A DNA stretch of 64,000 nt from Halorutilales archaeon Cl-col2-1 (GTDB lineage Archaea > Halobacteriota > Halobacteria > Halobacteriales > Afararchaeaceae): positions 1,568,001-1,632,000 of the forward strand of contig CP169074.1 of assembly GCA_041891055.1 (NCBI GenBank), written 5' to 3'. This document shows, piece after piece, positions 1-64,000 of this stretch. A model generated the notes under the pieces. It worked only from the letters and a program-made list of their open reading frames with translations. It was not told the origin of the DNA and searched no databases. The translations under genes were made by a program, and so were the position numbers. Numbering within the stretch: position 1 is the stretch's first letter; every line of letters starts with the position of its first letter.

Positions 1-80
1 TCCTCGACCTCCTGTTTCTTCCACTCGGGGACTTCCTCGGTGAGTGCTTCTGACTGTGTCTCTGTCTCTGTTGTTGACAT
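1..80 (-). CDS. rplP0: 50S ribosomal protein uL10/P0, N-terminal fragment (runs off window)
   Basis: Manual translation from ATG at 80: MSTTETETQSEALTEEVPEWKKQEVE (PEWK..EV motif); directly downstream of rpl1. Confidence 0.85.
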   Translation of the reverse strand, partial: MSTTETETQSEALTEEVPEWKKQEVE

Positions 81-81
81 T

Positions 82-717
82 TTATACCTCCACTTCTACG
101 GCGGGTCCCATAGTCGTCTTCACGAAGATGCGGTCTATGTTGAGTGGACCCTTTTCGAGTTCGGCTGTGAGTCTACGCATTACCGCGTTTATGTTGTCGG
201 CTATCGCGTCGGCGGACATCTCCTCCGTCCCGACTGCGGTGTGGAAGGTTCTCCTGTCACCCGAACGCAGAGAGACGGTTCCCTTGAGACGCTGAACCTC
301 CTCGGCTACGTCGTCGTCGGGGGCAAGAGGTGTCGGCATCTTACCTCGGGGTCCTAAGACCGTACCGAGGTAACGTCCGACGTCCTCCATGAACTCTGTC
401 TCTGCGACGAAGAAGTCGGTCTCGTCGGCGAGATCCTTCGCGGCGTCCTGATCGTCTCCAAGATCCTCTATGTCGTCGGGGCTCAGGACATCGTCGGCGA
501 CGTCCTCAGCCTGGAGTGCCGTCTCTCCGTCGGCTATCACGGCAACCTTTGTGTCACGCCCCGTGCCCTCGGGGAGGACGACCTCCTCATCTATCCTCTT
601 ATCGGGCTGACTCAGGTCGAGATCCCTGAGATTTATAGCCATATCGACGCTCTCGACGAAGTTCCTCTCGGGAGCCTCGTCGAGTGCCTCCGAGACTGAC
701 TCCTCTATGCTAGCCAT
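82..717 (-). CDS. rpl1: 50S ribosomal protein uL1
   Basis: [35 protein letters not shown] motifs. Confidence 0.97.
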
Positions 718-779
718 TAGGAGTCACCTCCGAGCGTGTGCGGTACTCTCGTGTCTGTGTGTTCTGTCTGTGTCTTCAT
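717..779 (-). CDS. Putative 20-aa upstream ORF coupled to rpl1 ([20 protein letters not shown])
   Basis: GGAGGT SD at 791-786, ATG at 779, TAA stop overlapping the rpl1 ATG (TAATG). Confidence 0.4.
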
Positions 780-785
780 CTAGAT

Positions 786-815
786 ACCTCCGTAGTACGG
801 CGTAAGCCTTCTACG
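786..815 (-). promoter_or_regulatory. Probable uL1 autoregulatory mRNA leader structure
   Basis: CGTAG-AAGGC-TTAC-GCC-GTA-CTACG stem/internal loop/stem followed by GGAGGT, upstream of rpl1; resembles L1-binding mRNA mimics. Confidence 0.6.
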
Positions 816-930
816 AAGCCGTGGTACTGCCCGCAGAACGGGGTAGCCACTGCTTTTGTGGATAGAAGCCTCTGAGTAACAAAAAGCCACCGAAACCGGC
901 TTAGGTCTCCCCACAATCTTCCTACATAGA

Positions 931-1851
931 ATGGATCTCAACGTCAACTCTCTTGAGATGGTAGACGACGCGGTCGAGTACGCCGACAGTCTCTCGGTCG
1001 ACGTACACGACTACTCGAACGGTGCGCGAGTCCTCGACTTCGGGGTCGATGCCGCGGGGGGTATAGAGGCGGGTCTCTACTACGCCGACATCTCGTCGGC
1101 TGGTCTCTTATCCGTGGACGTATCGGTCGACCGACTCGACGGCGTGGGTGCACCTCTCGAATACGTCGAAGTCTGGACTGACAGTCCCGAGACAGCATTA
1201 CTGACCTCACAGCACGCAGGATGGCACATAGACTACGAGGGCTACAGGGCGTTGGGGAGCGGACCCGCGAGTGCACTTGTCGAGGATGGGGCTGAAGCCG
1301 ACGAGGAGTTCGCGGTCGTCTGCTTGGAGTCGTCGACATTACCCGGTCCTAAGGTACTCGACTATATCGCCGACGAATGCGGTGTATCCACCAACTCTGT
1401 CTTCGGAGTCGTGGCTCCGGCTACGAGCACGGCGGGTGTCGTACAGACTGCTTCGAGATCCGCCGAGGTCACCCTCCTACGTCTCGAATCCCTCGGCTAC
1501 GATGTCTCGAAGGTCGAGACTGTCTCAGGGAGATCGCCTGTCGCACCTGTTGTCTCCGACGAGACAGAGGCTGTCGGTGTAACCAACGACGGTATAATCT
1601 ACGGCAGCGAGGTTCATCTCCGTGTAGCCGACGACTCGGACGTCTTCTCCGACCTTGCCTCGTCGTCGAGTCCCGACTACGGTGACCCCTTCGTCGACGT
1701 GTTTGACGAGGCGGGTAGCTTCGACGAGATAGACGACGCCGTCTTTGCACCTGCGTCTGTGACTGTCGACGTCATAGGCGGAAGAACCGTGACCGCCGGA
1801 GGGACAAACCCCGAGGTTCTCGTCGAGTCCTTCGGTATCGGATCGTCATAG
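931..1851 (+). CDS. mch: Methenyltetrahydromethanopterin cyclohydrolase homologue
   Basis: NGARVLDFGV..GGIEAG, SQHAGW, LGSGPA, TNDGIIYG, FAPA motifs. Confidence 0.88.
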   Translation: MDLNVNSLEMVDDAVEYADSLSVDVHDYSNGARVLDFGVDAAGGIEAGLYYADISSAGLLSVDVSVDRLDGVGAPLEYVEVWTDSPETALLTSQHAGWHIDYEGYRALGSGPASALVEDGAEADEEFAVVCLESSTLPGPKVLDYIADECGVSTNSVFGVVAPATSTAGVVQTASRSAEVTLLRLESLGYDVSKVETVSGRSPVAPVVSDETEAVGVTNDGIIYGSEVHLRVADDSDVFSDLASSSSPDYGDPFVDVFDEAGSFDEIDDAVFAPASVTVDVIGGRTVTAGGTNPEVLVESFGIGSS

Positions 1852-1899
1852 ACACACGTACCAGCATGATTTTTATTCTCTCCCAACTAAGAGACCTCA

Positions 1900-3363
1900 A
1901 TGCGTTCGCGACTCTCATCTCAGATTAAGCTCGACGACGACTTCCTCGAAAAAGCCGAGGACTCCGCCTCCTTCATACGTTCGCGTTCGTCCGACGACCT
2001 CCTCCTCATCTCACACATAGATGCCGACGGACTCACGAGTGCGGGGATATCCTCGCTCGCACTCGACCGCGCCGGAATAGAACACGAGACGTGGTTCTCG
2101 AAGCAGTTAGACGAGAACGATCTCCGCGAGATTGAGAACGCCGGATTCTCGACGGTTATCTTCACCGACTTCGGGAGCGGACTCACTGACGAGATACGTG
2201 AGTCCGACTTCGACTCCGTAGTCGCCGACCACCACCAGCCACAGACAGAGATGGAGACGGAAGACGGAGATCTCGATTACCATCTCAATCCTCTTCTCTT
2301 CGGAATAGACGGCTCATCGGAGATATCGGGGGCAGGTACGTCCTACGTCCTCGCGCGCGCACTCATAGGTGAAGACGCCAAGGATCTCGCGGCTCTCGCT
2401 GCTGTCGGCGCAGTCGGAGACATGCAGGACTCGAAGTCGGGACGTCTCACAGGGGCTAACCGTGAGATAGTAAAAGAAGGCGTCGAGGCGGGTGTCTTAG
2501 AGGAGAGGACTGACTTACTTCTCTTCGGTAGACAGACGCGCGACTTACCGAGGCTCTTCGAGTACTCGACCGATGTCTACCTACCCGGTGTCACCAACTC
2601 ACGTTCGGGCGCAGTCGACTTCTTGGAGGAGACGGGAGTACGTCTCAGACGAGCCAACGGCGACTGGCGGAGGTGGGCTGACTTCTCCGACGACGAGAGA
2701 CAGCAGGTCACCAACTCTCTGATGGAACACTGTATCACGAACGGCGTCGACTCCGACGAGATCGACCGCCTCGTGGGCGAGACATACGTACTCACCCAGG
2801 AGGAGCCCGGTACTGAGGTGAGGGATGCCACCGAGTTCTCGACACTCCTCAACTCGACAGCGAGGTACAGGGAGGCGGAGACCGGACTCGCTGTCTGTAA
2901 GGGCGACAGGGACGAGGCTTACTCGCGCGCACACGAGCTTCTCAAGAACCACAGACGTAACCTTAAGAACGGCGTCGACTTCGTCGACTCGAACGGTGTG
3001 ACTAAGCTCGAAAACCTCCAGTACTTCGACGCGAGGAGCGAGATACGTGACACGATAGTTGGCATCATCGCGGGAATGAGCTACTCACTCGGGAGTGTGA
3101 GCCGGAGCATGCCGATTGTCGCGTTCGCCGACTCCGAGGAGGACAGGCTCGACGCCGAAGACGAGACGAAAGTCAGCGCGCGTGGGACACAGAGTCTCGT
3201 AAGAAAGGGTCTCGACCTCTCAGACGTGATGTCGTCGTGTGCCTCCGAGGTCGACGGAGGGGGAGGGGGGCACGACATAGCTGCGGGCGCGACGATACCC
3301 ACTGACGAACTCGACAGATTCGTGCATAAAGCCGATGCCATGATAGGCGAACAGCTTTCTTAG
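1900..3363 (+). CDS. DHH/DHHA1 phosphoesterase (RecJ-like exonuclease)
   Basis: HIDADG, FTDFGSG, DHH, GAVGD, SARG, GGGGHDIAAGA motifs. Confidence 0.9.
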   Translation: MRSRLSSQIKLDDDFLEKAEDSASFIRSRSSDDLLLISHIDADGLTSAGISSLALDRAGIEHETWFSKQLDENDLREIENAGFSTVIFTDFGSGLTDEIRESDFDSVVADHHQPQTEMETEDGDLDYHLNPLLFGIDGSSEISGAGTSYVLARALIGEDAKDLAALAAVGAVGDMQDSKSGRLTGANREIVKEGVEAGVLEERTDLLLFGRQTRDLPRLFEYSTDVYLPGVTNSRSGAVDFLEETGVRLRRANGDWRRWADFSDDERQQVTNSLMEHCITNGVDSDEIDRLVGETYVLTQEEPGTEVRDATEFSTLLNSTARYREAETGLAVCKGDRDEAYSRAHELLKNHRRNLKNGVDFVDSNGVTKLENLQYFDARSEIRDTIVGIIAGMSYSLGSVSRSMPIVAFADSEEDRLDAEDETKVSARGTQSLVRKGLDLSDVMSSCASEVDGGGGGHDIAAGATIPTDELDRFVHKADAMIGEQLS

Positions 3364-3369
3364 CTTAGC

Positions 3370-3912
3370 TTAGAGCTTCTCGTCGATCGACTCGACTGCC
3401 TTACGCGTCCTCCTTATCTCTTCGAGTATCTGTCTCGTCATCTCGTCCCCGGTATCCGAGTCCTCCGACTCCTGGGTACGCCGGCTGATCTCCTTGTTGA
3501 TAAGCTCCTGTACCTCCTTCGGTTCTGCTATGCTCTTGAACCTCATCTCCACCCCCGATCCTCCCGCGGTGCTGATCTCGACGTTTCCGTATCCGAAGTA
3601 GTTGCCGAGGGCTCCCTGACTGAAGGAGATGTTCTGTACCTTGTCGAAGCCTATCTTCTGAACCTCCCTCGACAAAGTCCCCGTCTTCTTGTAGAGACCG
3701 TCGGTCGTAACGACGTAGTCGGTGTTCTTGACGTGGAGATATGCCCCGGCTATGACTACGAGACCCAGACCTACGAGAGGTATTAGAATCACACCGAGTA
3801 CTACTGCGGGAGCTATACTCTTGATACGCGGCTCCCCCGACCAGATGACCTCCTCGTCGTCGTCGAGTGAGAGCCAGTCGAAGCCCGTCTGGTTCTGACT
3901 TTCCGTCTCCAT
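3370..3912 (-). CDS. Membrane-anchored bacterial-type PH-domain protein
   Basis: Two TM helices then YVVT..LY.KTG..S / KVQNISFSQG..G.YFGYGNVEISTAG. Confidence 0.8.
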   Translation of the reverse strand: METESQNQTGFDWLSLDDDEEVIWSGEPRIKSIAPAVVLGVILIPLVGLGLVVIAGAYLHVKNTDYVVTTDGLYKKTGTLSREVQKIGFDKVQNISFSQGALGNYFGYGNVEISTAGGSGVEMRFKSIAEPKEVQELINKEISRRTQESEDSDTGDEMTRQILEEIRRTRKAVESIDEKL

Positions 3913-3983
3913 GCTGGAGGATAGAAAGCCTCTCAACCAAGTATCTGCCGAAGACTTTCGTGTTAGTACGAGTCTTATACGGT

Positions 3984-4193
3984 ATGCCGAAGCTAGTCTA
4001 CGAAACGCCCAACGGGGCGAAGGTCTACCAAGGTGACAGAGACGACATACATTACGACGAGCGCAGGAGATGCTGGAAGATATCCGCGGGCGACGAGAAA
4101 GGCGTCGTGAGGTACATACCGTCGGAGAAAGTCTATTACTACGAGGGACACAAGGAGGCGACTAACGTCGTAAAGCTCGAAGAAGGCCCTTGA
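3984..4193 (+). CDS. Small hypothetical protein (69 aa)
   Basis: ATG at 3984, host-like codon usage, fills the intergenic space before tRNA-Ile. Confidence 0.65.
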   Translation: MPKLVYETPNGAKVYQGDRDDIHYDERRRCWKISAGDEKGVVRYIPSEKVYYYEGHKEATNVVKLEEGP

Positions 4194-4252
4194 TTTGGTT
4201 GACTGACGATGAATACAGTTACAGTTGAGTCCCGAACTATGAGAAAAACACA

Positions 4253-4327
4253 TGGGTCCAGACGGATTTGAACCGTCGACCACTCGGTTATGAGCCGAGC
4301 GCTCTAACCGGACTGAGCTATGGACCC
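4253..4327 (-). tRNA. tRNA-Ile2 (CAT)
   Basis: Cloverleaf GGGTCCA...TGGACCCA; anticodon arm CTCGG-CTCATAA-CCGAG; GGG start and no intron favour Ile2 over Met. Confidence 0.85.
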
Positions 4328-4440
4328 TCCGTCGTGGATATAGATTGAGACTGTCTTTTCTAAAACCTTTCTAATCTAACCGTCGGACTGTGCGAGGTGC
4401 GAACTAGGCGTAGTAGACGTAGGAGATGCGTCGACCGGGA

Positions 4441-5919
4441 TCACGCCTCCGATCCAAACATCTTCCTCATCATCGGATGCATCTCCATGAGCTGTTCCTC
4501 CGCTATCTCCTCGTAGAGCTTGTGGGTGATCGAGACCGTGAGGAGGAGTCCGGTTCCGGTGACGCCTCCTATGGTTCCGAGCATGTTCGCCATGAGGGCG
4601 AGGAGTCCGAGTAGAGCACCGCCTATGACGGTGACCTGTGGTATGTAACGTTCCATGACCTTCTCTATGACTCCCGCATTACGCCGGAATCCGGGTATCT
4701 CCATCCCCGAGTTCTGTATCTTCTTTGCGACTGCGTCGGGACCCATGTCAGCTGTCTCGACCCAGAATATCGCGAAGATAGCTCCCCCTCCTATGAGGAC
4801 TACCATGTCTATGCCTATACGTATGAATACCTTCCAGGCTGCTTGAGTGGGCCCACCGGGGAGCCACCACATCCAGTCGGTCGGAGCCTGTATCGGTGTG
4901 AGATAGTACATCAGACCCGAGGTGGGCTGTGTCGACCCCGACGGATAGACTGCGAACCAGTTGGGCCGGAATCCCTGCTGGTAGAGGACGCGCCCCAACA
5001 TCTGTAAGTTCGCTTGAACCGCGCGTACGAATATGAGTGGGAGGACGCTCGCGTATATTAGCTTAACGGGGTACTGTCCTCGCGCACCCTTGACGCGGGA
5101 GTGTGACAGTGGAATCTCTATTCTCACCGACTCGGCGTAGAGGACTATTGCGAATATTATCGCCGTCGTGAGCACGAAGAGTATCTGCCCTCCGTTTATG
5201 AGGAGGAACTGGAGACCGCGTGTGCTCGTGAGTGCGAAGCCGAGGTCAGCCTGTCCCGTGAATATATGGTACCATCTGAATATGATACCCGTCGGGAGAC
5301 CGTCCTGACCGAGATGCCAGTCGAATACTCCTCCTATCAACTGCTGGGATATTCCTGCTATAATGAAGAGCCCGACACCGCTTCCGACTCCCCATTTCGA
5401 GATAATCTCGTCGAAGAAGAGTATGAGTATACCTCCTACGACGACCTGAACGAATATTATTCCCGAGAGCACAGGGGCGGGTATCCCGAGCGACGTAGCT
5501 ATCTGCTGGCTAGGCTGGAGGAAACCACCGAATACCATGGGTATCGCCGTGATTATCGACATCACGACTACGAGGAACTTCTGTGTCCCCTGGTAGAGTG
5601 CCTGTCCCCTCGGTGTCTCGGTGTCGATGGGCATGAGGTCGGCGCCGCTGAGTAGCTGGAGGACGATGCTCGCGGTGACTATGGGACCGATTCCGAGATG
5701 TAGTATCGAGCCCTGTGCTCCCGCGAGTATCGATCTGAACTGTCCAAACAGGTCGCTACTACTCGACACGCCGAATAAAGTGACGTTCGTCAGAGCGAAG
5801 TAGAGAACGAGGACGCCGAACGTCCAGTAGAGCTTGTTCTTGAAAGGAACGTGACGGTCGGGTCCGTCGACGCTCGGCATCCTGAGTAGGATCGGTTCGA
5901 ATGCGTCTGTTACTCCCAT
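4441..5919 (-). CDS. secY: Preprotein translocase subunit SecY
   Basis: GSILHLGIGPIVTASI, DEIISKWGVGSG, YPVKLIYASVLP, IPGFRR. Confidence 0.98.
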   Translation of the reverse strand: MGVTDAFEPILLRMPSVDGPDRHVPFKNKLYWTFGVLVLYFALTNVTLFGVSSSSDLFGQFRSILAGAQGSILHLGIGPIVTASIVLQLLSGADLMPIDTETPRGQALYQGTQKFLVVVMSIITAIPMVFGGFLQPSQQIATSLGIPAPVLSGIIFVQVVVGGILILFFDEIISKWGVGSGVGLFIIAGISQQLIGGVFDWHLGQDGLPTGIIFRWYHIFTGQADLGFALTSTRGLQFLLINGGQILFVLTTAIIFAIVLYAESVRIEIPLSHSRVKGARGQYPVKLIYASVLPLIFVRAVQANLQMLGRVLYQQGFRPNWFAVYPSGSTQPTSGLMYYLTPIQAPTDWMWWLPGGPTQAAWKVFIRIGIDMVVLIGGGAIFAIFWVETADMGPDAVAKKIQNSGMEIPGFRRNAGVIEKVMERYIPQVTVIGGALLGLLALMANMLGTIGGVTGTGLLLTVSITHKLYEEIAEEQLMEMHPMMRKMFGSEA

Positions 5920-5947
5920 CTTTTAGGTTATGTTTTCAGTCTCCGCC

Positions 5948-6406
5948 TTAGTTCTTGTTTTCTTCGCTGTCTTCGTCTTCTTCCGACTCGCCCGTCTCTA
6001 TGACCTCACCGCCGGCTTCCTCTATCTTCTCTACGGCGGAGTCGGAGAAGTCGTCGGCACGGACGACGAGCGTGTTACGTACCTGTCCGCCGCCGAGTAT
6101 CTTGTCGACGCCAATCTCGTCGGCGTCTACCTCGTAGCCGTCGTCTGTCTCCTCGACGACTCCCTCGTCGACGAGTTCGTAGACCTTCTGGTCTATCTCG
6201 CCTATGTCGGCTGTCGCGACCTCTTCCTGAACCTTCTGGGGTCGCTGGAAGCCGTGCTTACCGAGGTCGGGGTGGCTGAACTTCTCGTGTTTGTCACGTC
6301 CAGCGTCTCCTCTTCCTCCTCTGTTTCCTCCTCCACGTCGGTTCTTCTGAGTTCCTCCGCCGTGTGTTCTCGATCCGCGTCCGCGTTTCTTAGAGTCTCT
6401 AGACAT
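5948..6406 (-). CDS. rpl15: 50S ribosomal protein uL15
   Basis: RGSRTHGGG..KNRRGGGNRGGRG; operon position. Confidence 0.97.
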   Translation of the reverse strand: MSRDSKKRGRGSRTHGGGTQKNRRGGGNRGGRGDAGRDKHEKFSHPDLGKHGFQRPQKVQEEVATADIGEIDQKVYELVDEGVVEETDDGYEVDADEIGVDKILGGGQVRNTLVVRADDFSDSAVEKIEEAGGEVIETGESEEDEDSEENKN

Positions 6407-6407
6407 C

Positions 6408-6910
6408 TTATCTCATCCTCCTGAGTAGGTCGTCTATCTCGTTTCCGTGGTCTCCGAGGACGCCACCCTGCTTGTAGCTCTTCTTTATTCCGGAGTGTCC
6501 ACCTCTCGGGGGATGGAGCCTGAGACGTGTCCTCAGACCCGCCTCCTTGAGGTCGGTGTCTCCTTCTACGACTGCCTCGGCGAAGTCGCCTACCGACGAG
6601 TACTCGGTGTTCTCGTCTATGTAGCCGTCAGTAACCGAGTCTCCGTCCTCGGTCTCGCCTCTAGTCTCGACTAGCTCGGCGACAGTCTCGGCGCTCGGGG
6701 TACCGTATGCGACGTAGTCGTTGACCTTGTGGAGCATCCCCTCGACAGACCCCGTCGCTGGTCTGATGGTACAGCTGTTTACGTCTCCTAGGCTGAGCAT
6801 GTCGAGTGTGTCTCTCACACTCGAGCTCATGTTGACCTCGCCACGTACCTGTACGACTGCGTAACAGCCGATCTCTTCTTGCTCGGATTCTGATTCTGCT
6901 TCTGCGCTCA

Positions 6911-6911
<1 letters not shown>
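6408..6911 (-). CDS. rpl30: 50S ribosomal protein uL30
   Basis: AVVQVRG, GMLHKVNDYVAYG, RLHPPRGG. Confidence 0.96.
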
Positions 6912-7554
<643 letters not shown>

Positions 7555-7558
<4 letters not shown>

Positions 7559-8106
7559 GCTTCTTCCTCCAGTGTTTCAAGTACCTGATCGAAATGTTCG
7601 GGGAGCTCGTCGGAGTCTATGCCGATGTCGTCGGAAGTGTACTCCACCCCGTCGTACTCGGCGATGTGCTCTCCTCTGACACGTTCCCACGACGGAACGA
7701 CGTCGTCTCCGTGGGGGACTTCGAGTCCTGCGTCGGAGGCTCCCATTACCGCTGCAAAGACCCTGTTACCGGGCGTCACGGGGTTGAGACCTATGTCGGC
7801 GACAGCCTCGTCGAATCCCTCGTCGAGACCTCTGACTCCCGCGAGGAAGCCCGCGAGGTACGCCGCCGGGAGGTTGCCCGTAGGCGCTTCCCAGCCGTAC
7901 TCCGCGAGGTCTGATGTATCAGCCTTCGCCTCGGTGTAGTCTCCGTCGGCTCCCGCCGTGACTATCTGTACCGTAGTGTGCTTGTTGCTCTTCCTTACGA
8001 CTAGACGTGGCTTTCCGCTCTTGAGGAGACGTAGGCGTTGCTGGTAATCCGTCTTACCCTCGCGCCTGCGTCTCATCGGAACCTTGTAGTTGGGTTTTGT
8101 TGCCAT
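7555..8106 (-). CDS. rpl18: 50S ribosomal protein uL18
   Basis: [24 protein letters not shown]. Confidence 0.98.
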
Positions 8107-8107
8107 A

Positions 8108-8548
8108 TTAATCCATCTCCTCTACGTAGTTTCTGAGATAACGTACACTTCTGAACTCTCCACCGTTTGCCATCTTGTAGAGCTCACGGTACTCGGACGG
8201 CGTTATCTCGTCGTTCTCGCGCATTTCCTTCAGAGCCTTCCTCTGTGCACGTATCTTCGACTCCCACTCGTCCTTCTCGGGGTTACGTGCGCCCTGCTTT
8301 CCGCTGCGCTTACCCTGTCCTTTCTTGTGACCGTACTCTCTCTTTTCGTCTCTCTCACGCGCGCGTCCACGTGAGACTCCCTTCTTCTCCTTCGCCTTTA
8401 TACTACCTTCATCTATGAGCTCTCTGACGTCCTCGCGTGTAATCGCTTCGGCAATCTCCGACTGTGCGTCGGGATCGAGCCAGACTCGGTTCTTACCGCA
8501 TCCGAGTATGTCGGAAGCGAGACGTTTCTGTGTCTTTAGGTCGCTCAT
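8108..8548 (-). CDS. rpl19e: 50S ribosomal protein eL19
   Basis: [20 protein letters not shown]. Confidence 0.98.
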
Positions 8549-9231
8549 TCTTCAGCCTCCTGTATGTACGTGGGGTTGAGAACACGTATCTCGTTCTCGA
8601 CCGCCTTCTCCTCTATTCTCTCTCTCTTTCTGCCACCTACAGAGCCTCCTATACGTACTGCCTGGGTCGAGGGGTCGACTCCTTCGAGATCCTCGGGACG
8701 TTCGACACGTACTTCCTCGAACCCGCTCGGATGGAGGTCTCTGACCTCCTTGGGCGATCGGAAGCCGACTCCTGCTGTCTTTCCTTTGCCCTTGACTCCT
8801 CTTCTCTGCTTCGAGAGTCCGCCCTTGGGTCTCCTCCAAGACGACGGGTTTCTCTTCATCTTGTGGTGATCCTGCCTGTTGAAGTCGGGCTTGCTCGCCT
8901 TCTGCCTCTTCTTCACGTTGAGGAGCCTCTTCTCCTCGTCTTCGAGGTCGGGGGTCTTGTCGGAGAGTTCGCTTGCGGTTATACGTTCTCCCGCCTCGGC
9001 TTCCTCTGCTTCTTCCTCTATCTCCTCTACGGCTTCTTCCTCGACTTCGAGGCTTCCGACGTCTGCTTTTATACGTGCGGCGAGCGCCTTACCTATCTCG
9101 TCTATCTCGGAGAGGTCTTCCTGTGACGCTCTCCTGACGTCGTCTACGGTCTCGTATCCCGCTTCTCTCAGAGCGTCAGCCTTCGACTCTCCGACTCCGT
9201 CTATCTCCGTAAGTTCGTCTGCGTCTGACAT
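8545..9231 (-). CDS. rpl32e: 50S ribosomal protein eL32 with N-terminal HhH extension (haloarchaeal form)
   Basis: IDGVGESKA HhH; [15 protein letters not shown]; LHPSGFEEV. Confidence 0.96.
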
Positions 9232-9232
9232 C

Positions 9233-9769
9233 TTATACGACCTCCTTTCCTGCCTTCTCTGTTATGTAGACGCCGTCCTGGAACGCACGGACGTCCTTGT
9301 CGTTTATACGTGTCTGCTGTTCTATGTTCGCCGCTGTCTGTCCGACAGCTTCCTTGTCGGGTCCTGTCAGAGTGATCTCCTCGTCCTGAACCTCGACCTG
9401 TGTATCGCCGAGTATCTCGGCTTCCCTCGGGTGCTTCTCGCCGAGGAAGTTACGTATCTCGACTACGTCGCCCTTGACCTCGACCTGCATCGGGAAATGG
9501 CTGTAGAGTACCTTCATCTTGTACTCGAAGCCATCTGTGACTCCCTTAATGTCGTTCTCGATCTCGCTCTCGAAAGACCCGACAGTTGCGAGGGGCTTAC
9601 GTCTGTCTTTATCTGTGCTCACGACTACGTCGCCGTCTTCGACCTCGACGTCAACGTCGGGGTACGAGTAGGTTCTCTCGACGGTGCCGTTGGGACCGCT
9701 CACCGTCAGTCTGTCGAGGTCTTTCTCAACGTCGACTTCGTCCGGAACTTCTATGACTACTTCTTTCAT
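9233..9769 (-). CDS. rpl6: 50S ribosomal protein uL6
   Basis: [20 protein letters not shown]; SD AGGTGA before ATG at 9769. Confidence 0.97.
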
Positions 9770-9781
9770 TCTTGTCACCTC

Positions 9782-10174
9782 TTAGTATACGTAAGCGAGG
9801 AGCTGTCCTCCGACGCCTTCCTCACGAGCCTCGTAATGGCTCATGACACCGTGGCTCGTTGTGACTATCAGAGAGCCGTAGTCCCTACCGGGGAGGTAAC
9901 GTTTCTCCCATTTCTCGTACTCGTCCTTCGAGACTGTGTACTTCGGCTTGACAGCTCCACATTCGTTTATTCCACCGCTCAGCTCTACGTCGAACTTGCC
10001 TGCCTTACCGTCGTCAACGAACTCGAAGCTCTCTATGAATCCCTGGTCGTGGAGAACTCCGAGGACGTTGCCTATGCTGTTCGAAGCGGGCTCTATCGTG
10101 CACTCTAGCTTACCGACCTTCTCGGCGTTCTGTATTGCCGAGAGCGCGTCCGCAAGCGGATCTGACATCGTCAT
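9782..10174 (-). CDS. rps8: 30S ribosomal protein uS8
   Basis: [25 protein letters not shown]. Confidence 0.98.
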
Positions 10175-10185
10175 TTTATCACCAT

Positions 10186-10371
10186 TTAGTTGTACTTCTT
10201 CGCGCCCATGTCGCGCGCGACCTCACGGAAGCACTGTCTGCAGAGGTAGATATTGTACCTCGACACGAGACCTTCCTTACGTCCACATCTCTGACACTCG
10301 TGGGTATTCCCGGTCTCCGCAGTCTCTTCTGTTTCTGTGGCTTCCGTGTCGGCTTCTTCTGTTTCGCTCAT
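10186..10371 (-). CDS. rps14: 30S ribosomal protein uS14
   Basis: CQRCG...LCRQCFRE zinc finger. Confidence 0.96.
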
Positions 10372-10892
10372 TCTATGCTCACCTCGAACTCGTCCTCTAT
10401 GAACGTCGTGGCGTCTTCCCTGTTGAGACGCTGCTTCTCGGGTATCTTACGTGACTGCTTCCTCCGCTTCTCAACACGCTTGCCCTTCCTCTCCATCGTC
10501 ACAGTCACGTCCATCCCGAATATTCCTATGTCGGGGTCGTACTCCATCTCCTCGAACTGAGTATGCTCCTCGATGCCGAACGAGAAGTTACCGAACTCGT
10601 CGAACTGGTTCGAGTCGAGCGAGCCGGCTATGCCGAGTGCTTCTTCGAGGAACTCCTTAGCGTCGTCGCCTCGGAGAGTCGTCTTGACGCCGATGGGGTC
10701 GCCTTGACGTATCCCGAACGACGGGATGCTCTGTTTCGCGTTCGTCCTCACGGTCTGCTGTCCCGTGATCTCCTCGACTATCTCCTCGGCGTTCCTGAGT
10801 TCGACACCTCCCTCTCCTATCGACATATTGACGACGACCTTCTCTATCTTCGGCTTCCTCATCTCGTGTATCTCTTCGAGACTTCCTGTCAT
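10368..10892 (-). CDS. rpl5: 50S ribosomal protein uL5
   Basis: [35 protein letters not shown]. Confidence 0.98.
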
Positions 10893-11602
10893 TCTTCAGC
10901 CTCCTGTTCCTCTAAGCTCGTAAGTGATTCACCTATCACGAAGACGTACTCCTCGACGGTTTCGAATGTAGTGCCGTCGTCACGTTCTGCGACTATCGTG
11001 TTGGGACTCGAACCCTCGGTGATACGTACCTCGACGAGTTTTCCGACCTCTCCCGAGTGCTTTCCGTCTACGGCTGTGACGGCACGACCCTCGCCGAAGA
11101 CGAAGTGGTCGACTATCTCGTCTGTCTCGACGTCTACGACAATTGAGTCGTCGGTCGAGTAGACGTCCTCGTCGACTAGTAGGTTGTCTCCGTTATGGAG
11201 GTTGAGCTGTGTCTCACCGCCCTTTATATGGGTCTTGTCAGTGATCTTAGCGAGCTTCGTCGTCGCGGCGTCCTCGTCTATCGGTGTCAGTGAGAGACGT
11301 CCGCCCTCTCCGGGGAAGACACGGTAGTACTCTTCCATCTCGGGGAAGGCGACGATGTCGAACATGCCTATCGGCGTACGTATGTCGTCGGCTGGCTCAC
11401 CGTTTATGACAACCGAGTCGTTGTCGAGTGCGTAACGAGCTTCCTTCGCGTTCTCGACGTATCCGACGACGTCACGTAGAAGAACTACGAGGGGGACACC
11501 TTCCTCACCGTGGGGACCTGCCTGGGGTGAGACGGTGAATACGTAGTTCTTCCTCTCCATGGGCCAGGACGACGGCGCTGAGAGACGTTTCTGGTGCGTC
11601 AT
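10889..11602 (-). CDS. rps4e: 30S ribosomal protein eS4
   Basis: [20 protein letters not shown]. Confidence 0.97.
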
Positions 11603-11958
11603 TAGTCACCACCTCGTCTGATTCTTTCTTCTCTCTCGGGGTCTTCGAGGTCGAGATCCGTAACACGGAGGTTCGACGCGTCTACCATACGCGGAACTTC
11701 CTCTCCGTCGGCTTTCTCAACAGTGACTCCCTCGACCTCTACCTTCGCCGAGTCGAGGTCGACTCCGAGAACCTCTCCGGTCTCTCCGGCTTCGTCACCT
11801 CTCATGACCTCGACGGTGTCGCCCGCGCTGACCCTGACTCTCCTCGTACCGTACTCATCGCGGAGATCGTCGCTGAGGGTCGCGTGGACGAAGTTATGCC
11901 TCTCGTGCAGGGGTGCTTCGTCCCTCTGCTTTCTCTGTTTACGTGGTTGTGTGGTCAT
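11602..11958 (-). CDS. rpl24: 50S ribosomal protein uL24
   Basis: QPRKQRK, APLHER, GDTVEVMRG. Confidence 0.97.
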   Translation of the reverse strand: MTTQPRKQRKQRDEAPLHERHNFVHATLSDDLRDEYGTRRVRVSAGDTVEVMRGDEAGETGEVLGVDLDSAKVEVEGVTVEKADGEEVPRMVDASNLRVTDLDLEDPEREERIRRGGD

Positions 11959-11970
11959 TCTTTCACCTCT

Positions 11971-12369
11971 TTAGACTATAATGTTCGCGGCACTGGCCAC
12001 CATACCGAACCTCTCGGCGACCTCGCGCGATATCGGACCGCGTATCTCGGTTCCTCTCGGCTCTTCGTTCTCGTCGATTATGACGGCTGCGTTGTCCTCG
12101 AACTTGACACGCGTTCCGTCGGGGCGTTTGAATCCCTTCTTCTGTCTCACTACGACTGCTTCGAGAACCTGTCTCCTCATGTCGGGATCGCCCTTCGTCA
12201 CACTCACGACTACGACGTCACCGAGTCCAGCCTTGGGCTGTCTGCTCCTCGTGCCTCCGTAGTTCTTCGCGCTTATGAGACGTAGCTCACGTGCGCCCGT
12301 GTTGTCGGCGCAGTTGAGCTTCGTTCCCTTCGTGAGGGGCTTGGGTATGTCGGCTGCTACTGCTTTCAT
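11971..12369 (-). CDS. rpl14: 50S ribosomal protein uL14
   Basis: [23 protein letters not shown]; true start MKAVAAD at 12369. Confidence 0.97.
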
Positions 12370-12698
12370 TGTTCTTCCTCCACTACCTCTATTACGACGA
12401 AGTTCTTCGTCTTGCTCAGAGGTCTGCACTCCGCGACTCTCACCGTGTCGCCCTCCTCGGGATCGAGGCAGGCGGGGGAGTGTGCGGAGACACGTGACCT
12501 CCGTCTCATCTGTCTGTCGTACTTCGGAACGTTGACGTCGTGCTCCCTCTCGACGACTACCGTCTTGTCCATCTTGTCGCTCGCGACTTCGCCCTCTATG
12601 ACCGTACCGCGGACACCTAGGGTGCCGTGGAACGGACAGTTGTCGTCGGAGCACGTCTCGTCGGGCTCCGGAACGTCGAATCCTATGTTTGCTGACAT
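12366..12698 (-). CDS. rps17: 30S ribosomal protein uS17
   Basis: [22 protein letters not shown]. Confidence 0.98.
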
Positions 12699-12700
12699 GT

Positions 12701-12985
12701 TTATCTCGTGTTTTTTGTGCGTTCGGCAGGACTTCCGTGGATAGCGTCACCTTCCACCCTCACCCTCTCGGAGCCGAGGTCGAAGACGAATGTCGACGAC
12801 CTTTTCGGGACCGTCTTCTTGTCTCCTTCCTGCTTGATTTCGAGACAGTTCTTTGTCTCGTAGACAACGTGTCCCTCGGTACCCACGACAGACTCGTCGG
12901 ACGACTCGACTACTTCCACGTCGAGTCCGATGAGCTCGTGTCGGAGTATACTGTCGGGCGTCGGTGTAGGGGTGACTGACTCCAT
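12701..12985 (-). CDS. rnp1: RNase P protein component 1 (Rpp29/Pop4)
   Basis: RHELIGL.VEV, G.VV.ET.N, VPK...F.F; conserved position. Confidence 0.93.
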
Positions 12986-13188
12986 TACTCGTTCTGCCTT
13001 TCGTTCTGTATCGTCTTTATACGTGCTATCGTGCGTTTGAGCTCGCCTATCCTTCCGGGGTTTTCGGGAGCTCCTCCCGCCGCCTGCATCGACTTCGCTC
13101 TGAGGAGCTCGTCTTCGAGATCCTCAAGCTCCTCCTGTACTTCCTCGTCTGCCATCTCGCGTATCTCGTCTGCTCTTAGTATCGCCAT
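12985..13188 (-). CDS. rpl29: 50S ribosomal protein uL29
   Basis: [22 protein letters not shown]. Confidence 0.97.
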
Positions 13189-14138
13189 CACGAATCACCT
13201 CCGACTCCGAACTCGTCGGCTAGCTCGTCTGTCATCTCCTCCCTCGACAGGTTCGCCTTTACGCCGACGTCTTTTGCGAGAAGCTGGAGTTCTCTGTATG
13301 ACATCTCTTCGAGGTCGTCGAGTGTCTCGGGTGCGGGCGGTGTCTCGTCGGACTCACCCTCGGTTTCCTCGTCTGCCTCTGCCTGAGTCTCCTCGGCTTC
13401 GGCTTCTTCCTCTTCTACTTCTTCTTCTACCCTCTCGGTCTCCTCCTCGACTATCTCCTCTATGCCCTCGGCTTCCTGAGTCTCGGCTTCCTCGACTTCG
13501 GGCTCAGCCTTTTCGGCTTCGGGTATGAGGTCGTCGACGTCTTCGATGTCCTCGATGACGAAGTTGTCGGGGAGTTCGGCGTCGGGCGGTATTATACGCA
13601 CCTGGACACCTATCGCCCCGAGCTTCATGACGGCGGTACCGTAGCCCGTGTCGACTATCTCCTCGGCGGGCTCTCCGCAGTGCTTGATGTAGCCGTCGGA
13701 GAACTTCTCTACACGTGAACGTGCTCCCGTCACCTTTCCGCTGAAGACGATCTCGGCTCCACGGGCTCCGGCGTCCATTATCTTCCTCACCGTCGTCTGA
13801 CCCGCGTCACGGAAGTGCCATCCTCTCTCGAGGGCGTTGGCGAGCCTGTCGGCGACTATACGCGCGTTGAGGTCGGGCTCCGTGACCTCCTGGACGTCTA
13901 TCTGAGGGTCTTCTACGTCGAACCTCTCCTCGAGCTTGTCGGTGAGATCACGTATGTTCTTTCCGCCCTTACCGATGACCATTCCGGGCTTCTCTGCGTG
14001 AAGCTCTATCTCCGTACCCATTGGTGTACGTGCGAGCTCCATTCCTCCGTAGCCCGCGCGTCCGAGCTCCTCCTCGAAGAACTCGTCTATGCGCGACTTC
14101 TTGAGACCGTTCTTGACGAACTCTCTCTCATTAGCCAT
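13188..14138 (-). CDS. rps3: 30S ribosomal protein uS3 with long acidic tail and extra C-terminal helical domain
   Basis: [32 protein letters not shown]. Confidence 0.97.
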
Positions 14139-14139
14139 T

Positions 14140-14616
14140 TTATTCGCCCTCCGTTTCGGCTTCTTCCTGTTTGAGTATCATCTCTATGTCGACTATGGGC
14201 GTCTGTGCGGGCGACGCACGTCCGAAGGCGCGAGGCATCGTACCTCTCGCCTCTCCTGTCTTGTGTGCGGCGACGTGCTCTATGTACATCTCGTCGGGGT
14301 CGAAGCCCTGATAGTCGGCGTTCGACGCCGCGTTTTCGAGTACCTTGAGCATCTCGCTCGCCGCCTTCTCGGGGTATCTTCCGGCGTCCCAGCCGTCTAT
14401 CTCGGATCTGTGACCCACGTCGGAGTTGTGTTTCTTGAACGGGACTGCCTCGTCGCCCTCGATCACGTTTTCGAGACTCTCGCGCGCCTCGTCGACCTGC
14501 ATTCCCTTTATGTAACGTGCGACCTCGACGGAGTCCTTCTTGCTCACGTGTCGGTCACGACCTATCGCCTTAGCGGTCGTGTCTTCGTCTACGTCTTTTG
14601 AGTAGCTGATTCCCAT
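14140..14616 (-). CDS. rpl22: 50S ribosomal protein uL22
   Basis: AGRYPEKA, PRAFGRA. Confidence 0.97.
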   Translation of the reverse strand: MGISYSKDVDEDTTAKAIGRDRHVSKKDSVEVARYIKGMQVDEARESLENVIEGDEAVPFKKHNSDVGHRSEIDGWDAGRYPEKAASEMLKVLENAASNADYQGFDPDEMYIEHVAAHKTGEARGTMPRAFGRASPAQTPIVDIEMILKQEEAETEGE

Positions 14617-14621
14617 ATGTA

Positions 14622-15026
14622 TCACTTGAGGGGTACGAACTTCGACGAGCGCGTGGCTCCGAGTCCCGCCTGTCCGTGCTCTACGTCCTTCCTCGTCATC
14701 TCGAACTCGCCGAGGTAATGTCCGATCATCTCGGGCTCGACGTCGACGCGTGCGAACTCCTCTCCGTTGTAGACCATGAAGGTCGTCTCGACCATCTCGG
14801 GGAGTATAGGCATGTCCCTGAGATGTGTACGTATCTCGTCGTCTCCGTCACGTACGCGTTCGAGGAGCTTCTCGCGCTCCTCTCCGAGTCCTCTTTCGAG
14901 AGTCCTACGTATCCTCGCGGGCATTATCTCCTGGAGCTCATCGAGATCCATCTCCTGGAGCTCTTCGAGGCTGTAGCCCCTGTACTGGAACTCTCCTTCT
15001 CTGCTTGGTAGCTCTGACTCTGACAT
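14622..15026 (-). CDS. rps19: 30S ribosomal protein uS19
   Basis: [28 protein letters not shown]. Confidence 0.98.
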
Positions 15027-15040
15027 CTTATCACCTTGTG

Positions 15041-15754
15041 TTAGTTGTTTCCTGTTCTCCTGCTTCCTATGTCACCGACCTTCCTTCCGGGCGGTGCGTT
15101 AGGACTGATCGACTTGGGCTTTCCGGGGTGCTGTCTTCCTCCGCCACCGAACGGATGGTCTATCGCGTTCATGGCGACTCCACGCACCTTGGGCCACTTT
15201 CCTCCGCGTGACTTCATCTTGTGGTGTTTGTTACCAGCCTTGAGCATCGGCTTCTCAAGCCTTCCTCCACCTGCGACTATTCCGACTGTCGCCCTGCACT
15301 TGGGGTTGAACTGCCTGAGCTCTCCGCTGGGTAGCTGTACTACTGTTCCGCCCTTCTCGTGGGCTATGATAGACGCGCCGGTTCCCGACGAGCGTGCTAT
15401 CTTGCCACCGTCTCCAGGCTTTATCTCCAGGTTGCAGACCGGAACCCCCTCGGGTATCTCAGCGAGTGGAAGAGTGTTACCCGGCTCTATGTCAGCCGAG
15501 ACTCCTGCCTCTATCACGTCGCCGACTCCGACTCCCTCGGGGACGAGAACGTGACGTACGTCGCCGTCCTCGTACTCGACACGTGCGACGGGTGCCGACC
15601 TCGCGGGGTCGTGTTCGAGCTCGATGATCTCGCCGACCATCGTCTCGTCGTCGCCCGTCTCCTTGTGCTCGGTCTTAGCCTTGTAACGGTGACTAGGTGC
15701 CCTGTACGTCGGGCTTCCCTTTCCTGCCTTCTGCTGTCTGATTGGTTTTCCCAT
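15041..15754 (-). CDS. rpl2: 50S ribosomal protein uL2
   Basis: [24 protein letters not shown]. Confidence 0.98.
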
Positions 15755-15769
15755 ACTTTCACCTCGTGG

Positions 15770-16021
15770 TTAGAACGCTCCCATTCTCGAAGCGAGATCC
15801 TGTGCGGCGTCTTCCTCGACGAACCTCACAGTCGCCTTCTTCTCGCCTTCCATGGTTATCTGTGTGTTGACGTCAGCGACATCGACGTCGTACGCCGACT
15901 CTATCGCCTCGGATATCTCGGGCTTTGCGGCGTCTATGTCGACTATGAACTGCATCTTGTTCTCGAAGTCCATCTGATCCATCGCCTTCTCCGTGATGTG
16001 GGGTCTGACTATTACGCTCAT
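15770..16021 (-). CDS. rpl23: 50S ribosomal protein uL23
   Basis: P.ITEKAM, GEKKA.V. Confidence 0.97.
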   Translation of the reverse strand: MSVIVRPHITEKAMDQMDFENKMQFIVDIDAAKPEISEAIESAYDVDVADVNTQITMEGEKKATVRFVEEDAAQDLASRMGAF

Positions 16022-16767
16022 CTTTCGTCTAGCACCTCGAGTGCTTTCTCTGTCCAGACCGTGAGTCTTCCTCCGACGCCTCCGGGTGCGAGATCCCTGA
16101 CGTCGACGTCCTCGGCGGAGACGACGTCGGCACCTGCGAGGTTTCTCGCCGCCTTGTAGTCGTTCATCGCCGTCACGAAGAGTATGCTCTTGGGTCTCCT
16201 GTACTTCCTGCCTCTCGTCGTACCCTGTCCCGCACGTACCTTCCTGTCGTCGGCTCTCTCTATGTCGTCGTAGAGACCGATCTCCTTCAGAACGTCGACA
16301 ACTTCCTGTGTCTTCACGAGATCCTCGAACCCTGCGTCGACTACTACGGGAAGATCGAGGCTGTCGTCGAATTCGTGTCCCCTCTCGGCGACTACCTCGG
16401 AATCAGCCGTCGCGGCTACGGCACTTCTGACAGCCTTCTTCCTCTCCTTGTCGTTGATGTCCTCGCCGATATTCTTCTCAGCCTTCGGGGGATGTGCTCG
16501 TCTTCCGCCTACGACGTGGGGTGAACGCGCTGCTGTGTTCGAGTTCTTCACTCTCGGAACCTGTGCGGCTCCTCTTCCCTTACCCCAAGACTCGGCACTC
16601 GTCCTCTTCCCTGCGAATGGGTCTGCGCCGTAGGGCTGCTTCGCGTTCGCCTCGGCTGAGTGGAACGCCTTCTTTATGATGTCGGGACGGTACTCCTCCT
16701 CGAATGTGTCGGGGAGATCGATCGTCTCGTTCTTTTCTCCGTCTACTGTGTATACGTCTGCTTCCAT
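16018..16767 (-). CDS. rpl4: 50S ribosomal protein uL4
   Basis: TSAESWG.GRG, RRAHPPK, LAPGG..GRLTVWT. Confidence 0.98.
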   Translation of the reverse strand: MEADVYTVDGEKNETIDLPDTFEEEYRPDIIKKAFHSAEANAKQPYGADPFAGKRTSAESWGKGRGAAQVPRVKNSNTAARSPHVVGGRRAHPPKAEKNIGEDINDKERKKAVRSAVAATADSEVVAERGHEFDDSLDLPVVVDAGFEDLVKTQEVVDVLKEIGLYDDIERADDRKVRAGQGTTRGRKYRRPKSILFVTAMNDYKAARNLAGADVVSAEDVDVRDLAPGGVGGRLTVWTEKALEVLDER

Positions 16768-16771
16768 TCTA

Positions 16772-17764
16772 TCACCTGCTTATGTACTCGATCTCGGGGT
16801 CGTATCTGTTCTCGCCCTTCGGACGCACGGGCTTGCGCGTCCTCACGAGACGTTTCTTGGGACCCGGAACGCTGCCCTTGACGAGCATGTATCCCGACTT
16901 GACCTCTCCGTAGTCGGTGATACCGCCCTCGGGTGTGACTTCTTTGCCATCGTCTCCCGTCGAGAGGAGGCGTTTGTTGACCTCGGTTCTCTGGTGGTAT
17001 CCCGTCTGTCCCTGCTGAGGAACCGTCGAACGTACACGTGACGGATGCCACGGACCGAGGTTGCCTATTCTGCGCTTGTATCCCTGTCGGGCGTGCTTGC
17101 CCTTTCTTAGCTGGACTCCCCAGCGCTTTACGGGACCCTGTGTACCCTTACCCTTCGTGATCGAGGAGACGTCGAGGTACTCTCCGTCCCTGTGTATCTC
17201 GTCGGGCTCCACCTCGTCACCGAGGAGTTCGAGACCGTGTTCGAGACGGTCTTCGACTGAGCCGCCTCCGATACGTGTCTCCATCACGTCGGGTGTCCTC
17301 CTCGGGACGTTGGCGAGGTTGGGTAAGGTGTAGGTTATCGCTCTTATCTCAGAGACCTCGTCGATTGAGTCTCTTATCTTTTCCTCGGCACTCTCGGGGT
17401 CGTGCCCCTCGGGCACGTTGAGAGCGCGGTCTATTCCGTCGTTTGTGTCGAAGCTGTCCGTCCATACCTCTGTGAGCGGACGCTTTCCGTACGGTGTGTC
17501 TCGGTACGCCCTTACGGCTCCGATCTTTATCGGGGGCGTTTCGAGTATAGTAACCGGCACACTCTCCGTCATACCTTCACGGGGTGAGTCGGGCTTGTCG
17601 TTGACCATTAGAACGTGGGTCATGCCCGCCTTGTATCCCGCGAAGCCCTGTAGCTCCGTCGTGTCGGATTCGGGCCACGAGCGGAAGTTCGGAACCTCCG
17701 ACTCCGCTCTCTTTCTGGGACCGAATCCCTTGGATCCGCGTCTTGGTTTTGATGGAGTAGGCAT
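16772..17764 (-). CDS. rpl3: 50S ribosomal protein uL3
   Basis: GYKAGMTH, TKGKGTQGPVKRWG, GYHQRTE, KGSVPG. Confidence 0.98.
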   Translation of the reverse strand: MPTPSKPRRGSKGFGPRKRAESEVPNFRSWPESDTTELQGFAGYKAGMTHVLMVNDKPDSPREGMTESVPVTILETPPIKIGAVRAYRDTPYGKRPLTEVWTDSFDTNDGIDRALNVPEGHDPESAEEKIRDSIDEVSEIRAITYTLPNLANVPRRTPDVMETRIGGGSVEDRLEHGLELLGDEVEPDEIHRDGEYLDVSSITKGKGTQGPVKRWGVQLRKGKHARQGYKRRIGNLGPWHPSRVRSTVPQQGQTGYHQRTEVNKRLLSTGDDGKEVTPEGGITDYGEVKSGYMLVKGSVPGPKKRLVRTRKPVRPKGENRYDPEIEYISR

Positions 17765-17767
17765 ATC

Positions 17768-18640
17768 TTAAGTCCTCCTTGTCTTCGTCTTGTCTTGCAC
17801 TCTTGCTATGTTGAGTACGGCGAGTGACGAGAAGACCGCCTCCTCGGTTCTCACCGTACGTGTACCCTGATCGGGTACTGTGTTAACTGTCAGGTCGAAG
17901 CTTTCGGACGGCTGGTCGACGGAGTAGTACTCCCTCAGAATACTGTAGACACCTCGTCCGGGTGCTCCGAATACGACACCTATCTCGTTCTCGTCACCGT
18001 CTCGTTTCCGGGTCTCTTCTGTACTACGGATCTCGTCCAAGTCTACTGTCTCTCCTTTACGAGACGTGGCTACTACTGTGCCGTCGGTGTCGTCGATCCA
18101 GTCGACGAGCGAGGATCTCGTGACCTCGTATCCCCAGTAGTCGGGGACTTCTTCCTCGTCGACTATCTCGGCTCTCAGAGGCTCTCTCGAATGTATTCTG
18201 AGGGTAACGCGTTCGCCCTCACGTACGTCTTGCGTCGTACGTAGAGCGACCGGGTGTTGCAGTCCGCAATTGACCCGTACGCGTCCGTCAGAGCCGATCT
18301 TACTCACTACGCCCTGTCTGTACTGGCTTACATCACGACTGCGTTCGCTGTCGGAACGCGAGACTGTATGCGGCGGTATCTGAAGCGGCGGCATGACGCC
18401 CGCGTACCTGAGCTCTTCACGCCTTTCGAAGACGTGTTTCCTCAGATAGGGGGGCGTCACCGCGTATTCGAGGAGTAGACTGATCTCGTCCGCCTCGTCG
18501 GGGTCGTCGTCGAAGACGACCACCTCGTCACACCGAAAGACCGAGGCAGCGCGCGCGATCTCGCCCACTTTGTAGGCTTTCCTGCGTCCGCTTTCGGTCT
18601 CCGATGTCAGAGACGCCGGGATCAGTAACGTAACTCGCAT
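17768..18640 (-). CDS. SPOUT-family RNA methyltransferase (DUF171/MTH1-like)
   Basis: IARAASVF, TPPYLRK, NTVPDQGTRTVRTEEA; conserved position upstream of rpl3. Confidence 0.9.
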   Translation of the reverse strand: MRVTLLIPASLTSETESGRRKAYKVGEIARAASVFRCDEVVVFDDDPDEADEISLLLEYAVTPPYLRKHVFERREELRYAGVMPPLQIPPHTVSRSDSERSRDVSQYRQGVVSKIGSDGRVRVNCGLQHPVALRTTQDVREGERVTLRIHSREPLRAEIVDEEEVPDYWGYEVTRSSLVDWIDDTDGTVVATSRKGETVDLDEIRSTEETRKRDGDENEIGVVFGAPGRGVYSILREYYSVDQPSESFDLTVNTVPDQGTRTVRTEEAVFSSLAVLNIARVQDKTKTRRT

Positions 18641-18822
18641 ACGCCGGTTAGCCGCTTACCGCATTAGTCTCTGTCGGTATGGGGTAAGTTCGCCTTCCTA
18701 CTTTGATAAGGCTGTCGTTCGAGAGGGTCTTTGGGAGGCTGTGTCAGGCACGTCTCGGGCAACCGTCGAAAACCGTAATGGTTTATTAGCGAAAAGGACA
18801 GTTTGAGACAGGTGAGTAACTC

Positions 18823-19092
18823 TTGAAACATCAGACCATCCGGGACGACTCGGGCAGACGGATCAAGCTCGGGATTCCAGACCACGCCGACGACGAGGAG
18901 ATGGCGGCTCTCTCGGCTGCTGTGTCGGCTCTGATATCCGCACAGGAGACAGAGGAAGAAGAGGAAGAAGAAGAGGTAGACTCGTGGAAGATGTCGGGTC
19001 GTTACGCCACCGTCGGAGAGAGGGGCAAGAAGACTCCGAAGGGTCTCACGGCTTCCGGATGGAAACTTTCATCAAGAGCTGACAGGTTCTAA
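18823..19092 (+). CDS. pccX: Acyl-CoA carboxylase small subunit (PccX/acc operon protein)
   Basis: IPD.ADDEE.AA..AAV...W...GR...W....R.DRF pattern; SD GGTGA before TTG; adjacent to pccA. Confidence 0.7.
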   Translation: MKHQTIRDDSGRRIKLGIPDHADDEEMAALSAAVSALISAQETEEEEEEEEVDSWKMSGRYATVGERGKKTPKGLTASGWKLSSRADRF

Positions 19093-19108
19093 CTGAGGGA
19101 TACAAAAA

Positions 19109-20893
19109 ATGACACAGTTTGACAAGGTTCTGGTCGCGAACAGAGGAGAGATCGCAATAAGGGTTCTGAGAGCATGTAGGGAGCTAGGCATAGACACCGT
19201 CGCAGTCTACTCGGAAGTCGACAAGGAGGCGAGACACGTTGACTACGCCGATGAGGCGTACAACATAGGACCCGAGGCAGCGAGCGAGTCGTACCTCAAT
19301 CAGGATAACATCTTCGAGGTCGCACACGAGGCTGACGTCGACGCTATACATCCTGGATACGGATTCCTCGCCGAGAACGCTGACTTCGCCGAGAGATGCC
19401 GTGACGAGGGCATCGTCTTCATAGGTCCTCCCTCGAATGCGATGGACATAATGGCGTCTAAGACGAAGGCGCGCGAGGAGATGAAGGAAGCGGGCGTTCC
19501 GCCCGTACCCGGTACGACAGATCCCGCCGAGTCGGTCGAGGAGGTCAAGGAGTTCGGCGACGAGCACGGCTACCCTATCGCCATAAAGGCTGCGGCGGGA
19601 GGAGGAGGAAAGGGTCTCCGTATCGCCCACGACGAGGAGGAGGCGGAGGACGCCTACGAGGGCGCGAAACGTGAGGGTCGAGCCTACTTCGACGACGAGA
19701 CAGTCTACCTAGAGAGGTACCTCGAGAACCCGAGACACATAGAGGTACAGGTTCTCTCCGACAAACACGGAAACCACCTCCATCTCGGAGAACGTGACTG
19801 TTCGATACAGAGGGAGCACCAGAAGATAGTCGAGGAGACACCGTCGCTAGCGATAACCGACGAGGAGCGCGAGGAGCTCGGACAGACCGCGATAGACGCC
19901 GCCGATGCGGTCGACTACACGAGTGCGGGAACCGTCGAGTTCCTGTATGAGGACGGCGACTTCTACTTCCTCGAGATGAACACGAGGATACAGGTCGAGC
20001 ATACCGTGACCGAGATGGTGACGGGAATAGACATCGTCAAGTGGCAGATCCGTATCGCCCAGGGCGAGGAGATCGACTTCGACCAGGACGACGTCGAGAT
20101 AGACGGAGCCTCGATAGAGTGCAGAATAAACGCTGAAGACCCCTCACGCGACTTCGCTCCGACGCCGGGTAAGGTCACTAACTACCACGCACCCGGAGGA
20201 TACGGTGTACGTATGGACTCGGCTCTCTACAACGGCTACGAGATAGTCGGGTCTTACGACTCGATGGTCGGAAAGCTAATATCTTGGGGTGAGGACAGGG
20301 ACGAAGCTATAAAGAGAATGAGACGTGGACTCTGGGAGCTACGTGTCGACGGCGTCACGACTAACGTTCCGTTCCTAGAGCTCATACTCCACGACTCGAC
20401 CTTCGTCGCCGGAAACGTCACGACCAACTACTTCGACGAGCACATCGACCAGGAGGACATCGAGAGAGCGATGGAGGAGCTCGATGTCATAGACGTCGTC
20501 CAGGATGAGGAAGAGGGCGTCGTCGTACAGCGCGAGTTCAAGGCTGAGGTCAACGGCAAGCTCTTTAACATAAACCTCGCCGAGATAGGAGCGGGAGACA
20601 TAGACGAGCAGAAGGAGAAACAGGAGAAGAAGAAGAAGAAACGTGCCGAGCGCGAGAAGAGGGAAGCCGAGACCGAGGCGGGCGAGGTCGTCTCCGCCGA
20701 GATGCAGGGCACCATCGTCGAGGTCAACGTCGAAGAGGGCGACGAGGTCGAAGAGGGCGACGTGATCTGTGTCCTCGAAGCCATGAAGATGGAGAACGAC
20801 ATAATCACCAACACCGCCGGAACGGTTCAGGAGATAGCAGTCGAGGAGGATCAGGACATCGACATGGACGACCTGATCGCAGTCATCGAATAA
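19109..20893 (+). CDS. pccA: Acyl-CoA carboxylase biotin carboxylase/BCCP subunit
   Basis: VANRGEIA, HPGYGFLAEN, GGGGKG, FLEMNTRIQVEH, EAMKM biotinylation motif. Confidence 0.95.
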   Translation: MTQFDKVLVANRGEIAIRVLRACRELGIDTVAVYSEVDKEARHVDYADEAYNIGPEAASESYLNQDNIFEVAHEADVDAIHPGYGFLAENADFAERCRDEGIVFIGPPSNAMDIMASKTKAREEMKEAGVPPVPGTTDPAESVEEVKEFGDEHGYPIAIKAAAGGGGKGLRIAHDEEEAEDAYEGAKREGRAYFDDETVYLERYLENPRHIEVQVLSDKHGNHLHLGERDCSIQREHQKIVEETPSLAITDEEREELGQTAIDAADAVDYTSAGTVEFLYEDGDFYFLEMNTRIQVEHTVTEMVTGIDIVKWQIRIAQGEEIDFDQDDVEIDGASIECRINAEDPSRDFAPTPGKVTNYHAPGGYGVRMDSALYNGYEIVGSYDSMVGKLISWGEDRDEAIKRMRRGLWELRVDGVTTNVPFLELILHDSTFVAGNVTTNYFDEHIDQEDIERAMEELDVIDVVQDEEEGVVVQREFKAEVNGKLFNINLAEIGAGDIDEQKEKQEKKKKKRAEREKREAETEAGEVVSAEMQGTIVEVNVEEGDEVEEGDVICVLEAMKMENDIITNTAGTVQEIAVEEDQDIDMDDLIAVIE

Positions 20894-21335
20894 CTTCGAG
20901 TATCTCCTCGGCGTGTCCCTCAGGCGACACGTCGTCGTATATCTTCTCTACTTTTCCTTCCTCGTCTATGACGTAGGTCTTCCTGAAGACGCCGTCGAAG
21001 CTGTTGCCGAACATCTTCTTCTCACCGTAGGCGTCGTACTCAGAGGCGACCTCGCCCGACTCGTCGCTCAGGAGGTCGAACGGGAGGTCGTACTTCTCCT
21101 CGAACTTCTTGAGGTCGTCGACTGGGTCGTCGCTGACACCTAATACCACGGCGTTCTCGTCTTCTAGGTCGTCGTATACGTCCCTGAAGCCGCAAGCCTC
21201 GGTCGTACAGCCCGGCGTGTCGGCGCGCGGGTAGAAGTAGAGGACGACCCATCTTCCCTCGTAGTCTGAGAGGCTGACTTCCTCGCCGTCCTGGTTCTCT
21301 AAGCTGAAGTCGGGTGGTGTGTCTCCTTCTTGCAT
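20883..21335 (-). CDS. bcp: Peroxiredoxin (BCP/PrxQ)
   Basis: YFYPRADTPGCTTEACGFRD. Confidence 0.95.
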   Translation of the reverse strand: MQEGDTPPDFSLENQDGEEVSLSDYEGRWVVLYFYPRADTPGCTTEACGFRDVYDDLEDENAVVLGVSDDPVDDLKKFEEKYDLPFDLLSDESGEVASEYDAYGEKKMFGNSFDGVFRKTYVIDEEGKVEKIYDDVSPEGHAEEILEVIR

Positions 21336-21558
21336 ACGTAGTAGTCGTACACAGATAGGGATAAGTCTTAGTCCGGGAGAGGGTATATCTGACTAAAACC
21401 GGGAGTCTTCGTATAAAGTGGACGAGATAAACCGAAAACCGGCGGATCTGAACCACAGTCAGTTCACTAAACAGTATACCTCTGGTTCAGACTCCCGATA
21501 AATAAGATGAGGAGCGCTTCGCATGCCTCAACGGTGTCGACTCGCCAAATCAGTGTAG

Positions 21559-21753
21559 TGGGGTCGGAGGGATTTGAACCCCCGATCGACTGGTCTCCCC
21601 GGATACGTCCCTGTTACTCAGTCCTCCAGAGGTTCTTCAACGCCCGGGTTGATCAGACCCAAGCTCAGTAGACCAGTCTGGAGTTCATCAACGTAACGCG
21701 TGAGACGGTATTCCTCTGGAGCCAGTCGCCCTGCCGGACTAGGCCACGACCCC
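21559..21753 (-). tRNA. tRNA-Trp(CCA) with 121-nt intron (exons 21753-21716 and 21594-21559)
   Basis: Acceptor GGGGTCG/CGACCCC-A; anticodon CT-CCA-G; bulge-helix-bulge (AGA, CTCC:GGGG, AGA) at 37/38. Confidence 0.93.
21595..21715 (-). ncRNA. tRNA-Trp intron-encoded box C/D guide RNA
   Basis: TGATGA (C), CTGA (D'), TGAAGA (C'), CTGA (D); guides GACTGGTCT and CCTCTGGAG complementary to the pre-tRNA. Confidence 0.85.
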
Positions 21754-21833
21754 TCCGTTGGTTCTTGTCGTAGCTCGGCTTTATGGATTTCGGTTTCGCC
21801 ATGCTCTTGATACTCGACTCCCATACGTCGAAC

Positions 21834-22535
21834 ATGAAACTGGGTCTCCTCAGCGTCTCACACAACCCCGAGTACACCCACGACAACTTCGAGAGAGTAT
21901 TTGTCGAGAACGGAGACGGAGTAGATATCGAGATGGAGATATACGACGTCCGTAGCCTCGAGTTCCCTGACCACGACGAGATAGATGTCGGAGTCGTGAC
22001 GGGATCGAAGGCGAGTGTCTACGACGGTGACGACCACGGGTTCGTGGAGCCCCTCGCTGACTGGATACGCACAGCTGACGACGTCGACCTGCCGTGTCTC
22101 GGCGTCTGTTACGGACACCAGGCGATAGCCGACGCCCTCGGAGGAGAGATCGAACCCCTCTCCTACGACGATGTCTCGGGAGGCGTCGAACTCGGTTACC
22201 GCGACGTTGAACACACGGGAGATCCGATGTTCGACGGCGTGCCTCGGGGCTTCGTCTCTTTCCAGAGCCACGGTGACTACGTCTCCGAACTCCCCGACGG
22301 AGTCGAAGCCACCGCGACAAACGACGTCTGTGTCCAAGCACTCAGGTCGGGGTCGCTGTGGTCGGTACAGTTCCACCCCGAGGTCGATACCGACTACGCT
22401 CGGAAGCTCATAACTGAGAAGGAGCTGTCGGAGGAGGTCAGACACGACGCTCTCGACACGGTCACTCAGGAGAACTATGAGGCTTCACTCGAATCCCGCC
22501 GCGTCTTCGAGAACTTCGTCGAGACTTACAGGTAA
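21834..22535 (+). CDS. Type 1 glutamine amidotransferase (GMP synthase-like)
   Basis: VVTGS, LGVCYGHQ, SHGD, VQFHPE. Confidence 0.9.
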   Translation: MKLGLLSVSHNPEYTHDNFERVFVENGDGVDIEMEIYDVRSLEFPDHDEIDVGVVTGSKASVYDGDDHGFVEPLADWIRTADDVDLPCLGVCYGHQAIADALGGEIEPLSYDDVSGGVELGYRDVEHTGDPMFDGVPRGFVSFQSHGDYVSELPDGVEATATNDVCVQALRSGSLWSVQFHPEVDTDYARKLITEKELSEEVRHDALDTVTQENYEASLESRRVFENFVETYR

Positions 22536-22571
22536 GCAAAGAGTTTAGACTCTAGAGACTCAATCTTGTGT

Positions 22572-22946
22572 ATGTTCGAGGAAAGCATCCGTCACCGTAT
22601 AGAGGAGGAAGGATCGGAGATAATGAGAGCTCTCGACGAGAAGAAGCCGCTTTCGGCTGACGTTCTCGAAAGCTCCGACGAGGTGATGGTACTCGTCGAC
22701 CTGCCGGGCTGTGACAAGGAGACGATAGACCTCAACTTCGAGAGAGGGAGTCTCAAAGTCGAGGCGGTACGTGAGAAGCCCCTCGAAGAGGGGTTCCGGT
22801 ACGTGAGAGAGACGAGGAACGATCTCTTCGAGGGTAAGGTTCCGATACCCACGAAGGTCTTAGCAGAAGAGGCGTCGGCGACCTACGACAACGGTCTCCT
22901 TGAGGTCAGGCTCCCGAAGGAGACGAAGGACATAGAGATAGAGTAG
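22572..22946 (+). CDS. Hsp20/alpha-crystallin family protein
   Basis: DLPG, A.YDNGLLEVRLPK. Confidence 0.9.
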   Translation: MFEESIRHRIEEEGSEIMRALDEKKPLSADVLESSDEVMVLVDLPGCDKETIDLNFERGSLKVEAVREKPLEEGFRYVRETRNDLFEGKVPIPTKVLAEEASATYDNGLLEVRLPKETKDIEIE

Positions 22947-23029
22947 CGGAAAGACGAGTGGAGAGTCCGCGATGGGAATAGAGTACGTATCTGACCTAAC
23001 TCAACCAATCTAATCTAACACCTCAAACT

Positions 23030-24673
23030 GTGTTACGTTTCTACTGGAGATTCGTCAGGGTCGTCTTTCAGTTTCTGCCTCTCGCATTCGAGTATCTGCG
23101 TGATCGCCGTCGGTACATACTCTTCGGTGGGTCGAGAGAGGTCACTCCCGAGATGCAGAGACAGAGGGCGCGGCGTCTCGTCGACTCATTTATCACTCTT
23201 GGACCCGCCTACATAAAGGTCGGACAGATCCTCTCGACCCGTCCCGACATAGTCCCGATGGAGTACATAGATGTACTCACGGATCTCCAGGACACCGTCC
23301 CGCCCGCTCCCTACGACGACGTCCGACACGTCGTCGAGGAAGATCTGGGTGATCCCCATGGGGTCTTCGACGAGTTCGACGAGGAAGCTATCTCGGGAGC
23401 CTCGCTCGGACAGGTACATACCGCGGAGTACAATGGCGAGGAGGTCGCCGTCAAGGTCAGACGCCCCAACGTAGAGGAGATAGTCAGCACTGATCTCCGC
23501 GTAATGGGAACCCTTCTGCCTCTCATAAAGCCGTTCGTCTCGGAGGCACGCGCCTACTCGTTACAGAACATGGCTGACGAGTTCTCACGCATTATACACG
23601 AGGAGATGGACTACGAGAGGGAAGCAGAGATGCTGACCGAGATTAGGTCGAACTTCTCCGAGAACTCCGAGGTCGTTATACCCGAGGTCTACGATGAAGT
23701 ATCGACCGACCGCGTCCTAACCTTGGAGTACGTCGGGGGACCCAAGATCACCGACGTCGACCAACTCGAAGCGATGGGTGTCGACCCGTCACGTGTCGCG
23801 CGTGACTTAGAGAAGACCTACCTCAAGATGGCACTCGTCGACGGTGTCTTCCACGGCGACCCACATCCCGGCAACCTCGCGGTCGACGACGACGGACGTA
23901 TAGTAGTCTATGACTTCGGGATGAGTGGACGTATTGACCCGGCGATGCAGTCGAAGATAGTCGACTTTTATATCTCAGTCGCCGACAGGGATGCCCCGGG
24001 GATAGTCAACTCCCTCATAGCCCTTGGGACACTCGATCCCGACGTCAACAAGGAGACGATGATAAACGTCGTCGAACTCGTCATAAAGGATCTCGAAGGT
24101 GAGGAGATCGACGAGTGGCGCGTACAGGAGATAATCGGCGAGGTCGAAGGGACGATGTACGAGTTCCCGTTCCGTCTCCCGCCCGACATGGCACTCCTGA
24201 TGAGGGTCGCCACGGTCGTTGAGGGTGTCTGTCTTCAGCTAGATCCCGACTTCAACTTCATAGACGTAGCGAGCGAGTTCCTGACCGAGCAGGGATTCCG
24301 GGAGGAGGGAGTGAAACGGTTCGCCGACGAAGTCAGGAACGACCTCGAAGACACCCTCCGTGCGACCGTCAATACCCCCGTTAAGCTCGAAAACGCGCTC
24401 GACAAGATAGAGAGGAACTCCCTCGAAGTACGGACGGATCTGAGGGACTCGGCGGGTCATTTCGAGAGCCTCGGGAGACGTCTCTCGCTGTCGATACTCA
24501 CAGGGGCGTCTATAATCGGCGGAGCTATACTCTCGACAGTCGATCTACTCTACGGCGGTCTGATGTTCGTCCTGAGCGCGGTCTTCCTGTTCCTTCTCGT
24601 GCTGTCTTTCAGAAAGACGAAGGGACTCTCGGCGAAGCCCCAGTTCACGAGACAGGAGATGCGGAAGAAGTAG
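23030..24673 (+). CDS. AarF/ABC1/UbiB family kinase
   Basis: LGPAYIKVGQILSTRPD, ASLGQVH, VAVKV, FHGDPHPGN, DFGM. Confidence 0.93.
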   Translation: MLRFYWRFVRVVFQFLPLAFEYLRDRRRYILFGGSREVTPEMQRQRARRLVDSFITLGPAYIKVGQILSTRPDIVPMEYIDVLTDLQDTVPPAPYDDVRHVVEEDLGDPHGVFDEFDEEAISGASLGQVHTAEYNGEEVAVKVRRPNVEEIVSTDLRVMGTLLPLIKPFVSEARAYSLQNMADEFSRIIHEEMDYEREAEMLTEIRSNFSENSEVVIPEVYDEVSTDRVLTLEYVGGPKITDVDQLEAMGVDPSRVARDLEKTYLKMALVDGVFHGDPHPGNLAVDDDGRIVVYDFGMSGRIDPAMQSKIVDFYISVADRDAPGIVNSLIALGTLDPDVNKETMINVVELVIKDLEGEEIDEWRVQEIIGEVEGTMYEFPFRLPPDMALLMRVATVVEGVCLQLDPDFNFIDVASEFLTEQGFREEGVKRFADEVRNDLEDTLRATVNTPVKLENALDKIERNSLEVRTDLRDSAGHFESLGRRLSLSILTGASIIGGAILSTVDLLYGGLMFVLSAVFLFLLVLSFRKTKGLSAKPQFTRQEMRKK

Positions 24674-25372
24674 TTAGTACTCGGTACCTCTCCTCGCGGG
24701 TATGCCTGCGTCGAAGGGATGCTTTACCTTCTTGACGTTCGTGACTAAGTCGGCGGTCTCCTCTATATCTTCGAGACGGTCGTGGCTCCCTGTCAGGACA
24801 GCCTCGACTCCCTGAGCGCGTGACTTCACGACGTCTATCACGTCCTTCTCCGATACGAGCCCCTTCGAGACCGCATACAGCACCTCGTCGAGTATCACCA
24901 TGTCGTAATTACCTTCACTCAGGTCTTCCTCGACCTCCTCGAGAGCTAGCCTCGCCGCCCTCTCGTGGCTCTCTTTCTCCGAGGTGTCCGCCCCCGAGAC
25001 CCAGCCGTACTCCCCTGACCTCTCGACGTCGATCTCGGATATCTGTCTCAGGACGTCTATCTCTCCAGGCTCGTCGTCGGAGCCGTGTCCTGGAGCCTTA
25101 CCCTTCATGAACTGGAGAAGTAAGACGTCGTAGCCTTGTCCCGCTGCCCTTACCGCCATTCCCAGAGCGGCGGTCGTCTTCCCCTTGCCGTCTCCCCACC
25201 ACATCTCGACTAATCCGAGTCCGTTCTCCTCCTCTATCTGTCTGTACCTCTCGCGTCTCTCCTCCGAGACTCCGGGCCATCTCTCGTCTTCCTTATCTCC
25301 CTCTGCGCTTCTGTCTGTCTGTGTCTCCGTCTCTGTCTGAGAACTCGTATTAGTATTAGTTTCACTCGTCAT
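24674..25372 (-). CDS. cobO: Cob(I)yrinic acid a,c-diamide adenosyltransferase (CobA/CobO/BtuR type); start uncertain
   Basis: GDGKGKTTAALG, QFMKG, ILDE, KHPFD.G..ARRG.EY. Confidence 0.9.
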   Translation of the reverse strand: MTSETNTNTSSQTETETQTDRSAEGDKEDERWPGVSEERRERYRQIEEENGLGLVEMWWGDGKGKTTAALGMAVRAAGQGYDVLLLQFMKGKAPGHGSDDEPGEIDVLRQISEIDVERSGEYGWVSGADTSEKESHERAARLALEEVEEDLSEGNYDMVILDEVLYAVSKGLVSEKDVIDVVKSRAQGVEAVLTGSHDRLEDIEETADLVTNVKKVKHPFDAGIPARRGTEY

Positions 25373-25451
25373 CTCTGTCTTCACTCGGGACACGGTACGT
25401 ATCCCGTCTTAATTCACGCTTCGGCTTCGTCTTCAGCTTCAGTTTCGGACG

Positions 25452-26042
25452 TTACCTCTTGAACCATCTCTTCTTCCAGACTACGTACGCCGCCGCGGCG
25501 ATAACACCGAACCCTATGGTCAGGACACCGAAGCTTCCCTCTATGAAGCCGAGTATCTCCTCGCCGTAGAGACTCAGGAGTACCGCGACTCCTATGAAAC
25601 GTGCTCCCCTCGAAACCACCGAGACCAAGATGAAGCCTCTGAGATCCATCCTGAATGCCCCCGACGACAGTGTGAAGACCTTGTAGGGGATTGGCGACAG
25701 ACCCGCTATTCCGACTGCGGCGACGCCGTACTCGTCGTAGTAGTCCTCGACTAACTCCATCTTCTCGTCGTCGACTGTGGCTTCCAAGAGAGGTCTGCCA
25801 CCTTTGTAGCCGGCGTAGTAGCCGAAGACTGCGCCCGCTACGGAGCCGATCGTCGTCACGACGCCGTAGAATACCGCAGACTCGGGCGAGGCGACTGCGA
25901 GGGGTATGAGGACGACATCGGGAGGAATAGGGAAGAATGACGACTCTATGAACGCGAGGACGAAGAGACCCAGAGCGCCGAACGAGACGAATATCTCACG
26001 CGACGCCTCGACTATCTGTGAGACGGATTCGGGAAGTACCAT
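25452..26042 (-). CDS. YqaA/DedA (VTT domain) membrane protein
   Basis: AFIESSFFPIPPD, GSV.G, PIPYKVF, SRGARF. Confidence 0.9.
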   Translation of the reverse strand: MVLPESVSQIVEASREIFVSFGALGLFVLAFIESSFFPIPPDVVLIPLAVASPESAVFYGVVTTIGSVAGAVFGYYAGYKGGRPLLEATVDDEKMELVEDYYDEYGVAAVGIAGLSPIPYKVFTLSSGAFRMDLRGFILVSVVSRGARFIGVAVLLSLYGEEILGFIEGSFGVLTIGFGVIAAAAYVVWKKRWFKR

Positions 26043-26045
26043 TGC

Positions 26046-27785
26046 CTATCTGTGGCTGAAGACCGCCGTGACGACGGGCTCTGTCTCCTCTATCCTCGCG
26101 AATCCGACGCGTTCGAACTGGACTACCTCGTCCTTCTCCTCAGCCGCTCCTTTCTCGACGACTCCCTCTTCCTCTCCGTCTGGTGTCAGAAGACGTCCCT
26201 CGCGTCCGGCGTCGGGGGTGAGCCAGTGGACAACGTCGACCCCCTCGTCTCTCACGAGAGACAGGTCGTCGCCTATCCCGCGTAGCTTGAGCGGATCTTC
26301 GGAGACTACCTCGACGTTGTAAAGATCCTTGAGACGGAGTCTGTCTCCGACTTCGAGATCCTCGGTGTCGTTAGGCTCTAAGACGACGGTGCCGTCGACG
26401 TCTATCTCTCTCACTCCGCGGTCTTCGTCGGGATGGAGCGACGGCGTCGCAGTCGTCGGCTCTGCGTCCTCGATCTCGACCTCGACGGGGTCACGTACGA
26501 AGAAGTACCTGTTGGCGGTGTCGTCTACTATCTTCCTGTTCTCGGAGTAGACGTGATCCATGCTGAAGTCGATGTCCGACTCGCTCACACCCAGGTCGAG
26601 TAGCGACTGTCTCAGAGCCTCGGGCTGTATGCCTCTCCTTCTGAGCGCTCGAACCGTCGGCACTCGCGGGTCGTCCCACGAGTCGTACTCTCCCTTCTCG
26701 ACCGCCTCGACGAGTGACGAGGTCGAGAGTGTACCGTACTCGTCTATAGAGATACGTCCCCAGTGAACCGTTTCGGGGTACTCCCAGCCGAAGTAGTCGT
26801 AGACGAAGCTCTGTCTCCCCTCGGAGCTTCTGAGATCCTTCCCGCGTATGATATGTGTGACACCGAGAAGATGGTCATCTATTCCCGACTGGAAGTCGAG
26901 CATGGGCCAGACGGCGTAACGGTCGCCCACCACGGGATGCGGAGTCTTGACGACACGGAAGGCGACCCAGTCTCTCAGAGCGGGGTTCTTGTGTTCTATC
27001 TCGGTCTTGACCCTTAGGACAGCTTCGCCCTCGTCGTAGCCGCCGTCGACCATCTTCTCCCACTCCTCGATGTTCTCCTCGACCGACCTACCGCGGTGGG
27101 GACACGCCTCTCCCGAGTTCTTGAGGTCGCTGAACTTCTCCTGTTCGCAGTGGCAGACGTAAGCGCCTCCCTTCTCTATTAGTTCTTCGGCGTAGTCGTA
27201 GTAGGTACTCACGCGGTCGCTCGCCCTGTAGACCTCGTCGACTTCCATTCCGAGCCAAGAGGCGTCCTCCTCGTACCAGTCGTAGGCGTCGGTCAGGGGA
27301 CGTTTGTTGACGGGGTCTGTGTCGTCGAACCTGAGTATGAGCTTTCCTCCGTACTCGTCGACGTACTCGTCGTTGACGACCATTCCCCTCGCGCTTCCGA
27401 GAGTCGGGGGACCGTTGGGGTTCGGAGCGAACCGCATCACGACCTCGTCGCCCTCGTCGACATTCGGCAGGTCGGGCAGACCTTCGTCCTCCTCCGACTC
27501 CTCCTCTAACTCGTCTATGAGCTCGGGTGCTATCTCTTCGAGACGTTCGTGTCTCTCGTCGTCTGAGAGAGAGTTGACCCCGGCGACGACCTTGCCTATC
27601 TCTCCTGCTATCTCGTCGCCCTTCTGTCTCAGGTCGGGATGCTCTCCCATCAGCTTCCCCATCACGGCACCTGTCTCGGCGTCGCTCTCGTACTTGACGG
27701 CGTTCTGGAGAGCGTACTTCCTCGCGAGTTCGTCTACGTCTATGTCTATGTCTACGTCTGCGTCAGCGTCTCCTTCTTCGGACAT
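26046..27785 (-). CDS. gltX: Glutamate--tRNA ligase
   Basis: RFAPNPNG, RFDDTDP, GVTHIIRGKD, LSTS, QFERVGFAR. Confidence 0.96.
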   Translation of the reverse strand: MSEEGDADADVDIDIDVDELARKYALQNAVKYESDAETGAVMGKLMGEHPDLRQKGDEIAGEIGKVVAGVNSLSDDERHERLEEIAPELIDELEEESEEDEGLPDLPNVDEGDEVVMRFAPNPNGPPTLGSARGMVVNDEYVDEYGGKLILRFDDTDPVNKRPLTDAYDWYEEDASWLGMEVDEVYRASDRVSTYYDYAEELIEKGGAYVCHCEQEKFSDLKNSGEACPHRGRSVEENIEEWEKMVDGGYDEGEAVLRVKTEIEHKNPALRDWVAFRVVKTPHPVVGDRYAVWPMLDFQSGIDDHLLGVTHIIRGKDLRSSEGRQSFVYDYFGWEYPETVHWGRISIDEYGTLSTSSLVEAVEKGEYDSWDDPRVPTVRALRRRGIQPEALRQSLLDLGVSESDIDFSMDHVYSENRKIVDDTANRYFFVRDPVEVEIEDAEPTTATPSLHPDEDRGVREIDVDGTVVLEPNDTEDLEVGDRLRLKDLYNVEVVSEDPLKLRGIGDDLSLVRDEGVDVVHWLTPDAGREGRLLTPDGEEEGVVEKGAAEEKDEVVQFERVGFARIEETEPVVTAVFSHR

Positions 27786-27787
27786 AC

Positions 27788-28774
27788 TTAGTGTTCCCTC
27801 TCGACTACGAAGTCGGAGAGACGCAGAAGTATATCCTTCGCCTCCGACTCGGGGAGTCCTTCGAGACTCTCCTTCGCGTCGTCTATGAGCTCGTCGGCTC
27901 TCTGCCTCGCGTACTCTATGCTTCCCGCCCCTTCTATCTCGTCTATCTTGTCACGTATCTCCTCACGCGTGGCGTCGTCGTCGAGGCTCGTGTCGACCCC
28001 GTTCCTCCTCGCGTGTATATTTATGAGGGTCTGTTTGTCCTCGACGAGGTCACTTGCGTGTGTCTTACCTATCTCGTCGGTCGATCCCGTGATGTCTAAG
28101 ACATCGTCCTGTATCTGGAACGCCTTCCCCATCTTGATGCCTGCGTCGTACATCGCCTCGACAGTCTCGTCGTCGGCGTCTGCGACGACCGCGCCTATTC
28201 CCGCCGCCGCTCCGAAGAGGACTGCTGTCTTCTTCTCGACCATCTCCATGTACTCGTCCTCTCCGACTTCGTCAGACCTCTCGAACTCGATGTCAAGTGC
28301 CTGTCCCTCACAGACACCCGTACACGACTCCGCGAGAACCTTCATCATGTAGTTGAGATCCTCGGGATCGACGTCGGCTTTGAGCATGACCTCGAACGCC
28401 TTCGAGTAGAGTGTGTCCCCCGCGAGTATAGCTGTCGGCTCGTCCCACTCGACGTGGACACTCGGGACGCCCCTCCTGAGGTCGTCGTCGTCCATTATGT
28501 CGTCGTGTATGAGTGTGAACGAATGTATCGTCTCTATAGAGACTGCGGCGGGAACAGTCTTCTCGGGGTTGTCCTCTCCGAGAGCCTCCGCAGTCAGAAG
28601 CAGGAGAGCAGGACGGAGACGTTTACCCCCCGCTCTCAGTAGATACAGCGACGCCTCATAGAGACTCTTGGGCTCATCCTCGGGGAGGTACTCGTCGAAC
28701 GACTCGTTGACGGTCTCCGCCCTCTTCTGTATCTCCGACCTCACGTCGACAGTGCTCTTCGACACCCCGCTCAC
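27788..28774 (-). CDS. idsA: Geranylgeranyl diphosphate/polyprenyl synthase
   Basis: [17 protein letters not shown]...RRG, GQALD, KKT, FQIQDD. Confidence 0.93.
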
Positions 28775-30120
28775 CTCGTGAGAAGAGTCTGGTCTCCGTT
28801 TCTGAGCATATGGGCGTCGCGTCCCATCTCGTAGCCGAGATCCTCGACCATGTCTATGTACTTGCTCCTCTCCGACATGCTCTGGTGTCCGGGTATGACG
28901 TGTTTGGGATCGAGCCAGTCGAGTAGGTCGTAATGTTCCTCACGTCCCATGTGTCCCGAGACGTGGATGTCGGTGTATATACGCGCGCCCTGTGACTTGA
29001 GTAGCTTCTCCGCCTGGTGTCTCTGTCCCTCGTTGATCGGCGAGGGTATCACTCGTGCACTGTAGAGAACCCTGTCGCCCTCCTCGATCTCGTACGGCGT
29101 CTCGTCTCTCGCCATACGTGTCAGCATAGCGCGGGGCTCTCCCTGGTGTCCCGTGACTATCGGAAGGTAGTCTCCCTTTCCTTCCTCCATCACGCGTTTC
29201 ATCGCTCTGTCTATGCTTCTCCTGTGTCCGAACATACCGACGTCCTCGAAGTCGGCTATGTCCATCCTCTCGGCGATGTTCGAGTACTTCTCCATGCTCC
29301 TTCCGAGGAGTATAGGACGTCTTCCTATGTCCTGTGAGAACTCTATGAGGCTCTTGATCCTTGCTATGTGTGACGCGAAGGTCGTAGCGACTATGCCTCC
29401 GTCGTAGTCCTCCATCGAGTACATTATGTCACGGAGCATCTCACGTGCGATCTTCTCGCTCGGAGTCCTGCCGTTGCCGTCCCCGGATATGTTGGTACAG
29501 TCAGGTATTAATCCGAGGACTCCGTTGCCCTCTCTACCTATCTCCTTGAAACGCTCCTTGTCTATGGGGTCTCCGACGACGGGAGTGTAGTCCATCCTCA
29601 TGTCGAGACCGTAGACAACAGCACCCTCGGGTGTGTGTACGACGGGGGTCACAGCCTGTGGTATCGAGTGCTGTGTGTTGACGAACTCGACAGAGACATT
29701 CGGCGAGATCTGGAAGACCTCCCCCGTCTTCATCTCCCTTATCTCGTTCGTGAAGCCGAACTTCTTCTCTCCCTTGACCTGGTTCTTAACGAGCTGTGCC
29801 GTGAACGGAGTCGCCACTATGGGTGCCTCGTATCTGTGAGCGAGCTTGGGTATCGCACCTATGTGGTCGAGATGTCCGTGTGTAGGTATTATAGCCTTCA
29901 CGTCTCCCTCGACGTCGCTCATCACCCTGTCGTCGGGTATCGCACCCAGCTCTATGAGGTCGAGCGAGTGCATCGTCTCTGTCTCGACGTTGTCGTGCAT
30001 CACGACCTTGCCGACGTCGAGTCCCATGTCGAACACTATGACGTCGTCACCAACCCTAACGGCTGTCATCTGACCCTCAACTCCCTCGTATCCTCCGACC
30101 GCTGTTATTTCAACTTCCAT
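28771..30120 (-). CDS. rnj: RNase J family beta-CASP ribonuclease
   Basis: [23 protein letters not shown]. Confidence 0.92.
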
Positions 30121-30174
30121 GTATTTTCACCTTTTTAAGTTAAGACTAAAGCAGTTTGGCTCTGATAGGCTTAG

Positions 30175-31239
30175 TTAAGTATCAAAGCCCATCTGAGTTA
30201 AATATTCGTGTGTCTTACCAGTAGTAACTGTTTCTACTCTCCTAAGTTCATCGATATCCTCCGCCCCCGTCACGAACATAGCAGTCCGTAGCCCCTCCGT
30301 AACTTCTTTGACCGCTTTCACCGCCTCTTGCTTGCCTTTTGCGGCGGGTTTCAGGAACGGACTCGCGAGCCCTCCTCCGACTCCTCCGAGTGCTACCGCC
30401 TTAGCGACATCGAGTCCCGAACGGACGCCTCCGCTCGCGACGACCCTCGGATGCTCTTCGCTCGCAGCTACCGTACTTACTGCGGTGGGTATTCCCCAGT
30501 TCCTGAAGAGGTTTCCGAGCTTCTCACCCATTTCGTCTCCGACCGCCGCCGCTCTGTGGGACTCGACTCCTGACCACGTCGTTCCGCCCTTTCCAGCGAC
30601 GTCTACGACGTCGACTCCCGCGTCTTTGAGGCGTCTCGCTGTCGACCGGGATATACCGTTGCCCGTCTCCTTGGCTATCACGGGGACGCTGAGTTCGTCA
30701 CAGATCTTCTCTATCTCACTCAGGCAGCCCTCGGCTTGTGTGTCTCCCTCGGGCTGTACTGCCTCCTGTAGGAAGTTGAGATGTATCGCCATCGCGTCGG
30801 CGTCTATCATATCGACCGCCTCCTCGACGTCCTCAACCCCGTACTCGTGAAGCTGGGGCGCGCCTATGTTTCCGTAGATGAAGGCGTCGGGAGCGGCGTC
30901 CCTCACGACCTCGAACGACTCTCTCTGGCTCTTGTCTTCGAGCCCTGCCCTCTGACTTCCGACACCCATCGCGACTCCGGCTTCCTGGGCGGCGTGGGCG
31001 AGGGATCTGTTTATCTCCGTCGCGCTCGGATGCCCTCCCGTCATGCTCTCTATGAAGACGGGCGAGTCGAGGTCGTGTCCTAAGAACTCGACCGACGTGT
31101 CTACGTCGCCGAGGTCGACTTCGGGAAGCGCCTCGTGTACGAGGTCGACCTCCCCGAATCCCGTCCCCGACGTCTCGACGTCCTCCTCGTTTACTATACG
31201 TATGTGGTCGTCCTTTCTCTCTGAAGCTCCGGGTGTCAT
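30175..31239 (-). CDS. fni: Type 2 isopentenyl-diphosphate isomerase (FMN-dependent)
   Basis: RKDDHI, SMTGG, GVGSQR, HLNFLQE..QPEG, KETG.G, GGTTW. Confidence 0.95.
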
Positions 31240-31964
31240 TCTGATCTCTTTATTAATGTTCCAACGTCCCCACCGGATAAAAAACCGCGTAGTTCGTCAC
31301 GTCCGAAGACGTAGCCTCCGGATTTGAGCCGGAGTATCTCCTCGACCTTGTTTCTTATGCCGCCCGTGACGTCTGTGGCGTCATCGTCGAAGACATCGAC
31401 CTCGGAGACGTCGGTGACTCTGTCGACTACTTCTCCGTCGGAGTCGAGTACTCCGCCTGCTGACGTACACATTCCGAGCCTGCCGTCGAAGACGCGCGAT
31501 ACCTCGACAGAGAGGGCGTCGCCCGAGACGACCGAGACTCCTCTTCCCTTCTCGACGGTACAGTCGCCGTGTAGGACGGGTGTGAAACCCTCGTCCAAGA
31601 GGCTCTCTATCTGGTCGGTCATCATACTCAGACCGTTTTCGTCCCTACGGGTACACGAGAAGGGATGTACAGAGACGGCGTCGACGCCGCCCTCTATAAG
31701 AGACCCGACCAGCTTCGAGTTGAGACGTGAGACAGCCGAGTGGGTCTCGTGTACACCCCGCGCGTCGTGTGTTCCCTGCTTGAGTCCTCCTCTCTCGGCT
31801 TGGGGATGTCCGAAAGACCCCGCGCCGTGGACGAGGATGAGATTATGGGGATCGGAGTCCGCCTCCGAGACTGCGTCGACGACATCCTCGAACGCCTCGT
31901 CGTCGAGGCTCTCCTCTTCCGACTTGTGCGTCAGGACGCTTCCGCCTATCTTTAGAACAGTCAC
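31236..31964 (-). CDS. ipk: Isopentenyl phosphate kinase
   Basis: [28 protein letters not shown]; lies between mvk and fni. Confidence 0.92.
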
Positions 31965-32935
31965 TCGCGTCTCACTCCGTCGCTGACTGTCACCTCGAAG
32001 ACCCTCTCCGACTCTATCTCGGTGCCTGCAGCCACAGTCTCGGGATCGTCCCCGGGTACTGCGACTACACAGCCTCCCCCACCCGCACCCGTGATCTTCG
32101 CCCCCTCGGCTCCCGAGTCACGTGCCGCCCAGACCATCCTCGAAAGCGACGAGCTTCCGACCCCGAGTGCCTCTAGGAGACCGTGGTTGAGGTTCATGAG
32201 ATCGCCCGTCTCTTCGATGTCTCCTCTCTTCACAGCGTCGACACCCTCGCGCGTGAGGTCGCCTATGCTCTCGACTACTCTCGCGGCGACGTCACTCTCC
32301 TCCCTGAGACGTCTGACTCCCTCTACCATCTCCCCTGTCGGCGCGCTGTCTCCGTCATAGCCCACGACTAGCTCCGTCTCCGAGAACTCCTCTGTGTCGA
32401 GGCTTCTGAGCTCGTCGTCGGGCTCGACGTAGGTCACTCCCCCGACCGCACTCGTGAAGGTGTCGGCGGGGGAAGCCGCACCCTGTACCTCCTTTTCGAC
32501 CTCGTGTCCTATCTCGGCTATCCTCTCGGGGTCGAGTTCGACACCGAGTTCGCGCGTCACGGCGTCTACGGTAGCTACGACGACTGCGGCACTCGACCCT
32601 AAGCCTGCTCCTATCGGAAGCTCCGACTCTATCTCGATTTCGAGTCTCGCGTCTGACTCGACCTCCTCGCGCGCTCTGTCGACTGCTGTCTCTATGTACT
32701 CGAAGCCGTCAGTCTCTCCGGTTAGAATAGTCCTTTCGCCGTCGTACTCCGCGCGTATCTCGGATACCGGTAGCCCGGTGTCGGCGTCGGCGTGTATACT
32801 GTCCCTCGTGTTGTCTGTCGTCCCGGCGGCTACGGTAACTCGTCTGTCTATGGCGCACACTACAGCGGGCTCGCCGTAGACTACGGCGTGCTCGCCGAAC
32901 AGGAAGACCTTCCCCGGCGCGCTCGAAGTTTCCAT
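31961..32935 (-). CDS. mvk: Mevalonate kinase
   Basis: APGKVFLFGEHAVVYG, PIGAGLGSSAA, KITGAGGGG. Confidence 0.95.
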   Translation of the reverse strand: METSSAPGKVFLFGEHAVVYGEPAVVCAIDRRVTVAAGTTDNTRDSIHADADTGLPVSEIRAEYDGERTILTGETDGFEYIETAVDRAREEVESDARLEIEIESELPIGAGLGSSAAVVVATVDAVTRELGVELDPERIAEIGHEVEKEVQGAASPADTFTSAVGGVTYVEPDDELRSLDTEEFSETELVVGYDGDSAPTGEMVEGVRRLREESDVAARVVESIGDLTREGVDAVKRGDIEETGDLMNLNHGLLEALGVGSSSLSRMVWAARDSGAEGAKITGAGGGGCVVAVPGDDPETVAAGTEIESERVFEVTVSDGVRRE

Positions 32936-32945
32936 CTCCTCTACT

Positions 32946-33725
32946 CTACAGCTCTGTCTCGAAGTCTTCGAGCGTGTAGTCGGTCTCTGCTCCTCTCATG
33001 TCGAGTATCTCGTCAGCGAGTAGCCAGTAGACAGTTGCGAGTGCCTTACGTCCCTTGTTGTTGGTGGGTATGACGAGGTCGACGTTGTTGGTGGCATTGT
33101 TGGTATCACACATCGCTATGACGGGGATACCGACCGTGACAGCCTCCTTGACAGCCTGAGAGTCGCCAATCGGGTCTGTGACGACGACGACCTCGGGCTC
33201 TATGTAGCCCTCGTAGTCGGGGTTCGTGAGCGTGCCGGGTATGAAACGTCCAGCGCGAACCCTCGCTCCCGTGGCGTCGGCGAAGACCTCGGCGGGATGC
33301 TGTCCGTACTCACGTGACGAGGTCACGAGTATGTTACCCGGCTCGTAGTTGTCAAGGAAGCTCGCCGCGGTTCGTATCCTGTCGTCGGTCTTCTTCGCGT
33401 CTATGACATAGAGTCCGTCCTCTCTGACACGGTGGATGAACCTCTCCATGTCGCTCGTCTTCTGCTGTGTTCCTATGTGGACACCAGCAGCGAGGTAGTC
33501 GTCGACGGGTATGAGTAGCTCTCCCTCCTCTATGTCCTCTACCTGTGAGTCGGTGACTCCGCCAACTTCTTCTTCCTCTGTCTCAGCTTCTGTCTCTGTC
33601 TCTGTGTCTGTGTCTGCGTCTACGTCTGCTTCCTCGAAATCCCCTACGTCCTCCACGCCGGTCTCTTCTGCGTCAACGTCGACTTCTTCGTTCGTTTCGC
33701 CGTTGTCTTCCTGTTCTGTCTCCAT
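32946..33725 (-). CDS. rps2: 30S ribosomal protein uS2 (acidic N-terminal extension)
   Basis: [27 protein letters not shown]. Confidence 0.97.
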
Positions 33726-33738
33726 GGTTGATCTTATC

Positions 33739-34956
33739 TTAGTAGTTGAGCTGTTTCTCAATCCTTATGAGTTCGTTTAGCTTAGCTGTGCGTTCTCCTC
33801 CGACGGCTCCCGTCTTTATGAACGAGGTTCCCATTCCGACGCTGAGATGTGCTATCGTCGCGTCCTCTGTCTCGCCGCTTCTGTGGGACATCACCGTCTC
33901 GTATCCGTTCCTATGAGCGGTCTCGACTGCGTCGTCCGTGAGACTCAGGCTGCCTATCTGGTTCGGCTTTATCAGAATCGAGTTCGCCGCGCCCTCGTTG
34001 ATACCTCTTTCGAGTCTCTCTACGTTCGTCACGAAGAGGTCGTCTCCACAGACGAGTACGTCGGTGTCGGATACTCGTTGGGTGAGTTCGGCAAATCCAT
34101 CGAAGTCGTCCTCCTCTAAGGGGTCTTCGACGTAGACGAGGTCGTGGTCACGTATCACAGACTCGACGTACTCTATCTGTTCGTCGGGACTCCTCTCGGT
34201 GTCTGAGTAGACGTATGTTCCTGCGTCCTCGTCCCAGATCTCGCTCGCCGCCATGTCGAGTCCTACACGTACCTCGAAGTCGGGGTCTACTCTGTCTATC
34301 GACTCTTCGAGTATCTCGAAAGCCTCGGAGTCGTCCACCGAGGGTGCCCACGCTCCCTCGTCACCCTTTCCTGCTGGTACTCCCCTCTCTTCGAGGACGT
34401 CTCCTATCGCAGAATGTATCTCAGCGTTCGTGAAAGCCGCCTCCTCGAAAGACGGTGCTCCGACGGGTGCGACCAAGAACTCCTGTATGTCGGTCGCCTC
34501 CTGAGCGTGCTCTCCCCCGCCTATCACATTTCCGAGGGGAGTCGGAAGCGACTGCCTCATGCTCCCTCCGACGTTGTGGTGAAGGGGTATTCCGACTGAG
34601 TTCGCCGCCGCCTTTGCTGTCGCCATCGATATAGCGACTGCGGAGTTGGCTCCAATTCCCGAGAAGTTGTGGGTTCCGTCGACTTCTTCGAGTACCGAGT
34701 CGACCTTTCTCTGGTTCGATGCGTCGACTCCCATAAGCTCGTCTATGGCTTCCTGTGCTTCGTCTACCGCCTCCTCGACGGGAAGCTCGACTGCCTCGTA
34801 CTCCCCCGTCGATGCTCCCGAGGGCGCGGCACCTCTTCCGACTCCGTTCCGGGTCGTAACCTCGGCTTCGACTGTCGGATTTCCGCGTGAGTCGAGTATC
34901 TTCGTGAGTTCGACTTCTTCTATGACGGTCTCGGTCTCTGTCGAGGTCAGGCTCAA
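33739..34956 (-). CDS. eno: Enolase
   Basis: [35 protein letters not shown]; TTG start overlapping the rpoK stop, with SD. Confidence 0.95.
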
Positions 34957-35144
34957 GCCGACCCCCTCCTGACTGTGATCGGAAGCACACCGTTCTCTAG
35001 CTCCCTCTCGGCTATCAGAACAGGGTCGGAAGTCCCCGTATCTATGAGGGGCGGCGCTCCCTTCGATATCTGGAGGGCTCTCGCTCCGATTATCCTCGCC
35101 CTCTCGTATCTCGTGTACTCGTTCTGTGTCTTTATATCCGTCAT
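34953..35144 (-). CDS. rpoK: RNA polymerase subunit Rpo6 (K)
   Basis: [20 protein letters not shown]. Confidence 0.97.
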
Positions 35145-35156
35145 GGATTAGATTAC

Positions 35157-35348
35157 TTACTGGTACGGAGCCACGTCGTCGACGAGGTCTTCGTGGCTTA
35201 CAAGCATCCTTCTGCAGCAGTACCTGTCGACACCGAGTTCGTCGAGAACCTCCTCGGGGTCTTCTCCCTCGGACGTCCTCTCCTCGAACTCCTCGTAATG
35301 CTCCGACACGGGCTTGCCGCACGTGAAACATCTAACGGGGATCATCAT
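35157..35348 (-). CDS. rpoN: RNA polymerase subunit Rpo10 (N)
   Basis: [10 protein letters not shown]...RYCCRRM. Confidence 0.98.
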
Positions 35349-35362
35349 GGCTTATCACCTCT

Positions 35363-35773
35363 CTATCTGTACGACTTCTGGTAACGTGCTCTCGCTCCGG
35401 GTCCTCCGAACTTCTTCGCCTCCTTCTGTCTAGAGTCGTTTATGAGGAGAGACCGGTCGAACTCCATGTAGGCGTCTCTGAGTTCGGCGTCTCCGGTCCA
35501 GTCTACGAGTCCACGTGCGATAGCTGTCCTGACGGCGTCGGCGTGTGCTGAGACTCCGCCTCCCTCGACCTGTATGTCTATGTTGACTTTTCCTCTGAGA
35601 TCCTTCTCGGGGATACGGAAGGGCTCCTCCATCTTGAGACGCGCGCTCTCGGGCTCGAATAGCTCTATGGGCTCCGAGTTGACTCTCACGCGTCCGTTCC
35701 CCTCCTTAACCGTCGCGCGTGCGACAGCCGTCTTCTTCTTACCCGATGTGTTTACTGTGTCTGAGTCTACCAT
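35363..35773 (-). CDS. rps9: 30S ribosomal protein uS9
   Basis: [23 protein letters not shown]. Confidence 0.98.
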
Positions 35774-36228
35774 GTTACGTTAGCACCAAGCTTCTTGCTT
35801 ATCTCGCCGAGTCTGATGACCCTCGCCTTACCGAGGTTATCAGCGTCGGCGTCCTCTACGGTCTCGAACTCGACGTCGTCTCCGGCGTACTCCCTCGGGA
35901 CGTCTATGTAGAAACGCAGGTTCGACATCGCCTCACGTCCCCTCTTCTTCTTGTGGGGAACCATTCCCCTGACCGTCCTCCTCGCTAAGCCGTCGGGTCT
36001 CTTGGGATGGTCGGGACCCTGGTCGCTCCTCGCCGATGTCTTCTTCCTGTATCTTTCCACTGTCTCGTCAGTGTCACCTGAGACGACTATCCCCTCGGCG
36101 TTGACGACTGCTACCCTCTCTCCGTCTAGGAGTTTCGACGCGACGGTACTCGCGAGCCTTCCGAGAACCGCGTTCTTTCCGTCTATGACCGTACACTCGT
36201 CTGGACTGAACTCTGCTTCTGCCTTCAT
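35767..36228 (-). CDS. rpl13: 50S ribosomal protein uL13
   Basis: LGRLAS.VA..LL.GE, RTVRGM.P. Confidence 0.97.
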
Positions 36229-36231
36229 GTT

Positions 36232-36588
36232 TCACCTCAGTATCCTTACGTTAGAGCCCTCGGGATTCTCCTCTATGTACTCATCGAGGAGTACGGTGTC
36301 ACCGTCGGCTCTGTCTATCTTGTCACGCGCCGACGACGAGAAGTCGAAGGCTGCGACCTTTACGCTCTTAGAGAGTACACCGCTTCCGAGAACCTTACCC
36401 GGAACTACTACTGCTTCGTCGTCCTCGGCGGCGTACCTCTCTATCTTTCCCAGGTTGACCTCGGAGTGGCTGCGGCGCGGCTTCTCGAGACGCGACGCTA
36501 CCTCCTCCCAGACACCTGCGTCCTCTTCTCGTGCGTACCTCCTCAGATCGTCGATGAGGCTTACGAGTCTTGGATTCTGTTTTTCCAT
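36232..36588 (-). CDS. rpl18e: 50S ribosomal protein eL18
   Basis: [17 protein letters not shown]. Confidence 0.97.
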
Positions 36589-36621
36589 GTTTTCCTCTTT
36601 TGTGTTGTGTTTAAGCGTGAA

Positions 36622-36706
36622 TGCGGGGAGCCGGATTTGAACCGGCGAACCCCTACGGGACAGCGCCCTGAACGCTGCGCCGTTGGCCTAACTTGGCGAT
36701 CCCCGC
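36622..36706 (-). tRNA. tRNA-Leu(CAG)
   Basis: GCGGGGA...TCCCCGCA; anticodon arm CAGCG-TTCAGGG-CGCTG; long variable arm. Confidence 0.93.
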
Positions 36707-36748
36707 ACTACGTTTATTCAGTTCTACGTCGTTGCGTTGTTGTGTTGT

Positions 36749-37507
36749 CTATGGGGCTATACTACTCTGAAGCTCGTCGGCACGGCTCGACAGTGAGTCG
36801 GCGGCGTACTCGACTATCTCCTCGACACTGTGTGAGCCGTCTGTCTCAATCTGGAAGACGTACGAGTTGGGAACGTCCTCGACTCCGACGCCCTCTCCGA
36901 ACGCCTCCGTGATGTCGTTGTCGTACTCCTCCATGTCGACGAGCTCCCCGTCGTCAGTCTCGACTACTCCGCGGACTATCTTCTCGTCCTGAGGCTCGTC
37001 TGTCAGTCTCTTGAGCCTCGTGTATCCCACGGCGGTTCCTCCTTGGTTTTTGGCGTGTTCGGTTCCCTTTCCGAGCCTCGCTTTACACTCGGCGGTGAAC
37101 GCCTGACCCGGCTTGAGCTTGATTATGGGAATACCTCCCGTCACGGGCTCAACCTCGGGATCCTCGGAGTCGAGGTCGGACGAGTAGACTGTGACGTCCT
37201 CGTCGTCCGCCTCGATGTCCACGGTGAGGGAAACCTCACACTGAGCACAGCCCTCGCCCTCGCACGAACATTCGTCGGGGAGGTTGTATGACTCCAGATC
37301 CGTCGTCAGAGGAACCAGTCCGAGACGCAGCGATATGATCTCGTCGAACATCACCGACGTATTCTCGTACATGTCGACGTCGTCTATCGACATCGTCGGA
37401 ACGCCCGAGAGTATCGTACGTCTGATACCGTTCGCGAAAGCCGGCGACACGTCTCTCACGAGAAGACGTGCCTTCTGGTCGGACTTGTCTATGTACTCCG
37501 TCTCCAT
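36749..37507 (-). CDS. rpoD: RNA polymerase subunit Rpo3 (D)
   Basis: FANGIRR, FDEII..RLGLVPL, CSC..EGCAQC, EHAK, ETDGS. Confidence 0.95.
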   Translation of the reverse strand: METEYIDKSDQKARLLVRDVSPAFANGIRRTILSGVPTMSIDDVDMYENTSVMFDEIISLRLGLVPLTTDLESYNLPDECSCEGEGCAQCEVSLTVDIEADDEDVTVYSSDLDSEDPEVEPVTGGIPIIKLKPGQAFTAECKARLGKGTEHAKNQGGTAVGYTRLKRLTDEPQDEKIVRGVVETDDGELVDMEEYDNDITEAFGEGVGVEDVPNSYVFQIETDGSHSVEEIVEYAADSLSSRADELQSSIAP

Positions 37508-37514
37508 GCTGTTG

Positions 37515-37916
37515 TTATAGTCCACGTCTTCCCTTGGGACCCTTACAGCCGTCGTGGGGAATCGGGGTGACGTCCTCTATACGTCCTATTTCGAGTCCAG
37601 CACGAGCGAGTGCCCTTATAGCCGCCTGCGCTCCGGGTCCGGGGTTGGTGTTCATGTTGCCACCAGGGGCACGTATACGGACGTGGACGCCCTCTATCCC
37701 CTTCTCCTGTGCGGCGTTTGCGACTTCCTCAGCCATCTGCATCGCGGCGTAGGGTGTCGACTCGTTGCGGCTCTGCTTCACGACTGAACCTCCGCTACTC
37801 TTAGCGAGCGTCTCAGCACCAGTCACGTCTGTGAGTGTGATGATGCTGTTGTTCATGCTCGCGTGTATATGTGCGACTCCCCATCTCGATCCGTTGTGTT
37901 CCTCAGATTCGCTCAT
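37515..37916 (-). CDS. rps11: 30S ribosomal protein uS11
   Basis: [25 protein letters not shown]. Confidence 0.98.
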
Positions 37917-38449
37917 TCTTGTTCACCTGCTCTTTCGGGATGTAGGTCGTCGGAGAGAGGCGAGTTGCCGTAGAACTCGATCTCCGACTCCTCGTCCACC
38001 TCTACCTTGTAGCTCGGTATTGTGACTCTCTTTCCGTCGACGGCTATGTGTCCGTGGGCGATGAACTGTCTCGCCTGGTCTACGGTGTTGGCGAGACCTT
38101 TTCTGTGAACCTGTGTCTGGAGACGTCTTTCGAGTATGTCGGTAACATCGAGTCCGAGTATGTCGTCGACGCCGCCCTCCGACCTCAGGATTCCGAGCCT
38201 GCGGAGTCTCTCGACGAGCTGGTCACGCGCGGTCTCGACCTGCTGTGACGCCGTGCCCTCGGCGGTCTCTCCGAGTATACGTCGTGCCTCACGTCTGTGG
38301 TCACGTAGCTCCGACTGGGCGTCCCACAGCTCTCTCTTGTTCTTGAGACCGTACTCGTCGACGAGCCTGTGTTCGTCGCTTATCCTCTCGCCCTGGAAGG
38401 GATGGTTGGGCGTCTCGTAGTCCTTCGTGTTCTTACCCGGGTATCCCAT
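37913..38449 (-). CDS. rps4: 30S ribosomal protein uS4
   Basis: [28 protein letters not shown]. Confidence 0.98.
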
Positions 38450-38955
38450 TATTCTTCACCTCCTTCCTCGGCGGCTTCCTCCTGAAGCTCAGAGACCTTG
38501 ACTTCGACCTCTCCGCCGGTACGTCCCGTCGACTTCGTGCGCTGTCCACGTACCTTCTTGCCCTTCCTGTGTCGTATTCCCTTGTACGACTCGATCTTCT
38601 GCATCCTGCTTATGTCCTCCTCGTGGACTATTTCGAGGTCTCCTCCTATAACGTGTCTGTCCTCTCCCGTGTAACGATCCTTCTCGCGGTTGAGCATCCA
38701 GTCGGGAGCTATCTCGTCGAAGTTCCTAACTGCATCCTTGACCGCCTCTATCTCGTCGTCTTCTAGCTTACCCAGGATACTCCTCGGGTCGACATCTATC
38801 TCGTGCGCTACAGTCTTTGCGGCTCGTCTACCTACTCCGTCCATCTCTAAGAGAGCGGTCTCGACGCTCTTAGTACCGTCGAGATCGGTTCTCCCGACAC
38901 GTACGAAGTACTGGATGTCCTCGTCTTCTTGTTCTTGGTCTTCCTCAGCACTCAT
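38449..38955 (-). CDS. rps13: 30S ribosomal protein uS13
   Basis: DLDG, WMLNR.KD..TG, YKGIRH...[11 protein letters not shown]. Confidence 0.98.
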
Positions 38956-39005
38956 GTTGTGTTACGTTGCTTTGTTGTTGTCTTGTTTTCTTCAGCGCTT
39001 TTCGA

Positions 39006-39088
39006 CGTCGGGAGAGGGATTCGAACCCCCGCGGCGAGAACGCCACAGGATTAGCAATCCTGCGCCTTAACCACTCGGCCATCCCGAC
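39006..39088 (-). tRNA. tRNA-Ser(GCT)
   Basis: GTCGGGA...TCCCGAC-G; anticodon arm CAGGA-TTGCTAA-TCCTG; long variable arm. Confidence 0.93.
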
Positions 39089-39251
39089 TCGAAGCTTGGG
39101 TTTGTCTTTTGGCTGATTTGCTTTCTATACGTCGCCCATCCGGACTCGGGGCATACACCCCTACATTCAAACGTGTTAGTAGAGTACGTTCTCGTTAATA
39201 TAAAGACAACGGTTCTAACCCCCCTAGACAAAGGTTACCGTGGTCTTCGTC

Positions 39252-39965
39252 TCAGAGATCGCCCTTCTCGACGACCTCTGTCTCGGCGTTTCCGTCGGTT
39301 ATCTTGTTGACAAGGTCGTAGAAGTCGTTCTGCATACCAGCGGGGAACTCGACGACTGCTATCCAAGAGCCGTCGGAACGCCACTCCTCGTCCTTCAGGT
39401 CACCGAACTCCCTGAGCTGACCCTGTGCCGCGCCCGCGTACTCCGCCGGAATCCTAGTCGCCACGGTAATCTCCTCGAAACGTATCGGTATCACGGGACG
39501 CAGTGCGTCGACCGCCTCGTCGACCTGTGACGACGCGGGCTCCATCGGGTCGACGTCGAAGCCCGCTTGGTCGAGAGCCCTGTCTATCCTGTCGGGCGGA
39601 TGAGGTGTGTTCTTCTCCTGAGGATTGATAGCGTTTCTCGCTATCGTGTTGATTATCTGTTTCCTCTTGTCCTCCTTCATCTGTTCGCGCTGCTCCGCCG
39701 TGATCTGTATCTCTCCCTGTCTCACGACCTCAGGAATTATCTCGAGAGGCTGGGTCGTCCCGAAGACCTCTTCGAGAGCCTCCTCGGGGGGACGGTCGCC
39801 GCGTGACGCGTTCTCGAAGACGTCCTCAACGGCTATGACGTCTTCCAGATCGCCGTCGAACTCGCCTCTCTTTATAGAGAGCGCGGCGTCGGGGTCTACG
39901 AGAACCTCGAAACGCTCGCCGTGTGACTCGTAACGTACCGTGACGGCTTCGTCGAGGGAGATCAT
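39252..39965 (-). CDS. Ribosome maturation factor SBDS/Sdo1
   Basis: GERFEVLVDP, QITAEQR, PHPPDRI, IPIRF. Confidence 0.95.
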   Translation of the reverse strand: MISLDEAVTVRYESHGERFEVLVDPDAALSIKRGEFDGDLEDVIAVEDVFENASRGDRPPEEALEEVFGTTQPLEIIPEVVRQGEIQITAEQREQMKEDKRKQIINTIARNAINPQEKNTPHPPDRIDRALDQAGFDVDPMEPASSQVDEAVDALRPVIPIRFEEITVATRIPAEYAGAAQGQLREFGDLKDEEWRSDGSWIAVVEFPAGMQNDFYDLVNKITDGNAETEVVEKGDL

Positions 39966-39967
39966 TC

Positions 39968-40684
39968 TTACAGGTGCTCGCTTATCTCGTCGTTCGAGAG
40001 TTCGGTGTAGTTCTCGGTCTCTGTCTCTATCACTGCGACCTCGAAGTTCTCGACCTTGGTCTCCTCGTCGTCGGGTCTCGACTCAGCGGCGGCGTCGAGT
40101 GCTAAGCCTACCGCGTCGTCGAGGCTCATGTCGTCTTCGTAGGTCTCCTCTAGGTAGTCTATGATGTCGTTCGAGTCGGAGCCTATCGCTGTCGCCTTCC
40201 ACTCGTAGAAGCTTCCGCTCGGGTCGGTCTCGAAGACACGCGGCTCGCCGTCCTCTATGCCTCCGGCTATCAGGGCGACACCGAAGGGACGCACGCCACC
40301 GCGCTGTGTGAACTCCTGTATCTCGTCGGAGAGATGACGAACCGCTGTCTCGACACCTATCGGCTCCTTGTAAGAAGCCCTGTTGACCTGGGACTCCTCA
40401 CGTAGCTTGTCTATGAGCTTACGCGCGTCGGTGACGTGTCCCGCGCTCGCCGCTCCTATGTGTGAGTCTATCTTGAAGATCTTCTCTATCGTCTCCGACT
40501 CCATCAGAGACGATCCGACGCGTTTGAACGCCGCGAGGACAACACCCTCAGGTACTGCGACTCCGACGCTCGCGGTTCCTCTCTTGACCGCCTCGCGTGC
40601 GTACTCAACCTGGTAGAGACGCCCGTCGGGGCTGAATATAGTTATTCCTCTGTCGTATGCCTGCTGCTGTGAGTTTGGTTGCAA
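39968..40684 (-). CDS. psmA: Proteasome alpha subunit
   Basis: YDRGITIFSPDGRLYQVEYAREAV, RPFGV, TDPSG. Confidence 0.97.
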   Translation of the reverse strand: MQPNSQQQAYDRGITIFSPDGRLYQVEYAREAVKRGTASVGVAVPEGVVLAAFKRVGSSLMESETIEKIFKIDSHIGAASAGHVTDARKLIDKLREESQVNRASYKEPIGVETAVRHLSDEIQEFTQRGGVRPFGVALIAGGIEDGEPRVFETDPSGSFYEWKATAIGSDSNDIIDYLEETYEDDMSLDDAVGLALDAAAESRPDDEETKVENFEVAVIETETENYTELSNDEISEHL

Positions 40685-40707
40685 GTTAAGATCACTTCCT
40701 GTTTGTC

Positions 40708-41187
40708 TTACTTAAAATCATGTACAGTGGCACCTATAAATACTGTGCCCTCTTCGTCGGTCTCCTCGGCTTCGAAGTCGAGACGGTCTCGGCTCTTCCA
40801 CGCGACTCTCGTGACGCCGTCGTCTTCGACTTCGACCCTCTCCCAGTCGGGCTTCGAGAACTTCTCTCTGCCAGAGTTGAGAGTTCCGCTCACTCCCACG
40901 ACTCTCACTCCGACGTCCTCTCCTTCGACAGACGTCACACACGCGAGTGCGCTACGGATCTCGTCGACTCTGTCGTGGGCGCATCTCACGACGCCGACGG
41001 GCGGGTCGTACTCGATCAGCTCGGCGCGCGCCTCGCTCGACACTATGTCGCCGAAGAGGTTCTGTGACTCGAACCAGATCTGTCTCTCAAGACTCTTCTC
41101 GTCGACTTTCCCTGAGTTGGGAAGTGTTTCGACCTCGAAGAAGACGTATCTGTGTCTGGGTTCGAGCGACTTCGGGAGACGTTTCAT
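40708..41187 (-). CDS. rnp2: RNase P component 2 (Rpp14/Pop5)
   Basis: LPKSL..R.RY, LFG, GVSGT. Confidence 0.9.
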   Translation of the reverse strand: MKRLPKSLEPRHRYVFFEVETLPNSGKVDEKSLERQIWFESQNLFGDIVSSEARAELIEYDPPVGVVRCAHDRVDEIRSALACVTSVEGEDVGVRVVGVSGTLNSGREKFSKPDWERVEVEDDGVTRVAWKSRDRLDFEAEETDEEGTVFIGATVHDFK

Positions 41188-41855
41188 AGAACCTCGACCA
41201 CCTCGTCGTCTTCGCTCTCGACTATACTACTCGGCGTCTCAACGGTACCCTCGTGTATCTCGTCGTCGTCGAAGCCCACCATCTCACACAGAGCTTCGAC
41301 TTCGCGCGCGCCCTTGAGTTCGAGGTGTGAGAAGGGGTCGGCTGAGACGACGAAGGGTGCGGAGTACTTCCTGACGAGCTTGAGGAGGAGCTTCATGTCC
41401 CTGAGTTCGTGGACACGTCTTCCTCCCGACTCTCTCAAGACGTTCCGAAGGCTGAACTCGAGAGCGACATCATTCTCGGCGGCTTGCTTCACTAAGACGT
41501 GGTTGAAACCCCTGTGTCTTCCCTCGTGTGGGTGAGACAGGACGTCTACCCTATCCGAGGACACCGCGGCTCTGTTTATCGCCTCATCGCCGCCGTGGAC
41601 ACAGACACAGTCGTACTCGTCGCCCGCGTAGCCGCCGAGGTAGCCGTGTAGCTCGTCGGGTGTCTCGGCGCGTATCTCGACTCCTTTATACACGTCTACG
41701 TCTACGTCGGAACTCACGTTCGGACTCACGTCGTCGGGGAGGGAGTCGGAGTGGTTCCTCACGACTACCGAAGAGTAGCCCGCACAGTCGGCAGTGAGAG
41801 CCATCCTTTCGAGAGTCGTGGGAGCCTCGGGAGCGACGTGGACGAACTCGAACAT
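41184..41855 (-). CDS. rnp3: RNase P component 3 (Rpp30)
   Basis: INRAAV...VDVLSHP, HVL.K.AAEN.VALE, VVSADP.SH. Confidence 0.9.
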   Translation of the reverse strand: MFEFVHVAPEAPTTLERMALTADCAGYSSVVVRNHSDSLPDDVSPNVSSDVDVDVYKGVEIRAETPDELHGYLGGYAGDEYDCVCVHGGDEAINRAAVSSDRVDVLSHPHEGRHRGFNHVLVKQAAENDVALEFSLRNVLRESGGRRVHELRDMKLLLKLVRKYSAPFVVSADPFSHLELKGAREVEALCEMVGFDDDEIHEGTVETPSSIVESEDDEVVEVL

Positions 41856-41943
41856 CTAACCTTCCTAGGACATCAGACGTGGTTAAGCTTCTCATTCTCA
41901 CAAATATCGCAGAAGGTTTAGACGCTCTCCCCCAACTCAGAGT

Positions 41944-42504
41944 ATGTACATAGGACGTTTCGTGATAGTCGCGCCCGAGTTCGGAGCATACCGAGTCTCT
42001 TCGAGGTCTTTCCCCGACCGCGTAGTAAGGGAGTCCGAGGACGTCGACGGTCTCTCTGTCGTCCCCGAGGAACAGTATGACAACCCCTATGTCTCGTACA
42101 ACTGTCTCAGGAAGACCGAGAACTCGACGGTGATAGGAAACGGGACACACGTCGACCCGATAGCCGAGAAGATCGGGATGGGATACCCCGCAAGGGACGC
42201 CCTCTCGCTCGCTCTCCTGTCTCTCGACTTCGAGAAGGACGACTACGACACACCGCGCGTCGCGGGTGTAGTGGGTGACGACGCCGACTCTTACATAGGA
42301 ATAGTAACCAAGGACTCGCTCGTCGTTGAGAAGGTCGAAGAGCCCACACTCGTCGCTACATACGAGGAACAGAAGCCGACGACTCTGGAGTTCTCAGCTG
42401 ACGACGCCGACGACGCCGCCGAGAAGGCATACGGTCTCGACTACGAACATCCCGTCGCGGCGTGTGCTGTCTACGACGGAGAGACGGCGATCTACAACGG
42501 CTGA
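41944..42504 (+). CDS. purO: Archaeal IMP cyclohydrolase
   Basis: MYIGRF, YRVSSRSFP.R, NPYVSYNC, EKDDYDTPR. Confidence 0.95.
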   Translation: MYIGRFVIVAPEFGAYRVSSRSFPDRVVRESEDVDGLSVVPEEQYDNPYVSYNCLRKTENSTVIGNGTHVDPIAEKIGMGYPARDALSLALLSLDFEKDDYDTPRVAGVVGDDADSYIGIVTKDSLVVEKVEEPTLVATYEEQKPTTLEFSADDADDAAEKAYGLDYEHPVAACAVYDGETAIYNG

Positions 42505-42520
42505 ATAACTAACTCTAACT

Positions 42521-43471
42521 TCACTCTTCTTCCCAGAACTCCGATCCCTTCTTTAGCTTCTCGACCCAGGTGTCCTCGTCGCGCGCGAGGAGTACGACGT
42601 TCGACCTCGGAACCTCCTTGAGTACGTCGTATCCCTCCATTCTCTCCTGAACCTCGCGCGCGAACTCCTTGACCTCGGAGTGCTCGGGCATAGCCTCCCT
42701 GTTGACCCTGTCTCGCGAGTGTCCGACGTGCATGTAGCCTTTGAGTTCGACGTAGTCGGGTGACGCCTTCTCGAAGATCTCTGCATACCCCTCAGCGTCG
42801 TCGTTGACTCCGCCTATGACCGTGGTACGTATCACAGTCCGTCCGTCCTTCTCCGAGAGTACGTCGAGTGTCTCGTGTAGCTTCTCCCACGCGTTGTCTT
42901 CGACGGGACGTACTACCTCGTCGAATGTCTCCTCGTCGGCGGCGTCGACGCTGATGTAGGTCTGTGTCGGCTCACATCTCTCTATCATCTCGGGGTTGGT
43001 GCCGTTCGAGACGAGGAAGGTCGTGATACCCCGGTCGTGGAACTCGTCGATGAGCTCAGGGAGATAGGGGTAGAGTGTAGGCTCGCCGTCGAGCGATATG
43101 GCGACGTGTCTCGGGTTCATCGCCTTCTCGAAGGTCTCGTCTGAGACGTCGCCGTTGCCCTTGTACCCCCCGAGGAGTTTCCTCTGGAGATCGATGCTCG
43201 CGTCGACGACTGCCTCGGGGTCGTCCCACTCCGCCTCGACCTCGTACGAGTGTCCCTCGTGGTCGCGCCAGCAGAAGACGCATCTCTCGTTACACGTCAC
43301 GACGGGTGTCATCTGTATACACCGGTGGGACTCGATCCCGTAGAAGGCGTGCTTGTAGCACTTACCCTCGCCCTTTATGGCGTTCTTCGTCCAGCCACAC
43401 GTCTGGCACGCCGTGTGGTTCTCCATGTGGTAGTCGGGGGTTCCGACCTGTGATGTGTCGTCTTTGCTCAT
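42521..43471 (-). CDS. taw1: 4-demethylwyosine synthase TYW1/Taw1 (radical SAM)
   Basis: CYK..FYGIESHRCIQMTP, CNERCVFC, HVAISLDGEP, ELKGYMHVG. Confidence 0.94.
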   Translation of the reverse strand: MSKDDTSQVGTPDYHMENHTACQTCGWTKNAIKGEGKCYKHAFYGIESHRCIQMTPVVTCNERCVFCWRDHEGHSYEVEAEWDDPEAVVDASIDLQRKLLGGYKGNGDVSDETFEKAMNPRHVAISLDGEPTLYPYLPELIDEFHDRGITTFLVSNGTNPEMIERCEPTQTYISVDAADEETFDEVVRPVEDNAWEKLHETLDVLSEKDGRTVIRTTVIGGVNDDAEGYAEIFEKASPDYVELKGYMHVGHSRDRVNREAMPEHSEVKEFAREVQERMEGYDVLKEVPRSNVVLLARDEDTWVEKLKKGSEFWEEE

Positions 43472-43520
43472 GTTATTTATCGGCTATACCGGTTCGTGAC
43501 TAATTACACCGTCGCTCCTA

Positions 43521-44678
43521 CTACGTCGCGTCAGCCTCGGCTTCTGACTCCATCCCCGCGCTCACGCTCACCAGGAGACTAGACGCCGCGGCTACGAGGC
43601 TCACTCCCGATAGGTAGACGAACATCCCCTGTACACCGACGGCGTCGAAGAGAGTCCCCGCGAAGACCTGTCCGACGCTCGCTCCGAGTCCGAAGACCGA
43701 CGCCCAGAGGAGTGTCTGTCCGGTCGACTGGAGCGTCTCGGGAGACAGCCTGTCGGCGAGGTTTACCGCGGCGAGGTAGAACGACGCGAAGCTGAACCCC
43801 GAGAGAATCTGTGCGAGAAGCACGGCGGGAACTGCGTCGGTGAAGCCGTAGACTGCGTACTTCGCGGCGTAGGCGAGAGCACCTATCACGAGGAAGTACC
43901 TGTAGGCGAGACCGAACCGGAGAGCGTAGACGAAGACTCCCGCCTCTACGACGGTGGTTATCAGCCACGAGACCCCCGTTAAGAAGTCGCCCGCGCCTAT
44001 CGCTCTCATGTAGACGGAGAAGAAGCTGTTTCCCGAGAGGAGTACGACGCCTATCAGGAAAGAGGTCAGAAGGAGTGCGGCGAAGTCGGTCTTTCTCACG
44101 AGACGCAGAGCATCTGAACTTACATCCGCGAGACGGCTTCCGTCGTTCGCTGGGAGACCCTTTCCGACTACGACAAGAAGAGCCATGCCGACGAAGTAGA
44201 CGTAGAAGATCACCGACGAGCCGAGACGTGGTATGACGCCTCCGAGTATCAGACTCCCGACTCCGAACGCCACGCTTCCGTACGCCCTGACCTGTCCGTA
44301 TTCGAGACCCGAGTCGAGAACTGACGAGTCGGCTATCGGGACTATCGGCGCGCGGAAGAAGGCGTAGAAAGCCGTGCCGACGCTTATAACGACGAACGCG
44401 TTCGGCAGAGAGTCGGCGAGGGGATAGACTAGGACGAACGCCCCCGTCATAGCCGAAGCCACCATCAGAATCTCCCTTCTCGCGCCCTTCCAGTCGGCGA
44501 TTATTCCCCAGAGAGGCTGTGAAACTAAGCCGACTATCGGCGGAAGAGCACCTATTACCCCCATCTCGAACCCCGTGAGACCCGTCTCCTCTAGAAAGAC
44601 GTTCCGGAAGGTAGCAAACCCGCTAAACGAGACGAAGTAGACGAAGTAGAACATCTTGAAACGTGTCGAGTCTCTCAT
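43521..44678 (-). CDS. MFS transporter
   Basis: About 12 hydrophobic helices; WGIIAD, YGQVRAYGS. Confidence 0.88.
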   Translation of the reverse strand: MRDSTRFKMFYFVYFVSFSGFATFRNVFLEETGLTGFEMGVIGALPPIVGLVSQPLWGIIADWKGARREILMVASAMTGAFVLVYPLADSLPNAFVVISVGTAFYAFFRAPIVPIADSSVLDSGLEYGQVRAYGSVAFGVGSLILGGVIPRLGSSVIFYVYFVGMALLVVVGKGLPANDGSRLADVSSDALRLVRKTDFAALLLTSFLIGVVLLSGNSFFSVYMRAIGAGDFLTGVSWLITTVVEAGVFVYALRFGLAYRYFLVIGALAYAAKYAVYGFTDAVPAVLLAQILSGFSFASFYLAAVNLADRLSPETLQSTGQTLLWASVFGLGASVGQVFAGTLFDAVGVQGMFVYLSGVSLVAAASSLLVSVSAGMESEAEADAT

Positions 44679-44748
44679 GTGGGTTTTATTTATGAGGTGG
44701 CTTCTGCCACAAAAATGCTTTATGACTCCTTCTTATATACTGAGGACG

Positions 44749-45846
44749 ATGTCCTGGTACGCCTTATCCAACCTCGATGACGCCCTTGACGCCGCGGAGG
44801 AGTTCCTACTGCCGTTCGACCTCAGGAAGTGGCTCAAGCTCGCGCTCGTAGCCTTCTTCGTCGGAGGTGGAGGCGGCTTCTCGACACCCAACACGTCGAA
44901 CATACCCTCCGAAGGCACCTCGCCCGGTGTGGGAACGGGCGGCGGTCTTCCTACGGGAGAGTTCGCCGACTTAACCCCGATAATAATAGTGGTTGTCGCG
45001 CTTATACTCGGGATTGTACTCTTCTTCGGTGTCATAGGCGGAGTGATGGAGTTCGTCTTCTACGACTCGGTCGTGAGGCGAGAGGTCAGGCTCAAGGAGT
45101 ACTTCTCCGACCGTCTCGGCAAGGGTCTCCGTCTCTTCGGCTTCCGTTTCGGTCTCTCGCTGATCTTCCTGCTTCCGTTCATAGCCGTAATCGCGTCTTT
45201 CTTCTTAGTGGGAGCCGTCGGACTCGCGGGGATATTCCTCCTCATACCTTTCTTCCTCGTCGGCTCTCTCGTGACGGGAGTGATACGGATACTCCTACGT
45301 GACGCCGTCGTCCCCGTGATGATAGCCGACGACGTCGGCGTGATACAGGGATGGCGGAACATCTGGTCCACTCTCAAGTCGGAGTGGAAGCAGTACGGCG
45401 TCTACGTCGTAGCGAGATGGCTCCTCAGCCTGGGTCTCGGAATAGGGGTGGCTATAATCTTCCTACTCGCCCTCGCGGTCATACTAATACCCGTCGGGCT
45501 ACTCGTCCTGCCTGTCTTCCTCCTCGGACTCGATCTCGGGGGGATTGCCCTTGTTATACTCGTCCCCGTCGGACTACTCGCCTTCCTTGCGTCCCTCGTC
45601 GCCTACGGTCTTATACGTGTCCCCGTCGAGACCTACCTGCGTTACTACGCTCTACTCGTCTTAGGCGACGCCAACCAAGAGTACGACCTGATACCCGATA
45701 TGAGACACGAAGACGGAGAAGGAGACGGTGGTGACGACGTCGACGGAGACGGCGACAGTAACGACGGTGGCGACGCCGATAGCCAGGAGAATGAAGACGA
45801 TTACGACGAAGACACCGGTACGGGAGTGACCTCCTCCCCGTCGTAA
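44749..45846 (+). CDS. Haloarchaeal membrane protein (DUF7544-like); last codons supplied by the inserted IS
   Basis: MSWYA..LDDA..FL.P, WLKLALVAFF, multi-TM; stop codon lies in the IS right-end hairpin. Confidence 0.8.
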   Translation: MSWYALSNLDDALDAAEEFLLPFDLRKWLKLALVAFFVGGGGGFSTPNTSNIPSEGTSPGVGTGGGLPTGEFADLTPIIIVVVALILGIVLFFGVIGGVMEFVFYDSVVRREVRLKEYFSDRLGKGLRLFGFRFGLSLIFLLPFIAVIASFFLVGAVGLAGIFLLIPFFLVGSLVTGVIRILLRDAVVPVMIADDVGVIQGWRNIWSTLKSEWKQYGVYVVARWLLSLGLGIGVAIIFLLALAVILIPVGLLVLPVFLLGLDLGGIALVILVPVGLLAFLASLVAYGLIRVPVETYLRYYALLVLGDANQEYDLIPDMRHEDGEGDGGDDVDGDGDSNDGGDADSQENEDDYDEDTGTGVTSSPS

Positions 45847-45990
45847 ACGACGGGGCTTCCCGAACCGCACCGCAGCGTTGGGATATTTGCCGGTCTACGG
45901 TCAGATCTGTTCTTGTGGGGCTACTCTCCCCGTCGATGTGTCGAACAGGCGAACCGATGGCTGGGCCAGACAGCCGTTACTCCTATCCAC
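45826..45990 (-). ncRNA. TnpB omegaRNA/sotRNA scaffold (5' boundary approximate)
   Basis: Overlaps the tnpB 3' end (GATAGGAGTAACGGCTG...CAGCC) through the right-end hairpin; known architecture of IS1341 elements. Confidence 0.65.
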
Positions 45991-47151
45991 AGAGGGATTC
46001 GGAGTTACCGTCTTTCGCATATTCTCAGCCGCATTACAGTCACTATTCGCAACCAGTTCACACTCATCGCAGACGTACAACCCACGTTCAACACGGTTCG
46101 AATCGGCTTTCATGCCACACTCACAGCACGTTATCGACGTAGCCAGTTCGTACTCATCGACCCGCTCAACCTCAATCCCACGTTCTTCAGCTTTGTACTC
46201 GATGTGACTGAGCAGAGTTTCAAACGCCCAGTCATGGAGGCGCTTGTTGCCGTGCCTGCCCCAGTCTTCATCCTCGCGGATGCTTTTCGGATGGCCAACT
46301 GCTATCGTGCCAACATCACGGGCAGCACACTGCTCAACAATGTCTTTCGAGAGAGCGTGCAGGAAATGCTCTTGTCGCCGGGATTTCTTGCGGCGTGCCC
46401 ATTCAGCATGGTTGCTGGGGCCGTTCTCACCTTCCGTGTCGTACTCTTCCTGCCGGAAGTAGTGTGCGTCTTCTTTCAATGTGTTGCCCGGATACAACAG
46501 CGTGTGGTCACCGACAGAGACAGCCGCCGTATTGCAGATACCGAGGTCAACACCTGCCGTCTTTTCACCAGCCGAGTCCTCTGCATCAATGCTGACTTTG
46601 CAGACGAAGTGCAGTTCCCACTGCTCGCCGTTCCAGACGATGCGGATCTGCTGTACGTCTTCTACATTGGTGAGGGATACGTCCGAGCCGGTGTCATATT
46701 CGCAGAGAACAAAGTCGGCCCACCCGTCTTTCAGGTTCTTGCCTTTCGACAGTCGAACCTGCTGGTGTTTCGTATCGAGTTTGAAGCCGTCTTCTTTGAA
46801 CGTGACCGTGCTACGTGGTCGTTCATCGCCGTCTTTGCGGTAGCCCGGTGGGTTAGCGTCTGGATTGTCTTGTTCGAACCACGACTGGAAAGCGCCAGCC
46901 AATTCTTCGACGATTGCCTGACTTGACTGCGAGTTCAAATCTTTCCAGCACTGTTGGTTCTTCATGTAGGACTTGAGCGGTCCCTCGTCCGGAATTTCTC
47001 CGGTGTGATCCCAGATGCGGCCAGCGATCCACCGAGCAACGTTCCAGATTTTGCTGCCGGAACGACTGAGTGAATCGAGGTCACGCACGACACCCTCACG
47101 GTCGTTGGTGAGTGTTGCCGTAATGGTGCGTGTCGTGACCAGATTCACCAT
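45901..47151 (-). CDS. tnpB: RNA-guided endonuclease TnpB
   Basis: PPGYRK, AGVDLG (RuvC-I), TSITCCECG...YVCDEC zinc ribbon, NSDCNAA (RuvC-III). Confidence 0.94.
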   Translation of the reverse strand: MVNLVTTRTITATLTNDREGVVRDLDSLSRSGSKIWNVARWIAGRIWDHTGEIPDEGPLKSYMKNQQCWKDLNSQSSQAIVEELAGAFQSWFEQDNPDANPPGYRKDGDERPRSTVTFKEDGFKLDTKHQQVRLSKGKNLKDGWADFVLCEYDTGSDVSLTNVEDVQQIRIVWNGEQWELHFVCKVSIDAEDSAGEKTAGVDLGICNTAAVSVGDHTLLYPGNTLKEDAHYFRQEEYDTEGENGPSNHAEWARRKKSRRQEHFLHALSKDIVEQCAARDVGTIAVGHPKSIREDEDWGRHGNKRLHDWAFETLLSHIEYKAEERGIEVERVDEYELATSITCCECGMKADSNRVERGLYVCDECELVANSDCNAAENMRKTVTPNPSVDRSNGCLAQPSVRLFDTSTGRVAPQEQI

Positions 47152-47257
47152 ACATAGACTATGACAGTAGAGTGAGTTAATGGCTGTGACTTGGCGTGGA
47201 ATATCCAGCCAGTAGAAACAGTGTCGGAATCTCACCGAAGTTGACGCGATCCACTCC

Positions 47258-47366
47258 CGTCCCGAGAACTTACGTTCTCGTGTGCACGCGAATCTTCCGA
47301 TTCGCGAACGTCCTCAGAAATCGAAGATTTCTGATGTGCGAACGAGAGCTTGCTCTCGTTAACGCC
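47258..47366. repeat. Two tandem double-hairpin micro-elements in the IS left-end palindrome
   Basis: CGTC-[47 nt]-CGTC-[50 nt]-CGCC; hairpins GAGAAC/GTTCTC, CGCGAATC/GATTCGCG, TCAGAAATC/GATTTCTGA, AACGAGAG/CTCTCGTT. Confidence 0.8.
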
Positions 47367-47456
47367 CTGTTCGGTTCTCGGTTCCGACTAAGCGTCGGAA
47401 CGCTCGTCCCTCACGGAAAGGGCGGGATTCTCTCGCTGTGTCAAGATAGACGTCGA

Positions 47457-49304
47457 CTAGCCCACGAATCTCGGGTTGTTCGAGAGTAGCCGCGGCGTGT
47501 AGAGGCTCTTTCTCGGCATCTCTCCGATCTTCTCGTCTATCTCGTCTCTGAGTTCCTCGACGGACATCTCCGTTTCGTCGTCTCCCCTGACGCGGAACTC
47601 GATCTCTTCGCCCTCGATCTCTCTGTCTCCGACTACTGCGACGTAAGGTACCCAGTCCTGTTCGGCGGTTCTTATCCTCTTTCCGACGCTCTCGTCCCTG
47701 TCGTCTATGTCGACACGTACCCCGTCGAGTTCGTCGGCGAGGCTCTCACAGTACTCGGTGTGTTCCTCGCCCACGGGTATGAAACGCACCTGTGTCGGCG
47801 AGAGCCAGACGGGCATACGTGGGGTTTCGAGTCCGTCGGCGTTTTCGAGTATGGCACCGAAGGCGCGTTCGACGCTTCCCGTAGGACTGTAATGGAGGAG
47901 TATCGGCTCTTTCTCCTCGTTCTCGTCGTAGTACTCTATGTCGAACCTGTCGGCGGACTCGACGTCGATCTGTACCGTCGGGTTCTCCATCGGACGTCCG
48001 AGAGAGTCTATCGCCGCGAGGTCTATCTTGACACTCCAGTAATGTTTCCTCTCGGGTATTATCTCGACTAAGACGGGCTCTCCTATCTCGTCTACGAGTC
48101 CCTCCACCCAGTCGCGGTGTTCGTCGTAGTACTCCCTCGTCGCCCTCAGGACGCCGACGTAGTCGAGACCCAGGTCGTCGCCAGTCTCGAAGCCGAGGAG
48201 AGCCTGTTTCGCGAACTCGTCCTGTGCCTCCTCGATGTCGCCACACGCCGTGTGCATGTCGGGCATCGTGAACGCACGGAGACGTTTGAGTCCCGTGAGT
48301 TCGCCTCTCTGTTCACGTCTGAACGAGTAGGTCGACATCTCGTATATACGGAGAGGCAGGTCGTTCGAGGTGATATGCATGTCCCTCATTATCGAGAACT
48401 GACCGAAGCACGCCGCGAACCTCAGCATCATCTTTCTACTCCCCGACTCGAACCTGTACTGACGCTCGCCGAACTTCTCGGAGTGTTCGCTTATACAGTC
48501 GGAGCCGAGGTCGTACATGATCGGCGTCTCGACGGGCATTCCGCCGTAGTCGACGACGAGGTCGTTGACGTACTCTATCAGCGAGTCACGGACACATTTG
48601 CCCTTCGGGTACCATCTCAGGTTTCCGGGGTCGCTGAGTTCGTCGTAGTCGACGTACTCCTTCTGTTTCATAGTCTCGACGTGGGGTGGCTCCTCTCCGG
48701 CTCCCGCCTCGATCCCCTCGACCTCGTCCTCTATGAGGCTCACCATCTCGTCGGACGCTTCTGACATCGACTTGAACCCGACGGGGTCGTGTTCTTCGCC
48801 CTCGGGAGTCAGTACGACGAAGTCGCTCTCCTCTTCTTCTTCCTCTTCGTTGTCTTCGGCTTCGGGCTCGGGCTCTATCTCTGTGGGCTCTATCTCACGT
48901 GAGAGCTCCGACATCGGATGTCCCTTACACGATATCTCGAACGCCTTGTACCAGCCGAAGGGCGCTCTCTTGACCTCGTAGCCTACATCGACGAGACGTT
49001 CCTCGATACGTCTGAGAACGTCGACGGCTGTATCGGGATCACCGAGGTCGCTCGAAAGGTGCGCGTAGGGATAGACCATCACGTTCTCGACTTCGAGCTC
49101 GTCGGCTACGTCACGTATCTCGTCCTCCGCCTGTTCTATCACGCTGTCTATGTCCTCGGAGTCGCCCGACTCGACGGCTATGAACGCCGTGAGAGCCTCG
49201 TCGAGACGTCCCTCGGGCTCTATCTCGGACTCGTCCTCGGCGACAGGAGTCTCCTGTTTCGCCTCGTACTTGATGTAGTCCGAATGTATCAGCAGTAGCT
49301 TCAT
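47457..49304 (-). CDS. thrS: Threonine--tRNA ligase, archaeal type (N-terminal editing domain)
   Basis: MKLLLIHSDY, YPYAHLSS, PFGWYKAF..CKGHP.SELSR, RFAACFGQF, FTMPDMH. Confidence 0.96.
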   Translation of the reverse strand: MKLLLIHSDYIKYEAKQETPVAEDESEIEPEGRLDEALTAFIAVESGDSEDIDSVIEQAEDEIRDVADELEVENVMVYPYAHLSSDLGDPDTAVDVLRRIEERLVDVGYEVKRAPFGWYKAFEISCKGHPMSELSREIEPTEIEPEPEAEDNEEEEEEESDFVVLTPEGEEHDPVGFKSMSEASDEMVSLIEDEVEGIEAGAGEEPPHVETMKQKEYVDYDELSDPGNLRWYPKGKCVRDSLIEYVNDLVVDYGGMPVETPIMYDLGSDCISEHSEKFGERQYRFESGSRKMMLRFAACFGQFSIMRDMHITSNDLPLRIYEMSTYSFRREQRGELTGLKRLRAFTMPDMHTACGDIEEAQDEFAKQALLGFETGDDLGLDYVGVLRATREYYDEHRDWVEGLVDEIGEPVLVEIIPERKHYWSVKIDLAAIDSLGRPMENPTVQIDVESADRFDIEYYDENEEKEPILLHYSPTGSVERAFGAILENADGLETPRMPVWLSPTQVRFIPVGEEHTEYCESLADELDGVRVDIDDRDESVGKRIRTAEQDWVPYVAVVGDREIEGEEIEFRVRGDDETEMSVEELRDEIDEKIGEMPRKSLYTPRLLSNNPRFVG

Positions 49305-49358
49305 AACTCAAGGTTCGACGGACGAGTTAAGTAGCTTCCGTATCCGTCTACTTGTTCC

Positions 49359-50384
49359 TCACCCGGTCTCCTCCTCTAAGACGTCGAGTATCTCGCCGGG
49401 ACCGTGTCTCACGACGTCCGATGCAGGCGCAGTTTCGCTTGCCTCCTCTATGGCGCGTTCGGCTTCCTCCTCTCCCAGACCCGACGTGTTGAGAGAGACT
49501 GCGTCGACGGTTCCCGTAAGGGCTACCTTCTCGTAGGTCTCGGCGACCTCCCCGAGACCGGCTATCTCGAAGTTCTCGTATCCCTTCACTCTCTGTCTCC
49601 CCGCCTCGTGGCACAGTACGAGAGAGTCGGGCATCGAGCCGTGTAGTATCGACGCCGTCACTCCCGAGTAGGCGGGATGAAGTATGCTTCCCTGACCCTC
49701 GACGAAGACGAAGTCCGAGTTGCCCCTCTCGACGACAGTCTCCTCGACGGCTCCCGCCGCGAAGTCGCTCACTACGCGGTCGATGGGATGTCCGCCGCCC
49801 TCTATCATGATCCCCGTCTGTCCCGTAGGTGCGAACTCGGCTTCGTATCCCCTCTCGCGCGCCTCCCCGACTAACTCGACCGCGGTCGTCATCTTTCCCG
49901 TCGAACAGTCTGTTCCGACGGTGAGGACTACGTGAGCCTCGACCTCTCCCGCGACGCCCTCGGCGACAGCCTCGAACTCCGTCTTCCTGACGTCTTCTAT
50001 CTCGGCGTCGTTCTCGTCGGCGAGACGCGAGAACTCGTCGTCCTCACTCAGGAAGTAATGGAGACCAGAGACGACGTCGACTCCGTTTTCGAGTGCGCCA
50101 CGTACGTCGGGTCGCCACGTCTCGTCGAAGCCGCCGCCTATGGGTGCTATGCCTATGTAGAGAGCGTCGATCCCGTGGTCTTCGAGGACGTCTTGGGTCG
50201 ACCCGTAGATATCGACACCCAGACGTGTCTCACCCGACTTCTCGCGGTCGAGGACAGCCACCACCTCGGAGTCGGAGTAACGTATCAGACCGACGGCTGT
50301 CTTCGCGCCGTCTGGGAATCCGCCGTGGGCGAGCACGGCTATTCTCTCGTTTCGGCTTCCGTCTGTGTCTCCGTTATCCCTCAT
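49359..50384 (-). CDS. DUF1611 family protein (DgcN-like)
   Basis: AKTA.G, IAPIGG, SGLH, VGTDC..GKMTT, TGQTGI, VEGQGS..HPAYS. Confidence 0.88.
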   Translation of the reverse strand: MRDNGDTDGSRNERIAVLAHGGFPDGAKTAVGLIRYSDSEVVAVLDREKSGETRLGVDIYGSTQDVLEDHGIDALYIGIAPIGGGFDETWRPDVRGALENGVDVVSGLHYFLSEDDEFSRLADENDAEIEDVRKTEFEAVAEGVAGEVEAHVVLTVGTDCSTGKMTTAVELVGEARERGYEAEFAPTGQTGIMIEGGGHPIDRVVSDFAAGAVEETVVERGNSDFVFVEGQGSILHPAYSGVTASILHGSMPDSLVLCHEAGRQRVKGYENFEIAGLGEVAETYEKVALTGTVDAVSLNTSGLGEEEAERAIEEASETAPASDVVRHGPGEILDVLEEETG

Positions 50385-50676
50385 CGTTGTTGGTGTCTCT
50401 CGCTTTCTCCGATGCCCTTTCATCTTCCTCCCCCTCTTCCTCTCTGAATCTCCTCAGAGCTTCGTTCCACGACTCGGACTCGACGAGTTCGGACTCATGT
50501 TCTGTCTTGATGCCTACGTATCCGCATCTCTCACAGACGTACGACTGTCTTCCGTCGGCGTCCTCAGAAATCTTTGATTTCTCGTGTCTCGGAATCTCTG
50601 ATTCTTTCGTAACGTCGAGGACGTACTCGACGAGGTCGCCTCCGCACCTAGGACAGTTCCTCTCGGTATCTGACAT
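50374..50676 (-). CDS. Small CPxCG-type zinc-finger protein with 18-aa in-frame insert
   Basis: CPRCG...CERCG; ESW.EAL.RF tail. Confidence 0.8.
   Translation of the reverse strand: MSDTERNCPRCGGDLVEYVLDVTKESEIPRHEKSKISEDADGRQSYVCERCGYVGIKTEHESELVESESWNEALRRFREEEGEEDERASEKARDTNNDEG
50559..50616. repeat. Double-hairpin micro-element inserted in frame
   Basis: CGTC-[50 nt: AGAAATC-TTT-GATTTCT and GAATC-TCT-GATTC]-CGTC. Confidence 0.8.
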
Positions 50677-50678
50677 CT

Positions 50679-51656
50679 CTATCTCGGGCTGAACCTTACC
50701 TGCCTCGCGTTCTTCTCCGATCCCTCGACTGTGGTCTCGTCGTCTACCTCACAGACCTCGCCGACCGCCTCCGCGAGTCTGTCCACGTACTCCTCGGCTC
50801 TCTCGTCCCCTCCGAACCCGACTATCTCGCCGTCGGGGAAGACGAGTATCACAGTCTCTCCCGCCTCGACGCGGAGTTCGGGGGTTTCCTCGGGGTCGTA
50901 CTCCGCTTCGACGGGGACGTCCTCGTTGGGCTCGTGCACCGAGAAGAAGACGAGTTCGAGGTCGAGCAAGTCTCCCGTTAGATTGAGCTTGCGCTCGTAT
51001 ATCTCTACTCCGTCGAGCTCCGTCTCGGTCTTTCTCTCTGCCTCTGCTTCGGTATCTTCTGAAAACGGTGGTGACGAAGACGTAGCAACCCAGAACTCGC
51101 CCTCGGGGGTCTCGACGGGTGTCCGTGTGAGGTTGTCGACGCCGTCCGACGACATCGGGTTGTCGTTGTATCCGAGTCTCCAGTCCCACTGCTCGTAGGG
51201 AAGCCTGTCGACGTCCTTCTCCGACTTCTCGACGACAGCGTACGCCGTGTCGCCGTCGACCTCCCAGCCACCCTCGACGGCGTACCCTCTCTGCCTGAGG
51301 TACTCGTTGAGCCCCAGGACGCCGTCGTAACGTGGCTTCCAAGCCATTCCGTTCTCCTCAAATCCTCTCACCACGGCGTCGAAAGCCTCCGCCTCTGACG
51401 AAGACTCCGACGAGTAGACAGATCCCTCTACTGACGCCTCGACCGTGTAGACGTCGCCGTTGACAGTTACGTCCACATCGACGTCGGCACCCGCCCTCGA
51501 CGTCTCGGCTCCGACAGCTTCGACGAACTCGACGAACCCGACATCGGCACCCAGTAGCTCCTCGGCGTCTTCGAGGAGGTCGTCTATGCCGTACCTGAAC
51601 CCTGTCACGAAGACACGCCGTTTTTCGCCGCCTACGTCTATCTCTTTGAGAGTCAC
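50679..51656 (-). CDS. Hypothetical protein with possible divergent TBP-like repeat(s)
   Basis: Acidic ORF with host-like codons; C-terminal LDL..EYDPE..P.L...ILVFPDGEIV.FG. Confidence 0.7.
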   Translation of the reverse strand: MTLKEIDVGGEKRRVFVTGFRYGIDDLLEDAEELLGADVGFVEFVEAVGAETSRAGADVDVDVTVNGDVYTVEASVEGSVYSSESSSEAEAFDAVVRGFEENGMAWKPRYDGVLGLNEYLRQRGYAVEGGWEVDGDTAYAVVEKSEKDVDRLPYEQWDWRLGYNDNPMSSDGVDNLTRTPVETPEGEFWVATSSSPPFSEDTEAEAERKTETELDGVEIYERKLNLTGDLLDLELVFFSVHEPNEDVPVEAEYDPEETPELRVEAGETVILVFPDGEIVGFGGDERAEEYVDRLAEAVGEVCEVDDETTVEGSEKNARQVRFSPR

Positions 51657-51756
51657 TGGCGGAGATACGTCTTTGTCAGATAAAAATCTGAAGGTTGGGT
51701 GTCTCCGTGGAAAAGAGAGATACCGACTGAGATGAGTTAGATCCGGATACCCATCC

Positions 51757-52689
51757 TTATCCTCTTTCTGACAGTCTGCCGTACGTCCATCTCCCTAGCT
51801 TGTAAGCCACGAAGACGGGAACCGCGACCACGACGAGGTAGATGAGGAACTGGATCGTCCGGAAGAGTATCTCGACGCCTCCTGTGACTGTTGTGATAAG
51901 TATACTAACGATGTTGTCGACTGTCTGCCGCACCTCGTTTCTGAACCTGTCGCCGATGTCGTCGGGGACTATCTCGGGCTGTCTCCTCTCCCTCACCTCT
52001 ATCCTCACCGTGGCGTACTCACTCCTCTGGCGTTTCTGTGCAAGATCCGACCTGTATCTACTCATCTTCTCCTTGACTTCGAGCTCCTTATCGGTGACCT
52101 CCATCAGAAGATCGAGCTTCTCCGCGGTCGCGTTCATCTCGGAAATCTCCGACCGCGTCGACTCGTACTCCCGAAGTGTCCGGTTGAGTATGTCGAGCTC
52201 GGTCGTTTCCCTCTCAATCGAGAGCCTGTAGCTCCTAACTTCGTATTCCTCGACCTCGAACTCGTCTCTCGTACTTTCGACGAACTCCTCGAAGTTCTCA
52301 GACGGCACTCTCGCTGTCATACGCGCGGTGAGATAGAGATTCGACCGTCTCCGTGAGCTCTCCTCAACGTATCCTCCTGACCCCTGTGTGAGATCTCTCA
52401 GCCTCGAGACATCGTCGTCCAAGCTCTCCGACTCGATGCTCATATCCGCCTCTTGAACCTCGACGTACTCGCCCGCGCTCGCTCCCGCGTCCTCACCCAC
52501 CCCTACCGTCTCAGGAGCACCTCCAAATCCCGTCTGTTGTGACGGACTCCCACCGGTCATCCCGAATCCGAAGAGGACTGTCGAAACGGCTCCGACTACC
52601 AGAGCTAAGACGAGAACAACTGAGACTAAGACTGAGACGGCGGCGATCCTATTTTCGGACAGCCAGTGTCTGACTTCGTTGAGGTTCAT
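51757..52689 (-). CDS. DUF4349-like membrane protein
   Basis: N-terminal TM, GGYVE, RVP...F, coiled coil, YATV.I...E, C-terminal TM. Confidence 0.8.
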   Translation of the reverse strand: MNLNEVRHWLSENRIAAVSVLVSVVLVLALVVGAVSTVLFGFGMTGGSPSQQTGFGGAPETVGVGEDAGASAGEYVEVQEADMSIESESLDDDVSRLRDLTQGSGGYVEESSRRRSNLYLTARMTARVPSENFEEFVESTRDEFEVEEYEVRSYRLSIERETTELDILNRTLREYESTRSEISEMNATAEKLDLLMEVTDKELEVKEKMSRYRSDLAQKRQRSEYATVRIEVRERRQPEIVPDDIGDRFRNEVRQTVDNIVSILITTVTGGVEILFRTIQFLIYLVVVAVPVFVAYKLGRWTYGRLSERG

Positions 52690-52733
52690 ACGACCGAGTT
52701 ACCCAGAGACGAATCAAGTAACTTTGGGTGGTT

Positions 52734-53957
52734 TTAGACAGATAGATTCTCGATGCCTTTCTCGTACTCGGTGAGGTTGTCGTAGCCGTCGTCTCTCACG
52801 ACGACGAGATCCTCGACCCTCACGCCTCCGATGTCCTGGTAGTAGAGCCCCGGCTCGACAGAGACGACGTGCCCCGCTTCCAACTCGCCCCCTCCCGACG
52901 ACAGGCGCGGCATCTCGTGTATGTCGAGACCGACGCCGTGTCCCGTCGAATGTATGAATCCCTCCTCAGCACCCTGTCTCTCGGTGTCGTAACCCACCTC
53001 CTCGTACGACTCACAGACTGCGTCGTGTACCTCTTCTCCTGTCACCCCTGCGCCCTCGTCGAGTACGTCGAACGCCGCCTCCTGTGCCCTCACAGTCGCC
53101 TCGTACATCTCGCGTACCTCGTCGGTCGGCTCGCCCTTGACAAATGTCCTCGTCATGTCGGCGTGGTACTTGAGACGTCTCGGAAATATGTCGACTATTA
53201 CGGGCTCACCCTCTCTTATCACGCCCGAACCCCTCGAATGCGGGTCAGCTGTTTCCTCTCCCGAGGCGACTATAGACTCGTCGAGGTCACATCCCGCCCT
53301 TATGAGGTCGACCTCTATCTCTGTCCTCACCTTCTCGGAGGTCAGAGCCTCTCCGTCTGTTAATCTTTGATTAACAGGCTCATCAATCTTCGATTGATGA
53401 ACGTCGTGAACGAGTCTTCCGTCCTTGACCTCGGCTTCCCTCAGGAGTCTCTCGGCGACCTCCATCGCGTTCTCGTTCGCTCTCTGTGCCGCCTTTATCT
53501 TCCTTATCTCCTCGTCGGTCTTTACCGCCCTCGTCCCCTCTATCCCGTCGTCTACCGCGGTGACCTCGAATCCCCTCTCACGGAGAGCCTCGGCGGAGTA
53601 AAGGAAGAAGTCACGCGGTACACATACCGACTCGACGCCGTACTCTTCGAGGAACGACGCCGCGACCTCTATCTCGGCGTCCTCGCTCCCTCTTATGTCC
53701 CCTGTGGTGTACTCGGCTGTCGACCTCACCTCGTCGGCGAGTGACTCCTTCTTAGCGCGGCTATACTCCAAGGGTGAGACGAGTAGAACGGTCTCGTCTT
53801 GCGTCCTCAGAAGGCTGAAGGGATCGGGTGCCTCGAACCCCGAGACGTAGTACATGTCGCTGTCGTCCGACGAGTCGGTGCGGAGGTAGGCGTCACAGAC
53901 CTCGGTCTCGACGGCTTCGTCTATGCTTGCAGTCCTCCCACTATCTCGGTCTGTCAT
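52734..53957 (-). CDS. M24 (Xaa-Pro) peptidase with 16-aa in-frame insert
   Basis: RAVKT, DIFPR..YHADMTRT, HSTGHGVGLDIHE, EPGLY, GVRVED. Confidence 0.93.
   Translation of the reverse strand: MTDRDSGRTASIDEAVETEVCDAYLRTDSSDDSDMYYVSGFEAPDPFSLLRTQDETVLLVSPLEYSRAKKESLADEVRSTAEYTTGDIRGSEDAEIEVAASFLEEYGVESVCVPRDFFLYSAEALRERGFEVTAVDDGIEGTRAVKTDEEIRKIKAAQRANENAMEVAERLLREAEVKDGRLVHDVHQSKIDEPVNQRLTDGEALTSEKVRTEIEVDLIRAGCDLDESIVASGEETADPHSRGSGVIREGEPVIVDIFPRRLKYHADMTRTFVKGEPTDEVREMYEATVRAQEAAFDVLDEGAGVTGEEVHDAVCESYEEVGYDTERQGAEEGFIHSTGHGVGLDIHEMPRLSSGGGELEAGHVVSVEPGLYYQDIGGVRVEDLVVVRDDGYDNLTEYEKGIENLSV
53354..53405. repeat. Double-hairpin micro-element inserted in frame
   Basis: CGTC-[44 nt: (C)TGTTAATC-TTT-GATTAACAG and CATCAATC-TTC-GATTGATG]-CGTC. 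Confidence 0.85.
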
Positions 53958-54034
53958 GCTACGGAGTTCCGCGTCTTCGGAGTTAATCTTACTGTTACCG
54001 TCATTAATTTGGTTCCGACACGTCTACTCAGTGT

Positions 54035-55009
54035 ATGGCAGAGTTCCCCACCCGACGTATGAGAAGGCTGAGACGCGACGGAGTACGAGAGATGGTAGCC
54101 GAGAACTCGGTCTCGACTGACGACCTCGTGGCTCCCCTCTTCGTCGACGCGACGACTGACGAGCCCTTCGAGATACCCTCGATGCCCGGAATATACCGTC
54201 ATCCCCTTGACGACGTCCGGGAGAAGGCACGTGAGATAGACGAACTCGGCATACCCGCTGTGATACTCTTCGGTGTCCCCGAGTCGAAGGACGCCGAGGG
54301 ATCGCGTGCTTACGCAGAAGACGGAGTCGTACAGGAGGCGGTGAGATGTATCAAGGACGAGACCGACCTTCTCGTGGTGACAGATGTCTGTATGTGTGAG
54401 TACACCCACCACGGACACTGCGGGGTGATCGACGACGAGGAGGAGACGGTCGACAACGACGCCACACTTCCCTACCTGTCGAGAATCGCTGTCTCACACG
54501 CCGAGGCGGGAGCCGACATAGTCGCCCCGAGCAGTATGACGGACGGGATGGTCACAGAAATACGTCAGGGACTCGACGACGCGGGCTACACAGAGGTAGG
54601 CATACTGTCGTACGCAGTCAAGTACGCTAGCTCCTTCTACGGACCCTTCCGTGACGCCGCCGACTCGGCACCTGACTTCGGTCACAGGCGCGACTACCAG
54701 ATGAACCCCGCCAACTCACGTGTCGCAGCCGAGGAGGCGAGTCTCGACGTCGAGGAGGGTGCCGACATGCTGATGGTAAAGCCCGCCCTCCCCTACTTGG
54801 ACGTAGTCTCAGACGTGAGAGACAGCTTCGACCTTCCCGTCGCTGCTTACAACGTCTCGGGAGAGTACGCGATGCTCAAGGCTGCGGATCAAAACGGCTG
54901 GTTAGACGCGCGTGAGACCGCAATGGAGTCGCTCTTATCGATAAAGAGGGCGGGCGCCGACCTCATAATAACCTACTTCGCCGAGGAGATCGCGCGCGAC
55001 CTCGACTAG
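54035..55009 (+). CDS. hemB: Porphobilinogen synthase
   Basis: [40 protein letters not shown]. Confidence 0.97.
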
Positions 55010-55039
55010 GTTTAAGTTGGAGGCGTTGTTATACGGCGT

Positions 55040-55402
55040 ATGGCATCGAACAAGGACAAGACGGTCTCCTTCCGCGTCTCTGAGGAGACCTTCGAGACTC
55101 TCTCTGAGATCTCCGAGAGGCGTGATACTACACTCTCTGACATATTCCGTCAGTACGTCGACAGCCTCGTGAGCCACGACGGTGACGTGTCTGTGGTTCC
55201 CGACGACTCCGTAATCGAGGAGGTCGACGACGACTTCCCGCCTAAGGTCAAGGTCTCGAAGGAGGTTCTGAGGGAGAACGAACGTCTCGAACTCGAAAAC
55301 CGACATCTCAGGGAGCGTCTCGAGGAGTACGAGGAGTACGTCGAGAAGCTGAGAGAGAGACACGACGGCGAACACGTCCGTCTCGGAAAGGTCGACAACT
55401 GA
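55040..55402 (+). CDS. CopG/ribbon-helix-helix family regulator with coiled coil
   Basis: KTVSFRV..E.F..L..I..LS..FR; LELEN.HLRE. Confidence 0.8.
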   Translation: MASNKDKTVSFRVSEETFETLSEISERRDTTLSDIFRQYVDSLVSHDGDVSVVPDDSVIEEVDDDFPPKVKVSKEVLRENERLELENRHLRERLEEYEEYVEKLRERHDGEHVRLGKVDN

Positions 55403-55427
55403 AGACAAGAAAGAGAACCAACTACAG

Positions 55428-57074
55428 CTACCGACCGTCGAACTCCTCTCTGAAGCTGTTTATGTTCTCGTCGGACCCCGCTACTATCAGCCTGTCTCCC
55501 TCCTGTATACGTGTGTCGGGCTGAACCCTCGTCATTACCTCGCCGTCCCTATCTATGGCGACGACGGTACATCCCGTCTTCCTTCCGACGTGTGCGTCTT
55601 CGAGAGTCTTTCCTTCGAGCCTCGGAGCCTCTGTACGTACTATCTTTATCTGTTTTCCGGGAGACATTATCTCCTCGCCGATTATGTCGAGTGCAACCAC
55701 TCTACCACTCACGGTCGGCAGGGCGAGGACGTAGTCGGCACCCGACCTGTAGAGCTTCGTCTGGCTCTCCGACCTGTTAGCTCGGACTATTATCTCCACG
55801 TCGGGGTTTATCTCTCGTGCTATGAGGGTCGTGAATATCGCCGAGGTGTCGTCGGGAAGTGCGACTATCAGAGCCGCAGCGTCTTCTATTCCCGCCTCTC
55901 TCAGAGCCTCCTCGTCGGCGGCGTCGCCTACTACGTCGACGTTCTCTCCGTCGTTGACGTCTATGACCGTGGTGTCGATACCCGAGTTCTCGGCGTGTCT
56001 CCTCACTGTCGAGCCCACCTCGCCGAGACCCGCTATCACGACGTTCTCCCTCGTCCGTCTGTGGCGTCTCGCCTCCGCGAGAGTAATCTTTCGGAGGTGT
56101 TTCAGCTCGTCCTCGGTTCCCGCGACGAGGAGGACGGTGTTACTGTCTATCCGTGTGTCGTGTGAGGGCGAGTGGATGAAGCTACCGTTTACCCACGCAC
56201 CTATCAGGCTCGCACCCGTCGTCTCACGTATTCCGCTCTCTGAGAGTCTCTGACCTACCAGACTGCTCTCGGAGTGTACGGGTATCTCGACCACGAGGAA
56301 GTCGTCTCCTATCTCTATGCTCTCTCCGAGCTCCGAGGTCACCGCCGTCGTCGCCTTGTCGGCGAGGCTCCTCCCGACTATGTGTCTCGGCGAGAGTGCC
56401 TCGTCGGAGCCCGCGTATCTCAGATACCTCGACTTCTGGGGATCTGTGGCGAGGCTGACTACGTGTGTGTCCTCCGAAGCCTCGCGTACTGAGAGGGCTA
56501 TGCTTGCGTTGACGTCGTTGTCAGCGTCGAGAACGACCGATCTCGCGTCTTCTATACTGACGTCTCTGAGTGTCTGAGTCGACTCGGGGTCTCCACGTAC
56601 CACGGAATACCCCGACTCGTAGAGGTCGATAGCGCGGTTCTCGTCACAGATCAGTATGACGTACTCTATCCCACGCGACTCCAACTCGTCGATGAGTGTC
56701 TCGCCGAGCGACTCGAACTCACAGATCACGACGTGGTCTTCGAGATCCCCAGCCGAAGTCGGAACCTGTGTCTCTATCGCCTCCTCTATCCACGGCACGA
56801 CGAAGAGAGGGAGTGCCATGAATATCAGGACGACACCCGTAAGCTGCATCGCGACCATCAGCGTCAGCATAACCGGGGAGCTCCAGGGCGCGTCCTCTCC
56901 GTACCCCGTCGTCGTGAAGGTCTCTACGACTACCTGGAACGAGTGTACTAGACTCCTCTCCCTCCCCTCGAAGGTAGACATACCCCAGCTATATATGACC
57001 GAGTAGAAGACGGCTATCGCGCCTATTCCGAGTATGTAGAGTACCGCTTTTCTCCTCTTGGATTCGACTGGCAT
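55428..57074 (-). CDS. Potassium channel protein with TrkA-N/TrkA-C domains
   Basis: TFTTTGYGE pore motif; two RCK pairs (GLGEVG, GADYV). Confidence 0.92.
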   Translation of the reverse strand: MPVESKRRKAVLYILGIGAIAVFYSVIYSWGMSTFEGRERSLVHSFQVVVETFTTTGYGEDAPWSSPVMLTLMVAMQLTGVVLIFMALPLFVVPWIEEAIETQVPTSAGDLEDHVVICEFESLGETLIDELESRGIEYVILICDENRAIDLYESGYSVVRGDPESTQTLRDVSIEDARSVVLDADNDVNASIALSVREASEDTHVVSLATDPQKSRYLRYAGSDEALSPRHIVGRSLADKATTAVTSELGESIEIGDDFLVVEIPVHSESSLVGQRLSESGIRETTGASLIGAWVNGSFIHSPSHDTRIDSNTVLLVAGTEDELKHLRKITLAEARRHRRTRENVVIAGLGEVGSTVRRHAENSGIDTTVIDVNDGENVDVVGDAADEEALREAGIEDAAALIVALPDDTSAIFTTLIAREINPDVEIIVRANRSESQTKLYRSGADYVLALPTVSGRVVALDIIGEEIMSPGKQIKIVRTEAPRLEGKTLEDAHVGRKTGCTVVAIDRDGEVMTRVQPDTRIQEGDRLIVAGSDENINSFREEFDGR

Positions 57075-57083
57075 ATTATTATC

Positions 57084-57494
57084 TCATCTGAAGACCGTGT
57101 CGGCTGTCGCGGCTCCCACGACGCTGAATATAGCACTTATCATGACTGCTTTGACCCCTGTCGTGACGTCGGCGCTGAAGGTCTGGGGGGCTGAGACGAC
57201 GACTGCGATTATTCCGACTGAGAGGTACGACACAGCCACGAGAGAGATGAAACGCAGGGGTATGCCGAAGAAGCTCTTCTCAATGTCGGGGTCTCTCGTC
57301 TCGTCAGCCTCATAGAGGGCGGTGTATCCGATTCCGAGGACTATCAAGACAGTCGCAGCGAGATGGAGAGACGAGACGTTCCCCGCCATGTTCCAGATCT
57401 CCTCAGCCATCACGAAAGGACCTCCGAGTATGATACCTCCGACTGTCTGCTGGGCTGTGTCGGCTAAGACGTACCTCGTCTTTCCCCTTCTCAT
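57084..57494 (-). CDS. DUF2391-like membrane protein
   Basis: D.AQQ.VGG..L.GPFV..EE.W, GIPLRF, GAATAD. Confidence 0.75.
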   Translation of the reverse strand: MRRGKTRYVLADTAQQTVGGIILGGPFVMAEEIWNMAGNVSSLHLAATVLIVLGIGYTALYEADETRDPDIEKSFFGIPLRFISLVAVSYLSVGIIAVVVSAPQTFSADVTTGVKAVMISAIFSVVGAATADTVFR

Positions 57495-57506
57495 GTCTTT
57501 ATTACT

Positions 57507-58367
57507 TTAGCGTCCCGCGAGACCCACTACGTGGTCTATCTCCTCAAGCAGTATCTCCTCGACAGCCAGACGCACTCCGTTCTGACTCCCCGGAAGGACG
57601 AAGACGGGCGTGTCGTCGGAGACACCCGCGAAAGCCCTTGACATTATCGATGAGGTTCCTATCTCCTCCGTGCTCAGACGTCTGAAAAGCTCTCCGAATC
57701 CCGGGAGCTTCTTGTCGATCAGGGGCTCGACCGCCTCGACTGTGACGTCGTCGGGGGTTATTCCGGTTCCTCCTGTTGTGACCACGGCGTCGACCTCTCC
57801 GACGAGATCCTTGACCCTGTGTCTTATCTCGACGAGGTCGTCCGACACGACCCCGTACTCCGTCACCGTGTGCCCCTCGTCGGTCACCAGACGTCTGACT
57901 GTGTCGCCGCTCGGGTCGTCGTTCTCGTCTCTGGTTGAACTCACTGTCAGAACCCCGAAGTCGAGGCTTTCCTTCTCAGAGTCGTGGTCGTGATCGTGGC
58001 TGTGACTGTGACTGTGACCGTGGCTGTCCCCGTCCCCGCAGTCGCCTCTTTTCTCCCCCCACGCCATGAAGACGAGAGCCGTGAGACGTGACTCCGACGT
58101 GTTCCTCACGCCGTGTCTCTCGCCCGCCTCGGCGACTACCCCCTCTCCTTCACCCAGAGACAGCACCTCGTCACCTACCGTGAACTCCCCCTCACCCTCG
58201 ACGACGTAGTATAGCTTGTCGGAGTCGTCGTGTACGTGGGGCTCCTGTTCCTGACCCGGCTCGAAGCAGTAGAAGTCCGAGAATCCCCCCTCGGCGTCTA
58301 ATAGGCTGACCTTCTCGTACTTCTCCGGCGAGAACTCAGTTACTTCGGAGACGTCAAATCTTCTCAT
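57507..58367 (-). CDS. Cupin-MoaB/MogA fusion protein
   Basis: N-terminal cupin (H.H..D..YYV.EG.G...HG); His-rich linker; LTVSSTR, TTGGTG.TPDDVT, LPGS. Confidence 0.85.
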   Translation of the reverse strand: MRRFDVSEVTEFSPEKYEKVSLLDAEGGFSDFYCFEPGQEQEPHVHDDSDKLYYVVEGEGEFTVGDEVLSLGEGEGVVAEAGERHGVRNTSESRLTALVFMAWGEKRGDCGDGDSHGHSHSHSHDHDHDSEKESLDFGVLTVSSTRDENDDPSGDTVRRLVTDEGHTVTEYGVVSDDLVEIRHRVKDLVGEVDAVVTTGGTGITPDDVTVEAVEPLIDKKLPGFGELFRRLSTEEIGTSSIMSRAFAGVSDDTPVFVLPGSQNGVRLAVEEILLEEIDHVVGLAGR

Positions 58368-58388
58368 ACCCGAAGAGACACGGGTCGT

Positions 58389-59156
58389 TCACTTATCGCT
58401 TTCCGTGGACGTGGATCTGGATGTCGACGTGAGCCAGTAGGAGACAGTCGAGAAGTCGTCGCTGATCTCGAGTATAGTGTCGTCAACGTCACGTATCCCC
58501 TCGGCTATCTTGGTCGGGGTTATCCGGTAGAGACCGAACGGGAAGAAGAAGTCGTTCTTCGTCTCTTCGAGCGACAGACCCGCGTCACCGAGGAGACTTT
58601 TCACCTCGTCCTCCGAGTAGAGCCTGCTACCCATGGGGAGGAAACGGTTGTAGATTACGCGCGCGCTTCCCTCCATGAATGTGTCGAAGAGAACCTTCGA
58701 GCGCGACACACGTCTCATTTCGGAGAGGAAATCGATGGGCGTGTCGGCGAGATGGAAGAAACGCATAGCTATCACGACGTCGAACGAGTCGTCGGGGAAC
58801 GGTAGCTCTCCCGCGTCTCCCCTCAGGAAGTCGACCGAGTCGTAGACCCCTGCTTGTTTCGCCTTCTTGACTCCCTTCTCCATCATCGGCTTGCTTATGT
58901 CCATTCCCACTACATCAGCGTCTCTGCGTGCGAGTTCGACGGTGAAACGTCCCGTGCCACACGCTATCTCAAGCACCGAAAGATCTTCGAGACTGTCGCT
59001 GTCCGTAGACCCCGACTCGGCAGCCTGAACGTCTCCGAGGAGGTCGAAGACGGCTTCCTTCTCGCCTTCATCTATGAGAGCACCGCCCTTCGAGAACCTC
59101 CAGTCGTCGTACTCCTCGGCGGTGTCTTCCTTTTGGTACCACTCTCTTCCCTTCAC
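58389..59156 (-). CDS. Class I SAM-dependent methyltransferase
   Basis: VLEIACGTG, DIS..M, GDA..LPF.DDSFD. Confidence 0.9.
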   Translation of the reverse strand: MKGREWYQKEDTAEEYDDWRFSKGGALIDEGEKEAVFDLLGDVQAAESGSTDSDSLEDLSVLEIACGTGRFTVELARRDADVVGMDISKPMMEKGVKKAKQAGVYDSVDFLRGDAGELPFPDDSFDVVIAMRFFHLADTPIDFLSEMRRVSRSKVLFDTFMEGSARVIYNRFLPMGSRLYSEDEVKSLLGDAGLSLEETKNDFFFPFGLYRITPTKIAEGIRDVDDTILEISDDFSTVSYWLTSTSRSTSTESDK

Positions 59157-59280
59157 GTTTGTGTTTGTTCGAATATACGGTCAGTCATATTAAGCTTCAG
59201 GTTTGGTTCCTACCCCTCCGCGAAACTATTAAGTGGGGTGAGACGTAAATTACGGCGAACTATAAGGCACGGACGGAACA

Positions 59281-59784
59281 GTGATAAGCATTAACTCCGA
59301 GAAACGAAAGGGGCGGAGCACTAACGCACAGACGAGTATAGACTTCCTGTCAGGCATAACCATATTTCTGATTACACTCATATTCGTCCTCGGCTTTATG
59401 ACCGACACGATGGCTCCCGTGACGACATCCACCGATGAGACGGAGGTAATCGCCGATAGGGCATCTACGCTTTTCGTATCCTCGGTAACGGATGACGACG
59501 GCACCCTTGACAGTACGGACGCGAGCGGCTTCTTCAGTCAGGATACGACTGAGATGAAGAAGAGCCTTGGACTCGATCCGGGACTCTATGACTATAACAT
59601 AACAGTCAATGACACCGGGACTTCGGACGTCAACGACGAGGTCTTCGGTAACTCGACCCCTGACACCGCGTCGGTCTCTACGAGGACACGTGTCATTTAC
59701 GCTGACGAGACGGTCACAATAGACGGTACCGATGTCGAAGAGGGCAACACGACTGTGATCGAGATAACCGTATGGAGGGGATAG
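59281..59784 (+). CDS. Pilin-like protein (class III signal-like; DUF7287-like)
   Basis: NA/QTSIDF followed by a hydrophobic helix; C-terminal I.VW. Confidence 0.75.
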   Translation: MISINSEKRKGRSTNAQTSIDFLSGITIFLITLIFVLGFMTDTMAPVTTSTDETEVIADRASTLFVSSVTDDDGTLDSTDASGFFSQDTTEMKKSLGLDPGLYDYNITVNDTGTSDVNDEVFGNSTPDTASVSTRTRVIYADETVTIDGTDVEEGNTTVIEITVWRG

Positions 59785-59785
59785 G

Positions 59786-60505
59786 TTGAGGCGAAACACC
59801 GACGACACGGATCGAGAGGCTCAGATGCATACCCTCGAAGGCTTCGCCGCAGCATTCCTCATAGTTCTGTCTGTCCTTTATGCTATCAACTCCGTCGCAG
59901 TCACACCCACGTCGACAGCGACCGCGTCGGGGGGTGACGCGTCCCTCGACGCCCTTGTTGGCGACAGCCTGAGACACGGTAAGGTGAGCGGTGATCTTAG
60001 ACGCGCCGTTCTCGGATTCGACACTAGCGCGACGCCGCCGAGGTTCAACGGGAGCACCCCTACTGTCTATGGGTATACAGGGACGTCGAACCTGTCGCAC
60101 ATCCACGGTGACTTCAACACGACTCTTGAACGTATAGGCGACAGGGGCGTCGTCTATAACGTAGACCTACGTTTCGAGTCGAACGACACAGCCCGAATAG
60201 ACGAACGCAGGGGATGTGAGTATCTCGGAAACCATACTCAGACGTTACCCGGCGAAAAGCAGGGTATGGCGAGATGTAGCCTCATAGACAACGGCAATCC
60301 GGGTAAGGGCGCTGTGACGTCGTACGATACCCTCGTACTCTACGAGGACGACCTCGTCAACGGCACCGTGCCTCTCGCCAACGCGACGCGCGAGGGATAT
60401 CCGATACCCAACGTCGACGTCTCGGAGTCTGACGCGAGGTTCGACCGTGGAAACGTCTCTGACATATACAACATAGTGGAGGTGCGTCTCACAGCATGGA
60501 GATAG
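59786..60505 (+). CDS. Pilin-like protein (DUF7288-like)
   Basis: EA/QMHTLEG followed by a hydrophobic helix; YNIVEVRLTAW. Confidence 0.75.
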   Translation: MRRNTDDTDREAQMHTLEGFAAAFLIVLSVLYAINSVAVTPTSTATASGGDASLDALVGDSLRHGKVSGDLRRAVLGFDTSATPPRFNGSTPTVYGYTGTSNLSHIHGDFNTTLERIGDRGVVYNVDLRFESNDTARIDERRGCEYLGNHTQTLPGEKQGMARCSLIDNGNPGKGAVTSYDTLVLYEDDLVNGTVPLANATREGYPIPNVDVSESDARFDRGNVSDIYNIVEVRLTAWR

Positions 60506-62772
60506 ACCGACGCGAGAAAGCACAGGTCATCATAGTCGCGGGCTTCCTCGTCGCTCTCGGAATAATTGGCGTGACGGTGATGCTCAACTCGGCTGCGTAC
60601 ACACAGAACTCGATCGCCGACTCACGCTCTTCCCCGTCGCCCTCGCTGTCACAGAGCACAGTCGAGTACGAGGAGACTGTCGAGTCGGGAGCGCGTGACA
60701 TCATGGGCGCGATTAACCAGAGAAGCATCCACGAGAACTGGACTAATGCTGAGGTCAGGGACGAGTACAACAGGTCGATGAGAAACTACACGAGGAAGGT
60801 TCAGAGAATCTACGCTCCGAGACGTACCGCTGTTGACGTAGAGTACTCGGTGAGCCAGGCGTCGACTCCGGCTCTGAGACTGGGGCAGAAGAAACCCGAG
60901 AACTTCTCGGAACCTATCAGACGTGATCCCCTCAATGCTTCTCTCGTGATTGATACATCGGGATCGATGGAGGATAATGATCCTAATGACACAAGAGTAG
61001 ATGCTTCGAAAGATTTCGTGGGTGCTCTGAACTCGTCTAGGGATAATATCTCTGTCTTGGACTTCGATCAGGATACATACGAAGTGCCTTCGAGTTATAG
61101 ACAGAATAGTAGTAATCATCTCGGTGTGAGTAATGCTACTTATTTCAAGTCTTTACCAGACGATGAAAATATAAATGAAACTATTGATAAGATGTCCGAG
61201 GATGACGGAAGTACATATATAGGCGGAGGTATACGGGGCTCACTTCGGGAATTTGATGCCAACAGTAGCTCCTCCGCTGAAAATGTCACTATCATACTGA
61301 CAGACGGTCAAAATGAGTACGGATGGGTGAATTACGAAGCCAAGAGTATCTCGGATGATATTGATGGGGCTTATGATAAATGCAGAAATGACTGGGCGTT
61401 TATCGATGAGGAACCTCCTAGCTCAGAGGAAATAGATGAATGTGATAATTCTCTGTTTAGGGATGTTAACCTTAATAATAGAACTAAATATTGGGCTAGA
61501 GAGGCAAACAGAACAGATACTACTGTGCATACTGTTGGTCTGGGTGACTCGGTTAATGGGACTTTATTAAAATACATAGCGACGGAGACGGGCGGTAATT
61601 ATAATCACGCCGATAACGCCGATGAACTCACTGATATTTTTAGAGATATAGCCGAGGAAATAACCAGTCCCGACAAACTCATCGCCGACAATATAACACA
61701 GATCCACAGTATGCGATACAACGTCACTGAGTTCAACGATGATACCGGAAACTTCAGCCTTCTAGTCCAGAACCAGTCGACACCTCATAACAGAACTATC
61801 TGGCGTATGGATGTTGAGAACCCCGGCTACTATGGGGACGACAAGAACCCTGAAATTAGGATCAGTCACCAGAATGAATCTACCAATACTAAAGAGGTTC
61901 TGGAGAACCACACCTACAACGGCACGCCCGTAGAGATTGGTGTCACCAACAACTCGATAAACTCGACGCCAAGAAACCTCCACTCCGACCTACTATACGC
62001 TTCTGATCCCGAGAACACGACCTATCGGATTCTGATAAAGGGCGGCAACAATGCCAAGGGAACCTACGACATACAGGTTGACTCCCACTCGACTTCGAAG
62101 GTCTGTGGATCGAAGACTTTCTGTTCGAACGCGTCGGTCTACACGGTCGGCGCGTTACAGAACGTCCGTCTCAACCTATCGTACTCCGACTCGTCGCTTC
62201 GCCACACAAACACGATCTCGGCGGGTGCTCCGGCTATGACGATGATCAGTTATCCGAGCGTCTTCAACCCCGACGAGGACATACCGCCTAACCTCATCAA
62301 CGGCACGAACGTCTCCGACCCCGACAAGATCAACATCACTCACATGAGTGCGAACGACGACAGGTACGCCAACCTAACAGAGAACAGGTCGGACGACTTC
62401 GACCACGGACATGATCTCCGCGTGGGTTCCCAGACATCGGGTATACAGAAGGCATGGGACAGGCACGAGGTCGAACTGAGGTACAACCTCACAGGCTCTG
62501 AGCCGATGGAGATTGTTCCCGTCTACGAGTCGAACGCGAGTGAGATCGACCCTACTACTGACCACACAGTTCCGCCTACGTCGGGTGAGATAAAAACCGA
62601 GAGCTACACTCTCTCCGACGTGGAGTCAGAGGCGATAAACTCGACAGACAATGGCGACCTATTCATAGTCTTCCGGGACACCGATCCGAGTATACATGAC
62701 GACACTAACAACACCCTGAAGGTTTACTATCAGCGCGTGAAGTCGATAAAGACCTACGGAGGCGGGTCGTGA
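60496..62772 (+). CDS. Pilin-like secreted protein (DUF7261-like N-terminus) with internal vWA domain
   Basis: KA/QVIIVAG followed by TM; DTSGS MIDAS, GST, ILTDG, TVGLG, LKYIA..TGG.Y; many N-x-S/T sequons. Confidence 0.85.
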   Translation: MEIDRREKAQVIIVAGFLVALGIIGVTVMLNSAAYTQNSIADSRSSPSPSLSQSTVEYEETVESGARDIMGAINQRSIHENWTNAEVRDEYNRSMRNYTRKVQRIYAPRRTAVDVEYSVSQASTPALRLGQKKPENFSEPIRRDPLNASLVIDTSGSMEDNDPNDTRVDASKDFVGALNSSRDNISVLDFDQDTYEVPSSYRQNSSNHLGVSNATYFKSLPDDENINETIDKMSEDDGSTYIGGGIRGSLREFDANSSSSAENVTIILTDGQNEYGWVNYEAKSISDDIDGAYDKCRNDWAFIDEEPPSSEEIDECDNSLFRDVNLNNRTKYWAREANRTDTTVHTVGLGDSVNGTLLKYIATETGGNYNHADNADELTDIFRDIAEEITSPDKLIADNITQIHSMRYNVTEFNDDTGNFSLLVQNQSTPHNRTIWRMDVENPGYYGDDKNPEIRISHQNESTNTKEVLENHTYNGTPVEIGVTNNSINSTPRNLHSDLLYASDPENTTYRILIKGGNNAKGTYDIQVDSHSTSKVCGSKTFCSNASVYTVGALQNVRLNLSYSDSSLRHTNTISAGAPAMTMISYPSVFNPDEDIPPNLINGTNVSDPDKINITHMSANDDRYANLTENRSDDFDHGHDLRVGSQTSGIQKAWDRHEVELRYNLTGSEPMEIVPVYESNASEIDPTTDHTVPPTSGEIKTESYTLSDVESEAINSTDNGDLFIVFRDTDPSIHDDTNNTLKVYYQRVKSIKTYGGGS

Positions 62773-63245
62773 TGAGACGCGAGTCGACAGTTTCGGTCTC
62801 AGAAGACGACGAGGCACTCTCGACCGTCACGGGATACGTTCTCCATCTCGGCGTGGCGATCACCGTAATCGGAATAATGCTTATGAACATGCACGGCACG
62901 ATGGGGTATATCCGTGAGTCTACGACTGAAAAAAACCTGCGTATGGCAGGCGAGAGTATAGCCGAGAGGATCGTCGAGGCTGACACGCTGTCTAACAGAG
63001 GGTCTAATCCAGAGGGGAGTCTCGAACTCCGTCTCCCAAACGTGGGCGAGACTTATACTGTCGAGATCGAGCCTGATCCGGGTGTCGACGGCACCGGAGA
63101 GATAAAACTCGATTCGGGTGTTCGGGCTGCGACTGTCACCGTTGAGTACAACACAGTCACACAGACTGACTCGGCGGAGTTCGGAAGCGGCTCCGAAGTA
63201 ACCCTGCATTACACAGAAGAAGAGATAGAACTGAGGGAGGGGTAA
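62772..63245 (+). CDS. Pilin-like protein (DUF7266-like)
   Basis: EA/LSTVTGYVL followed by a hydrophobic helix; LP..VG.TY. Confidence 0.75.
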   Translation: MRRESTVSVSEDDEALSTVTGYVLHLGVAITVIGIMLMNMHGTMGYIRESTTEKNLRMAGESIAERIVEADTLSNRGSNPEGSLELRLPNVGETYTVEIEPDPGVDGTGEIKLDSGVRAATVTVEYNTVTQTDSAEFGSGSEVTLHYTEEEIELREG

Positions 63246-63246
63246 G

Positions 63247-64000
63247 ATGCGCGCTATGACGACCCGAAGCCGTAACGGTAACGACGAACGCGGAGTCTCG
63301 GAGGTCGTTGGCTTCGTGATAGTCTTAGGAATAGTCACGACCTCGATAGGTCTCGTCTATCTTAATGGCGTCCCCGCTCTCGGTGACCAGAGGGACGCCG
63401 CGGAGTCGGAGAACAGCCTGCGTTCTTTCGCGCTCGTTAAGGACAGTCTCGACTCCGTATCTCGGACAGACGGTGTCTCTAGCCGTGACACACAGGTCAG
63501 ACTAAACGGCGGTGCTCTTTCTGTCAACAGCGGAGCCGGGTCACAGACGTGGGTCAACGTCTCCATAATCAACGGCTCCGACCACAACATCTGTGACCCC
63601 GAAGTCTGTAACACGACCGTCGGATACGTCGCCTATTCGACTGACTCGGGGACGGTCGTATACGAGAACGGCGCTCTCATACGTGAGGCTTCGGCATCAG
63701 ACGCCAGCGTGATGATTGAGGAGCCCGACTGGAGGATCTCGACCGACCGTACCGTCGTCCCCGCTATCGATGTCAACGGCTCGGGGTCTGTCGGCGGAGA
63801 AGGGGTCTTCGCCGTCACATCGGAGAACGCGGGGATGGACTGGACTCTCGGTGACAGTGTCCGCGGCGGCGACTCCGACCACAATATTTCTAGTGTCAAG
63901 GTGACCGTCAGAACACCCAACAATGATCGCCTCGACGCGTGGAAGACGTACCTCGAAGGCTTCGAGAGTCTCGAAGACGTGGACTACGGAACAGCGTCGG
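63247..64000 (+). CDS. Pilin-like protein (DUF7289-like), truncated by window end
   Basis: Manual translation MRAMTTRSRNGNDERG/VSEVVGFVIVLGIV, a class III signal peptide; YENGA motif; not in the ORF track because no stop is in the window. Confidence 0.8.
   Translation, partial: MRAMTTRSRNGNDERGVSEVVGFVIVLGIVTTSIGLVYLNGVPALGDQRDAAESENSLRSFALVKDSLDSVSRTDGVSSRDTQVRLNGGALSVNSGAGSQTWVNVSIINGSDHNICDPEVCNTTVGYVAYSTDSGTVVYENGALIREASASDASVMIEEPDWRISTDRTVVPAIDVNGSGSVGGEGVFAVTSENAGMDWTLGDSVRGGDSDHNISSVKVTVRTPNNDRLDAWKTYLEGFESLEDVDYGTAS

Follow-up and report, generated by a model that had tools for sequence, protein, structure and literature searches.

A roughly 100-copy family of double-hairpin mobile elements in a haloarchaeon, with copies kept in frame within genes

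Four short segments (E1–E4) in the window, which is the whole 64,000-nt stretch analysed, raise the question of whether they are mobile elements and how such elements come to lie within genes. The initial annotation placed them between CGTC and CG(T/C)C on the + strand, with lengths of 51, 54, 54 and 48 nt when one tetramer is included, and these positions, flanks and lengths are all confirmed; on the − strand, with both tetramers, E1 to E4 are 55, 58, 58 and 52 nt. All four lie on the − strand. E1 (47258..47312) is a 51-nt unit with hairpin A and hairpin B, each with a 4-nt loop, and a 3′ GACG, and E2 (47309..47366) is a 54-nt unit located 3′ of GGCG. The two are arranged head to tail and, rather than being the free non-coding copies they had been taken for, are two units within the left end of a TnpB-only insertion sequence (IS). 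E3 (50559..50616) is a 54-nt unit in frame within a gene (50374..50676; −) for a small 100-aa zinc-ribbon protein, where it falls between two CxxC knuckles; Pfam matches to this protein are weak, every one being under the curated cut-offs. E4 (53354..53405) is a 48-nt unit in frame within the gene (52734..53957; −) for an M24 metallopeptidase of the Xaa-Pro aminopeptidase type (Pfam Peptidase_M24, 4.2e-48; Creatinase_N, 6.1e-08), encoding residues 186–201. In an AlphaFold2 model of the peptidase (mean pLDDT 87) residues 187–196 have pLDDT values below 50, and the insert is thus predicted to be a low-confidence loop within an otherwise confident model.

The proposal that each segment forms two hairpins holds for three of the four. 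Folded as single-stranded DNA and compared with 200 shuffles each, E1 (−17.7 kcal/mol, z −4.66), E2 (−16.5 kcal/mol, z −5.29) and E4 (−14.2 kcal/mol, z −7.31) are equalled or bettered by 0, 1 and 0 shuffles respectively. E3 reaches only −6.1 kcal/mol (z −1.14; 25 of 200 shuffles equal or better) and is a decayed copy that has lost most of its pairing and kept its frame.

E1–E4 are members of a genome-wide family of roughly 100 copies, considerably wider than the four first noted. An nhmmer profile identifies 104 units at E ≤ 0.01 in the 2.06 Mb genome, 63 of them full length; E1 (E 2.6e-10) and E4 pass this threshold, and E2 and E3 fail it. The genome contains 194 occurrences of AATC-NNN-GATT, for which base composition gives an estimate of about 20, and a 26-nt hairpin-A pattern (≤1 mismatch) has 59 matches and none in a reversed control. 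Perfect hairpins with 9-bp stems and 3-nt loops number 141 genome-wide, compared with four in a shuffled control made from a single contig (C1). Units are typically 48–49 nt long and contain, in order, a T, hairpin A, a GCC(A) linker, hairpin B and GACG. Hairpin A has a stem of 8–9 bp and a loop of 3 nt; its AATC/GATT core is constant and two or three of its pairs covary. Hairpin B has a 7–9-bp stem and falls into about eight recurring types, with which the hairpin A types combine freely. In 22 units hand-picked as well formed, pairing is kept in 97.6% of 327 stem cells with 53 double-sided changes (shuffles give 13.3, and none of 500 attains the observed number), bearing out the earlier impression that stems are conserved while sequence diverges. 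There are no single-sided pair changes among these 22 units, and covariation is strictly Watson-Crick. The lack of G-T wobbles indicates a structure read at the level of DNA and not of RNA. The exact motif is present in only four of 401 genomes of the class and absent beyond two families; a few units are carried by G027, G020 and G035. The family is best explained as one of lineage-specific, minimal, non-autonomous mobile elements similar to REPs and PATEs.

Comparison of orthologues and IS copies provides an empty site for each of the four segments, as predicted for non-autonomous insertions, and all four are insertions. E4 is missing from the congener G001 and from all 29 orthologues, 24 of which have a clean gap of 15–16 residues. 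E3 is missing from the G001 orthologue, as well as from X2 and X3 metagenome contigs and one X1 contig. The copy of the same IS on contig 16 of G001 lacks the 105 nt comprising E2 and E1, with …GGGCG adjoining GGAGTG… there. Two pairs of paralogous IS right ends have the same site filled in one member and empty in the other. Insertions specific to G001 comprise three units, one 49-nt unit, and 48 nt within the Hel308 array, and a 48-nt unit specific to the genome studied here (G000) has flanks that are otherwise identical. An insert in the SAM synthetase gene is common to G000 and G001 and missing in all four outgroups aligned; one in the MetRS gene is likewise common to both and missing in G011 and G020; at this site G027 has a distinct unit of its own, and G008 has extra residues that are unrelated. 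The congener G011 has an empty site rich in GACG.

The two ends of the units differ. Of the 63 full-length units, 50 have GACG as their 3′ end; a 5′ flank of GACGT is seen in only 27, and one ending in CGT in 52, a combination of variable 5′ flank and constant 3′ GACG that is expected if the former belongs to the target and the latter to the element. Units adjoin the 3′ side of a CG-ending tetramer (NNCG, often GACG) and bring their own 3′ GACG, which accounts for the head-to-tail arrays and for the apparent regeneration of the target that had been suggested. Neighbouring units within arrays are unlike, and unit number in arrays at the same loci differs between G000 and G001. The orientation of units is correlated with the GC skew around them (odds ratio 3.9, p 0.018); a replichore test based on the skew minimum and the single orc1 of the chromosome does not reach significance (p 0.068). 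A 49-nt unit specific to G001 is AT-rich at its ends and lacks a CG tag, the G001 empty sites of E3 and of E4 both lack GACG, and two units adjoin the 3′ ends of tRNA genes.

Preservation of reading frame was originally put forward as a property of the element, with lengths always 3n and no stop in the GAC frame even in non-coding copies. The wider family does not support this. With genes assigned by our own crude codon-usage calls, 13 of 13 coding units but only 15 of 50 full-length non-coding units are 3n in length (Fisher p 3.6e-6), 34 of the 50 having the modal length of 49 nt, and the GAC frame is stop-free in only 24 of the 50. Frame preservation is therefore not built into the element and is due to selection on translated inserts. 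Some of the genes that carry in-frame units are essential. Additional host genes include those for MetRS, SAM synthetase and a Hel308-like helicase, and each in-gene unit lengthens the encoded protein by 16–18 residues, in agreement with the proposed addition of peptides. Coding inserts contain 30% acidic and 11% hydrophobic residues, compared with 8% and 31% when the family is read in its most frequent alternative frame. We infer that the inserts are kept in the mature proteins.

The IS containing E1 and E2 (45825..47444; −) is of the IS200/IS605 type and IS1341-like. Its tnpB gene (45901..47235; −; 444 aa as listed from the first start codon) encodes a product matching Pfam OrfB_IS605 (1.4e-15) and Cas12f1-like_TNB (2.3e-16), and a guide-RNA (sot RNA) region at the 3′ end of tnpB (45835..46010; −) matches Rfam RF02656 sot0042 with 86.5 bits (gathering score 88; E 1.3e-21). 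The entire 1,620-nt IS is missing at the syntenic G001 locus, where the flanks (45300–45824 and 47445–48000) are contiguous, and TCTATC precedes both the G000 and the G001 IS copies. A fifth hairpin in the terminal segment of the left end (47370..47401; −) is also present in the G001 IS copy and so is not an inserted unit. Terminal hairpins of IS605-type elements are recurrent sites of units, and 29 of the 104 units are no more than 700 nt away from the 29 tnpB loci.

A Y1/HUH enzyme, as brought up at the outset, is a candidate for the catalysis. The genome contains one intact canonical IS200-type TnpA (135 aa; G000 contig 1, ~979.0–979.4 kb) within a tnpA-tnpB IS, with HUH and Tyr motifs read from its sequence and matches among solved structures to IS200/IS605 TnpAs only (1e-28 to 2e-16); the left end of this IS has a hairpin of the hairpin-A type. 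Neither a RAYT-like gene nor a parent IS with hairpins A and B as its own ends was found in the genome, and no TnpA was found in the unit-bearing genomes G027, G020 and G035 (91%, 78% and 78% complete). The two ISs with definable ends are flanked by TCTATC or TCTAA and not by a CG tetramer. Recognition in IS608 uses a guide tetranucleotide. Spacings of 1 nt and 0 nt between the presumed cleavage sites and the hairpin feet leave no room for a guide of this type, and a different rule of recognition would be needed. The chances that this TnpA is the mobilising enzyme are put at about even.

That the units are mobile insertions, with selection acting as a filter on those within genes, is highly probable, and the whole explanation, in which the mobile family spreads by TnpA-driven peel and paste and the inserts are retained, is given a probability of about 0.7. 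The anatomy, the covariation, the insertions with their empty sites, the asymmetry of the ends and the filtering for 3n length and orientation are shown here. Units would insert 3′ of a CG-ending tetramer without target duplication, each creating a new site with its GACG end and so giving rise to head-to-tail arrays of unlike units. Favoured targets would be sites prone to single-strandedness, including terminal-hairpin loops of IS605-type elements, the borders of units already in place and Asp codons (GAC|G) in genes, and the reaction may be a single-stranded DNA 'peel and paste' performed in trans by the single canonical Y1 TnpA. Within genes only 3n, stop-free copies with acidic, hydrophilic peptides would persist, and these are probably translated as surface loops.

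Spread or reshuffling without a transposase, by gene conversion, template switching or replication slippage at palindromic arrays and paralogous IS ends, is unlikely. The modular mixing of hairpin types and the differing unit numbers in arrays at the same loci fit it, and one or more of the strain-specific units could have arisen by gene conversion with a paralogous IS end as donor: the unit at 1,843,458–1,843,505 of contig 1, specific to G000, is 98% identical to a paralogous IS right-end unit in the same relative place. However, lone units lie in unique genes (those for the M24 peptidase, zinc-ribbon protein, MetRS and SAM synthetase) with no nearby repeat donor, in another family the MetRS gene independently gained a unit at the identical codon, and neither the dissimilarity of adjacent array units nor the variable 5′ flank with constant 3′ end is readily explained. 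A host-selected, REP-like function, with units serving to end transcripts, stabilise mRNA, bind proteins or act as brakes on IS605-type elements and mobility being secondary, is improbable to a similar degree. Strict maintenance of pairing through compensatory changes agrees with such a role, as do the units next to tRNA genes and the repeated siting in IS605-type terminal hairpins, which matches a proposal for Haloquadratum SMR-A (PMC3119063). Against it, non-genic loci show no preference for the 3′ side of genes (17 divergent, 14 convergent and 18 tandem with crude gene calls), pairing free of G-T wobbles points to DNA rather than RNA, unit content turns over among congeners at the loci compared, and the exact motif is rare in the class.

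Removal of in-gene copies before translation, by RNA splicing or DNA excision as the initial annotation allowed, would yield proteins without the extra residues and is very improbable. It is disfavoured by the 3n, stop-free bias of coding copies (13 of 13), which would then have no reason, as would their acidic, hydrophilic peptides; E3 also retains its frame with its pairing mostly lost, and nothing was found in favour, the fold being two simple hairpins. Chance or base composition is refuted by the reversed, shuffled and covariation controls.

The closest kinds of known element to this mobile family are CGTC-tagged REPs, Rickettsia RPEs, and the 52-bp PATEs and SMR-A repeats of Haloquadratum; the comparisons drawn initially with RPEs and the Haloquadratum repeats were apt. 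CGTC-tagged REPs, which include RPE-4 and RPE-6 of Rickettsia conorii, are described by Di Nocera et al. (2013; PMC3733652) as high-copy, short palindromic hairpins that end in CGTC (GACG on the complementary strand), with no dedicated flanking transposase, with some in-frame genic copies adding about 16–30 residues to proteins that include tRNA synthetases and helicase or repair enzymes. That account reports them from five bacterial phyla only, whereas the host here is a haloarchaeon, and gives them 8–9-bp stems opening with A/T pairs, 4–5-nt loops, a CCA tail and mostly head-to-head dimers; the units here have 3-nt loops, a loop-closing AATC/GATT core and a GCC(A) linker, and are obligate two-hairpin units in head-to-tail arrays. 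The Haloquadratum walsbyi PATEs (52-bp 'terminal-only' forms) and SMR-A repeats of Dyall-Smith et al. (2011; PMC3119063) are likewise haloarchaeal, palindrome-bearing and free of transposase genes and target duplication. PATEs have a shortest form of about 50 bp and strain-specific insertions, and SMR-A inserts, as the units do, into near-terminal palindromes of IS605-type elements. However, PATEs are there the fused ends of a given IS605-type element, whereas no hairpin A/B parent was found here, SMR-A is about 110 bp with inverted terminal repeats, and in-frame host-gene inserts are not known to be among the features described for them.

Bacterial REP/BIME-RAYT (REPIN) systems, as outlined in PMC2817692, PMC3116915 and PMC3479197, also have a conserved tetranucleotide immediately at the base of the hairpin, a high copy number set against one Y1 enzyme gene per genome, and composite arrays, but their tag is GTAG and not GACG, their arrays alternate, and the sole Y1 gene here is a canonical TnpA within its own IS. 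The peel-and-paste elements IS608 and ISDra2 of the IS200/IS605 family, with transposon-adjacent and transposon-encoded motifs (PMC10055086), resemble the units in inserting on the 3′ side of a specific short motif that is not duplicated, and in having a constant right-end motif, subterminal hairpins, non-autonomous relatives mobilised in trans and a hint of strand bias. They differ in that hairpins here abut the cleavage motifs, and in that flank motif (xxCG) and end motif (GACG) are here of the same kind, such that the element targets its own end.

The window covers positions 1,568,001-1,632,000 of contig 1 in the 2.06 Mb genome (55% G+C) of Halorutilales archaeon Cl-col2-1 (G000), whose proteome is acidic as judged from translations of the window genes, and the sequencing runs that best match the window DNA are hypersaline-lake metagenomes. 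Inspection of the sequence finds the four double-hairpin segments (E1-E4) where the initial annotation had placed them, between window positions 47258 and 53405, and every gene around them lies on the - strand. These genes include the tnpB (45901-47235) of a TnpB-only IS200/IS605-type element (45825-47444) carrying E1 and E2, thrS (47457-49304), a gene for a 100-aa zinc-ribbon protein containing E3 (50374-50676), and an M24 Xaa-Pro aminopeptidase gene containing E4 (52734-53957). Read on the - strand, each segment starts with GACG (GGCG in E2) and a T, continues with two hairpins separated by a short linker, and ends in GACG. As single-stranded DNA, E1, E2 and E4 fold far better than shuffled sequences (z of -4.7, -5.3 and -7.3 respectively); E3 is decayed (z of -1.1). 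Within the same IS, positions 45835-46010 (-) match Rfam sot0042, a sense-overlapping transcript of IS1341-type tnpB, at 86.5 bits against a gathering score of 88, and this is likely the guide-RNA region of the TnpB encoded there.

The genome-wide scan proposed in the initial annotation identifies 104 units in G000 using a profile search (E≤0.01; one iteration, seeded with 17 distinct strict units from 19 matches before removal of duplicates), 93 on contig 1 and 11 on contig 2, split evenly between the strands (52 each). The set includes E1 and E4 but not E2 and E3. The core AATC-NNN-GATT occurs 194 times, with ~20 expected from our base-composition estimate, there are 141 perfect 9-bp stems with 3-nt loops compared to four in shuffled contig 1, and at least two hairpins are adjacent at 130 places. 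A 26-nt pattern for the first hairpin (hairpin A; ≤1 mismatch) is found 59 times in G000 and 52 times in its congener G001, 10, 8, 3 and 3 times in four genomes from two other families, and not at all in the other 35 relatives; a reversed control gives no matches in any genome. The family is thus expanded in the G000/G001 genus, and the exact pattern (no mismatches) is present in 4 of 401 genomes sampled from the class. An Rfam search found no family matching the units, its only matches being the tnpB-linked sot0042 and two weak ones.

Each unit contains two hairpins of 19-21 nt with loops that are mostly 3 nt, stems starting TCG or CGA, and a post-hairpin piece GCC(A), read as (T)GGC on the opposite strand. 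Hairpin A types combine freely with types of the second hairpin (hairpin B), and in 40 of 43 pattern-parsed units both bases of the variable hairpin A dinucleotide are paired, in eight combinations. The proposal that stem pairing persists while primary sequence diverges is borne out in 22 units chosen as well formed, in which 97.6% of 327 cells are paired (11-46% in slid controls) and 53 double-sided changes are seen versus 13.3 in shuffles, with none of 500 shuffles reaching this value. One-sided pair changes are absent from these 22 units, hence there are no G-T intermediates, which we read as a sign that selection acts on the hairpin as DNA and not as RNA.

Empty sites were located for all four segments, and the unit itself is what separates occupied from unoccupied sites at E3, E4, E1/E2 and in paralogous IS ends. 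The G001 orthologue of the E4 host (96% identical) is shorter by exactly 48 nt, and that of the E3 host by exactly 54 nt. The E4 insert is absent from all 29 orthologues compared: 24 have a clean gap of 15-16 residues, with Asp-Gly across the gap in 19 of these at the protein level, one has a gap in two pieces, and four have unrelated loop residues of their own. The same empty joints at E3 and E4 are present in contigs from two salt-lake sequencing runs (X2 and X3) and in one contig from the principal matching run (X1), although these are G001-like and not independent of G001; the metagenome contigs aligned on the window give no within-species polymorphism. For E1 and E2, the whole 1,620-nt IS (45825-47444) is absent from the syntenic G001 locus, where its flanks are contiguous, and another G001 copy of the IS (90% identical) lacks the 105 nt of E2 plus E1, such that the left-end terminal segment joins straight to the body (...GGGCG|GGAGTG...); E1 and E2 are therefore two units that landed in the IS left end. 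TCTATC precedes both the G000 IS copy and the G001 copy elsewhere, and is probably the target or TAM of the TnpB-only IS itself.

The same site is filled or empty in two pairs of paralogous IS right ends, after ...AGCG in one and after ...CTCG, in a hairpin loop, in the other. The congeners differ further: three extra units together at one site, a single 49-nt unit at a second and an additional 48 nt within the Hel308 array are specific to G001, and one 48-nt unit with flanks that are otherwise identical is specific to G000. Of 20 G001 loci compared, 19 have BLAST matches to G000; for nine of these a pair of flanks maps to neighbouring positions in G000, and all nine differ in content between the flanks. 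One strain-specific unit may reflect gene conversion, and one unit has no CG tag. In G001, ~2.2 kb of IS and unit arrays lies between flanks that are 138 nt apart in G000 (window ~21360-21498; contig 1 1589360-1589498).

The initial annotation proposed looking for empty sites with a single GACG; the empty E3 and E4 sites in G001 contain no GACG. Two to three substitutions cluster within 3-6 nt of each of these junctions, although flank identity is 94-99%. Unoccupied sites at other loci are ...GGCG|, ...AGCG| and ...CTCG|, there is no target duplication, the left flank is conserved, and insertion is 3′ of a short specific motif. Of 63 full-length units, 50 terminate in GACG (CGTC on the complementary strand). 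Upstream, the 5′ flank reads GACGT for 27 units and has CGT as its last three bases for 52. A variable 5′ flank with a constant 3′ end is expected if the element enters 3′ of xxCG and brings a GACG of its own, and this arrangement also explains the head-to-tail arrays of unlike units.

The units are associated with IS200/IS605-type elements. G000 contains 29 diverged tnpB loci, 29 of the 104 units are within 700 nt of one, and units recur in the loops of IS-end palindromes, including left ends beside the TnpA genes of G001 and of G011, a relative. The sole Y1 HUH gene of G000 (PF01797, E = 5.6e-39; 135-aa open frame) has recognizable HUH and Tyr motifs, is divergent from a tnpB, and its product is most like solved IS200/IS605 TnpA structures. 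There are four TnpA matches each in G001 and G011, and none were found in the relatives G027, G020 and G035. The hairpins beside the G000 TnpA gene lie in the loop of an IS-end palindrome; a 211-bp block adjoining the gene (contig 1, 979411-979620) has an outer palindrome with six family hairpins in its loop, is repeated at 98% identity at contig 1 533432-533642 and contig 2 51514-51724, and has shorter two-hairpin versions at three more places.

A Y1 or TnpA-REP gene with ends sharing the unit hairpins, as had been anticipated, was not found: no IS with hairpin A plus B ends was seen when right ends were inspected for 26 of the 29 tnpB loci, or next to the G001 and G011 TnpA genes, and the termini of the two IS elements with defined ends differ from the unit ends. 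A hairpin of the A type is present within the left end of the TnpA-bearing IS, but may be an old inserted unit itself. Mobilization by TnpA, which would bind the hairpins and cleave at the motifs, is a reasoned interpretation of these sequences, and motif-specific 3′ insertion, the conserved left flank and the presence of a Y1 HUH transposase are all features of IS200/IS605 mobilization. A further trait of such mobilization would be orientation coupled to replication direction; unit orientation correlates with local GC skew (odds ratio 3.9, p = 0.018) and gives p = 0.068 for a split at orc1 (1.52 Mb) and the skew minimum. The only chromosomal orc1/cdc6 gene (contig 1, ~1.52 Mb) is at the cumulative GC skew maximum, not the minimum, and two further copies are on contig 2.

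Thirteen of the 63 full-length units are in open frames with coding-like flanks, and all have lengths of 3n (48 nt in eight, 51 nt in four and 54 nt in one). The other 50 are predominantly 49 nt (34 units), with ten of 48 nt, two each of 51 and 57 nt, and one each of 47 and 54 nt. Length of 3n had been suggested to be a built-in property of the element, but is shared by just 15 of these 50 compared to 13 of 13 coding units (Fisher p = 3.6e-6; coding status from our own crude gene calls), which argues that frame preservation is a filter and not design. Such filtering implies that the inserts are translated, and the 3n and stop-free bias suggests that they are retained in the protein. Removal as a bulge-helix-bulge intron is disfavoured by the fold of two plain hairpins and the conserved frame. 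In an AlphaFold2 model of the M24 peptidase (mean pLDDT 87; 28-sequence alignment), no internal segment other than the E4 insert (residues 186-201) falls under pLDDT 50.

Eleven host genes are firmly identified, and all eleven inserts are forward and in phase GAC|G. The genes encode SAM synthetase, MetRS, a Hel308-like helicase, a class I/II aminotransferase, ThiN, a GT4 glycosyltransferase, a phosphodiesterase, a thioredoxin-domain protein, a 209-aa protein with no assigned function, the M24 peptidase (E4) and the zinc-ribbon protein (E3). The N-terminus of a DeoC aldolase and one weak ORF are less certain forward cases. In reverse orientation, units occur in an integrase (two units) and at one site common to three TnpB paralogues. 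In these diverged paralogues (contig 1, 129990, 219448 and 1844291) the reverse unit is in frame at the same position, enclosed by a CCGAGAAC/GTTCTCGG hairpin as part of its loop. Two hairpins of a different type form an in-frame pair in the intein LAGLIDADG endonuclease region of an intein-bearing family B DNA polymerase (contig 1, 641649-646688). The SAM synthetase and MetRS inserts are common to G000 and G001; the former is absent from four of four outgroups, and the latter from G011 and G020, with unrelated extra residues in the corresponding loop of another relative, G008. In G027, from another family, this MetRS codon is occupied by a two-hairpin unit of a different type, with an AGTC/GACT core, and the site is empty in the G027 congener G011.

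The forward phase-0 bias exceeds the expected share of survivors of 0.375, as calculated from GACG/CGTC phase in our gene calls together with the proportion of non-coding units that lack stops, with 11 of 13 (p = 7e-4) or 12 of 14 (p = 3e-4) observed. Selection for loops compatible with halophilic proteins can explain this. Acidic residues make up 30% and hydrophobic residues 11% of the inserts seen, whereas the main alternative frame would give basic, hydrophobic peptides (8% acidic, 31% hydrophobic). Strand-specific insertion is another possible cause.

REP-like hairpin elements and in-frame peptide-adding repeats are already known from bacteria. CGTC-tagged REPs are found in five bacterial phyla, include RPE-4 and RPE-6, and are short (20-40 bp) palindromic stem-loops, mostly head-to-head dimers; CGTC-1 to CGTC-4 have an 8-9 bp stem starting with A/T pairs, a 4-5 nt loop and a CCA tail, intragenic copies occur in synthetase, helicase and repair genes, and a dedicated transposase is lacking (Di Nocera et al. 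2013, PMC3733652). The G000 units are of the same kind, being many-copy short palindromic stem-loops with an unpaired CGTC/GACG tag at one end. However, they differ in the defining details of loop (mostly 3 nt), stem start (TCG/CGA), tail (a GCC(A) piece) and dimer type (head-to-tail arrays). Unlike REP-RAYT systems (REPtrons), no RAYT-type Y1 gene flanked by the hairpins was found in G000, the sole Y1 gene being IS200-type and paired with tnpB. Dyall-Smith et al. (2011, PMC3119063) describe PATEs, among them terminal-only forms of 52 bp whose insertions are strain-specific, as well as SMR-A repeats of 110 bp, which target the palindromes of IS605-type elements. Like PATEs, the units have near-terminal palindromes and are without a transposase gene, inverted terminal repeats or target duplication; the 48-49-nt unit has one hairpin per end. 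PATE ends are also related to those of a same-genome IS605-type transposon, for which the possible G000 counterpart is the A-type hairpin in the left end of the TnpA-bearing IS. Rickettsia palindromic elements, which insert in frame into unrelated housekeeping genes and are retained in the product, are a possible parallel; here the in-frame inserts occupy eleven firm host genes, and the 3n/stop-free bias suggests that they may be retained. In the part of a 2024 MITE review covered, in-frame fusions are mentioned for bacteria only, and the literature searched, including passages of PMC3119063 and PMC10969869, yielded no account of hairpin elements inserted in frame within genes of archaea.

A bolder and less likely reading, with a probability of about 0.3, is that the family represents in archaea what REPINs and RPEs represent in bacteria. 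If so, a lone canonical IS200-type TnpA would sustain over 100 double-hairpin elements of 48-49 nt that target themselves, the GACG end of each doubling as a landing site. The elements would home both to single-stranded loops in IS605-type ends, possibly disabling those elements, and, in transcribed genes, to Asp codons (GAC|G) on the coding strand, such that the strong forward phase-0 bias would reflect strand-specific insertion into the displaced non-template strand and not selection alone, with a steady supply of translated acidic loops in essential enzymes such as MetRS, SAM synthetase and Hel308. The genus offers a clean natural experiment, with two congeners differing by single units at unique sites, essential enzymes carrying 16-18-residue inserts of known age, and the same MetRS codon struck independently in another family. 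The minimum size of a Y1-mobilized element, target choice when a hairpin abuts the cut site, and how halophilic proteins absorb random loop insertions become testable questions, and for annotators such inserts are neither sequencing errors nor introns.

The placement of non-genic units relative to gene direction shows no REP-like preference, using our crude gene calls. Units abut the 3′ ends of tRNA-Pro(CGG) (contig 1, 182000-182400) and tRNA-Ile(GAT) (contig 1, 1656150-1656600), overlapping them by a few bases.
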